Origin: Bugula neritina
Lineage: Eukaryota > Animalia > Bryozoa
Assembly (NCBI GenBank): GCA_964035545.1
Contig: OZ037767.1
Span: 14,698,998-14,762,997, forward strand
Length of the DNA stretch: 64,000 nt
Direction of reading: 5' to 3'
Below, in pieces: positions 1-64,000 of the stretch. Under the pieces are notes generated by a model. It did no database searches. It was not told the origin of the DNA and was given only the letters and a program-made list of their open reading frames with translations. Made by a program: the position numbers and the translations under genes. How positions within the stretch are numbered: the first letter of the stretch is position 1; every line of letters starts with the position of its first letter.

Positions 1-341
1 TCGATTATTCTTGTAAGTCAAATACAGCTTTAGTCTGCTTTCAATGTTTTCAAATTACATTTCAGATAAAATTGTGTTTTATTTTATTTGAGTTTTCAAG
101 AGTTGCCTGTTTTCAACATGAGATATGAAAAGACGTGCTTTCTTGCCACTAAACAGCTTTTTATTATGATTGGAACTTTGAGACTTGCTGGCAAAGATTT
201 GAGCATCAAAATATAAATTTCACAATATGGGAGAGTGAAATGCATTATGTGAATGAAAATATTATGCTATTTTTAGGTTTTTGTAATTTTTTACTAATTC
301 TGTAAAACTACATGCTATGACGTTGTATTCGAAGCTGTTAA

Positions 342-494
342 TCAGAATTGTTCTATAGGCAGCTTCGAGTTTGGGGTCAATAAGTGCAGGAGTATAGGGT
401 TCTCAAGTTTGGAGACCTAACTCTAAACTTAATAACCCCAGACTACTGCACTCAATAACTCCATCTCGGAGCTGTCCATAGAACAAATATCTGA
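342..494. mobile_element. ~150-bp imperfect foldback palindrome (MITE-like)
   Basis: Left arm TCAGAATTGTTCTATAGGCAGCT..GGGGTCAATAAGTGCAGGAGTATAGGGTTCTCAAGTTTGGAG pairs with the right arm CTCTAAACTTAATAACCCCAGACTACTGCACTCAATAACTCC..AGCTGTCCATAGAACAAATATCTGA, around a short ACCTAA loop. Confidence 0.6.
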
Positions 495-545
495 ATCATA
501 AAAAAGTGTAGCAAAGAGCTTTCAAATCATCTGAATATTTTACAG

Positions 546-2449
546 GTGTCTACAGTTGATGTCCCTAACAGCTATCTGTATTGGGTATGAAGTATATCAG
601 GCAAAGCTTCCCAATGGTGGCACTACACCAAATCCATGCAAACCGGGCACTCTGTGGGTGGGCTTGGGTCACATGACACCGATGGGTGGCGGAAACAGAA
701 ACAAGTTTGCCACTGACTTCCACGATGTTTACGGAGAGGTAAGCGAACCTTTCCCTAACTAACTTAGAATAATTTGTTGAAATGTGAATTATACCTGTAG
801 CAGCTTCTAACCTAACGTTAAATTTCTCTTGTGAAATTACTTGATAACTGCAGGTATGGAATGTGGCATTATGTAATGCTGACTCAGATGGAGATGGGCT
901 GACTAATGGAATGGAGCTTGGCGACCCCAACTGTACTTGGACTGAAGGTGAAAACTAGTCTGGTTTTATCCCCTAAGTTGTAGTAGTTTAGACTATTCAA
1001 ATTAAAGATAGTTTTGAGATAACTTTCAACTTGATTGTTAAAGCACTACTAAATGAATTTAACATTAGTAAAAAGATACCATAGAAATTGAGTTACTAAA
1101 ATAGCTTAAAACAGGGGGGGGGGCAACTGAGGGCTTCAGGGCTACTTGTGGCCTTTTACCCATTTTTCAGTAGCGCTTTAAATAAAAACTGTCACTTTTA
1201 TTCTGATTAACACAGCATAGGTTTGGTGATAAATTACTTTATTATAATAAAATTCAATATGTGTACAATCTTATGGCCCTTTGTTTTGGCTGACTTCTAA
1301 ACTTGGCCCTCGAGTAAAAGAAGTTGCCCACCTATGGCTTAAAAGCATCTGTTAGGTAGAACTATATGGAAACCTTTGACTCCAGCTTTCGTTTGGTTTC
1401 TAAGCTGAAACTATACCAACATCAATTGTTAGTTAAATTATAAGCAAAAAATAGGTTTATTTTTCATTGTTACCCCCTGTTACCTTTGAAACATTTAAAT
1501 TAGATCTTATTTGACTTTTGAGTCTAAATTTAGTACATCAACTGCCTGAAACAAGCCAAATCAATTCATGTTCTGATTACAGACAACTGATAATGCATTT
1601 ATATTACTTTCTATCAGTTGATGACATTTTCTTAAGTAGATAAAGTCACGGCTGATATAATTCTGTTTACTCTATTTCATGGTTCACAAGATATTCTAAT
1701 ATATTCTAAAAGCTTCTTCAACTTCTGCTAATCTGACAGTTTAAGTACCAGATTAGAACATAAATACGGGGCTGAATAATTTATTGGCATGGTTAGTTAT
1801 AGAAGTGTTTTGATGTACAGATTTATTAGTTTGCTAGAGCAGTTCTCTCTTAAATAGTGCGGCATGATTAATCAACAAGTTTAATACTAAAGGTAAGGTC
1901 AATAATATTTTTACTAATTTTCAAAGTTTAAAAGTTGAGCAAAACAGTTTTCAATGAAAAGAAGTTTTATATAAATTCTATAAAACTGGTGCCCCACTGG
2001 GATTCGAACCCAAGACCTCCGGCTTGCGAGCAGGCGTACTACCACTACACCACAAAGACCACTGGGTAAACTCAACACTACTAATTCATCAACTTGGTAG
2101 TTAACCGTCTCCTTCCAGACTAAACATATTTTCAGTTGTCAACTTATGACACTGAGAATTACCATGTTGTTTGATCTTTAAAGGTGACCCAGCACCTGGC
2201 AGTTCTTCTACCATTAGTCACCCGGGTATTTGTGAGCCCACCGACACCAAGGAGTGCACTGAAAGGAACCAAGGCTTTAACCTTGAAGGATGTGAAGTCT
2301 ATGTAACCACGACCCCACACGACCACGACCACGATCACATACACATTGGAGATGTTTCTACGGACAGCCAAAATGGCTCTACTAATCTCCACTTTTCTTT
2401 TCTTGTTTTTACATTGTTTGCTTTTTGTTTAATTGTTGCAGTTTTTTAA
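546..2449 (+). CDS. Temptin-like protein, copy 1, with His/Asp-rich spacer and GPI-like C-terminal tail (first coding exon not identified)
   Basis: Exons 546-738, 854-947 and 2184-2449 are GT-AG with consistent phases. Temptin motifs: LPNG..PNPCKP..WVGLGH..GGGNRNKFA.DF; W..LCNADSDGDGLTNGMELGDPNCTW; ISHPGIC. Ends in hydrophobic FSFLVFTLFAFCLIVAVF*. Confidence 0.88.
1112..1336. mobile_element. Non-autonomous hAT-type DNA transposon (MITE) in temptin-1 intron
   Basis: Termini CAGGGG..GGGCAAC / GTTGCCCACCTATG are imperfect TIRs, flanked by an exact 8-bp direct repeat GCTTAAAA (1104-1111 and 1337-1344). Confidence 0.8.
1988..2068 (-). mobile_element. tRNA-derived SINE head / tRNA pseudogene (family A), copy 1
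   Basis: Minus strand reads GGTCTTTGTGGTGTAGTGGTAGTACGCCTGCTCGCAAGCCGGAGGTCTTGGGTTCGAATCCCAGTGGGGCA. A and B boxes and T-arm are present, but acceptor-stem pairing is poor. A homologous copy lies at 12264-12342. Confidence 0.72.
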
Positions 2450-3969
2450 AAAGCATAGACTTTGCTTCAAGTGCATTGCTTAAATTCTACAAGTTTTGTA
2501 ATCTATTCTAAGTTTTGTTTACTAAATAAATTCTACTTTGGTAGATTTAGCGTTGTGGCCAGTTGTTTTAATGCTGAGAAAATTTTAGATCTTGCAGCTA
2601 AATTATAAATAGTTTCTAACTAGAATCTTGAAATAAATAATATCTCTATAATTACGCAATACAAAACAGTAAAAGAGCATAATATATAATATATGTAAAT
2701 ATTATAATATAAACTATGTATTTTTCCATTGCATCATTGTCTATAACAATTAGGCTGTAAGAGTGGGTTTTGTGAGAAAAATAAAGTGTGTAAAGGTAGC
2801 TTAGCAACAATCTATAGATTGATAAATGTAGAGGTGTGGTTTGGTTTAAATAATAAAATATATCAGCTCTTATAACTATATTAAAAGAAAACGATATATA
2901 TAATATCAGCAACACCTAATTAATAATAATTATTATTTTCATAACATATTTAATGAAATCAATATATAAATTGTTTACAAAAAAGAGGAAAATTTAGGCA
3001 ATCTCTCCTAAGAACGATCTTAATATTGAAAACTCAAATAGGAAAATAATATAGTTATACTTATAGTGTAGAGACTGATGTTGAATACCGAGTTGGAATT
3101 ATGAGCTTATGAATACCAGCCGTGGGCTGGTGGCTGACCATCGGCCTACTTGCGCCTCTTCTTCACATCTCACCTCTTTATTCTTTTCATAAAGTTAAAA
3201 TTAAGATTTAAACTGGTAAAAAGCGCTTGAAGCCTAACTTTGCAAAACAAAGATGTAAACCTAGCTATATTAAAATTTAGAATCAGCACTTTTAGTACAT
3301 ATTATCAACAGCTAAAATATGAACTTCCTGTATACTGAAATTTGCAAAACTTTCTCATTGGATTTTTGTAGACAAGCTGGTTGCATGCTTAGAGCATAGT
3401 CTAATCTCTTGAATAAAATCACTTGGCAACAAACATATAGCAAAACAAGCTAGGTCCTTAAACATTTTTCTTTATTTCATGTTGTTTAATGCAAATATTT
3501 ATATTTATTTTTGGTTACTAGCTATCACAAAAACTTATTGGTTTTTAAAGTTTATGTTGTGTTTATGTCTTTTTGAAATTAATTGTTGCTTTTAGTTTTG
3601 CTGGTGTGGTGTAAACACTATAAAATGATGAATTAGGAAAGATTTACTTAGAGAAATGCCAGGATAATTGAAAATTTTTCTAGTAGGATTGACAATATTC
3701 CTGGTTATTATGCTAATTCATCCTAGTAGAAATGCCAATTGCAGTATCTTTTATTAAAGATACCAATTGCAATCTCTCCTAGGAAAGATGCTAACTGCAA
3801 TCTCTCCTAAGAAAGATGCTAATTGAAAATTCAGTTAGAAGAATAGCCTATTATACTAGTAGAGACTGCAATGTGCACCAATTTTCTTGTGAAAATGATG
3901 GATATTGGGATGGTCTAGTTATTCTCATAGCGTAGTCTGTCAGTATAACTACTTGAACGTGAGAACACA

Positions 3970-4630
3970 AATTGCATTACATTACAGTACACTGCATTCC
4001 ATTATATATTACATTACAGTACACTGCATTGCATTACATTACGTTATACTACATTGCATTAATCTACACTGCATTCCATTATATATTGCATTACAGTACA
4101 CTGCATTGCATTACATTATGTTATACTACATTGCATTAATCTACACTGCATTCCATTATATATTACATTACAGTACACTGCAGTGCATCACATTACGTTA
4201 TACTACATTGCATTAATCTACACTGCATTCCATTATATATTACATTACAGTACACTGCAGTGCATCACATTACGTTATACTACATTGCATTAATCTACAC
4301 TGCATTCCATTATATATTACATTACAGTACACTGCAGTGCATCACATTACGTTATACTACATTGCATTAATCTACACTGCATTCCATTATATATTACATT
4401 ACAGTACACTGCATTGCATTAATCTACACTGCATTCCATTATATATTGCATTACATTACACCGCATTGATTTGCATCGAATTGCATTACATTGCACTACA
4501 TTTTATTGCACTAAATTGCATTGCATTCTATTATATTACAGTACATATTGTGCTAAAATACATTATATATAATGTTAAATTAGACTGCATTGCATTACAT
4601 TACATTACATTTCATTAGATTGCATTATAT
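3970..4630. repeat. Pentamer-based (ATTGC/ATTAC) minisatellite with ~68-bp superunits
   Basis: Repeated CATTGCATTACATTAC / TACACTGCATTCCATTATATATTACATTACAG blocks. Confidence 0.9.
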
Positions 4631-5039
4631 ACTTTGAGTATGACATTAAGTTGCATGATCAATATTTGATACAAGTAATAACAGAAAATTCTACTTTAAA
4701 GCTTGATGCTATAAACTTTTTGCTGTGCACTATGTCATAGAAATTTAAATTTATCATTAGGATTGTAAAATTTTTCTGCTCAAGTTCAACAATTAAAACT
4801 AATTAGCCAGTTTTACAGTTGTAAAAAACAGAAATATTTAAGCAATGCGAAACCGCATCCAAATAATGAAGGAAGAAATTTGATGTGCTTTTTCTGAAGA
4901 AACACAATTGCTTCATATCTAAGGCTTTTGTGCTGCGATAACAGCTTCTATCTAATAATTTCATCAACTCTTTCTGCAGAGTAAATACTTTACCCAAGGA
5001 TGTTGAATCATATATGGAGAAGGTTTGTTGTCTCTTCAA

Positions 5040-5302
5040 CAGTTGTAGCAGTAACAGTAGTAGGAGTAACACTAACAGCTAGTAATAGCAGTAACAGTAG
5101 TAGCAGTAACAGTTGTAGTAGCGGTAACAGCTATAGTAGTGGTAACAGTAGTTGTGGTATCAGTAGTAGCAGTAACTGTAGTGGGAGTAACAGCTAGTAG
5201 TAGCAGTAACAGTAGTAGCAGTAACAGTTGTTTCAGTAACAGTTGTAGTAGCAGTAGTAGTGGTAACAGTAGCAGTAGCAGCAATAGAAGCAGCAGTTGT
5301 AG
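5040..5302. repeat. Degenerate AGT/AGC/AAC trinucleotide low-complexity tract
   Basis: Runs of AGTAGCAGTAAC; source of the spurious poly-S/L/T ORFs. Confidence 0.9.
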
Positions 5303-5452
5303 TATTCCATTTAGGGCAACTGATAAACTATAAATACAGATAAAAGTCCCAATTTTGATGCCAACCATGAGAAAATGAATCTCCTTTTAATGCAGCAGAT
5401 TGCGGATAAAGCAACTTGTACTGCTATGTAGTATATGTTTGTTTGTTTGTAG

Positions 5453-6672
5453 CCTTGAACTGATGATGGTACTAGTAGTCATTTCATCTGGATTTCAGAC
5501 ATTCCAGAGTGAAATACCAAATGGAGACAAAATTCCTCACCCTTGTCAGCCCGGGAAGACATGGATCGGAGTAGGCCATCAAAATTATCAAGGATCAGGA
5601 GCTAGAAACCCTTTTGGTGTGGCCTTTAAAGCTGCTAATACCGTGAGTAAACATTTCAACACCCCAACACCTTTGTTAGGTGCAACAACTGTGGATGTCA
5701 TGTAGTGCATCTTGTCACTGTACAATTAGAAATTTACTTAGTCTGTGGTCTAACTGAGTTATATACTCAGCTTGTGGAAGGGATAGCTAGACACAAGTAA
5801 AACTAGATAAACTGATAATACTGATAAACTAGTTTTAGTCCTCTCTATAGATTGAAGGAGCAGGGTATTCATGGAAGACCAATAGACTAACTTGATTAAC
5901 CTCCTAATTTAAATGATAATTTTGTGATCAACTTTTTTTTACAACTTTCAGCATACTGCCTTAAGGTAGAGCTGCCAGTTTATTATGATTATATTAACAT
6001 GAAGTAATGTGACTTTGTTTTAGACATGGACAACAGTTCTGTGTAATGCTGACTCAGATGGAGATGGTAAGACCAATGGGGAAGAGCTGGGAGACCCAGG
6101 CTGTACCTGGAGCAGCGGAGGTTTGTTGAATAATTGTAGACTAAACTTTTAGTTATTGTTTTCTATAAGAAACCCTGTTTTAAAAGCTTATTTTGGGATA
6201 GCAATCAGTGCATTAGAATAAATATATGTTCAGCAATTTTTCTATATGCAATACAAAAACTAGTCTATAATAAATTTGCCTAAATTTGGTCCAACAATGT
6301 AGAGCTTCAATCATATCGATTTCGAATGTTGCTGTAAAATCTTATCATATAATAGCCTCACTAGTTTTATTAAACTGATTGATAAAGTTATTATCAATTT
6401 ATTATGTTGAAGGATGCAATTATAGTTTATCAATTAAAGTATAATAAAATTAAATATTTGACTTGTTAGAGGCTGCTGAACGAACCACAGACCTCTCTCA
6501 CCCCGGAGTATGTGAACCTGTGGATTCAGCAAAGTGCAAGCAGAGCAACACCTGGGATCTCGGATGTCCTGCAAGCCAGAAGGCATTTGCTGTCAGGCAT
6601 CAGTCTGATTATCTCCTCTTTTTTCTGAGTTCTGGCATAGTCTTAATGGTTCTCTGTTTGGCTCTTTTTTGA
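5453..6672 (+). CDS. Temptin-like protein, copy 2, GPI-like tail (first coding exon not firmly identified)
   Basis: Exons 5453-5642, 6024-6120 and 6470-6672, with the same intron phases as copy 1. FQSEIPNGDKIPHPCQPGKTWIGVGH..GSGARNPFG; WTTVLCNADSDGDGKTNGEELGDPGCTW; LSHPGVC; hydrophobic C-terminus. Confidence 0.9.
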
Positions 6673-8367
6673 CAGTTGCTTGAGTCTGGAATTACCAGCT
6701 AGGGTCTTTTATGTTATACTTCGATTTTTCTTAACATCCCCAAGCCTGTCTTAAAAAACTTTAAACATAAAGAAGAAAATAAATTTTTGCTCTAAAAGCT
6801 CTTTCTGGTTCTAATATATTCTACTGAAGTATAAATGTATATCAGTGGTTATATAAATAAAACTACAAAGTATTTCATTTAAAAATATATATTTTGCTTC
6901 CTTTACTTCTGTTTTATCCATATATTTGTTACATTTTAGTTCACTTATAGCATATTATAATACATGTTTTAAATGCGTGCTAAATGAATAAATGAAATGC
7001 TTTAACAAGCTAATATTGTCACCATATAGCAGTATATATTGTGAAATTAGTTGTTAAATATAAAATTAGAGTTGTATTTTCATGCTGTGTTTCTCTCACG
7101 AGTTGGTATAATAAGTAACAGATCGCTAAGGGAAATGAAAATTATTTATAGTTAAAATATTTTAACACATTTAACTATAAATGCAAAAAATACAAAATAG
7201 AAAACTTCTAATTACATTTTACATTCTGCACATGATCTGCTGATTTTAAAGAAATTTTATTTTTTATAACTTTTACAACAATTTTGTAGTTTTCTAAAAC
7301 ATATAATATCATAACATCAAAAAGTTCACTTTCTTTTTACTAGCTTCTCATGCATATATATCATATGTAATATGCTATATAATATCTTGCAATTCAACCA
7401 AATTTTAAATATAACTTTCCTACAATATATATAAATTTATTTCACAATATAAATTATATAATATTATAATGAAATATACCAGCGGCAAAATATTACAACT
7501 ATTATACTTTTTATATTTTTTCATTTTTGCAAAATTATTTATGATTAGCAACCTATACTTCAATATTACATAATTCTAACATACAGGCATAAATATAGTG
7601 TGAATAAATTACACCTATAGCAAAAAGATAGCTCCTTAAACTAAAAGTCTACAGTTGACAAAGGTATAGTCTATTAAGCTATAATATATTATGATGTTAT
7701 TTCATTTACATAATATGGTAATGTGAATTTATATCCTTTCTAGATCCAATATGTATAGTAAGAAAAACCGCTGTCATAACCTCACATGCATGACTAGTTA
7801 TATTCCGGGTGGCATAGAATCGTAACTTTTATACAAATTTGCTACGTAATTTCCAGCTATAATGCAGTTTGAAATGTAACAATGGAACATTATTTAACAA
7901 TAAAATATTTTTATTAATCTATACAGTATTGTTCTAAACAAAGTTGTAACCAATGTTTGTAGGAGCATAACTAAATTTAGACCAGGAGTCTATTGAAACT
8001 ACAACTAATATACTAGCTGCACCATTTACATGAGTTTTCACAGATCAAGGACAGAGTACTGATAGTAATGTTCCGTCAATGTCTATTACGCATCATAAGG
8101 TTTGTTTCAGAACAACAATTATTGCTTATGCAACCAATAAAGTAAAACAACAAGTAAAAAAAATTATGTAACAAATTCATTATTTTTACTATAAAATAAT
8201 ACAAACAGAGAAATGTAGAAAAATTGGGAAGAATGCTTATATATTGTAATGTAACAAAGTTTGATCACGAATTACTAACAGTATGTGTATATTTAATACA
8301 GCTTTTAGTAGCATAAACATTTCCATTGTCTCAATTATTTATGCACATAACAAAATTATTGTTTTAG

Positions 8368-10243
8368 TGTCTTACTAGCCATACCAACACTTATTTGTTA
8401 CGACTACCATTTGGGGTTTGCACCGAATGATGACATAGTTCCCCACCCTTGTGACACAGGAAAGTTCATTTGGCAAAACTTGACATATTTAGATCCAAAC
8501 GGAACTGAAAACTCTTTTGGCAGAGATGTGACCCATACTGCCTACTCAGCTGCAGTGAGTATGGTTAGAGAATGATACACCATATAACTCACGCGGGAGA
8601 AACTCCTGATGGAAAAGGTTTTTTGTTAAATCAGGTTAAGGACTTATTCATATGTGGTGCAAGAGCAATTATGACTGGATGCTCTTCCGAACATCACCAA
8701 TGGCCTTTGTTAGGTTCGTACCCATGACTTCGTGTTTACTAGGCCACAGCTGTAATCTCTGGACCACAGCTGTTCCCTCAATGATTCACACACATATAAT
8801 GTAGCTGCACTAAAGTTGTAGAACTGTAAAAAGCCAAAGTCAGTGTAGTTGAAAACAGATATAGAAATGAAAAGACTTCATGCAAAACTAAAATTCTGTA
8901 AAAACAACTATAAAGGATTTAGAATATTCAACATTACTTATATATATATTTATTTATGTGGTTCTAAATAAGACAGATTTGACTAAATTCTTGGCTTTTA
9001 TTAAATACTGCTATATATGTTTTGTGTCTACTCAAAATTACAATTAATATGACTTTATTTAGAAAGAGCGCAATGGGTTTAGTTCCAATTAATGAAGGTA
9101 TTTTTGTGAAAAAGATTAAAATGTAGCAGACAGTCAAAAAGTATACGTTACATGTTTGTATAATTTAACTCAGCATTGGGCAGATAAAGTTTTCGATGGA
9201 AACGTGAGTCTGTGTGAAATGGATTCAGATGGAGATGGAAAAACTAATGGAGAAGAATTAGGTGACCCTGACTGTGTGTGGATTCGAGGAGGTTTGTGAA
9301 ATGTCTTGTCTTTTTCTAATATGACATTAGTTTTGCTGAATTAAGAAGCAATCACCACCCGTTTGTTCCAATAAGAAAAAATACTCATTTTTGTTTGAAA
9401 ATTTGCATTCTATGATCTATGAACAAGAGCACAACACAAACAAATTTTACTCGACGCCTTTAGAAATGATTGTTGTCAAGCTAGAAATAAATAACTTTAA
9501 GTTACTATAGTTTATGTCTACTTTTAATTATATACAGTGTTATAACTGCAGTAATTGCACCTCGTACGTTTGTAACTCACTTAAACAGCAAGCTGTGTGA
9601 TGGTGCTATAGTTGAGAGATTAAAATTGCCCTGCATGTTCCAGACGTACAACGTAGAAGGCCAAAGTTCATGGGAAGTGCTGACCTTAGCTAATTTATTG
9701 AAAGCATTTGCTCAAAATTTGAAAGAAATAGATAGTTATAGAGATTAATCAAAAGAGATGCTTTTATTTACCTGTCAGGTAAATTGTGTAATTGTCAAAC
9801 TAAATGTCCAAATATTTATTTAACAGTAAATCACTATTCAACTCAAAGTTTGCAGTTTCCTAAACTACGTTCGAGTTGTTGGCTAAGCAATCTGTAGTAA
9901 GCAATATTTTGATACTCATAATCTATCGTGATCATGTAATTGTGTATTTGCAAGTCATGTGACTGTATCATATCCTATCAACCATCAACAATGTGCTTCT
10001 CTAGAAAACATCACTGGAGTTGCCCTCTCCCACCCCGGAGTCTGTGATCCTATAACCTCTGCAAAGTGTAAGGAGGGTAATGTTTGGCTCCCGGAATGCT
10101 CCAAAACAAAGCAGGAGAACCAGCAACCTGAACTAATTCCGGAGAACCAAATTATTATACAATCTGGTGCTTTGACGATCCAAAGCTTTCAGTCTGAAGT
10201 TATTCTTTCTACTCTCACACTATTTTACCTGGTTTTTGTTTAA
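8368..10243 (+). CDS. Temptin-like protein, copy 3 (divergent), GPI-like tail
   Basis: Exons 8368-8554 (..PNDDIVPHPCDTGKFIWQNLTYLDPNGTENSFGRD..), 9174-9291 (HW..LCEMDSDGDGKTNGEELGDPDCVW) and 10005-10243 (LSHPGVC..SGA..VILSTLTLFYLVFV*). Same phases as copies 1 and 2. Confidence 0.82.
8586..8778 (-). mobile_element. SINE family B (tRNA-like head plus conserved body), copy 1
   Basis: Shares AACTCCTGAT..AAGGACTTATTCA..GAGCAATTATGACTGGATGCTCTT..AACATCACCAA..ACCCATGACTTCGTGTTTACTAGGC with 36690-36903 and 59540-59710. The minus-strand 5' end has A/B-box-like motifs. Confidence 0.75.
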
Positions 10244-10821
10244 GAAGTCGTCAAAACATTACTAGATAAGGAGAGAACAAATCCGCACCTCACTTTTAAC
10301 AGACACAACTGGTTTTTTAATCTCACAAGTTAAAAATAACTGCTAATTGTTACAGTGTTTTTGAAAAGTTAAAAAAGTTACAAGACTCCATTAATTTTAT
10401 AGATATATATTTTAAATAAGTTGAAGATTTTTTTACAAACAGCTCAATGTTTATAAATAAAAGATCACTGAAGAAAAACAATTTATTTTGCTAATGCTTT
10501 GTGAAAAAACATTAAAACATTACGTTTTGAATCAAAAAGTTAAAGTCTTTTCTCACTAATTGTTACTCTGACTATAAAATTATATAAAGTTATCTGTTCT
10601 ATTTATACTCTTATGAAATTACACATATTGGAATTATCTCCTCGCCTCAAATTGCTCTGAAATCTAATTAATGTGCAAAAGTTCAATATAATTTGAGACT
10701 ATCCATTCTAGTCAATACCCTTTTACAAGAAGTTCAAAGTATTTGTAAAGGAGCTGGCTCTACCAATAAGATTGGCTATAACATTTTCATTTACTTAGAA
10801 TAATATAATGTACAGTTGAAG

Positions 10822-12568
10822 TTATCTCCCCTCTTCATGTGGAGTTGTATTCTCAGCCTCTTGAAACACCTCATTGCTAGGAGTAGCTTCTGATTGGCTA
10901 ATCTGTTTTGGATGATATTTCAGAGTCAACTCAACTCTGTGAGCTTGAGATTTGGTTGGCCGGAGAAGCCGCTGAGTGACTGCCTATCAGTAAATAAATA
11001 AATAAATATATATATTTTATTATATAGATGTGCGTGCATGCGTGTGTGTGTGTGTGTGCGCGTGCGCGTGCGTGTGCGTGTGTGTGTATTCAACCTGAGG
11101 CAATGCAGTCTTTCCCACCTGCTGTTGGTCATAGCTGTGTCCATTGCCGTTATTTTGAGTGTTGGGACAGGTGGATGGGCCCCCACCCTTGTGACTAGAT
11201 CTTAGGACTGCAGACTTGGTGGGTCTTTGCACTCTGTCTATCACAGTCTTCAGCTCATCTTCTTTGTATTGCTTGAACGCAGGCACTGAGTCAAAGTTTC
11301 GTAGTCTTTGATAAAGGACTCTGTAATACGTGATACATTTATCACTACAGTGATACAATATATACTACAATACTACAGTATACACTACAACAGTACAGTA
11401 CACACTACAATGATACAGTGTAAATTGCAATACATACTACAGATATGTGTTGTATAACTTTTAGAACTAGTAGGTAATATAGCATTACTATTGTATTTAA
11501 AATTTCCCCAACATGGAATAGAGAGCCCATGGGCTAGCTCTAGCTCACAGTATACCCATACATACACAGTATCTTAGAGCCCAGACTACCTCTAGCACAT
11601 GTGTATTTATATATAAACAATTTATCCACGTAGCAAAAAATTAGGATCAAATAGGTTATGTCAAACTGACCAGTCTAAAATACTCACAGCATTATTGTTG
11701 TTTATCCCCATTACAATAAATTAAATAACAAGAAAATGAAATTACAGAAATTGTCTTTCCAGAAGAAATCTCTCTCCAGCTCTTGGAATACTTACGGTAT
11801 GGGTCTACTCTGCCGTGCTTTAATAGAACCCCAATCTTTAGCCTTAGAGCTTACAGTGTGTCTCCTCCAAATTAAAGACATTTCCCAATCTTCCTCAGAA
11901 GGCTTTCTATACTGCTGATACATTTCACCATCAATGTCAAACACTGGCACCATTTTAACTTCTTCTCCCTCTGTAGTGAGTTACGTGCAACAAGTAAAAT
12001 GTGAGAATGAGGTTGCTATACTGCTATGTTACAATACTGGTGACCTCTGCTTTGTGATAAGTAGTCAAAGTGCTAAATTGAATGGCTCAGCCTTTTGTCC
12101 TTTGAAATTGACTGGAATATTGGATTAAGTTGAACATAATTATATTTATATGTTACAGTAGCTATTAATAACTTCACTGTCAGCTTTCACTGCATTTTTT
12201 CACAGTAAATGCGGACTAGAATATCACAGTATTGGGCAGACAATTGCTAGATATGCAAAAACGTTGCCCCCACTGAGAATCAAACCCGCGACCTCCGGCT
12301 TGCAAGCAAGTGTGCTACCATTGCACCACAAGGACTACTGGGTCTAATAGATAGCTGTGAGATCATGTTACCTTACTCATGTTTCAATATATAGTTGCAG
12401 CAGAATTTCATTGATATCTACAAGCAGGTAAGCCTTCCACGAGGTTTGAACAACAAGACAATGATTGCATGTCAAGGTTATTCTACCTCAACTTGTGTAG
12501 TAGAGAGACTTACCACCTTCCATCTGTTCCTGTACCTCCTGATTAGAATCCATTGTGTGGGTGGTCAT
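10822..12568 (-). CDS. Uncharacterised ~205-aa protein with two R..RPTKS motifs
   Basis: Exons 12568-12514, 11970-11796, 11320-11095 and 10983-10822 are all GT-AG. Lengths 55+175+226+162=618 nt give an uninterrupted frame MTTHTMDSNQEVQEQMEGEGEEVKMVPVFDIDGEMYQQYRKP...TTPHEEGR*. Confidence 0.7.
11028..11088. repeat. (GT)n/(GC)n alternating purine-pyrimidine microsatellite
   Basis: GTGCGTGCATGCGTGTGTGTGTGTGTGTGCGCGTGCGCGTGCGTGTGCGTGTGTGTGT within a ~110-bp intron. Confidence 0.9.
12264..12342 (-). mobile_element. tRNA-derived SINE head (family A), copy 2
   Basis: Aligns to 1988-2068 (CCCCACTG..GACCTCCGGCTTGC..TACCA..CACCACAA..ACTGGGT). Confidence 0.7.
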
Positions 12569-13364
12569 GATTTGGCACTAATAAGCAGTAGGAGGTTGTC
12601 ACATACACCCACATAAAATGGCACTAATAACTAAGAACACGGCTATATAGGAAAACTGCAGAAATACAGAATATTGCTGCCCTACACCAACTAACCCATG
12701 TCCTCACAGGACAATGCAATGCACTGCTTACTAAAAATCAGAAGCATAATTTGATAAAAGGCACCGATTATGACAATAGCCATACCTGTTAACTTATCTA
12801 CTGTATATACCCAACAAACCTCTATACCTGTAGCTATGAGTTTTGTAACAGTAAACTAAGAAGTTTTATGATTGATGGTTTGTGTAATAATAAATTATTG
12901 TGTACCAAACACTCATCAGATAGCAAGTGCATCTCAAAAATATTTCACATGTATCCAGGTTTTTAAAACCGATACGACTAAATTAACAACTCTTTATTTT
13001 TACTAAATGAGCCAGTTGTATTTGTGTGTGTGTGTGGGGGGCAAGTTTTGTATCAACTCTACTAACCAGAACACATGCAGATCAGGACCCCAAGAGTTTA
13101 TAATGGAGTACTCATTAATTTACTAAAAAAGCCATGAATAGTGAATATACAGTAGTTTTGAATTATTAATCAATAATGCATAATAATTGATATTTATTTA
13201 GTTAGCTAAATAACACCCTGTCAAATAATGAAATCAGCCATTGCATACTAAGAAAAGAAATCAAAATAAAACCTATCGATTTATCACCCATAAGTAGGTA
13301 GTTATAAATTGTGTTTATTCTATGCACAGAGGGCAACTGGTAAAAAGCATTCCAGTTTATGTAT

Positions 13365-13626
13365 ATTCAGTGTGCTTATTGGATGGTAATATCTTTCTAT
13401 TCAGTGTGCTTATTGGATGGTGATATCTTTCTATTCAGTGTGCTTATTGGATGGTAATATCTTTCTATTCAGTGTGCTTATTGGATGATAATATCTTTCT
13501 ATTTAGTGTGCTTATTGGATGGTAATATCTTTCTATTCAATGTGCTTATTGGATGGTAATATCTTTCTATTCAGTGTGCTTATTGGATGGTAATATCTCT
13601 ATTTAGTGTGCTTATTGGATGGTAAT
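13365..13626. repeat. 34-bp tandem repeat, ~7.5 copies
   Basis: Unit ATTCAGTGTGCTTATTGGATGGTAATATCTTTCT. Confidence 0.92.
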
Positions 13627-13905
13627 AATATATGATGGGCCTATAGTAACACTTATTGAATGTCTGTTGCTAATATATTTGAGTTGAGAATGATGATTGG
13701 ACAACGGTAAATCATTGCACTAATGAGAAAACAGTTTACATAATAAAAAACTGAAATATCAACTCATTGTATTATCAAAATATTAGAAAACAAAAACCGA
13801 GTCAAGTAATTGTGCTATATTTGGTCTAGCATGAGTTCCTGCTCCATAGTAGCCCAAAGTGGGAGGTGAAATGACAGTCTCTGTAGAACATAGCTGACTC
13901 TCAGC

Positions 13906-16900
13906 TCAGCTATCCTCATCATGCTCCAGTTTCTCCCTCAAGTCTGTGCATTTCTTCATCAGGACTTTCAGCGCCTCCGAGACAAGAGTGGCGGCAGGAA
14001 GTGCTCCGGTAGACTCCACCGAAACTGTGACACAGGAAATAGCATGTGACACAGGAAATAGTATGTGACATAGTAAATAGTGTTCGACATAGTAAATAGT
14101 ATTTAAAATTATACATACGTCTGCAACTGACTAAGAGATGACTCACATATAAAATGATCTCTAACTCGACTCAGCAACACTTTGTCCTTCAAGTTGTCGT
14201 GTCTGAACACCTCACGGCTACATGTGTCTAGTCTGGCATTAGCAACGTATGCCTCGTCTTCGCCTGTAATATTAGCGGTATACAGTATAGTAATATTAAC
14301 AATATACAGTATAGTAATATTAACAGTATACAGTATAGTAATATTAACAGTACACAGTATAGTAATATTAACAGTACACAGTATAGTAATAGTAACAGTA
14401 TACAGTATAGTTATAGTAATATTAACAGTACACAGTATAGTAATATTAACAGTATATAGTATAGTAATATTAACAGTATACAGTATAGTAATATTACCAG
14501 TATACAGTATAGTAATATTAACAGTATACAGTATAGTAATATTAACAGTATACAGTATAGTAATATTAACATTATACAGTATAGTAATATTAACAGTATA
14601 TAGTATAGTAATATTAACAGTATACAGTATAGTAATATTAACAATATACAGTATAGTAATATTAACAGTATACAGTATAGTAATATTAACAGTATACAGT
14701 ATAGTAATATTAACAGTATACAGTATAGTAATAGTAACAGTATACAGTATAGTAATATTAACAGTACACAGTATAGTAATATTAACAGTATACAGTATAG
14801 TAATATTAACAGTATACAGTATAGTAATATCAACAGTATACAGTATAGTAATATTACCAGTATACAGTATAGTAATATTAACAGTATACAGTATAGTAAT
14901 ATTAACAGTACACAGTATAGTAATATTAACAATATACAGTATAGTAATATTAACAGTATACAGTATAGTAATATTAACAGTATACAGTATAGTAATATTA
15001 ACAGTATACAGTATAGTAATATTAACAGTATACAGTATAGTAATATTAACAGTATACAGTATAGTAATATTAACAGTACACAGTATAGTAATATTAACAG
15101 TATACAGTATAGTAATATTAACAGTATACAGTATAGTAATATTAACAGTACACAGTATAGTAATATTAACAGTACACAGTATAGTAATATTAACAGTACA
15201 CAGTATAGTAATATTAACAGTATATAGTATAGTAATATTAACAGTATACAGTATAGTAATATTACCAGTATACAGTATAGTAATATTAACAGTATACAGT
15301 ATAGTAATATTAACAGTACACAGTATAGTAATATTAACAGTATACAGTATAGTAATATTAACAGTATACAGTATAGTAATATTAACAGTATACAGTATAG
15401 TAATATTAACAGTATACAGTATAGTAATAGTAACAGTATACAGTATAGTAATATTAACAGTACACAGTATAGTAATATTAACAGTATACAGTATAGTAAT
15501 ATTAACAGTATACAGTATAGTAATATCAACAGTATACAGTATAGTAATATTACCAGTATACAGTATAGTAATATTAACAGTATACAGTATAGTAATATTA
15601 ACAGTACACAGTATAGTAATATTAACAATATACAGTATAGTAATATTAACAGTATACAGTATAGTAATATTAACAGTACACAGTATAGTAATATTAACAG
15701 TATAGAGTATAGTAATATTAACAGTATACAGTATAGTAATATTAACAGTATACAGTATAGTAATATTAACAGTATACAGTATAGTAATATTAACAGTATA
15801 CAGTATAGTAATATTAACAGTACACAGTATAGTAATATTAACAGTACACAGTATAGTAATATTAACAGTATACAGTATAGTAATATTAACAGTACACAGT
15901 ATAGTAATATCAACAGTATACAGTATAGTAATATTAACAGTATATAGTATAGTAATATTAACAGTATACAGTATAGTAATATTAACAGTATACAGTATAG
16001 TAATATTAACAGTATACAGTATAGTAATATTAACATTATACAATATAGTAATATTAACAGTACACAGTATAGTAATATTAACATTATACAGTATAGTAAT
16101 ATTAACAATATACAGTATAGTAATATTAACAGTATACAGTATAGTAATATTAACAGTATACAGTATAGTAATATTAACAGTATACAGTATAGTAATATTA
16201 ACAGTATACAGTATAGTAATATTAACAGTATACAGTATAGTAATATTAACAGTATACAGTATAGTAATATTAACAGTATACAGTATAGTAATATTAACAG
16301 TACACAGTATAGTAATATTAACAGTATACAGTATAGTAATATTAACAGTATACAGTATAGTAATATTAACAGTATACAGTATAGTAATATTAACAGTATA
16401 CAGTATAGTAATATTAACAGTATACAGTATAGTAATATTAACAGTATACAGTATAGTAATATTAACAGTATACAGTATAGTAATATTAACAGTATACAGT
16501 ATAGTAATATTAACAGTATACAGTATAGTAATATTAACAGTATACAGTATAGTAATATTAACAGTATACAGTATAGTAATATTAACAGTATACAGTATAG
16601 TAATATTAACAGTATACAGTATAGTAATATTAACAGTATACAGTATAGTAATATTAACAGTATACAGTATAGTAATATTAACAGTATACAGTATAGTAAT
16701 ATTAACAGTATACAGTATAGTAATATTAACAATACACAGTAAAGTAATATTAACAGTATATAGTATAGTAATATTAACAGTACACAGTATAGTAATATTA
16801 ACAATATAATTGCACTACTAGATGCCAAATCTTTAAGAAAAAGCTATGCTTTTTAATGTGTTATTTTATCCAAATCAATTATTCATAAGTATTGGAGTTG

Positions 16901-19900
16901 CCCTTTCAGCTAAATAGTAAGGTTTCTCTATTTATAACAAGGAAAATAATGCTCTATGAATGGACTATAAAATGTAGAACTCAAATTAGAAAAAAAAACA
17001 TGGATGCACACAAGCAAATGAGAATAGAATAGCATGAAATTCTTTCACCAAAGCTTAAGGTGATCAAATGCTATTCTAGCACTTATATTGAAAGAGGCGC
17101 AAAACTATATGATGTAAACTTTAAGGAATTTTAAAGTAATGTTGTTTTTTACCTTAAGAGCGTAATTTAAAACAGACAAGAGGCATACCGTTTTCATTAG
17201 TTCTGATTCCAATCACACCGTCACTGAAGCACTCTTTCAGCTTGTGAGCATCGGAGCCTGTGATTGGCTGTGTGAGGGTGATCTCTGGCAGAAGACGGTA
17301 ATGCGCTGTCGCTGTAACACAACGTACTTAACAATCAGCTGTACTTGCTTTCAGAAAAAAACCTACGCTAACAGTTTTCTGGTATTTCACTTCTATATAA
17401 TATGTACAACTAGCTGCATTCAACTGTGATGAAGGAGTGCATATTGAAATCAAGCAAAGCACAGTATTGCAACTGAGCATATTGTGTTATCACACGCTAA
17501 TAGTGAAAGGTGACAATAATACATGGATTTACATAGTATATGTAAGATTATTTTTACATGCACAAAGTGACCGTAGGTAACATATCTAGTGAATCGCAGG
17601 TAAAATACTACGTGAACCACAGCTAAAACATTAGTTGAACCGCAGGTAAAAGATGTAATGAAACGTAAGTAAGATAGGTAGACTGTAGAGAAATCGTAGG
17701 TAAAAGATGCAGTGAAGCGCAGGTAAAAGATGTTGCCAAGACTCACCGACAGGGGAGAATTTGGCGTGGTCTCTGCCGATTCCTTTCACGCAGTCCATCC
17801 GCAGGTCGAGTATTTGCCCAGGTTTCAGCTTGTTGATTAGTATGTCAGGGTGAACAGGAGTTATGCTCCCCTCAGGGTACTGTATTATATAACATTACAG
17901 TCATATGTCAATGTTTATACTACCATGAACTGCATATAATGTATGTGACAGAGATTAGGTAATGGCAGCAAAGTCACAGCTCAGCCGTTGAACAATATTG
18001 AGTTCTGCTATTTCATTGCATATATTTATTAACTTTATGGTGATTTGTAAAAAAGGCGCAGATGCCCAGGTATATTAATTCAAAAATGCCTTGGAATTGC
18101 CCCACAAACATATATATTTCAGGAAATATTGCTCAAGAAAAATATTATGAAATATTTTTCTGCAATTAAATTGCTAACGTGCAGCAGCTGATAAATATTC
18201 AAAAGCCATCTTCATCAGGTGTAGAGTATACTATCCAAGTGGAAATTACCAGCAAAGAAGTTTCCAGAATATACTAACCAGGTCGGCCTGGTTGCCCACA
18301 GGCACCCACACCATATCTCTTGTGTATACATTGTTATGTTTGTAGAGGACGTCAGGCTGAGTGGCGTCAGCGGGGGCGCTGCTGTTGTGAGTGCACTTGA
18401 CCTTCAGGGCAAAGCTGATGGTGTCCTCAGCCGACCCCTCCTCCTGATCTACAAACAGACAACAGAACTCCAACTAAGACGACACCAGAAGACACTTCTC
18501 TTGGCTTTAGATTTCTTCTAATTCAAAACTAGGCAGCCTCCTTCCTCTTTAGAAACATCGATAGGATAAATTTTTTAAGTTTTGAAATAGACACCCCTTT
18601 AGCCACTCACAGCATTGAAAAGTTTCTCTCAATTAGTATACACTAAAAACTACACAAATATATTATATTCAATTTTGCAACATTTAAAAAATCTATATGT
18701 CAGAGAACAATATAAAGAGAATAGCGATATAACAAACAGCTACACAGTAAATTATAAGTGAAAATATGACACGTTACCAGTGCCTTGGGCTGAGTTTGGA
18801 GTTACGTTACCTACTATGGGATGATTCAGTCAACTAACAATATAAAACAAAACACTGAAATACAATACAAATCCCTTAAAATTGTCAATTGGCTCAGTCC
18901 AGTTTATTTAGTACAAACTGAATTTGAGTTTGTCAGTTTATATATTGTAATTTTACAAAGTGATCTAACCTGGCTGTCTGTATTCAAACATTCTAGGGTC
19001 AGCTTTGATTGGAATGAGACCTAGCCTGTGTGCTAGCACTTCATCTTGTATAAGGGACGTGTTATTAAATACATACACCTTCTCTATAGCCATGGTAGGA
19101 ACCTAAACAGTAGTTGTGCAGACTCAAAGTAAATACAACTTAGTTCAGTGCATCACAATATTGACTCCATTTCAGCTGGAGAGATCAAGTACAAAAAGGA
19201 CAACAAGCTGGAGAGATCATATGCAGGGAAGACAACAAGATGCTGACACCAGAACACGTTGGTGATTTAGACAGACCGATAGATCTTAGGATTAATTGCC
19301 GAGAACTATTAATATCAGTTGTCAGATGCCCAACACTCTTCTCTATCACCAACTACTACCATATTATTTCATATATGTTAAGTAACCAGTTGAATGTTGC
19401 AGTTCTTTTCCAAGAAACTTTCCATGTCTATTTTAAAAGTGTCAATACACTACACTGACTATACACTACACTGACTATACACTACACAGACTATACACTA
19501 TACTGACTATACACTACACTGACTATACACTATACTGACTATACACTATAGTGACTATACACTATAGTGACTATACACTATACTGACTATACACTATACT
19601 GACTATACACTATACTGACTATACACTACACTGACTATACACTACACTGACTATACACTACACTGACTATACACTACACTGACTATACACTATACTGACT
19701 ATACACTATACTGACTATACACTATACATACTATACACTATACTGACTATACACTACACTGACTATACACTATACTGACTATACACTATACTGACTATAC
19801 ACTATACATACTATACACTATACTGACTATACACTATACTGACAATAACCCTTAGCAAAGAGTACCTCTGCTAGAAGGATGCGTCGTAACGAGTTAGCTA

Positions 19901-21271
19901 TAGCGGCATCCACACCAACCAAATCAAACTCCAGTTCATCTTCTTTCTCGCTGATTATATCCACTCGAACACCCTGTATCAAATATTCACATGACTATGA
20001 GTTTATTAGTTTTGTAATTCACAAACCTGTACTATTATTGTACATTATACATCACTCTCATCACAATAATGCAAAATTTACACATTATTTTCACATAACT
20101 ATGTTTGTTCGGCTATATTCACACAGTCATATAGGTGTTGCTATATACTTTTACCGCAATAATTATATAGCTTTCATACTTTCATACTTGAACTGACCTT
20201 TGTGAACTTGTTAATATCAAACTCTCCATCAGTTGAACCAGCGTATGCGTTAGGGAAATCGGTAGTATTCGTCTATAGTTAATAAAACATCAAAATAAGT
20301 CAAAAAGACAAAACAAAAATTTGTTGTTTCTAAATCAGAAATTGAAAAAACTAAGCTTTTCACTACCATAGAGCACAGCTCAAAGTCAATTTAAATATTT
20401 AACTACTATGTTAATGAACTTCATTTTAAGAAAAGCTGAATTTATCATACAACAGTAAAAAAACTTAAAAAACTGCTTTTCATTAAATTTAATTTTAGGT
20501 AATGATTATTGCGCTTAGAGTTAGTAGCAATAGTAATGAAGTTAACTATTACTATATTACTATTCGGAAACAAATTAATTTTTTTTAACTTCAATTTCAT
20601 TATGATAATTTTGACTCTATTAAACATGATTATTCAAGAAAATAAAAATCACAATATTAATTTCAAGTATGCGAACTAACATAACTTTGAAGTGAGTTGT
20701 TAGGATCAGCAACTGCAAGTGGTAAAACAACAAATGCAATCACCATGCCAATAGTTAAAGATTATAAGTTATAATTTAATTTTAGCAATGTCTCAATGGC
20801 TAATAAATATAATTAATTCTTACACAATATTCAATATGAAATTGAATAACACTGTTGTCTGTTAGACTTAGTGTTACACTGTTAGTGTAATACAGCCACA
20901 CTTAGTCTTACAGTTACTGCAACTGTTAGTGTTACGGCTAGTTACAGAAACTGCAAGTTGAGCGTAACTGTAACATTGACTGTGTAAGTGGAACAGTAAC
21001 ACTAACGGTAACTCTAAGAGTAAGAGTTAGAGTTACTACGACTAAGAGTAAGACTACGAGTACGAGTAAGTAACTAACTAATATTGGCAAGTAAGACCAC
21101 ATTTACTTATGATTTGAATCCTAGAGTAATAATTATAATGAAGTGATAATCATAATGTCCTAAGGCTAATAAGCTTCAAGAATTGGTGCTTACGTTTATG
21201 ATTTGATGTTCTTTCAGATCCACCCGTTCTTTTATCCGCTTTAAACACGACTTTAATTTGACAGGCTCCAT
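13906..21271 (-). CDS. POLR1C: DNA-directed RNA polymerases I and III subunit RPAC1
   Basis: Nine exons: 21271-21194, 20272-20198, 19973-19866, 19102-18970, 18448-18279, 17879-17747, 17311-17189, 14263-14147, 14024-13906. Signature peptides [95 protein letters not shown]. Confidence 0.97.
14266..16806. repeat. 24-bp intronic satellite, ~106 copies, in POLR1C intron 7
   Basis: Unit CAGTATAGTAATATTAACAGTATA. Confidence 0.98.
17570..17732. repeat. Degenerate ~29-bp tandem repeat next to a POLR1C donor site
   Basis: Recurring CGCAGGTAAAA/CGTAGGTAA cores at ~29-bp spacing. Confidence 0.6.
19447..19843. repeat. 16-bp minisatellite, ~25 copies
   Basis: Unit ACTGACTATACACTA(C/T). Confidence 0.95.
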
Positions 21272-23914
21272 TGAAAAATTGTGGCACTGATCATTTAGTA
21301 ACTATAGATTATTTTAAATGTTAAAGAACACGTGAGTCAAAATGTAAACAACGATAACTCTATAACTGCAAGCTTCAGATTTATTTTTAACTAGTTGTTC
21401 ACTAGTTGATAAGTAATGAAAACGCTGCAACAAACCTTGCTTAAATTGGAGGAAGTTGTGTAGAATAGATATAAATGGTTTCGCTAAAAATTCCGACTAT
21501 AGTTATCAGCAGTATGAACTTTAACCCTTTGGTTATCAGTTTAAAACAATAGAGCGCAATAATTTCTTAATAACCACTTAATAATGCATATAGTATAAAG
21601 TTATATTTATTGAACAACATAATAATACTATATGCTTATAGTAAAAAAGCTGCTTCAAAAAGCTTTCAAAAAAATTTACGAGAGGTGGTGCTAGTTACTT
21701 GACAAGTTATAGACAACTCTGCACTAGTTATAATTCGGGGCTATTTCGTTTGTAATTACTTGCGAGGCTAACCTTTGACCGCCGTTAAGATTTGAAATAA
21801 AATTGTGGTTTCTGTGCTATGGCGGGATATGTTAGGCCATGCGCGAACAAGTGACCAACTATAAACCATAAATGTAAACAAATTAAACTAAAACTCCCTA
21901 GATATATATTATAATTTTATTACATTTACATATTATAAATCTTTCCACAGCCATTAAGTAATTCTACTAAGTAATTAGTGTAAACTGTTAGGTGTTTTAC
22001 AAATAATTAATAAATTGCAATCAGTAATTTTTATGAAACAGTACTCAGTTAGTGTTACACTTAGTGACTTACTGTTAGTGTTACTGAGTTAGTGACTCAG
22101 TACTCAGTACTGAGTACCTGTACTCACTGTCAACTATTACTATTAGTATTACTAAGAACTGATAGTCATACTCAATCTCATAGTGATAGTGATACTCATG
22201 CTGATTGATACTGATTACTGATACTCACAGTCACTGACAGTCAGGCTGATAGTGATAGTCATAGTGATACTTATACTCAAACTTATACTTATAGTTATAC
22301 TTATAGTTCATGTTAATTGTTATAGGTAAAATAATCATTAATATCAATGATAATGTCCTACTTAATCTTATAGTTATAGTAATAGTTAATGTTTTACTTA
22401 CAGTTAATGTTATACTATCAGTATCACTATCAGTATCAGTATGAGTATTACGATCATAATGATAACCATAATGACTTTGATGTGTTTTTGAAGTTGAATT
22501 AAAATTGAAATACCTTTGAATACCGTTGAAGACATAGAACACTTGGAAACACTCAAGGTTATAAAAGTGCCTCATTTGTTTTACAGTGTGGACTAAAAGT
22601 TAGGTGGTAACTGTGTTGATTTTTTTATATGGTCCCTATCCTATGGTGTCTCTAAACTAATTGAGTAATGGTTCGTGTTAAGAAACTACCATGGTATATT
22701 AGTGAGTTTGCATATAATTATATAGATGTTAGTTCACTACCAGCAGCAGACCTAGTGGTTATTGCCATATTATGGCGATATCGTGTGATTTCATTGTATG
22801 CCATTGCCAATATTGGGTGTTGTTCTTCCTGCAAAAGTTTTACAAGATTATTGAGTCAGTGATTAAAATATTAATGAAACTAAACTTAAAATTTTAGTTT
22901 TAATTAAAGTTTAAAATTCAATCTATGCATTTGCAGGTATGCCTGTGGCTATTATAATTCATTAATAGTGTTAGTAATACTAATAATTGTTGAAGATCAA
23001 TAAATTTGAAAATTATTAGTAGTACTAATATAACTAATATTAAAATGATAACTGATATATTATTAATATAATGTAATTATAATATTTATTATTATATTCA
23101 CTATTTACTTTTAGTATTTATTAATTCATATTGGTATTACTATTAGTATAAGATTTAGTATTATTATTGCTGTTAGTATAACTATTAGTATTGCTATTAG
23201 TTTTACTATTCGAGTATCGATATAAATTAAAATAATATTTGTAATCGAACGCCTATAGCTATAGGATATAAATATAAGCATGACTATTAGTTGAAGTTCT
23301 TCTGTATAAGTACAGGACTAGGAATAGCCATAGGACTAGGGATATTAGATTCAGTATGACTATGAGTAACAGTAACTGCAAGACTAAGAGTAGGGGAGAA
23401 TAACTATCACTGTGACTATTAAAATAGTAATCAGACTATTATAATCAGTATGAGAAATATCAATAATGAAATATTTTAATTTATATTATCATCACTTTGT
23501 TGGTGCCTATTACATTACTATTAATATTAGTAAATTAAATGACATTCTGATCCTAATGAATATTTTGCTAAACATGTCTTGGTGAGATTCTCGTTCTAGC
23601 ATAATTGTGCAGTTTTCAAGTTACCTTCTTTTAATAGTGAAACTGAAATAATGAGATGTTCACTGCCATTTTTCTTGTTTAACAAAAATACCTGTTCCCA
23701 TAAAAATAGCGAGTATTAAAATAACTTTGTAATTAGCAAACAATTTAATGCATCACATCTGCTCAGTCCTAAGCATATTAAGAAGTGTTCAGGTACTTTC
23801 AGTTAACTGATGCAGAAGTTCGGCATAATAAAATTCTAGTAAAACGATTTTTTTTTCTATTCAATAGTTTACGAATCTGTATGAAGAAGTATTGATGAGT
23901 AAACACGATTCAAG
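21272..23914. promoter_or_regulatory. Divergent (head-to-head) upstream region shared by POLR1C and the USP37-like gene
   Basis: POLR1C ATG at 21271 (-) and the putative USP ATG at 23915 (+) face away from each other. TSSs are not located; AAATGTAAACA occurs near 21341 and 21870. Confidence 0.45.
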
Positions 23915-26900
23915 ATGAAGTGCTTGCTAGAGATTGAAGGGAAATGGAAGACCTCCGGAACAAATGAGAACTCCTCATGTAAGTTTTTCCTGGTAGCAGA
24001 CAAGCTTCTGCAAATGTGATTATATTCCTGTAAACCAGGGCTGTCCAACAGGCGGCCCCAGCGCCAGATGTGGCTCCCAGCCTACATTTATTCGGCCCTT
24101 GAAAGCATAAAGCTAAAATTATTTTTCACAGTATACTTGAATTAAAGTGAAAAACCACCTTTTAAATGTCTTATTTCTACACATGCTGCAAAACATGCAG
24201 CCTGCAGCAACTATTCTGGCTTAGTAATGATTCATAAAAATTTAGAATAAAGTAAGTTGAAATATGCTGATGCTGTGCCCCCCCCCCAGCTCAAACTAAA
24301 GTTTAAAATGTGGCCCTCGTTACCAGAATATTCCCTTTTAGTGGCCATCGGTATGAAAAGCTTGGACATCCCTGCTGTAAACAGCCAGAGTGAAACCAAA
24401 ACTCAGTTCATTGGGTATTCTCTAGAAAGGAAGTCATATAAGTCTCTAGTATTTTTCATGATAGGACTTGGAATATCTGGTTGAATTCTCTATTATGCCT
24501 TTGTAGAATAATCTCCAATCACCATGACACTTCTACTACTAAGTTTTTACTAAAGGAAATCGCTGAGTTATATGTAATAAACTACCAGCATAGTTGTATC
24601 AATGGAGAGACAACCCCAAAGTTTGTAGAATATAAGCTGTGGGATTGAATCTTTTTTTTAAATTCATTGGCATAACTTGCAACAAACGTCAGTTTGCATT
24701 TTACTCCCCTAGAATGTTCTATTGGTTCTAATTATTTCACTGATTTGTTTTCAACTACAACACTGTAATTGCATCTTAAGTAATTGAAGCTTGAATTAGT
24801 TTAACTTCTGAGAGCTAGCTGAAATTCTTTTAATTTTCTGACGTTTGAAGCACCCATATTTACCTCATTTAGAGGGAGTTATATTTACCTTATTCTGTTG
24901 CAATCCTATTTACCTCATTCTGATGCAACAATCACCGGCTTTCCATGGATCAATCTCAGTGAGATCGATCCATGGAGAGCCTGTGAATGTATATCTTAAC
25001 AGAAAGCACTTATATTTACTTTGTTATGCTGCCCCTATAAAGACGAAATATGGTAAAGCCTCACCCAAAGCAATCATTTCTCTTCAGATTCCAGCAAGTC
25101 TGCCTGGACTAATGGTTCAGTAAGACTTGTAAGGTCGGCTGCCTGTGGCCTGAAATGGCAGCTGAATGTTCGAGAAAAGCTCAGCAGGATCCGATCAGTC
25201 AAGAGATATTCTGTGAGTGAAGCTAACAGTTTCTGTTTTCAGTATCAGAGTTATGTTGTGACTCTCACTGTGAGTCTGTATTGTGAACTCTACTACACAC
25301 AAGCACGCAAACTTTAGGGGAAGTCCTTATACACAGTGCTAACTCCAATTGCTTATATGCATGGCTGAGCTAAAATTGAAATATGGCCACATTCTAGCTA
25401 ATTTTTGTTTTTCTTACGATACCATCTTTTGTTAACTGCATTGTAGCATGCGATGAGGGCCAGTACGATTCAACAAATTTTAGTTATGTATTTATTATAT
25501 TATGTTGAGAGTTCATATTTATCATGTTATTAGATAATATTAATCTAATATTTATTATATTTATTAAGATGTGACTATTTCAGAGTTATTGTATTTATTA
25601 GAATGTGTTGCTATTTCATATTATATTAATATAATATGTTACTATTTCATATTATATTAATATAATATGTTGCTATTTCATATTATATTAATATAATATG
25701 TTACTATTTCATATTTGTTAGAATATTAGAATATTTATTAAGATATGCTACTATTTTGTTTTGTAAGTTGAGTTATAATAGTAAGTATTGAAGACTTTAT
25801 ACCAACTAAACTGTTACCAGTTTCTTGTGCTAGCTGCTAAGATAAAAGAATGTTGTTTTGTGTACATGCAGATAAACTTAAAGTAATTTACTAGAAAGTT
25901 TTTATTCATGTCTAAAAAGTGGACCACTATTTTGTACTAATTTCTATTTAATTAAAAGCATCCAATAGAGTCTAAATGAAATTATTTGAACTGCTAAGAA
26001 TTTGTTTGTTATCTGTATTTTAAGAATCTATTTAACTTTCACATAGCTCTACCAAGAATCAGTAACAATTATATTATGTAACTACTGTAGTACAAGCTGG
26101 TAATTATGTGAACAAAGCCATGTCCTTTGAACAAAGGTTGCTGGTCTAGTTTGACACATGTTTTAGGCTGGTTCTTGAAACCCTGTAATTATTGCCATGG
26201 CTTTCCCTCAAAATTGATTTTAAACTGCTTTGAAATGCCCTTCAGTTATTGTTTGAGACAAGCAAGGAATTTGTATCTGAAGAACTTACTCATGGGTATT
26301 TCTGATTAAGAAAGTGTTGGACAGAGTCTATTCTGCCTGCAGGCAAACCCCACGGATAGAATAGAATGTTTTGGAGACCAGGTGAAGCTGTGTGTCAAGA
26401 CCAACAGTGGAATCTTCTATCTCATGCTGGCCGAGACATCGCAGAAAAAGAGATCTGATATTGTGCAGAAAGCTAAGACCACTCTGGGATTGCTCTCTTA
26501 CACTGAACCAGGTGGTTATATTATATTATGTTATTTAAGGTGTGCTGTCTATTCAAATACTTTTATACTTTCTTTTTATGCTTCAAATGCCTTTTTCAAC
26601 ATGAAAGAACCTGACAGTTTACCTTTATGTTTAAATTAGAGTTTTACGCTCTCTAAAACTAGTTCCAATGATATATGAGATTCATCAGAGTTGCTATTGA
26701 AAAGCTATTCCTAGTAGGACTCTTTACCATGGAATTTGTGTTTATATAATATTTCCTTCCTTGCTGGTTTCAAGATATTTTGAAACCTTCTAATGTTGGA
26801 GAAATTACTAGATTTTAAAAAATGCCCTGTGGTAATTGACAACATAGCCTTTCTAGACTTAATTTCCTACTTGATTTTCATATAATATATTAAGCTTTGA

Positions 26901-29900
26901 GCATAAAGGCATAAAATGATGAGAGATTTGTGAGCATTTAGTACAAGCTTTAATAAAAGTAACTTTACATTCTGCATATCTGTCAACTTCTGTTATCTAA
27001 AAAACACTCTAGTATTTTCTGTAAATATTAATAAATTATTTTGAGCCACTATTGCCTGTGTTAATAAACAGATTCCATATAATCCTACAAAACCGATAGT
27101 AGAATATTGGCATATTGCCAAAATAAATAAATAAATATAAATAAAATATATAAAATAAACAAACAAAATAAATATTCATCCAAGTCTACTTCACAATTAT
27201 TGTACCACCTAAACCTTTGCAACGCTCATAAATACTGCAGACGCTATCGGCTGCGAGTTATCCTGTTAACTTAGCTAAGGAATATTAACAATCTATATAT
27301 TTTCTCTCACTCTTTTGACTAGGCTCAGAGAAAATGAACTCCGAGGAAGTTGTTGACTTGCTAATATCAGATGAGGAAGATGTTGATACAAGTAAGACTT
27401 TAAAATTATGAACAGTTTATCTTAATTCTATTTATGAGCCCACTTTTGAGCTTTCATTACTGTTGACTTTGGTATAACATAATTACAAAAACATATATAG
27501 AACAAACAATGAGTATCACAAAATTGCCAATGTATAAAATTTAAACAGGTAATCAAATTCACAGAAGCAGAAATGTTTATAGCCAACTGCCAGTTATGCA
27601 TGCCGTCGTTTCCGAAATCCAGAAAGTTTTATGATCGCCATCTTGTTTAAACAGATTTCGTAGCTTGGGTGCTGAGGATGGTCGCCAAAAATTACTTTTA
27701 AAGCGTTTGCTGCAAGCCAGAGCTGATTGCATGACTCCCCTAGTCGGTGGGAATGCTCCAGGGCTATTGCTTTTTTCATGTAGCAGCTTACAATGTTTAT
27801 ATGAGCCTTGCTAGCGTAGATCTCGTGGTAGATTTGGAGTGCAGTGTCGATGTGCTTTAAAGAAACACCATAGTTATTTCGAGTCATCTCATCGATAGCC
27901 AGGCTTTTGTAGTAATCAGCTATTTGAGGGTGCATTGGTGTGTTCCCGTATAATTTGTTCAACATTGCTAGCGAGGAAACAAAGTACATTTGTCTTTCGG
28001 TGTGCTCCATCTCTCCATGTCCCATGCTTACTGGTAGTTTGTGATAGATAGCAGCTATTTCGCTATGGTCACTGTCACCGTAAATCCTCAGGTACATGTC
28101 TAATGCTTGTTTATAGCATACTGATGCCTCTCTCTGTTTATTCATGTCCATCAGGTTGTCTGCAATATTATGCAGAGCTATGGCTATGTCTTGATGATCC
28201 GAATGTTGTCCGTGAATTACCATCCGGATCTCAAGTGTCCTCCGAAGGAAGTCATCAGCTCTTTCGTATTCTCCTTTACGGTTGTAAGTGTTGCCGATGT
28301 TATTGTAGCAGTGCGCTATATGGGGATGATTGGAGTCTCTACCATATAACTCTATCAGCATTATCCTGGACTTCTCGTGGTATTGCTCAGCTTCCCAATA
28401 CCTGCCCCAGTCGCTGTAGTTTCTCGCCACAAAGTTGTAGGTTCTCGCTAGTTCTGGATGAGGTTGTTCGCCAAAGTTTGTGAGAAACATGCGGATTGCT
28501 ACCTGGTGATACCTTAAGGCCTCGGGATACTTGGCTATGTATCTTAAGCTGCAAGCCATGTGATTGTATGCAGTTAGTGTCTTTATAGCACTTTCGCTGT
28601 TTGTCAAAGCACATATCCTGGCACAAGCTGCCAATGACAGCTCATGTTTACCAAGTTTGTAGTTGCAATACCCAATAATATCTAAAAGCTCAACATCCTC
28701 TAAAAATGTAAAAGTTGCATCAGAAATGTCTGTTCCTGGTAGAGATTCGTATGCATGCAGGCAATGCTCCCATTGATGGCAATAAGCATATGGTATCAAC
28801 TTTATATACAAAGAGGTGTTCATTGTAACTTGAGAAAACTTTTCTCGGTAGTTGAAGGTATTAGCATCCGACAGTTTTACTGCAACCAGCTCTTTGAATG
28901 GAATAAGATAGCCACACGACATTTGAAATATTTGCAGTGGAAAGTCGAATGACTTATGTGTACCCGCACATTTCTGGCCGAGTAAAGTTGTCTGCTCTTC
29001 TTGCTTGTTATAGTACAAATACGTAGCAAGCCGCGCATATAATGACACCGATATGAGCACTTTGAGGGCATGCCTAGCTGGCTCTGCCCATAGGAGCAAG
29101 GTCCCTAATTTGTCACTGGCTTTCCATACATTGGTCTCGTGTATTTCGAAGAGAATTTTCAAGCTGTTGGTCACAAGTGTTGGGTACCTATAAATATCAT
29201 CTTTCACTTTCAGCCATCCCGACTGGTCCCTGAAGTTTCTTGGGGTGTATTTGTAGCGTTCTGAATCTTGCTTCATCATGGATAGAGTTTTTTCTACTCT
29301 CTTTTCGTTTATCACCAGTTTTGAAGCACCTTCTTGGAATTTCTCCAACAAGCTTCCTTTACTTTTATAAATTGACACTAAATTGTAGAGCATTTGTGAA
29401 ATGTCTGAACCAATCAGTGTGCTTTCCTCTTCAACACTGCTCTCATATACTCTTCTATAGTTTTCTAACAGTGCTAATGGAGTTAATATAAGTTTTTTGC
29501 TGTTTTCTAGCCCATTTCCTGTGGGTATATTGCCAGAATTCTTAGTTATGCCATCAAATTTAAACCCGTTTGATTGGTGGTCTTGAAAAGGTGTTGTCCC
29601 AGTTTTCAAATCTTGAATGTTGAAACATTTCAGGTTGGTTTCGCCCAGATCATTTATCAAAAGATAAATAAAAATAGACAGGTTGACAAAGTAAGGACTC
29701 TTTGTGTCTGTTTCTACCAAAAGTAGAAATTCTAGATCAGAAAATGGAGTCATCTCACCCCTAGCTATAGACCCCATGGCGACAACTTCGAATTCACAAG
29801 GTGGTTTGCCCATTACACTTATTGCATTGCTAACCAAATGATGGCAAAATTCTATCATTTTAGAGTTGCAATCGCCTGTAATGGTTTGCATTTCTTTACA

Positions 29901-32900
29901 GAACTGAATCTCTTGTTCCAGTGGAATAGGTTTTATTGTCTCACCATTCATGCTTCTAGTTATGGGTTTCAAGCTCTTATCCAACTCTTTTCGTATCTGG
30001 CCTAGCTCTTTCAAGTGGCTGTCTCTAAGTTCATGGTGCTGTTTCAGCGTATAATCTTTAATGCCAGCCCTTTTCAGAAACTCTCTCTCAATCTGGTAGA
30101 TTTTGGTGGTTCTCTGTCTTAAATTTCCATTTTGTCTCACTTTGCATGAGTTGAAGATCCCATGTGCCTGCAAAATAAGTTAGTTTTATGAAAGTTTTCA
30201 ACTTTGTTGGTAAAAGAATTTCACTTTTTGCTTCTGATACATTTTTATTTCCAGCTGTTCCATTTGTTTTAGTTTTTATTGATACCAGGCTAGATGCACT
30301 ACTAAGTTAGAGCTACATGGTTTACTGGCAATGCTTTGCTTAGAGTGGAGACAATTTGCATCATTATTTATAATCTTATAAAACAAATGTTGTGTTCTAT
30401 CATTGGGTTGTTTAATTCAACACTCCAGTAGTTTCTTTGTTTTAAGACTTCAATTCTTGAGCAACATAAACTCCCATTCTTGTTGGTTCGCTAATAGCAT
30501 TGCCATTAATACAGGAAACAAAAACTCAATCATGTAGAGTAACTGTGAACACTTTCTATTTTTATTTTGTTAATACTCAATATACTATAATTAAATAGGG
30601 CACTCTACATTAGTAACAGATTAAATTAAATGAAAACTTTAACAAGTAATTAATTTTTTTGTAAAAATTTGTCCTTGAAGTCTAAAACCATATTCATCCT
30701 CTCTAACGAAAACAGGAAATGGTTTTGGTAAACTGGAGATAGTAACCTTACCTTCACTATGTCAGTCCAATGTTTGACTTTCTTTGCTGCATAAACATCA
30801 CCAATTTCTGTAAAACATTTCAGTACTTAGTTTTAGCGATCAAAGTTGGAGTTTGGAGTGTTAAACCTGCTAATATAACTTTCATTTCTTATAAATAATT
30901 AATTACCACTTATTTCCAGTTTACTCACAATGCAGATTCATATTTTTATATCTTCAATCATAATAACATACAAGTGTTTAAAGCTTTAACTTATTCATTG
31001 CTCCATAGGTTGTATGTTATAAAAATAAATTATTTAAGCTTGGAAAAGTACTAAATAAAATAATTACCTTCAAGATATCGAAGTTCCCTGTTAAGATTCA
31101 TTTTACTTGCTTCTCACCTCATTAACAAGTAAATTGTGAACGGACAACCTTTTACCTCACATCTATTTAATACCATCTTTTTCCATTGCTAAACTTCAAA
31201 ATTCTGACATTGCTTTCGTGTTTTATATTCCAGATACGTCAAGTTGGAATATCCAAGCTTAAGTCATGTAGAGGTTTTACAATACTAAGCAAACATTTAT
31301 TGTTCTCTAATTATTACTGGGCATTTATTAACTGCTGACTAGTTGTTATGCAAATTAAATATACTTGTTTTCAACGCAGTTGCTCAACCGTCTTGCAGCT
31401 TTATTTTAGTTGTAAAAATATATGTGGAAATTATTTATTAAAATTTCATTAGTATATTTTTCTTCATTTTAAATTTTTGGTGTAATTTTAGCAGAGATTG
31501 TGGACCTTTTCCCCTATTTTAATAGTTCATTGCTTTTTCTTGCATCAGCTATGTTCCATCAACTCTGGGAATTTCCATTTCAATTTCTCTGCATGGAGCT
31601 GGCCTTGTATTCCTATTCATAGTCATTTTCTGTTATTTTCTTTGGTCCGTTAAGCAATTATTACGTACCCTATTCAGATTGTTGAAAGAAATACGAATCA
31701 ATGACTCAATTCTCCTCAGTTTATCCATTAAACAAAAGCTTTGCCTCTTGTAATTTATATCCCATGAATACATATTGCTTCTATTCTTATAAGTGACATG
31801 CTCGAGTTAATTTTTGCACACCTGGAATATTTATTGCATAATGCTTATTCACCTAAATTACTCCTGGTAAGTTTTGGAGCTACCCAACTTATAAGGAAAT
31901 GAAAAAAAATAATGTGATTATTGAAAATTAGAAACTATTTCTCTTTAGCAATAGCATGTAAATAGTATAAATTCTGATATAAAGACCAGCCAAACCACTG
32001 TTTCTTGAAAAAAAAATTAAATAAGTTGAAGCAAACTTGTTTTTCGAGTCTGTTTTTACATCTATCTAGAAGGTTCAAAAACAGAATACCATAATTTGTC
32101 TGATTATTGTTAGATACATACAGATATATAGATAGAAACAGTAGCTGATGTCAATACTGGTGAGTTAAAATGTCTCTTGCTAGGCAGTTGTCTTCTCATG
32201 GTAGCTTGATGTAAATAGATTCTAATTGAAACAATGTAGGTGAGACATCGTCATGCGTTCAGGTGAAGAAGTTAAACTCCAGCTCCAACTGGCTGGAAGC
32301 GCATGATGAGTGGAAAGACATGATATCTCAGACTACACCTAGTAAAAGCAGAGACAGCGTGTCTCAGACTACACCCAGTGGGGGCAGGCAGCGTCTGCAG
32401 ACAGCAAGGTTAGTACTGCTTCATATTTAAACCTTTGAATTATCCGGAGATGTGACAAGTATTCTATACTCATGTCATAGCTACTGTAGACAATGCAACT
32501 GTAGACAATGCAACTGTAGACAATGAACTGTTGACAATTTAACTGTAGACAATGTAGCTGTAGTCACTGTAACTGTAGACACTGTAACTGTAGACAATGT
32601 AACTGTTGACAATGTAAATATTTAGATTGTGTTGTCTTCTATATTCCAGATCTGACCCACCAAAGTCTTTCTACAGCTCAAAGACCTCTTCCACAGCTCC
32701 CTTTGGCTCCAACTTCCTGAGACCAAGTTCTGCTTCTAAGTTAGTGTCAAGGGGCGCAATGACAACCCCCAAACTTTCTCTCTCAGGAGTTCTCCCCAAT
32801 AAGGTTGGTTTTTATCTTCAGACATTTCTTGATGTTTCTGTTCAGAATTCTTGAAAATGTAATTTCTAATAGCTTCAATCTGTTGTCTGCTTAACTATTT

Positions 32901-35900
32901 GAAAAAGAGGCTAGTTTTTCAGCAGGCCAGGAAATAATTCACTAATTCTCAAGAAAGCTGGCCATTTGAGTAAGTTGGCAAGATTTTTGGGGGTTTCCCT
33001 TCTCTGGCACTTTTTGTGTAGCCTTTTCAGTGTAAATGGCCAATACAGGAGAAGACAACTTATGAGAGAATAGCTTTAGTGGCCCAAGTGCTACAGGCTA
33101 CATCTGAAGGGCTGTAGTCTGTAACACTACTTTGTAGCCTCGGTAACTAACTCTAAGCTGTTATACTGTGAGGGGAGGGGGTGGCTCGTTACCATAATGG
33201 ATTATTTGTGTGTTTTGTAGCCTCAAGCGTCAGCAGATGTCGACACGAAGTCTTCTAAGGATGACGATGTCGGTTCTGACTCGGAGAATGTGACGTTAAT
33301 GCCCCGTCCCTCTCTTTCTGGGTTCGTAGTGGTGCAAGGCTATTCTATAGTATTACACATCTTTATACATTCTAGTAGTCAGTATTATTATCGTATGCTC
33401 TATTCTTATTCCCCCTGTGATTGGCTCACTGCTTCAGTGCCATTAGCATAATATATAAACAAGAAGCAGTTCTACCCTTGTGGCAATTTTACTTTTACTC
33501 TTTGTTAATATATTAACTGTTTACACTCCTTTCCCCCTAACAGTATCTAAGCTGCCTACGCTCCTGCTCCCTTTACAGTATTTAAACTCTTTACACCCCT
33601 GCCCCTCTAACACTGTATACACCCCTGCTCCCCTAACAGTATTTAAACTGTCTACACTCGTGTGTTGTGTTGCAGATTCTACAATCTAGGTAACACCTGC
33701 TACAAGAACGTCGCTCTGCAGTCTCTGCTCAATATCGATGTGTTTGCTGCGGACCTGCTCTTCTCGTATAAAACTTACGAATCTGACTTGGAGGAGCAGA
33801 GTTTGATCAGGTGACCTAGACTATCCTAGTTGTATGCTATATCCTCTTGTGTTATATACTATCCTCTTGTGTTATATACTATCCTCTTGTGTTATATACT
33901 ATCCTCTTGTGTTATATACTATCCTCTTGTGTTATACACTATCCTCTTGTGTTATACACTATCCTCTTGTGTTATATACTATCCTCTTGTGTTATATACT
34001 ATCCTCTTGTGTTATATACTATCCTCTTGTGTTATATACTATCCTCTTGTGTTATATACTATCCTCTTGTGTTATATACTATCCTCTTGTGTTATACACT
34101 ATCCTCTTGTGTTATACACTATCCTCTTGTGTTATATACTATCCTCTTGTGTTATATACTATCCTCTTGTGTTATATACTATCCTCTTGTGTTATATACT
34201 ATCCTCTTGTGTTATATACTATCCTCTTGTGTTATATACTATCCTCTTGTGTTATATACTATCCTCTTGTGTTATATACTATCCTCTTGTGTTATATACT
34301 ATTCTCTTGTGTTATATACTATCCTCTTGTGTTATATACTATCCTCTTGTGTTATATACTATCCTCTTGTGTTATATACTATCCTCTTGTGTTATATACT
34401 ATACTCTTGTGTTATGATGTGTTATACTTTATAGTGTGTTGTGTTATGTTTCAGTGTGTTACTATGGTATTGCAGGTGCCTCAACGAACTGGCTATCTGC
34501 AAGAGAGAGAACCGGATGCTGTCTGTCCAGAAACAGAAGGACCTCCTTAGAGATGTGTCTCAGGCCGTGGCAGCGTACACTGACAGATACTCAGATTGCC
34601 GGCAGCATGTAAGTCGGCTATGTCTCACTCAGATATTCTGTACTTACACATGTATATCCTGTACTTACACATGTATATCCTGTACTTACACACATGTATA
34701 TCCTGTACTTACACACATGTAAATCCTGTACTTACACACATGTAAATCCTGTACTTACACACATGTACATCCTGTACTCACACACATGTACATCCTGTAC
34801 TCACACACATGTACATCCTGTACTCACACATGTATATCCTGTACTTACACACATGTATATCCTGTACTCACACATGTACATGCAATTACACACACATACT
34901 CATAATATTCTACTTAATGTTACAGGACGCACATGAGTTCTTCTGCGAAGTTTTGAATATTCTCAAAGAGGAGATAATTTCTTATGGAGAGAAGAGAATA
35001 AGGAAAAACTCTGGGAAAAAAGCTGAGAGTGTTAATGCTGCTGTGGACAACTTTGAATTTGAGGTGCTTAAATCTTAGTATATACCTGTGTTAGTATATA
35101 CCTTTGTCAGCTGAGATTTTATTGGATCGTATGATAAGACTAAGCTTAAAATATAAATTTGGAATGCATTTATAACTTCATAAAAGTTGTCTGATTTTTT
35201 GCTCCGTTTCCCATAGAGTAGTTTGTGCGAGTATTCTATTGGGAAACCCTTGAACTATTCTATAAGATATATATTGACTCCCAGCAATGTATTTCTGCTG
35301 TACGTACAGGTGTCGACAACTCTCACTTGCACCAGCTGTTCAAGAGAGACCACCATTCGTGACAAGCAGAACGGCCTGACTGTCAGCATTCCTGAGGTGT
35401 TTCTGCAGGATACACCTTCCTGCACACAGTAAGTGTAACCCACATTTTTCTTCAAAAAAGTAGAATGTCAATTAGGCATAAATGGTACGTATAATCCACA
35501 AAGCACAATCTCTAATAATATAATATATGTTTCCAAATTATATAATTGGCGTTGATGTACTGCAGTAGACACTTTCATATATAGACTAATCAAGTTTAAT
35601 GTTTTCTTCAGAATTTGAGTTTTTAGGTTGTCTTCATAAAATATATTCTGCTTATCATACATAATCACTCTGACTCACCTGTCACTCGCTCTGACTCACC
35701 TGTCACTCACTCTGACTCGCCTGTCACTCACTCTGACTCGCCTGTCACTCACTCTGACTCGCCTGTCACTCACTCTGACTCGCCTGTCACTCACTCTGAC
35801 TCGCCTGTCACTCACTCTGACTCACCTGTCACTCACTCTGACTCACCTGTCACTCACTCTGACTCACCTGTCACTCACTCTGACTCATCTGTCACTCACT

Positions 35901-38900
35901 CTGACTCACCTGTCACTCACTCTGACTCATTTGTCACTTACTCACAATCTGTTTTGTTTACTTTTCTTACATGCTAGGATTAGGCCCCACTACTCACGGC
36001 ATTTCACTTATCAATATCTATGATGAGTCCTGCATTTACATTTTAATGAACCATTTTGATTGAGATGATGTCGATGTATCTTGTTAGCTGTATTTCAATA
36101 AAAGTATTAGTTCTATTTATGGGTATTTCGCGTATCTTACTAGAATCTAGTTGTTGTTGGTTAAACAGGAAGAAGAAACTAGATACGTATATACAGGACA
36201 CCATAAGCTGCTACTTCCAGCCTGAGGATATTGATTATTTGTGTGAAACTTGTGGGGCGCCCACAGCACGCTCCGTCCAGACCTTCTCTCGACTGCCAAG
36301 GTAGCTGTACAATCTAACCTCTTGTAGGTGTGATTGGTGCGTACTGTAACTCACCCATTTAAAATAACTTTCAAAGTTTTAAAATTTCTTCTTTTTTAAT
36401 GAAATCAGTTTTAATATTGAAATTCTTGAATATAAATATTGGGTCATGTATTGTGTTACCACTTTGTGAAGAAAATGTTTCGAGTCCACCACCGTTAGTA
36501 TTTGTATCTCTGGTGGGTGTGTCCAATGATTTTGTGTTCTAGTGCGACAGCAATTTTATATTTTTTATATGAAAAGACAACTCTTGTAAAAAGTGTTTTT
36601 ACAAAAGTTAGGAGTTTTCTTCTTTTTGGGACTAGCTCATGATGTTGAAAGAAATATTATGTATTTGAAAGTAAAAGCATTAATGGTGTTAACTCACGCA
36701 AGTTTATAGTCACCATCCTTGTGAGAAAACTCCTGATAGAAAGGGTTTTTGTTAATAGCGGGCTAAGGACTTATTCAGATGAGGCACAGGAGCAATTATG
36801 ACTGGATGCTCTTTCTAACATCACCAACGGCCTTTGTCCGAGCTCGAACCCATGACTTCGTGTTTACTAGGCAAACGCTCTAACTCCTAGACCACTGCTG
36901 CTTCTGGTGTTAAAATTGTTTATCAATTCTTTAAAATGTACTATAATAATAGTATGCAATAATACTAAGAAAGTTGCATTTTCTATAATTTGCACATATA
37001 GAGTAATAACAGTAAGCTCTTTTAAACTTTTTTATAGTCTATACAGCAACAAAGCTCTCTTATGAACTTCAATAGACTGCAATTACTTGTGTTATTGCTA
37101 CGTATGTACTTGGCTTTCAAGGAAAGACAAATCTCAATCATGCATAAAGACTACAATTTTTGTGAAGACTATATTTATTTTATGATGCAATTTATCGTTT
37201 TTCTAGATATTGTTGCATGTCACAATGACCTCTAAGCTATCGCTCCTTTCTATCTGCAGAGTTTTAGTGATAGTGCTGAAGAGGTTTCAGAACAAGGGGC
37301 GGATCACTAAAGACGCACAGAGTATCTATATTAATAAGTACATCAGCCTAGCCGGTCACTGCGGCAGCCAAGTACCACCTCTTATGCTGCCTAACATACC
37401 TATGTAAGTACATCTGTAAGTGTATAGTAAGTACCTCTGTAAGTGTATAGTAAGTACCTCTGTAAGTGTATAGTAAGTACCTCTGTAAGTGTATAGTGAG
37501 TACCTCTGTAAGTGTATAGTAAGTACCTCTGTAAGTGTATAGTAAGTACTTATGTGAGTGTATAGTAAGAACCTCTGTAAGTGTATAGGAAGTACCTCTG
37601 TAAGTGTATAGTAAGTATCTCTGTAAGTGTATAGTAAGTACCTCTGTAAGTGTATAGTAAGTACCTCTGTAAGTGTATAGGAAGTACATCTGTAAGTGTA
37701 TAGTAAGTACCTCTGTAAGTGTATAGTAAGTACCTCTGTAAGTGTATAGTAAGTACCTCTGTAAGTGTATAGTAAGTACCTCTGTAAGTGTATAGTAAGT
37801 ACCTCTGTAAGTGTATAGGAAGTACATCTGTAAGTGTATAGTAAGTACCTCTGTAAGTGTATAGTAAGTACCTCTGTAAGTGTATAGTAAGTACCTCTGT
37901 AAGTGTATAGTAAGTACCTCTGTAAGTGTATAGTAAGTACCTCTGTAAGTGTATAGTAAGTACCTCTGTAAGTGTATAGTAAGTACCTCTGTAAGTGTAT
38001 AGTAAGTACCTCTGTTAGTGTATAGTAAGTACCTCTGTAAGTGTATAGGAAGTACCTCTGTGAGTGTATAGTAAGTACCTCTGTAAGTGTATGGTGAGTA
38101 ACTCTGTAAGTGTATAGTAAGTACCTCTGTAAGTGTATAGTAAGTACCTCTGTAAGTGTATAGTAAGTACTTATGTGAGTGTATAGTAAGAACCTCTGTA
38201 AGTGTATAGGAAGTACCTCTGTAAGTGTATAGTAAGTATCTCTGTAAGTGTATAGTAAGTACCTCTGTAAGTGTATAGTAAGTACCTCTGTAAGTGTATA
38301 GGAAGTACATCTGTAAGTGTATAGTAAGTACCTCTGTAAGTGTATAGTAAGTACCTCTGTAAGTGTATAGTAAGTACCTCTGTAAGTGTATAGTAAGTAC
38401 CTCTGTGAGTGTATAGTAAGTACCTCTGTAAGTGTATAGTTAGTACCTCTGTAAGTGTATAGTAAGTACCTCTGTAAGTGTATAGTAAGTACCTCTGTAA
38501 GTGTATAGTAAGTACCTCTGTAAGTGTATAGTAAGTACCTCTGTAAGTGTATAGTTAGTACCTCTGTAAGTGTATAGTAGTATACAGTTAATAGTTGGTT
38601 CAAACATTTCGTCCAGCTAATTCCCAGTGTAACCTTTTTAGAATCATTCTGATTGGGAGTTGTCTTCTGGAATAAATTAGCTCATTTTACTTAGACTTTG
38701 TAACTCAGTAAGTGTGGTTAATTAAGTAGGGGAGACAATTCTGTATGAATTCTCCTATTACTATTTCCTTGGCATTACTGTTGTTGTTTATGGTCAGCGT
38801 CTGGCATTCTAACGTGAAGTTATGTCGTATTTTCAGCAAGCTCTGGTCAGTGGACGAATATCTGAAGCTCAAGAGCCAATCAGAGCAGGATAACACAACT

Positions 38901-41900
38901 CCTGGTAGAAATAGTGGCAGTCGTAATGCAAGTGTTGAAAAGATGAAAGATTACAGTGCTGAACCCATGAAATACTCTGCAAAAAAGCGGCTAATCATGG
39001 TAACCCATACCCTGGCAGATGTTCTGCTATACATTAGTATAATTCCTTGTTTTTCACGCTAATAATTTATTTTAACTGTTAAAGTGTGTTTGTTGTACAG
39101 CTCACCTTTATGGAAAATAGCCGGACTTTTAGGCTTCAGATTTATATAATGTCACAAATAGTGGCATACTGTAAATATATTAAATTACAAGGTGGGCTGA
39201 AAATAATCTGATAAAATAATTTCTAACACATTTATATCTCTAGGCAACGGGTTGGCCTGCATGCAAAATTGTTTTTGTGCTTTTCATGTTTGAAATTCAA
39301 TAAGTATTGTAATTCAGTTGAATGTGTAGGTCAGAATTGTGCAAGCAGAGGCCCTTGCACTACGTTCCCTGTTCCACTCTTAAATATGTCTGTATGCGCT
39401 AAATGCATCATCAATATTGTTGATGTGTGCCACAGTCAACAAAATACATTATAAATTCTGATACAGTACTTCGAGTACCCAAAATATCTGTTGGAAACCA
39501 TCTTGTACAAACCTACAATGAAGTCTTAGCACAATGATGCTGTTGAAAATTGATGCTGCAGGAGCAGGTTATTGAGTCTTCCTGGTTTCAGCAATAGTCT
39601 AAGTTCATATAGCGCTGCTAAGTTCGGAGTACCACCTATCTGTGTGGATAATGACGTGTTGGCATAAACACACTCAGGGTTGTTTTCGAGAAGCAAAGCA
39701 TTTTATTAGCTATGTACAAGTGGATGAGGCTAAATATAAGTATAAACATAAATTGAGAGGATGTGAGCTGAGATAATTATTTGTTCTTCTGTCAGCACCT
39801 CCCTCCATCACAAATAGGATGTGTAACAAGGCTAGGAGACAAGGGCACAGTGTTTGTACCTAATTGCACCCACTGTAAACCTATTGTGTTAGGGGTGTGC
39901 ATGCACACATGACTTGCTAATTGAAAACACAAGAGTGTGCACATCACAAGAAGTGCTGATTGAAGCAGTTTGCTAGATCTACAAAATATTCAGATCTATA
40001 AATTGGAAATCAGCTAGGTTATATAAAACATTCCTGCAGCTCAAGGTTTACACAGTGTACCTAATCTAAACCAGCACAGTGGTGTTATGAGGTTTGATAT
40101 AACGTACTTTGTTCATTACTGGTTGGATTGGAGGAGGAATTCTTCTCATAATTACATTAACTATTCTGTCTGTATTTCCAGCATAACTCATTAGAGCCAA
40201 GCTCTTGCAGCCAATGAGCATTTTGTAAACGTACATTGTCAGTAAACGTACGTTATTGGTAAATTTACACCTTGCACAATTAGTAAGCTTATGCAAATTT
40301 CAAAAATTATCAAAAATAATAAATAAAATGACTCAAAATCCTGAATTCTGAAAACATGACTCAAAATTTGTGAGTTTTCACACATAAATTTTTTAATTAC
40401 CACACGTGATCGGTTTTTGTGATTGGCAAAAACCGGCTATACAAAAGTTCAGCTAATGACTTTTACCACCAGTCTAGTGGTATTCATCTCCCGGATCTGC
40501 TCTGTAAACTGTGCTGTGAGTGCTGGTTGGCTCATCCCAGAAGGTATCCAGAGAATAGCGTGTAGTGAGCATAGAGGTAGTTAGGGGGGTTGTCGGAAGA
40601 TTTCTGTATGACGTTGACAGTGTCTCCTCTGTGTAGTTGCTGTATGGTCATGGCGGTGCCCATCTGTTCGCTGGATGACGAGTATCCACTCGCCCAGGCG
40701 TACGCCACCGGCTCGCCGTTCACCTAACCCGACACAAACTGGCTTTAGTTCAGCAAAAAGAAAGGTTTTAAGTGAATGGCTTCAAGTTTTTTTTTCTACA
40801 TTTTCGCTACTTGGATATAATGTGTCACTTGGAGCTGAGCCTTATAGTTAAAGCGTAAAAATGAATCTAAGCAAGACAGCATTTATACTGAAGGAAAGAT
40901 TTAAGTAAAGGTTTTGAAGTTCAGTTTTTTCTCCATTTTCGCTAGTTGGGTATGGCGTAGTATGTCACTCATAGCTGAAATTCAAGGAAAGGGGTCTAAG
41001 TAAGGCAGCATTCAAATACAAAGAATATGTAGTACCTTGATGGTCAACCAGGCTATGTGGTCTGCCATTGCCATCACTTGAAGGTGGAAGACATAGACTC
41101 CATCCACGTCTACAAGGAAGGAACCTGTGGCAGGGTCAAATCCTGACCCCAAGTTGAAATCCACTTGAGAAAACAGCACGTGTGTGGTAACAGTTGATGG
41201 TCCAAAATGGTCAGATAGTCTGGCTAGAAAAGCTACCTGAAAAGACAGTTTTACCAACATTAACTGGTGCAGGGTTTTCAAGCTTTAATGCAGCACCAGT
41301 TACTGTTGCATTCTCTGTTAATATATTATCCTGGTACCAATAAAACCAGCAATCGATATATTTAGCTCTAGCTTACTTTATCAGAGATTTTGCTGGGGAC
41401 TTCTACTGATTCTCCTGGAGGTCCTGGTTCTCCCGACTCTCCCTTTAACCCTGGTTTACCCGGCAAGCCTCTTTGGCCATCTAAACCTCTTTCTCCTCGC
41501 GAACCTCTTGCGCCCTCACTTCCTCTAGGTCCGGGTCTTCCTGTTTCACCCATCGGCCCCGGGGCACCCCGGTATCCCTGAAGGCCAACATTACCAGCAT
41601 ATCCTCTTGGCCCCTGGTCACCCTTTACACCTGTAAAGTAATTCAATGTGTATCTCGTACAGAGAAATATAGCTATAGTAATAAATATAGCTATAGTCAT
41701 ATGTGTATTGTACACAATATAATATAGCTATAGTAGTATGATTTATACCATATATGGTGTAATATATGTCAGCTTGACAACATTAGTTTAAGATACTAAA
41801 TACTAGAGTTTAATGGCTTCATACTAAATGTCTAGTTGTGGATAGAGTTGTTGCCAGCTAGTTTGTTAGACTTACCCTTTTCACCTCTGGGTCCTGGGGA

Positions 41901-44900
41901 ACCTTGTGAGCCGTCTAGACCAGGCTCTCCCTTTGCACCATCTATGCCGGGTTCTCCATTGTATCCAGGCTCACCCGTCAAACCTGGTTCGCCCTTTGAT
42001 CCCTTCTCGCCCACAGCTATCATACTGGGCTCCTTCTCTGTTAGAGGTTGAGCGTACAAGTCGTCATCAGACATTTCCAAGTCACTCAATATTTTGCTGT
42101 ATTTATCTATGTTGAGTGCCATGTCCTCTTCTCCTAGCCCTACTGTATCTCCTATGTAGCCAACACTCTCATCGTCAATGTAGCCTGAACCTTCTACTGC
42201 GGTCGTCATGTCAGGCATAGGGGTAGTTGTGTAAAAGCCCGCTGTTGTCCCTCTCTGTGCAGCTTCCACTATCTGTGCTCTCGGATCATCTTGTAATATT
42301 GATGGAGACTTGTCTGCTGAAATGGCTGCTGCAATGGAAAAGGAAATCATAAAATATTCATATAAGCTTTGAGATATCATTAAACTGGTGATAATACTTA
42401 CCTCGTTGTGTATAATGTTAGAGGTTGTGTGTGGCTACCATATCAGGTATAACCTCAGCATATCATGAAATGGAAACTGTGCCATTTTGCTACACCTTAT
42501 TATCACCATCTTTCCTAATAGCTGTCCAAATTGCACCAACTTGTATTTTCGAGGGCTTTTAAAATTTTTCTAATCTTAATATTATTTATATAATTCGAGT
42601 TTTGTAAATCTAAATACGTATTTTTAGTTAGCCAGCCTAGGCCTGTTCGCCTCACACGCAGTGAATTTTTCAACATAACCAATTGGTTTGAAGTAATCCT
42701 CTCACAAAACTTTTCAAATTTAAAAAATGAAAATTTCAACTTTGGCCCATGATTCACAACTGTAGTGTATGCTGTTAAATGAATTCTAAATAATAAAAAA
42801 AATTGCTGAAATTCTTGCGCAATACACTGTATGCCAATCTTTTTTAGACTTTAGACTTAAGACTTTAGATTATTTGGTTTCTTTAGCTTACCTTGTATTT
42901 TGATTGTATCCAAGGGGCAGGTACACTGACACTGTGTATGAATCACGCCGTACTCTAAGGCTAAAACTACACTCTCTGGTATTAATAAGCTTAAAATCAC
43001 GAGAGAAAAGTAGAGTCTCCAAGATATACTCTGTATCTTCATTTCCATTCTCTTGGTCTATTTTTACTCTGAGCTAAAATTTCTGAATGATTAATACACA
43101 AGCTCCCATTTCTACACATTTAGCACTTAGTTTACACACAGTTTACACACTGAATGCTCGCATAGGCAGCAGCGTGGCAGCATTGGCAGTAGCATCACTC
43201 ACCAATTACCTGCAGGTGTGCATTGAGTGCAAACATCTCATTAGATAGAATCTGTTTTAATGGAGTTTCAATTAGAAATGGTCAAAAATGAGGCAGACTT
43301 CAGCCGTGCCATATTTCACTGTTTATCTAGCTGCAGGGTGTCTTCTTAATTGTAAATATTTATCAACAATATGTTTACTGCTGCTGCTGCTGCTTACAAG
43401 TTCAATTATCTATTGAATAGTCAGCAGTTGAGCTGACATAGATGTTATATATTCAATGTTAACTACTCCTGTGCCCTGTAAAAGTAACGTTAGTAATATA
43501 GTTGAGGAAAACCTGTGTTTTAGATAAGAAATTTAACTAAAGAAGTTCAACCTGCTTTCCATACCAAAGTTCATAAACAGTTTGACAATTTGGGCTATTA
43601 CAATTTATGCACCTAAATTAATAAGCTGTAACTTTCACTACCTCATTCCCACAATGCTAGTAGCTAATGCTACAAGTTGTCATTATGAGAATCAGTAGTC
43701 TGGGGGAGGTTGGCATAGTCTGAGATTGTAACCCTGAGAGTGGTTGTGCGCACAAGTATAACCGGATAAAGCAGAATAGTGATACTAGGTGAAGCTTATT
43801 TCCAAATATATGTGAATAGTTTCAGGTTTTAGGGCTTTTTGGTAGTAGGAGGTATAATTTCTTCTTGATAGGTTTTGTTACATAGAAGAAACCCTTCATT
43901 TCGTAAATAACACAGTATCATAAAATCTCTAGAAGTTGACCTTTAGTTATATGATTACAACTTTTATATACTATGATAGTTTTTACTGGTTTATTATTTT
44001 ACAGGATGCACCAGTTGTTGAGTCTTTCACCAAATTCAAACCGGCCACAGTATTGCCCTCTCCTTCTGACCAATCAGACAGCATATTCACTGCACAAACT
44101 GACCAATCAGAGGGCGTATTTACTCCACAAGGTGACCAATCAGAGAGCATATTCACACAAATCGGGGCTACCAAGTCTGGCAGGTTGGTCACTGTTTTCT
44201 CTGTGATAAACCTTGTATTAAATTGCCATATCAGTGGTCAGTTGATTTGGTCACAGAAAACATTCAGTAGGTTATGAAATACAGGGATGAAGCAAAGGCA
44301 ATTGAATTTAAGAGTAAACAGGGTTATGAGATGAAACCTGAATATAACATGAGCCTTGGTTTGACACAATCATGACTTTTTTCTCAATTCCATTTTCACT
44401 ATTTCACAAAACTGTCTACACCGTGTATTATTGTGTCAGCTGTAAGAGAATCGTTCTCTGTTTTAGTAAATTTAGGTTCAACTCTCCTGCCATAAACAGC
44501 GGTAACCATGGCGATAAGATAGGTTCCAGCTTGTACAGGGCAACTCTGGAATCAAGTTTGCGGCAGCAAGGTGGGGGTCTATTAGCTCGTCTCATACTTT
44601 CTGTGTCACACAGGCTAAGTTATGTGGAAATTATAGTTTATTATTTTTCTATTCTATTTTTTTTCTATTTTATAATTTGATATTTTTTCTTTTAAATTAA
44701 TGTAGTATCTAATATAAAATGTTGATAAGCAATTAATTGATTTCTGGAGCTGTTTTTGTCTTCTTATATCAAATTTAGGCTTTTAATAAATTCTCTGGCA
44801 CGGCAAATATTATAAATTTTCTCTCAAACTGGTAGTATGTTTTCTTGGTGCAATGTAAGTCATGTAATTAGAAGTTGTCTCTCTCTGATTACTCACAGGG

Positions 44901-47900
44901 CAGAAGAAGCGGACGACGTCCACGAGCTCCGCACTCCTATTGGACAGCCTCTCCGAGGATGAGCAGTTTAATCTGGCCATTCAGCAGAGTTTAAAGGAAG
45001 TCGGGAGGGGCCAGTCGTTGTCCCCCCTGAAAGAGTCGGTAGATCCTGCGCAGTTCTCCCGCAATGTGCAGAGTAGCAAGTGGTCGCACTCAACTGAGGG
45101 GTTACGAGGGGGTCACCCCTACACCACTCCTCCTCGAGATTTGTCTTACCTTGTTAGTTCCTCTGACGAAGAAGCTGTTGGCACCATACAGTGTCGTGGT
45201 CGGCAGGTGGTTGCAGGTGAGTCATGTGACGCGCAGCAGACAGGAGATGAGTCATGGCATGTTGAACAGGAGTTGAATAGAAAATGTTCAAATGGACTTG
45301 TTGGCGGTAATCCTATTTGCCTCACTGACTCTCCACCCAGACTCGCCAACTCTCCTCTGCCATCACCCGTCTCCTCTCCTAGCCTCAGGTCTGGATCCCG
45401 TGGTGCAGACAGACAAGCACAAGCTTATAGCACCCTCAAGTCACCAGGCAAACGCAGTAGACTCTTAGCTAAAACTCGAGAGTCTATCAAACAGAAACAG
45501 TTTTTCTCCGATAGCGAAGATGAAGGTTCGGACAATTCGACTGCTTCTGCGTCGCGATATAAAAGACGTCGTCAACGAGACATAACTCCTGAAAGTACGC
45601 CCATTTCTTTTGGGTGTGAATTGGTAGATGAAGTCTCTCCGCAAAAGGCCAAGTATGATGAGCTGAGGCTAAACCAGCCCCTGGTAGTTGTCCCACCTAC
45701 ACAGCCGAGCTTAGAGTCATCTTCTCAGTCAGCTGGTGGACAACTCCACACTACTGTGCATACAGGAAGCAGACGGGGAAAGGCCGAGCATCAGTCGTCC
45801 AGTGAGACCGAGTTTGACGTAGTCTGGGTGAAATCTGAGGACACTCAGAAAGAGGAACGGCCCGCAGACCTGGGTGAGTACTTTAGGACGGCAGCAGCGC
45901 ATTTTGATGGGCTGACTATAACTACTTTTATTCTTATTCACGGCCAAGTTTTCTTGGGCATATTTTTATATTATCTGTATTTCTGACAAGCACTGCTCTG
46001 TTGGTTAATGGATACATCATGTGAATTAGACAGAATTTTGCTATAGCTCCTCCCACTTACTCGACCTTGACCTTAGTGTGGATTCCCCTGAGCACTCATT
46101 TCGAGTTGCGTCATCTTGCAGATGCCTTCTTCACGGATGAAGATGATAAAACCTGGGGAAGTCTCCCGGCACCGATGACCTCTGTAAGAGACAAGAATCA
46201 CGTAGACATCAAGGGAGCTGGCGATGTAGAGTCTCCTCATTATTCTGCTGATCAGTCTCTGCTCTCTCCGCCCACCTTAGTCGGCCTCCCTCCCAGGAGA
46301 CTAGAGTCCTGTGGAGCTGAGGCTAGTGACGGGACAGTCGGGAATCAGGGAGGATCTTCTGAAGGTTAGTCTGCTGAATACATGGGGCAGGTGATCCCCC
46401 CTCTTCCAGTATTTGTTACCATCCACTTCCGGTTGCTGTCTGTATTCACCACTATTTCCCTCTGTCTGTATCCACCACTATTTCCCCCTGTCTGTATCCA
46501 CCACTATTTCTCCCCTGTCTGCATCCACCACTAGTTTCCCCCCTTCTGTATCCACCACTAGTTTCCCCCCTTCTGTATTCACCACTAGTTCCCCCCTGTC
46601 ATTATCCACCACTAGTTGCTGCTGTCTGTAGGCGAAGACAAGGAGAACCAAAGACCTGACTCCCCTAAGACCCCGCTGCCAGCCGACAACGCTGCCTCTC
46701 CCGAACCCTACCAGCCTACAGTCGTGAAGACCTCTCGGGAAGTGAGGGGCATGGAAAGACACGAGAAAGTAAGCCTTCAATCTTTCTGTCTGTCTGTTTG
46801 TCTGTATATAGACTCTACTGTACATCCTTTCTAGCCTTGGGTCTCACGTCTCCCATATCCTTGTAGGACGGGACAGAGTTTGGATACTCGTATAAACTCG
46901 TTGGCGTAGTCAGCCATATTGGTTCTGAATCTTCACATGGTAAGTTATCTTCCCTCAATTAGCAATACTGTTGGGGGGCAACTCCTAATAGCAATGCTAT
47001 CTCAGCTGAAGGCTAATGTCCTTCCTTATATCTGGCTGCTATTACACTCTACACTCTAAGGTGTAACTGTACTATGTTATGGTTCATTTCCTGTAATTGA
47101 TTAAATTGGAGCCAGTTCAAACTGGAGCTGACTTCAAACTTTGAACTTTTAAACCAGCTCAGTGATTAAACTGTGTGCGGCAGCAGCTAAAAATAGCATG
47201 CAAGAAGGTCAGCTGATATTACTATTAGTTTATAACTAACATTAGCATGAGTTCAGAATTTGTTGTAAAACATGATTTTGGTCATACAACCCTCTAACAG
47301 CATGTAGATGGTAGCTCAGATATAAGTATGAATATTTGAATACTGCATGGATGAAGTGGGATTCTCTAAGTGCAACACATAAGCTATATGCTAGCTCTGA
47401 GATTGTTATACCACATTACGCAATAGTGTGTATCAGATGTGAGTGTAGTACACAGCGGCTCTGGGAATGTACAGTTAGTGATTCCTAGCGTGTTTGTCAG
47501 CTGATTCACTGTAACTCCTCCCAGAGTGTTTATCTCTAATAATCCTCTCAGCTGCACTCATTAGCTTTCGTTTGTTTCTGACGGATTATCCACTTCTTAC
47601 TCAGTCTGGAAATATTTGGAAAGTTTCCAAAGACTCTGTTTTCACTGAGTTGTGGCAGTTGTGTATTTGGTGAGAGATCCTATAAGTCCCGTGTGTTTGT
47701 TTATTAGGATGTGTTGAAAGCAACTGCCCAAGTGAATGTAGGACATTGAAAGTATTTTTTATTATCTTTTATAAGTGTAAAAATCACACAAAACACACTC
47801 AAAACACACACACACTATGCACACACTACGCACACACTACGTGCACACTGCACACTATTACACTGATTATGTAATACTAATTACTAATAGTAATAAGCTC

Positions 47901-49995
47901 TAATACCATCTCATCTGCTCAACTTGCTAATCTCTACTCAACATAGTGTCGTAATACTGATAAGCTGAGTGCAAACTATTAGCCTCAGTTTCTCACCCTC
48001 AGCACTGTTTGGGTGCTCTGTCCACTCTTAGTTTTTGAAACATTAGCCTGGTTCTGAGGTAAGGACTTGTACAAGTACTGCCCCCCCCTCTCCTATTAAA
48101 CATGTGACCTCAAGCTATTCTTCAGCTGAAATTTAGAAACTACGTAAACTGTTTTTAAAATTTTAAACCAATTATCATAATTCAACCAATTGGCTGATTG
48201 TGTACTATACTTTAATTACTGTGTACTATACTGTAGTTAGTGTGTGCTACACTGTAGTTACTGTGTACTATACTGTAGTTAGTGTGTACTATACTGTAGT
48301 TAGTGTGTACTACACTATAGTTAGTGTGTACTATACTGTAGTTAGTGTGTACTACACTGTAGTTAGTGTGTACTATACTGTAGTTAGTGTATACTACACT
48401 GTAGTTAGTGTGTACTATACTGTAGTTAGTGTGTACTATACTGTAGTTAGTGTGTACTATACTGTAGTTAGTGTGTACTATACTGTAGTTAGTGTGTACT
48501 ACACTGTAGTTAGAGTGTGCTATACTGTAGTTGTGTGTACTACACTGTAGTTAGTGTGTACTATACTGTAGTTAGTGTGTACTACACTGTAGTTAGTGTG
48601 TACTATACTGTAGTTAGTGTATACTGCACTGTAGTTAGTGTGTACTATACTGTAGTTACTGTGTACTATACTGTAGTTACTGTGTACTATACTGTAGTTA
48701 GTGTGTACTACACTGTAGTTAGTGTGTACTACAATGTAGTTAGTGTGTGCTACACTGTAGTTATATTGCAGGTCACTACGTGAATGACGCGTACAATGTA
48801 GCCAGTGATGTGTGGCTCAGGTATGATGATGACATTGTGACTTTCACAGACGTCGACAGCGTGTGTAATCAGAGGCAGCGCACAGCATACATGCTCCTCT
48901 ACATGGACAGGTAACTCCTACTAACACCTGCAGTTAGCAGCTCTTACTGTTCTGAGATATAATAGTGTGTAATTTATTACAAATCATAAAGATAAGCACC
49001 AGGTGAAAGCTTAATATCTGTTATAATACCCTTGAAATATACGCATTATACTGCAACATTGTCTCAATTCACAACTACTTTCAGTGTATTATATAATAGT
49101 TATTATCTTGTATTATATAATAGTTATTATGTTGTATAGTTCAGGGATAGTCAATATCCTGACTGAAACTTATCTATTAGATCATCATAGCTGGTGTATT
49201 GCTATTATGTGGATTATGTTAAGTGAGTAATGATTATTATGTAGCCTAGATTTCTACAGTTACACCCTCTGGTACTCAAGCTAATGAGAGTTATATAATA
49301 TAATACATTATATAATATATAATAGCTGTGTAGAGTGTTATATAATAGCAATACATAAAGCAGGTCTTGATTCCTTTTATCTCTTAGTTGTTTCTATGAA
49401 GAGTTAAGTTGCAGCTTGTGCTATTTGGTTGTCTTTTAATATCCGGCAGCTAAATGTAGGAGAAATGAAGAAGGAAATATTTTAGATGGTAAAACCTGCA
49501 CTAATATTTATATACAAAGCATTGTAATAATAAATGAACCAGTTGTCCCAGTTGGGTGTTCCGAACATTCCTGGCATGGTTGACCTTCAGACATCCCAAA
49601 CGTCTATCTTCTACTCCACACAGCGTTACACAGCTGGCAGCAGTGCTGCCGATAGTCTTGAGTACACCTGCACTCTGTAGCTGCTACTTACTGTTTTATT
49701 ACCTCATTATTTCCTTCGTATTTATTTTCGTGAAAACAAATAATAAATAATTGAATTCATCATTTCTCTGTTTGAAAACTGGATTCAGCAGCTTTATATA
49801 GCAGGTTTCTTGACACCATAAGTAGAAGGGGGTCCCGGGACCTCCCCAAACCTAGATAGTGGGCCCAGGGCCAACTACTGGTATTTTAGTGGCAAGAATC
49901 ACTAAGACTCAAATTATTTTATTTCACTTTAAATGAGGCAATAATTTATTTGTTGTTGTTTCAGCATGATAGTGGGAGACTTGAAGACCTGCTAG
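23915..49995 (+). CDS. USP37: Ubiquitin carboxyl-terminal hydrolase 37-like (USP26/29/37 family)
   Basis: Exons ~23915-23978, 25088-25212, 26343-26511, 27323-27391, 32240-32408, 32650-32803, 33221-33321, 33676-33810, 34476-34608, 34926-35063, 35310-35428, 36169-36300, 37260-37403, 38837-38999, 44005-44183, ~44467-44570, 44899-45873, 46122-46364, 46632-46768, 46867-46939, 48772-48910, 49965-49995. Cys box [16 protein letters not shown]; QHDAHEF; Zn CxxC pairs (CTSC, CETC); [15 protein letters not shown]; [17 protein letters not shown]; His box [37 protein letters not shown]. The N-terminal exons are less certain. Confidence 0.88.
24036..24374. mobile_element. Non-autonomous hAT-type DNA transposon (MITE) in the first coding intron of USP37
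   Basis: TIRs CAGGGCTGTCCAA / TTGGACATCCCTG with an exact 8-bp TSD CTGTAAAC (24028-24035 and 24375-24382). Confidence 0.85.
27594..31101 (-). CDS. Nucleotidyltransferase (Pol-beta/GlnD/DUF294-like) plus TPR-repeat protein, ~887 aa, nested antisense in a USP37 intron
   Basis: Main exon 30167-27594 (2574 nt open) plus small upstream exons 30807-30752 and 31101-31068 with matching phases ([36 protein letters not shown]...). Motif [26 protein letters not shown] fits hGSx10DhEh. The C-terminal part has ~42-44-aa TPRs such as [40 protein letters not shown]. Confidence 0.85.
32482..32617. repeat. 15-bp tandem repeat
   Basis: Unit ACTGTAGACAATG(C/T)A, ~9 copies. Confidence 0.85.
33820..34414. repeat. 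20-bp minisatellite, ~30 copies
   Basis: Unit ATCCTCTTGTGTTATATACT, filling most of the intron after the Cys-box exon. Confidence 0.97.
34638..34880. repeat. 22-24-bp minisatellite
   Basis: Unit CCTGTACTTACACACATGTATAT with variants. Confidence 0.9.
35666..35940. repeat. 21-bp minisatellite, ~13 copies
   Basis: Unit CACTCTGACTCACCTGTCACT. Confidence 0.93.
36690..36903 (-). mobile_element. SINE family B, copy 2
   Basis: Homologous to 8586-8778. Minus-strand head GCAGTGGTCTAGGAGTTAGAGCG..GGGTTCGAGCTC carries A/B boxes. Confidence 0.75.
37404..38578 (+). repeat. 23-bp satellite (~51 copies) beginning exactly at a USP37 5' splice site
   Basis: Unit GTAAGTACCTCTGTAAGTGTATA. Confidence 0.97.
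40532..43048 (-). CDS. Secreted collagen-C1q domain protein (C1qDC/otolin/CTRP-like), nested antisense in a USP37 intron
   Basis: Exons 43048-42892 (signal peptide, CQCTC), 42328-41876 (acidic linker plus Gly-X-Y), 41630-41377 (Gly-X-Y), 41236-41036 ([32 protein letters not shown]), 40723-40532 (..[19 protein letters not shown]). Confidence 0.93.
46440..46616. repeat. ~30-bp pyrimidine-rich tandem repeat
   Basis: Unit TATCCACCACTA(G/T)TTTCCCCC(T/C)TCTG, ~6 copies. Confidence 0.85.
48200..48762. repeat. 21-bp minisatellite, ~27 copies, ending just before a splice acceptor
   Basis: Unit GTGTACTATACTGTAGTTAGT. Confidence 0.95.
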
Positions 49996-50009
49996 TTAAG
50001 AGCTCAGCA

Positions 50010-50117
50010 ATATTACCTGTACCTGCAGTATTACCTGTACCTGCAGTATTACCTGTACCTACAGCGTCACCTGTACCTGCAGTATCACCTGTACCTGCAG
50101 TGTTGCCCGCAGTATTA
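50010..50117. repeat. 18-bp tandem repeat in the putative USP37 3' UTR
   Basis: Unit GCAGTATTACCTGTACCT, ~6 copies; AATAAA at ~50199. Confidence 0.85.
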
Positions 50118-51694
50118 CACTTTTATTATAACATTATTTAGTCTTCGGTTTAATTTGAAAATATTTATAGTGTTTCTTCCTGTTGTAAATGTTAATATTA
50201 ATAAATGTTGTTATATGGACATGAAATATCATATTATTATAATTTAATATTCATATTCATTAATAATATTCATATGGTTTATATATTATTATTATTAAAT
50301 ATAGTTTAATTTGATGGCTGATCTGCTGTGTTTTATCATTCATATTATGTTAATCAGTTTTGGAAATAACAAGTATTTCTGAAATTGTCACTTAACTATA
50401 TTTCTGCTCAAGTACATGGTGGAGTTTAGACAAACAATCTACACATGTGTGGGGGGGGGCATTAAGCACCCTCCCTATCTATTGGGTTAGTATTTGTCTA
50501 CACTGCGGGCTTGCAAAGCTGTTGAATTGACAAATTGTAGTGACTACATTTCAACTCACAAAGGTTTGCGTATTCCGTATAATTTACATTTATTGCTTTT
50601 ATAATAATTGCGCAATATTGAGTAAGATTTCAAAATAGAATAAGTTATAACAGAGCAGATGGCTATCAGCAACACAAGCTGGCAGTGTGGGGCTGGTAAC
50701 TTAAAGCACATGGTGAAATTTTGCTCTACGTGCCAAGGTAGGTGCAGAGAAATTGAGAAAAGCCTGTGTTCTAGGTAAAAAATGTAGCAAAAGAAGTTAC
50801 TTCAACCCATACCCCAAACCAAAATTTATTGATAAAATCAAAGAACTTAGTCTATCTCAATTTCTTCACTACTGCTCCTAAATGCAGTGTGTTTTCACTA
50901 AAATAAAGCATGCTAATGAGCAGACTATATAAACTAGTTGCTTATGGGTGCCAGCTGACTTGAGATATGAATCAACAAAGGCTGAGTCAGATGTGCAGCA
51001 GCTTTCAAACAAAAATGTCATGGAAATCGCAGTCTTCCAGGTGTGTAGCTGTCATGCACTTTTACTGCACTTAGTGTACTCTTAGTGGTGAGATAACTCC
51101 TAGTGAGAAGTCCTCCAGCCAATGAGATGCGAGTGTAGGACACGTGATTGGCTTACTTATACTTATCAGCAGAAGACAAGCTACCATTTGCAACCTGCTG
51201 GGTCTTACATTCATACTGTTTGATAGCTCACTGTTATCAAGAAGGATATTTATAATTTCCTTCTTTTAACCTTCAAATAGCCTTCAAATGGCAGTTTTGA
51301 AATTAAATTCCAAGAATATCCCATGGTTAGGGTAACTTTATCTTCAAATTTAGTGATCTCCAGACAGAAGGTTAGGTAATGCTGATCAACTTTCATTACA
51401 AACCTTGAACAACCTTGCAAGGTGAGTCATAACTACTACAAGTGTATACATTATCTTACAGCCGAGACTTTATGTCAGAATATAATTGATATTCTTTCAC
51501 TTGTTGCTTGACTTGATTAAAATTCAACATCGCCCACCAACAGAGATATTCTCTATATATACAATGTAATTGAATATAATTATACATAGTACTGCAAATA
51601 TTTCAGTTCCTGCTTGGAGAATTCTAGCGCTACACTCAACTCTAATCAGAGTTTTGAGCTGATAATTTCTAAACTACTATAGTGGGCGGTCACC

Positions 51695-54600
51695 ATGTTT
51701 CTTCTATTGACTCTGACTTCTTGTTTGCTGACTCTGCTGCCTGTAAAAGCCTCAACTTCTACGTACAATACCTCAAGTAAGTTTTAGATTATATATTGAG
51801 ATTTAGCTGCTGCTTGTACAGCCTCCCTATACTTATGATTCTTTCAAATAGTCAACTTCTAATCCTCCTAAACAATAAAACACATATTTTTGTGCGTTTA
51901 TCTTTTTTCAGTTAAAAGAAATTCAAATCTTTTTGTGTGAAGAGAACTTTTGCACAGAAAGCTGCCAACATTGTATGAATTTCAGTTTTGTTCGGAATTT
52001 ATTAGCAGAAACTAAAAGCTCAAATTTAAAGCATTTAAATGTTACATAATTATTTACCAGATTATACTGGATCGTATTGACTAAGTTTAGTGAGAGCTTC
52101 TACTGGTACAGTTTTTTTTTATTAAAATCAAGCGGTCTAAATTATGTTTTACGTAACTCAATGCTGCCTCAGCTTTATTTAAATTTTAGTTTGGCAGCTT
52201 CTATAAGGTTTTAAATTTGCTTTATGTTTGTTTTGGAAGAGAAATCCAAAAAATTTAAAAGAAACACATTTCTAATTTTGTATCATATCAGAAAAATTTT
52301 TGATCAATGTTATCAAAGAATTAGAAATGTAGATGTGGTAAAGTGCCCCCAACCCCCCCCCCCCCCTCTTTAATAAAAGCAGATATTATATGTCATTGAT
52401 TATTTCTCATATAAACAATTTTTGTTCAATGGTCACATACTACCATCTTTCTGTTATATACTGGCCTCTAAATATCTTTCTCAGAGGTTTTCCTAGGAAT
52501 TCTGTTATGCAAACAATAACACTGCAGGCCATGAAATATGAATGCTTTGGCCTGCCATTCATATTCTTTCATCTTTGAGGAAGGATTTAGGTGAAATATT
52601 TGTTTACACTACTAACACTGCCACATTCTAGTGTACTGAATGAACTGGACACATTTGTTTGTTGAGATGGGAATCCGGCATCCAGCATTCTTCCTGCATG
52701 CATTACATTTCTTTTTACATACAAGTTTATAAATATACACTCAGTTTAGATATAATTAAATGCAAACTCATCTGGTAACCAGCCATAGCTAAATATAAAT
52801 ATTCTTATATTCGCAGTTTAAGTAATCGTATAGCAAAAATTTGTACAACACATTTTATTTTCAAACTTCCAAAAAGATGGCGTATATCTGTACAAGATAG
52901 CCAATCAGGTGCTAAGAGTTCTTTCTCCATAAAGTTGTTAAGTTGGTTATATGGAAAATAAAATATTAGGACTCATATAATGATGTAGTTCTTGTTTTTA
53001 AGATGTGGCACAGCTAAAAGTTAGTTGAGTTTTATAAAATACAACATATTGCAATATGGTAGACACTAATATACTAGAGTTAGTATATTAGTGTAGCATA
53101 ACTTTATAGTTAAAGTACTCATATATTTTCCTTTACTTATGCTATTGTTTTCACTCCCAGCACTAAAGGAACCCAAAAATCCATGAACCATGACGAAAGA
53201 TGTGCACCCAATTGAATTGTTTTAAATTCCGCGTCTATTATGAAAATTAGACAGGAAATTATACAATAGATTGTTCACCTCTTGACTGATGGGTTACTGC
53301 AGAGTGTGCATGTCTTGTGTAAGCTAGCTTATGATTGGTCAATAACTTCCAGCAGCTGATATCTAGGCTATTATTACATCATAAAATCTCGTTAACATAC
53401 ATTTCATTGCCTTTAATTGGCCACTTTTTGTTAGTTTATCATAAATTGAGTATTTCCAGTATTTACATTGAAAAGCCCTGTCTGCCCTAGTGCTTCAGAA
53501 TGTGCAAGAGTTGAATAGCTAGTTGCATAGTAGAAGTTCCCTTTTTATAGCTCAGGTTCTAATCCATTCATCAGTTCGGTCTACATTAATTCGAAATGAA
53601 TGTGGAAATTCAGGCTGTAACCTTTGCAGCATATTTTTTGATTAGAGTCGTATTTTTAATATGTATAGGAACTAAGTGTCATTCCTATATTATATAGGAG
53701 GACATCTAGTGGAAAGTTATTAAAATATTTATTATTTGGCTATAATTAGCTCCTAGAATGTCGGTCACTTGACTACTAAAACAATGACCAATCACTGCTT
53801 GACAAATTTATACATTGTTTTGTAAAAACAAAGAATATACGAATCTTGTAATTAAATTTTTTGTTTGTTGAGCAAAAAACCCATAAAGTGCTGAGTCATA
53901 TTACACTATCAATTTATTACAAATCTGGTCAACAACAAGTTAATTCAAACAAAAGGCTATATCATTATATTTATTTCAGTATTTGAAATATATACATTCC
54001 AAAACTCAGTTTCACAATAGAAATGCAGGCAAGCAAAAAGTGAAATAACTTGAATTATGAAAAAATATTAATAGAATAAAAGAATTTCATATTCAAAGCC
54101 ACTATTTCAAAGCTCAGCTATAGCTTGTTATATTTGGCACTCATTCCTCCCACCCACCATTGATACTCACCATGACAAAGCTTTATTGAAGTCATGCATT
54201 GAATTTTAGAAATTTTGGCTAGCTGCAGTGCTATTACACCATAAAGCTTTGTCATTATTATTTTTATTTTTCAGCTATGCGTATTTTTTTCTCGCACTTT
54301 TGACTAATTATACGACCAAACCAAAAAACTCAGTTGATGTAATATGAAATGCTACACTTGGCCTGTTTTATTAAAACTTTCTACGAAATTTTTCCTCTTA
54401 CACAATATCCCAACGTGGTTCCAACATGACAATTGTTAGTAGCGCAATAATAAACAATGGAATCTTTATATAAACTTGACCTTGCCATGACATTGGTAAT
54501 TGCATCACACCAGAGTTTGCATAGCCATGTACAGGATGTTGAGAATATTGACCTGCAGGAACAAGTGACCAAATGCCAAAAGAGGTTTGACATCTGTCAG

Positions 54601-57600
54601 CTTGTCATCTCAAACAAGCACATGCACCTCTGTGTCATAATAATAGCTGCTTCTATTATATTATATTTAGATATGCATAATATAATTATCACATAGATAC
54701 ATAATAGGCTGAAAAAATATCCACTGATGCAGAAAATACACAAATTTGTTTAAATTAAAAAAATCAACACGCTATAAATTATGCTATATAATACTTGAGC
54801 TAACACTGTAGAAATAAGAATATAACCGCTTTTGCATGTGTTTTCAAGATAATATTTGTTAGTAGATAATTTCAATGAAGATAGCTTTTCGGATTTCTAG
54901 AAAGATGGTTAGGCAGCTGGTTGTATAATATGGTGATTTGTTTTTAAACAGCATTTGCAAAACTTGTTTATGCAAACAGCTGACATTCGATCATTTTGCA
55001 TTATTATTTTTTCATTGAATAACTGATTGGTATAATAGTTGATTATACATATAGTTATATCATATTAATATGCTAATATGTATCATATAATACTGTAATG
55101 CTATTATATATTCTATAGTACTAATATATAATATTGTGATTTATTATATTATAATATGTTTAAATATAACATTATAGAACATTAATGCGCTTTTTACATT
55201 ATATTACATAGCATTATTATGTCGATTATTATATATTATACAAGATTATGTTACGATATACTATATAATAATATTGTGTTATGATATATTATTCTGCGAT
55301 GTTATATTATATAATCATTTTATGTTATATTGTCATATTATATAATATTAAGTGTTATATGTTGCAGATATCCTAAGCACTGTAGAAACAAACAATACAG
55401 GTTGGGCAATCACTACCCACCCCACCTCACTGATCAACTTAAAGTGGAAGTCTGAGGCTACAAAACTCTCAATAACCATAACCAGAGTTCCATCAGATGT
55501 AATATTACTTGGTGTCGAGGCTAAGATAGACGATGTGGGTGTGGCCAAAATTCAGGTGAAAATAACTATAAGGAAGTTTAAATTTAAATTAATTTAATTT
55601 AAATAATTTAATTTGATTGAAATTTAAATCTTATCCTTCAATAATACTTAAAATAATAGACCTATTTGTTTGAACCTAAGAGCTGTTCCATTATAAACTT
55701 GTTTTTTTCTGACTAATTGGAAAAATGCTTTCTTCTGTTAATCGAGGTTGCAGTGTGCTTCAAGTGTAGGAAGTTAATTTTTTAATATCGAGTTTTTTAG
55801 TTACTGCTATTATAGTTGCTACTTGCTGCTTGCAATTCTTGCTTTAATTTACAATTAAATGTAACTTTTTTGCTGCACATGGCTAAGGGTTTTATGCTTT
55901 GTGTCTGGCAGTTATTAAAATATCAGTGATTAAATTTATTTTGTGTGTTTGAATTGTTTTTACAATCTGATTACAATTTATTTTAGGGATTGAGTGATAT
56001 TTCTTTGCCAAGGGAAAGCAACTTTTCGCAAGAGGAGTTGAATCATACATTTTTATTTGCAGGTCAGTTAAATACATGTAGCCTAATGTTGACGGCATAT
56101 AATTTAATGAAATTGTTTCTTCACAATTTATGTTAAGTTTTCTTTTACTTTCTTAACTGCTCTGTGTTCATGTGTAGCCATCTTGCTATTGTTCAGTGAT
56201 TAGGTAATAAAAATCAAAATTAAATACCAAAAAGTAGTAGTTGAAAATAATAAACAAATTAATCAAAAATATACAATAAAGTCGATCACCATAAAATAAC
56301 AGCTCCTGTTTTTTCAGCTATTCCAGGAAAACACTAAGTAAATACAAGTAAGCTTAAAGTAAGAATGGTTTGTCAGGCCTTTTCCTGTTTGTTTTAATAA
56401 CATTTTAGATAAATATATTAGAATTCTTGGAAAGTGGAGGGCATAAACTGATGTATTAGTCACATTTTTTAGGGTAACAATATTATGTAGCTGCAGTCTG
56501 CTTTTGAAAAATGTGAGAAGAAATATTTGATACAGTTTTGCTATACAATACAATATATTTGTAGAGTAAAAAGTTAAATTATAACAAAATTAGTAGCACT
56601 GAATTATAGTAATAACATTTAATAATATACACTCTGACTACTAAGCATAAGGATTTTGAGTTTAATCACTAATTAGGCACTTGTAGCAACTGCATAATCT
56701 TTGCAAGGAAATTTTCTATTCTTATTATTGCTATTAGCATAATTTTAAGATTACTTGTTTACTCTTTCTGCATGTCCAGATATAAGATTTTAAGCTACAA
56801 GAGATTAGCTTTTTTGTTTTAAATGAAAAAAAGTTAAAATGTATTGTTTGTCTAAAAACAAACATGTATTTTGATTAAGGATTGTAATGTTAATCAGGTG
56901 TATTTGCCACCGTTACTATTATAAAAGAAACCATCTTTGTTTTAGTGCAGCCTGCAATGTTGGGCCGAGCTAAGCTAACGATATTGGCAGTTCACCAATC
57001 AACATCCTTGATTAACCAAACCTCTAAAGAAGTGTTGAAGAGATTAGAGATCTCTGTTGTCAGAGTAGAGAGGATCGTGGACAAAGTCTTTCAGTATTCT
57101 GTTTACCTGCTAGTATGTACCTGTACTACTTTGTCAGACCTAATCACATGCCTCCAGTAGTATATTACCTCTACAGTATGAGCATATATTCTACAGTATA
57201 AGCATATATTCTACAGTATAAGCATATATTCTACAGTATAAGCATATATTATACAGTATAAGCATATATTACACAGTATAAGCATATATTCTACAGTATA
57301 AGCATATATTATACAGTATGAGCATATATTCTACCGTATGAACATATATTCTACAGTATAAGCATATATTCTACAGTATAAGCATATATTCTACAGTATA
57401 AGCATATATTCTACAGTATAAGCATATATTATACAGTATGAGCATATATTATACAGTATAAGCATATATTCTACAGTATAAGCATATATTCTACAGTATA
57501 AGCATATATTATACAGTATAAGCATATATTATACAGTATAAGCATATATTCTACAGTATAAGCATATATTATACAGTATGAGCATATATTCTACCGTATG

Positions 57601-60600
57601 AACATATATTCTACAGTATAAGCATATATTCTACAGTATAAGCATATATTCTACAGTATAAGCATATATTCTACAGTATAAGCATATATTATACAGTATA
57701 AGCATATATTATACAGTATAAGCATATATTCTACAGTATAAGCATATATTATACAGTATGAGCATATATTCTACCGTATGAACATATATTCTACAGTATG
57801 AGCATATATTATACAGTATGAGCATATATTATACAGTATAAGCATATATTCTACAGTATGAGCATATATTCTACAGTATGAGCATATATTATACAGTATG
57901 AGCATATATTATACAGTATAAGCATATATTATACAGTATGAGCATATATTATACAGTATGAGCATATATTCTACAGTATGAACATATATTATACAGTATG
58001 AGCATATATTATACAGTATGAGCATATATTATACAGTATGAGCATATATTCTACAGTATGAGCATATATTATACAGTATGAGCATATATTCTACAGTATG
58101 AGCATATATTATACAGTATGAGCATATATTATACAGTATGAGCATATATTTTACAGTATGAACATATATTATACAGTATGAGCATATATTTTACAGTATG
58201 AGCATATATTCTACAGTATGAGCATATATTATACAGTGTGAGCATATATTCTACAGTATGAGCATATATTATACAGTATGAGCATATATTCTACAGTATG
58301 AGCATATATTATACAGTATGAGCATATATTATACAGTATGAGCATATATTTTACAGTATGAACATATATTATACAGTATGAGCATATATTTTACAGTATG
58401 AGCATATATTCTACAGTATGAGCATATATTATACAGTGTGAGCATATATTCTACAGTATGAACATATATTCTACAGTATGAGTCATTTGCTTTAGCTGGT
58501 GATTGTGACGTTTTCTATGGGAGCAGAAATCAACCTTCAGACTGTGAAAAAGTCACTGAAAGTTCCAAAGGCTCCAGCAATTGCTCTCAGTTGTCAGTTT
58601 ATCATCATGCCACTTGTAAGTTATCTTCTCTTTTATGTCATTTGTAAGTTATCTTTTCTTTTGTTACTATGCCACTTGTAAGTTATTTTCTTTTTTGTTA
58701 CTATTTTCCTTGTAAGTTGTCTTCTCATCTGTTGAACGAGTTTCATCTTTTTCACATTAACAGTTTACAGTTCTTGTATAAAGTTGAATATAGTCGAGGA
58801 GTTGCATTGACTTGGAAATATGAAATTATATTTGTGATATTATAATTTGCATTCGGTTTTGGTAAAAGCTATTCTGCTGATGTATTACACTGTGACAATC
58901 AGTATGTTTGCCATTTCAGCTGGCTTATGGTATAGCTAGACTGGCTGGATATGAAGGAGGTACGGCTCTGGGTTTCTTCTCCATGGGTTGTGCTCCTGGG
59001 GGAGGACCAAGTAACATGTACTCGCATCTGCTTGGTGGAGATCTCTCTGTCAGTGTGACCTTGACATTTCTATCAACAGTGTTGAGTATAGGTGAGATAC
59101 AGGGGGTCTAGTTACACTCCTCATTTCTATCAACAGTGGTGAGTATAGGTGAGATACAGGGGGTCTGGTTACACTCCTCATTTCTATCAACAGTGTTGAG
59201 TATAGGTGATATACAGGGGGTCTAGTTACACTCCTTATTTCTATCAACAAGGTTGAGTATAGGTGAGATACAGGGGGTCTAGTTACACTCCTTATTTCTA
59301 TCAACAGTGTTGAGTATAGGTGAGATACAGGGGGAGTCTGGTTACACTTTGTTTGGAAACATTTCTAAGTCTTGCTTACTTTTAATGCATTCTGGAATTT
59401 TTTATACTGTTATTTATAGCAAATATATTCCATTACAAAAAATTAAAGATACATCGTTCAAAGTTTGACGCATAAAAAGTTGTCTTTGTCTACTGTTTAT
59501 GTTATGCAAGACAAATGACACTTTGTAATGTTTTAAAAGCTCCACCCAAGAGAGAATCCATGAGGACAAGAGCTTTTCACTATGTCGTAGCATGACTTTA
59601 GGGGTTTTACTGTGGCGCAGGAGCTATTATAATTGAATGTCCTTCCTGACATCACCAATGGCCAAGACTTGAAGAACTTATGATGTGTGTCAGCATGGTC
59701 ACTGCTGTTGGCAATACAGATACAAGTATCTAGCAGTATAGCTTGTAACTCCTAGCATAAGTTGTAGTATACTAAAACAGGATTTCTAGTGACTCATTTA
59801 TACACACAGGAATGCTGCCACTGTGGCTTTTCACACTTGGTAGAACCTTCCCTCAGGGTGCAGGACAGGCAATGATACCCTTCGTGATCATTCTGCAAAC
59901 TATAGCTGTGCTGACCGTACCTCTAGCCATTGGGATACTCATTCAGTATAAACTGCCTAAAGTCAGGGATGTACTTAGGAAATCCCTCAAGGTTTGTTGC
60001 TTCTAGCCCATGTACCTTATACCAGATGAACTAAAACAGCTGTCTTGTTGACTTTTGTATTACATGAAGCATAACCCACCCCTACCTTTTAGGACACAGT
60101 TGGAAAAAAAGCTAACTCATTATATTGAAGTCACTGTGCTTCATAGAAAGCAAGCAATGGTGTTTATATGCTTTACAAAAACACATTTCTTTAAGAGTGC
60201 TGCAATATTAAATAAGATGTGTAAAACAGAGCTTAAAGATTTTTGTTCCCAATCCTTATATCTTAATGTGTGTGTGTGACATATTGAGACTTGTGATGAC
60301 ATATTGAGGCATGTGATGACATATTTTGACATGTGATGACATATTTTGACATGTTATGACACATTGAGACATGTGATGACATATTTTGACATGTTATGAC
60401 ACATTGAGACATGTGATGACATATTTTGACATGTGATGACATATTTTGACATGTTATGACACATTGAGACATGTGATGACATATTTTGACATGTTATGAC
60501 ACATTGAGACATGTGATGACATATTTTGACATGTGATGACATATTTTGACATGTTATGACACATTGAGACATGTGATGACATATTTTGACATGTTATGAC

Positions 60601-62498
60601 ACATTGAGACATGTGATGACATATTTTGACATGTTATGACACATTGAGACATGTGAGGACATATTTTGACATGTTGTGACACGTTGAGACATGTGATGAC
60701 ATATTTTGACATGTTATGACACATTGAGACATGTGAGGACATATTTTGACATGTTGTGACACGTTGAGACATGTGATGACATATTTTGACATGTTGTGAC
60801 ACGCTGAGGCATATGATGACATATTTTGACATGTTGTGAAAAGTTGTGCCAACTGTTTTGCATGAATGCTATGCCTGTACTAAAGCGAAGTTACTAACTC
60901 TAATGTATGCTCAGAATTGAACCTGCATGCATTCTGTCTCACAGGTGCTGATGATTGCCATAGTTACACTCTTGTTCACCTCTGGCATCATCACCAATCT
61001 CTACATCTTCGAGATGTTTGATCCTCTCCTTATTCTGGTCGGAGCCTCTCTTCCATACGGCGGTTTCATACTCGGTGGATGTATAGCCCTAATCTTTAAA
61101 ATGGAATGGAAGCTAATAAAGGTAGGGTTCGCCCAATTTGATCTGTCAAATTTTTTTAGGAAATGACATAACACTAGATTTTCCTAAATGTTCTTAAGAG
61201 TCTTCCTCTATAAGCATGAAGTTACGGCAATAGTATGAACAATGTTGGCAAAAATGGCTTACAAAAATTTGAACATTTCCAATTTGTAGTCCTTCCTTGA
61301 TTACAACTTGTGTGGAGACATCTCTGCTGCCAATAATATATGTTATTACATAACTGTTAATTTTATATCTGCTGCTTTCTGTTGTTAATCAAATAATTTA
61401 TCTTGTTCTTTTTGCAAATAATTTAACACAGAAACATCTATTTATCATATGATACATATTATAATACATGGTAGCCAATTGTACACATATTATATAATTT
61501 TATATTCTATTTGTTGCTATGCTGTTTTGTAGACAATCGCCATAGAAACGGGACTACAGAATGCTGGAGTACCTTTCTTTATGATTCAGAGAGCATTTGT
61601 CTCCCCTGATTTAGAGCTAGCGACAGCACCTGTTGTGTCAGCCATTATAATGACACCTGTGCCTCTACTTATAGCTTCTTTCATCTACACAGTTTACATT
61701 AGATGTCAAGATAAGGTGACTTGACAAGAGTTTCTGTGTGTGCAAATTGACTCAACATATTAACAACCATTTAAGCAGTCTGCGATTTGAAGAAATAACA
61801 ATTACAGTAAAAAGACAGTGTGTTAGTTATAGGTTAATAACCATGTTATAGGGTACCTCTTGGTAACTAAAGCCATTCAAAATAGCGTCACATTTAATAT
61901 TTTATTCTACTAGTAAATAGCTTTTCTAATATAACATACATATTATAAAAGGTATATAAATTGTTTATAAATGCAATTACAAGGTTCCTTTAGAAAGTTG
62001 TCATCTTGTAAAATCTAGTAATACAATAGTACCATATTTGATAGATATAGAATGATAATTAGGTTATAGCACATCTTTATAATTAAAGTAAATTAAAAGA
62101 GTGTAGCATTTAATATAAGTTTGTGGTGATAAATAAGTTTTCCAATATAACATACAACTCGTAAAAAGTATGAAAATCATGTATAAATGCAATCACAATA
62201 TAGACTACAATAAAGCTTTTATTATATAGGTGATTTTCCAATAAAATATAAACACACTTTGCCCTGTCATCTAATCACATTTTTAGACTGTGTACTTATA
62301 ATGTTTTAGAGCTCAGAAGAACAAGGAGTGCCTTGCCCTTCCCTAGATGTCACATATCAGGAAGACAGTATAAGTGAAGACCAGAAGAAAACAAACTTGG
62401 AGTTGTTGGCTCCTGTGAGGGAAGAATTGCCAGTAAATAAAGACTCCATTAGTCACTCAACTCACAATGAGACACACCGTATGCTGCCGGCAGCCTAA
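51695..62498 (+). CDS. SLC10-family sodium/bile acid cotransporter-like protein with signal peptide and N-terminal ectodomain
   Basis: Exons 51695-51776 (MFLLLTLTSCLLTLLPVKA), 55368-55555, 55987-56062, 56946-57112, 58496-58615, 58920-59091, 59810-59991, 60945-61121, 61533-61715, 62310-62498. SBF motifs FSMGAEI, CQFIIMPLLAY, GCAPGGGPSN..GGDLSVSVTLT, TIAIETGLQNAG. Confidence 0.93.
57170..58482. repeat. 20-bp satellite, ~65 copies
   Basis: Unit (C/A)TACAGTAT(G/A)AGCATATATT. Confidence 0.97.
59065..59348 (+). repeat. 57-bp tandem repeat (5 copies) duplicating an SLC10 exon end and its donor site
   Basis: Unit CATTTCTATCAACAGTGTTGAGTATAG|GTGAGATACAGGGGGTCTAGTTACACTCCT. Confidence 0.93.
59540..59710 (-). 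mobile_element. SINE family B, diverged copy 3
   Basis: GGCGCAGGAGCTATTATAATTGAATGTCCTTCCTGACATCACCAATGGCC matches the body of copies 1 and 2. Confidence 0.55.
60275..60838. repeat. 20-bp minisatellite with alternating subunits
   Basis: GACATATTTTGACATGT(G/T)AT alternating with GACACATTGAGACATGTGAT. Confidence 0.95.
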
Positions 62499-63226
62499 TT
62501 GTCGTCATAGTCGCCACAAAGTCAGCAGTTTAACTAACCACCTAGAGATACTCTCTGTAATACTTTCTCTGTCAGACCTACAGAGATGAGAAGACAACTG
62601 AGAAACATGGGGGGACACAACTCAGAGTGAGAGCCAGTGACACTGCGGCCTTGAACTCTAGCTACAAATATTTTGCTGAAAGAGCCACTGAGAGCTGGAT
62701 AATACGTTGAGTATTTCTTTATTTCTCAAATGAATCAGCAGCAAACATAGCAGAATATTAGGGAAATATAACATGTTTATTATTACAACTAATATAATTT
62801 CTTTTTAAAATAAATAATGTGATTTTGTATAATTTCCACCTCTATTTAACTATGTGGAAAATTTTGTATGCCAAATATTATGTTCATTTTGTTTTTTCAA
62901 TAGAACAAGCAGCAAAATCAAATAAATGCTAGGAAAATCAACGTTTATTACTGAAAGGAATTCTTTTGAGGTAAATAAGGGTATTTTGCATAATTTATGT
63001 TTTTATTGAACCATGAGCGACGGTTTTATATAAAATTTATTAGAAATTATATAGGAATAATGATGAAATTTCAATGAGAAACTTTGTATAAAATATTAAT
63101 AAAGTTTTTAGGAGTTATTTCCCATGTTGAATCTTTGTTTCAAAAACAAGTAGTTTGAAGAAGAGAGTTACATTAATAACTTACATGTCAGCTCAAGACA
63201 AGCATGTGACTTGCAGACGTGTGACA

Positions 63227-63804
63227 TCACTTAGGAGGGAATTCTGGGAAGAGGAACATCTTCCTGTAGTTGGTGAAAGTACATCTACTATCTGGAATAC
63301 AGGCTCCAGAGGGGTTCTCTTTGGTTCTTATGTCCGTCATTCCAATCTGCCTCACTCTCTGTTGAATCTTGAGAATACATTATTATATGATATATTTTAT
63401 GGTGTTACAAATATGGTATATATTATACGGTATAATATAATATAATATGTTACATGGTATAATATATGGTATATTAAATGGTTTATTATATGCCATATTA
63501 TATCATGGTATATTATATAGTATGCTATATGGTAGATTATATGCTATATTATATTACACAGTATATTATATATGATATACTATAGGCCATAGGGTATATC
63601 ATATTAAATAATATATCACATATATAATGCTACAGAACATAATACAATAACACTGCTTATGTATAGTTTATCATATAACACTAGTACTACTTACAATTTT
63701 AAACAGCTGCTCTATATCTCTGTGACAGCTGTGCTTATAGAATGTGGCAACTAAAACTCTGATAAACCAAGAGCCATGAGTTCCACTTCTCACTGCTTTG
63801 TAGG
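63227..63804 (-). CDS. Caspase, C-terminal small (p10) subunit; last two exons, gene continues beyond the window
   Basis: Exon 63804-63695 encodes YKAVRSGTHGSWFIRVLVATFYKHSCHRDIEQLFKI; exon 63367-63227 encodes IQQRVRQIGMTDIRTKENPSGACIPDSRCTFTNYRKMFLFPEFPPK*. This matches the caspase p10 pattern Yx(S/A)xR..GSWFI..L...F......D...LF..V...V..P....T..K.xFP. Confidence 0.85.
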
Positions 63805-64000
63805 CTGCAACAGATAGACACATTGGGTCATGTAACTGGGCTGTGCTTGTGCATTTGGAACAGTGTGGGAGTTGTCTTCTATTGATCTAACTTCTCGACG
63901 GGATTTAAAATGTTTTTGACAAAAAGTAAAAAGAAGGAAGTGGGTTAAAACCTCTGTTTAAAATTCCGGATGAGTTATAACATTTATAGCTAAAAATACT

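What the first reader, a model, noticed from the sequence alone, without database searches (positions are those of the whole stretch)
27594..31101. Nested nucleotidyltransferase-TPR gene: candidate sensor-plus-enzyme signalling or immune protein
Seen: an ~887-aa antisense gene inside a USP37 intron. It has an intact Pol-beta-superfamily motif ([17 protein letters not shown], ~29777-29727), a possible third acidic residue in GFKFDG (~29567-29550), a helical region ([26 protein letters not shown]), and then roughly 7-8 TPRs of the 42-44-aa kinesin-light-chain type. Established: GSxxRxExxxxSDxE is the signature of bacterial GlnD/GlnE/DUF294-type nucleotidyltransferases that modify proteins; Pol-beta-fold enzymes also include cGAS/OAS; this TPR type is the sensor module of many NLR-like proteins. 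Inference: the TPR array may bind a ligand or target and gate an NMP-transfer or second-messenger activity. I know of no characterised animal pathway with this architecture.
Basis: partly seen in the sequence, partly recalled or inferred. Interest (0 to 1): 0.9.

Follow-up and report, generated by a model that had tools for sequence, protein, structure and literature searches.

The report
Animal DrrA-like AMPylase with TPR sensor
This is a real, conserved bryozoan-type gene for an enzyme built like the protein-AMPylating domain of the Legionella effector DrrA joined to a repeat binding module, and it belongs to an apparently undescribed family with dozens to hundreds of copies in bryozoans and lancelets, many of whose repeats diversify like immune receptors.

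Summary
Observation confirmed: a three-exon, 887-aa antisense gene in an intron of a USP37-like gene, under purifying selection (dN/dS 0.19). The AlphaFold model (pLDDT 93) matches the whole AMPylase domain of Legionella DrrA/SidM (Z 24), then GlnE; no cGAS/OAS among the top 50. Putative metal ligands D174, E176 and D235 are 98-99% conserved. The genome holds at least 60 copies; lancelets hold hundreds; Watersipora and Owenia have it. Bacterial kin are nearly all intracellular symbionts, including the Neochlamydia NEX2 effector family (F-box/OTU-DUF294-TPR, published 2014). Many paralogs carry up to 31 near-identical TPRs whose groove codons vary 5-7 times more than silent sites, as in fungal NLRs. 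This copy differs: it is a single-copy ortholog with conserved repeats. Best reading: a TPR-targeted or TPR-gated protein NMP-transferase, probably an AMPylase, in a defence-type family shared with endosymbionts. Activity, substrate and expression are untested; no RNA run was available. I found no paper on the animal family. The scan had flagged other copies of this family elsewhere in this genome.

The parts
31068..31101 (-). Exon 1 (34 nt, ATG start); with exon 2 it encodes an N-terminal TPR-like hairpin
   Evidence: Donor kept and 22/23 nt identical in ortholog L021; peptide resembles the hairpin in front of the enzyme in bacterial and lancelet homologs. No RNA evidence.
30752..30807 (-). 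Exon 2 (56 nt)
   Evidence: 96% identical in L021 against 87-89% for introns; a 56-nt exon with similar peptide and the same donor in the distant ortholog L089; similar exon ends in many paralogs.
27594..30167 (-). Exon 3 (2574 nt, 857 aa plus stop): the enzyme and the TPR array
   Evidence: Open frame; dN/dS 0.19 and no indels against L021; phase-0 acceptor shared with paralogs and matching annotated Watersipora protein P0016.
29811..30167 (-). N-terminal helical bundle, corresponding to the DrrA N-terminal helices
   Evidence: Model helices 2-119; structural alignment to DrrA 6yx5_B starts at model residue 1.
29358..29810 (-). Pol-beta-type nucleotidyltransferase core (DUF294/DrrA-like)
   Evidence: Pfam DUF294; profile hit to DrrA E 2e-8; structure Z 24.3.
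29730..29774 (-). GS-x10-D-x-E catalytic motif (G162, S163, D174, E176 in the 887-aa protein)
   Evidence: 99% conserved in 142 homologs and present in all 20 fetched paralogs; aligns with DrrA G98, S99, D110, D112 (PMC7815794).
29553..29555 (-). Third acidic residue D235, inferred equivalent of DrrA D150
   Evidence: 98% conserved, next to a beta-bridge in the model.
28938..29327 (-). C-terminal helical domain of the enzyme (HEPN-like, DUF294_C/GlnE type), without the RNase motif
   Evidence: Matches DrrA 209-331 and HEPN domains; no R-x(3-6)-H motif; K352, R357 and R409 conserved at 93-97%.
28599..28937 (-). Linker helix and short helical hairpins
   Evidence: Full-length model.
27597..28598 (-). 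Seven 44-aa KLC/LGN-type TPRs plus capping helix; degenerate among themselves, groove residues of repeats 2-4 kept in orthologs
   Evidence: (18% mutual identity); dN/dS 0.25 for linker plus TPR.
25088..46938 (+). Host USP gene (USP37-like; span of the exons looked at, not the gene ends). The finding lies in the intron that starts at 27392 and ends near 32.1-32.2 kb
   Evidence: Exons read from sequence; UCH Cys box E 3.8e-7; UIM E 1e-3 and His box E 0.11.

Best explanation
The gene encodes a cytosolic protein NMP-transferase of the DrrA/GlnE class, most likely an AMPylase. D174, E176 and D235 hold Mg2+, ATP binds between the core and the HEPN-like helical domain, and AMP is moved onto a side chain of a target protein. 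The TPR solenoid binds a peptide ligand in its groove and either delivers the substrate or switches the enzyme on, as Rab1 binding does for DrrA. The enzyme-TPR module is shared with effectors of intracellular bacteria and has been in animals a long time. In bryozoans and lancelets it expanded into a defence-type receptor family with variable repeats; this copy is an old single-copy member with a fixed ligand. Shown: gene, fold, conserved acids, family size, tree, repeat diversification in paralogs. Inferred: activity, nucleotide, gating, target, role.
For: Fold: DrrA 6yx5_B is the best match by profile (E 2e-8), Foldseek (E 2.4e-8) and VIA-align (Z 24.3, 303 residues); the next two are GlnE domains (Z 21.3, 20.0). 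The three best structural relatives all move AMP on or off proteins (PMC7815794 and established knowledge). Acids 98-99% conserved; dN/dS 0.19. Full-length model pTM 0.88, which suggests a fixed enzyme-TPR arrangement. TPR folds match peptide-binding APPBP2, LGN and KLC. At least 60 copies here; top 120 of 867 hits to a lancelet query are all Branchiostoma. Bacterial kin are mainly Rickettsiales, Holosporales, Chlamydiae and Amoebophilaceae-like Bacteroidota, often multicopy, 36 of 48 with downstream TPRs; P0154 is a Neochlamydia F-box protein, and tested NEX2 members carry a type III secretion signal (PMC4209131). Paralog repeats: codon 13 diversity 0.5-0.7 at positions 1-2 against 0.10 at fourfold sites, in two clades.
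Against: No biochemical or expression data. Identity to DrrA is only 12-13%, and the same fold family also modifies antibiotics (ANT) and makes oligonucleotide signals (HalB), though these score far lower (Z 6-9). DUF294 itself has no known activity. This copy's repeats are conserved, so a variable-sensor role does not apply to it directly. Triad geometry was not measured. Repeat diversity counts are not independent and can be inflated by unequal crossing-over.
Confidence: 0.6

Rival explanations
1. Sensor-gated synthase of a nucleotide second messenger (works like cGAS/OAS or HalB).
For: Pol-beta superfamily; sensor-plus-enzyme layout; HalB appears weakly (Z 6.3); family evolves like immune genes.
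Against: No cGAS/OAS/Mab-21 in the top 50; whole-domain match is to protein-modifying enzymes at Z 20-24.
Confidence: 0.12
2. This copy is a domesticated housekeeping or developmental protein-modifying enzyme with one host substrate (for example a small GTPase or trafficking factor) and no role in defence.
For: Single-copy orthogroup with P0001, P0002, P0019 (support 98/96, 100); conserved groove residues; dN/dS 0.19-0.25; not in a tandem cluster.
Against: Orthologs are only 31-53% identical by domain; the family is patchy in animals and expanded in tandem. This rival shares the chemistry of the best explanation and differs only in role.
Confidence: 0.2
3. Non-AMP protein transferase (UMP or other NMP, GlnD-like) or a reverse, de-modifying enzyme like the GlnE N-terminal domain.
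For: Weak GlnD hits over the motif (E 1e-4); GlnE N-terminal adenylyl-removing domain is the second-best fold (Z 21.3).
Against: DrrA scores best in all three searches; no GlnD HD or ACT domains.
Confidence: 0.1
4. Bacterial contamination, recent horizontal transfer, retrocopy or pseudogene.
For: One 2.6-kb exon; bacterial relatives; no RNA support.
Against: Sits inside an animal gene on a contig of at least 14.7 Mb with even read depth; introns shared with orthologs and paralogs; purifying selection; bryozoan-type clade 100/100.
Confidence: 0.02

Closest known systems
Legionella DrrA/SidM AMPylation domain (PDB 6YX5, 3NKU)
   Same: Whole three-part fold (helical bundle, Pol-beta core, HEPN-like domain), GS and DxD/E motif, likely third acid.
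   Different: 12-13% identity; DxE not DxD; no GEF or P4M domain; TPR array instead; encoded by the animal with introns; substrate unknown.
Neochlamydia NEX2 family (PMC4209131) and kin in Rickettsiales, Holosporales, Amoebophilaceae
   Same: Direct homologs (P0154, E 2e-24); DUF294 followed by TPRs; large expansions.
   Different: No F-box or OTU domain in this gene (Owenia P0140 has an OTU); a host gene, not an injected effector; NEX2 was not linked to DrrA or to animals in the passages of that paper read here.
GlnE (GS adenylyltransferase) / GlnD / DUF294+DUF294_C
   Same: Fold of core plus helical domain (Z 20-21); Pfam DUF294 above cut-off.
   Different: No tandem AR/AT layout, HD, ACT, CBS or cNMP domains; far below NCBIfam cut-offs; TPR fusion.
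Fungal NLRs with high-internal-conservation TPRs (PMC13449251)
   Same: Paralogs have near-identical tandem TPRs, variable copy number and a few hypervariable positions.
   Different: No NACHT or NB-ARC switch; the enzyme is joined straight to the repeats; this copy has low internal conservation.
FICD/HYPE (animal TPR-directed AMPylase)
   Same: TPRs next to an AMP-transferase; the title of PMC8065156 states that its TPRs give substrate specificity.
   Different: Fic fold, ER lumen, two TPRs, single conserved gene (own knowledge); unrelated enzyme.
cGAS/OAS/cGLR
   Same: Pol-beta superfamily acids.
   Different: Different fold class; not among the top 50 structural matches.

Membership tests
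Pol-beta nucleotidyltransferase, DUF294/GlnE/DrrA class | GS then DxD/E motif | tested here: met
   G162 S163 D174 E176, 99% conserved
Pol-beta nucleotidyltransferase, DUF294/GlnE/DrrA class | Core followed by inactive HEPN-like helical domain | tested here: met
   no RNase motif
Pol-beta nucleotidyltransferase, DUF294/GlnE/DrrA class | Third acid converging on the metal site | tested here: inconclusive
   D235 98% conserved and plausibly placed; coordinates not available
DrrA/SidM effector | AMPylase plus GEF plus P4M domains; Pfam SidM_N cut-off | tested here: not met
   SidM_N 19 bits against cut-off 27; no GEF or P4M. Works like it, is not it.
DrrA/SidM effector | AMPylation of Rab1 | not testable with these tools
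   Needs assay
Neochlamydia NEX2-like DUF294-TPR | DUF294 with C-terminal TPRs and sequence homology | tested here: met
Neochlamydia NEX2-like DUF294-TPR | N-terminal F-box or OTU domain | tested here: not met
   None in exon 3; exons 1-2 encode only 30 aa
GlnD / GlnE | Curated equivalog score and accessory domains | tested here: not met
   20 bits against 519
cGAS/OAS/Mab-21 | Mab-21/OAS fold | tested here: not met
   No Pfam hit; absent from top 50
NLR (STAND receptor) | NACHT or NB-ARC domain | tested here: not met
   No hit
NLR-like variable sensor | Internally conserved repeats with hypervariable positions | tested here: inconclusive
   Met in paralogs, not met in this copy

The most novel reading that the evidence does not exclude
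Bryozoans and lancelets use a class of intracellular immune or allorecognition receptors in which a diversifying TPR array directly controls a DrrA-like protein AMPylase with no STAND switch, an enzyme module taken from or shared with the effectors of intracellular bacteria; this gene is a conserved member of that system.
Probability: 0.3. Interest if true: 0.9.

Novelty: new variant of a known kind. Interest (0 to 1): 0.75.

Why it matters
To my knowledge the AMP-transferases described in animals are FICD and SelO; DrrA/GlnE-type enzymes are regarded as bacterial. A large animal family of this class would add a third type. Its paralogs show receptor-like diversification, which gives testable candidates for pathogen sensing or allorecognition in colonial bryozoans and in lancelets. 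It also links DrrA, so far a structural loner among effectors, to a large TPR-bearing family in endosymbionts and offers a likely activity for the uncharacterised DUF294-TPR proteins.

Tried and rejected
RNA evidence: no RNA run holds the stretch; the one run laid gave unspliced contigs with no joints; L021 is also unspliced. Single-sequence PDB search found only a weak DrrA hit (E 1.4); the profile was needed. No relatives in viral contigs. PADLOC hits are motif-only. Conserved nesting could not be shown: no USP exons in the flanks of orthologous loci L022 and L089, which are short. Host N-terminal exons gave no family hit. The mixture-model tree did not finish; one search used LG+G4 and has no root, so the direction of transfer is not settled. 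Ten literature searches found no paper on the animal family; the library lacks most subscription journals.
Full report
Observation. The window holds an 859-aa open frame at 27594-30173 on the minus strand. Pfam finds DUF294 above its cut-off, NTP_transf_2, a weak SidM_N and TPR_10/12. The gene lies in an intron of a plus-strand USP gene with a UCH Cys box, an inserted UIM and a His box; that layout fits USP37 (own knowledge), but orthology was not tested.

Is it a real gene? A close relative (L021, 90% nucleotide identity) keeps all splice sites, has 96% identity in the small exons against 87-89% in introns, no indels in exon 3 and dN/dS 0.19. A distant ortholog (L089) has a 56-nt exon 2 with a similar peptide. 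Paralogs share the phase-0 intron in front of the large exon, the annotated Watersipora protein P0016 reads across the same point, and the exon 1-2 peptide resembles the hairpin that precedes the enzyme in bacterial and lancelet homologs. There is no transcript evidence: no RNA run was found and the one run laid is unspliced.

What the enzyme is. A profile of 142 homologs hits the DrrA/SidM AMPylation domain best (E 2e-8), over both the motif and the helical domain. The AlphaFold model of the first 423 residues of exon 3 is confident (pLDDT 93, pTM 0.93). It matches DrrA 6yx5_B along its whole length (Foldseek E 2.4e-8; Z 24.3, 303 residues, rmsd 3.8), then the two GlnE domains (Z 21.3 and 20.0); antibiotic transferases, HEPN domains and HalB follow at Z under 9, and cGAS/OAS do not appear in the top 50. 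DrrA uses G98-S99, D110, D112 and D150 (PMC7815794). Here G162, S163, D174 and E176 align with the first four, and D235 is the likely third acid; all are 98-99% conserved. The helical domain lacks the HEPN RNase motif, as in GlnE and DrrA (PMC3710099). The full exon-3 model has pTM 0.88, which suggests that the TPR solenoid sits in a defined place on the enzyme; I could not inspect coordinates. The TPRs resemble the peptide-binding solenoids of APPBP2, LGN and kinesin light chain.

The family. The genome gives 65 matches to the enzyme region, about 60 of them near full length, mostly in tandem clusters on C2, C5, C6 and C7 and only 29-35% identical to this gene. All 20 fetched keep the motif. 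The wider search gives 1457 representatives at E 0.001 or better. Named animal hits are Watersipora, Branchiostoma and Owenia; a lancelet query returns 867 proteins, the top 120 all Branchiostoma, often auto-named PII-uridylyltransferase N-terminal domain protein. Bacterial kin in GTDB are nearly all from intracellular lineages: Rickettsiaceae, Holosporaceae, Chlamydiae, Amoebophilaceae and related Bacteroidota, often in several copies, and 36 of 48 show downstream TPRs within the fetched DNA. The scan pattern (TPYSD[LI]E) selects for close kin, so this is not a census of DUF294. One hit is a Neochlamydia TUME1 F-box protein, matching NEX2, a 50-member F-box/OTU-DUF294-TPR family whose tested members carry a type III secretion signal (PMC4209131). 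In a 58-row IQ-TREE tree the bryozoan-type sequences form one group (100/100), join Owenia (99/82), and all named animal sequences lie on one side of a branch with moderate support (85/82); the nearest outsider P0129 is bacterial. This fits one old presence in bilaterians with many losses, but the tree is unrooted and several gains are not excluded.

Two modes of evolution. Many paralogs have long arrays of 44-aa TPRs, up to 31 copies with up to 95% identity within a gene. Among 134 distinct near-consensus repeats, positions 6, 13, 16, 17 and 35 have pN 1.9-3.4 times the mean pS; position 13 shows 16 codons for 16 different amino acids. Its first two bases vary at 0.5-0.7 while its third base varies at 0.02-0.05 and fourfold sites at 0.10, in two separate clades. 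Positions 6, 13, 16 and 17 lie on helix A, which lines the binding groove in this TPR type (own knowledge). The pattern parallels the internally conserved, hypervariable repeats of fungal NLRs (PMC13449251). Pairs are not independent and recombination may contribute, so this is a strong hint, not a formal test. The gene in this window is different: single copy, in an orthogroup with P0001, P0002 and P0019, with seven degenerate repeats (18% mutual identity), dN/dS 0.25 and conserved groove residues in repeats 2-4.

How it most likely works. A cytosolic, Mg-dependent transfer of NMP, probably AMP, to a protein, aimed or switched by the TPR groove (0.6). For the variable paralogs a receptor role in defence or allorecognition is the natural reading; for this copy a fixed ligand is more likely, either as a conserved partner in the same system or as a domesticated regulator (0.2). 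Second-messenger synthesis (0.12) and another nucleotide or reverse chemistry (0.1) remain open. Contamination or pseudogene is close to excluded.

Novelty. The enzyme class is known (DrrA, GlnE) and the bacterial DUF294-TPR architecture is published (NEX2). Ten searches found no paper on the animal family, its link to DrrA, or its repeat diversification, within a library that lacks most subscription journals. I file it as a new variant of a known kind. Earlier first-stage notes flagged other copies in this genome; they are not independent evidence. The joined spliced protein was not searched or folded, by instruction.

Noticed in passing
window 40560-42900 (-): A second antisense gene nested in another intron of the same USP gene; its exon at 41832-42380 hits Collagen (E 2e-9).
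   Followed up: partly
P0020, P0021, P0022, P0025, P0055, P0090, P0140: Homologs with two or three tandem enzyme modules in one protein, in lancelets, Owenia and bacteria.
   Followed up: no
P0140 (Owenia fusiformis): OTU + DUF294 + TPR, the same domain set as ten Neochlamydia NEX2 members (PMC4209131).
   Followed up: partly
ESM Atlas cluster: A 292-aa DUF294 cluster with mainly ciliate members matches residues 1-286 of the model (TM 0.75 by the match): possible protist branch.
   Followed up: no
G000:C2:24502645-24503844 (L023), C6:404287-405474 (L039), C2:32553633-32554583, C5:15116890-15117591, C5:16121031-16121759: Paralogs with short or interrupted frames: birth-and-death turnover, further introns or assembly errors.
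   Followed up: no
window 33820-34410, 35670-35940, 37410-38580: Long simple tandem repeats in introns of the USP gene produce spurious ORFs.
   Followed up: no
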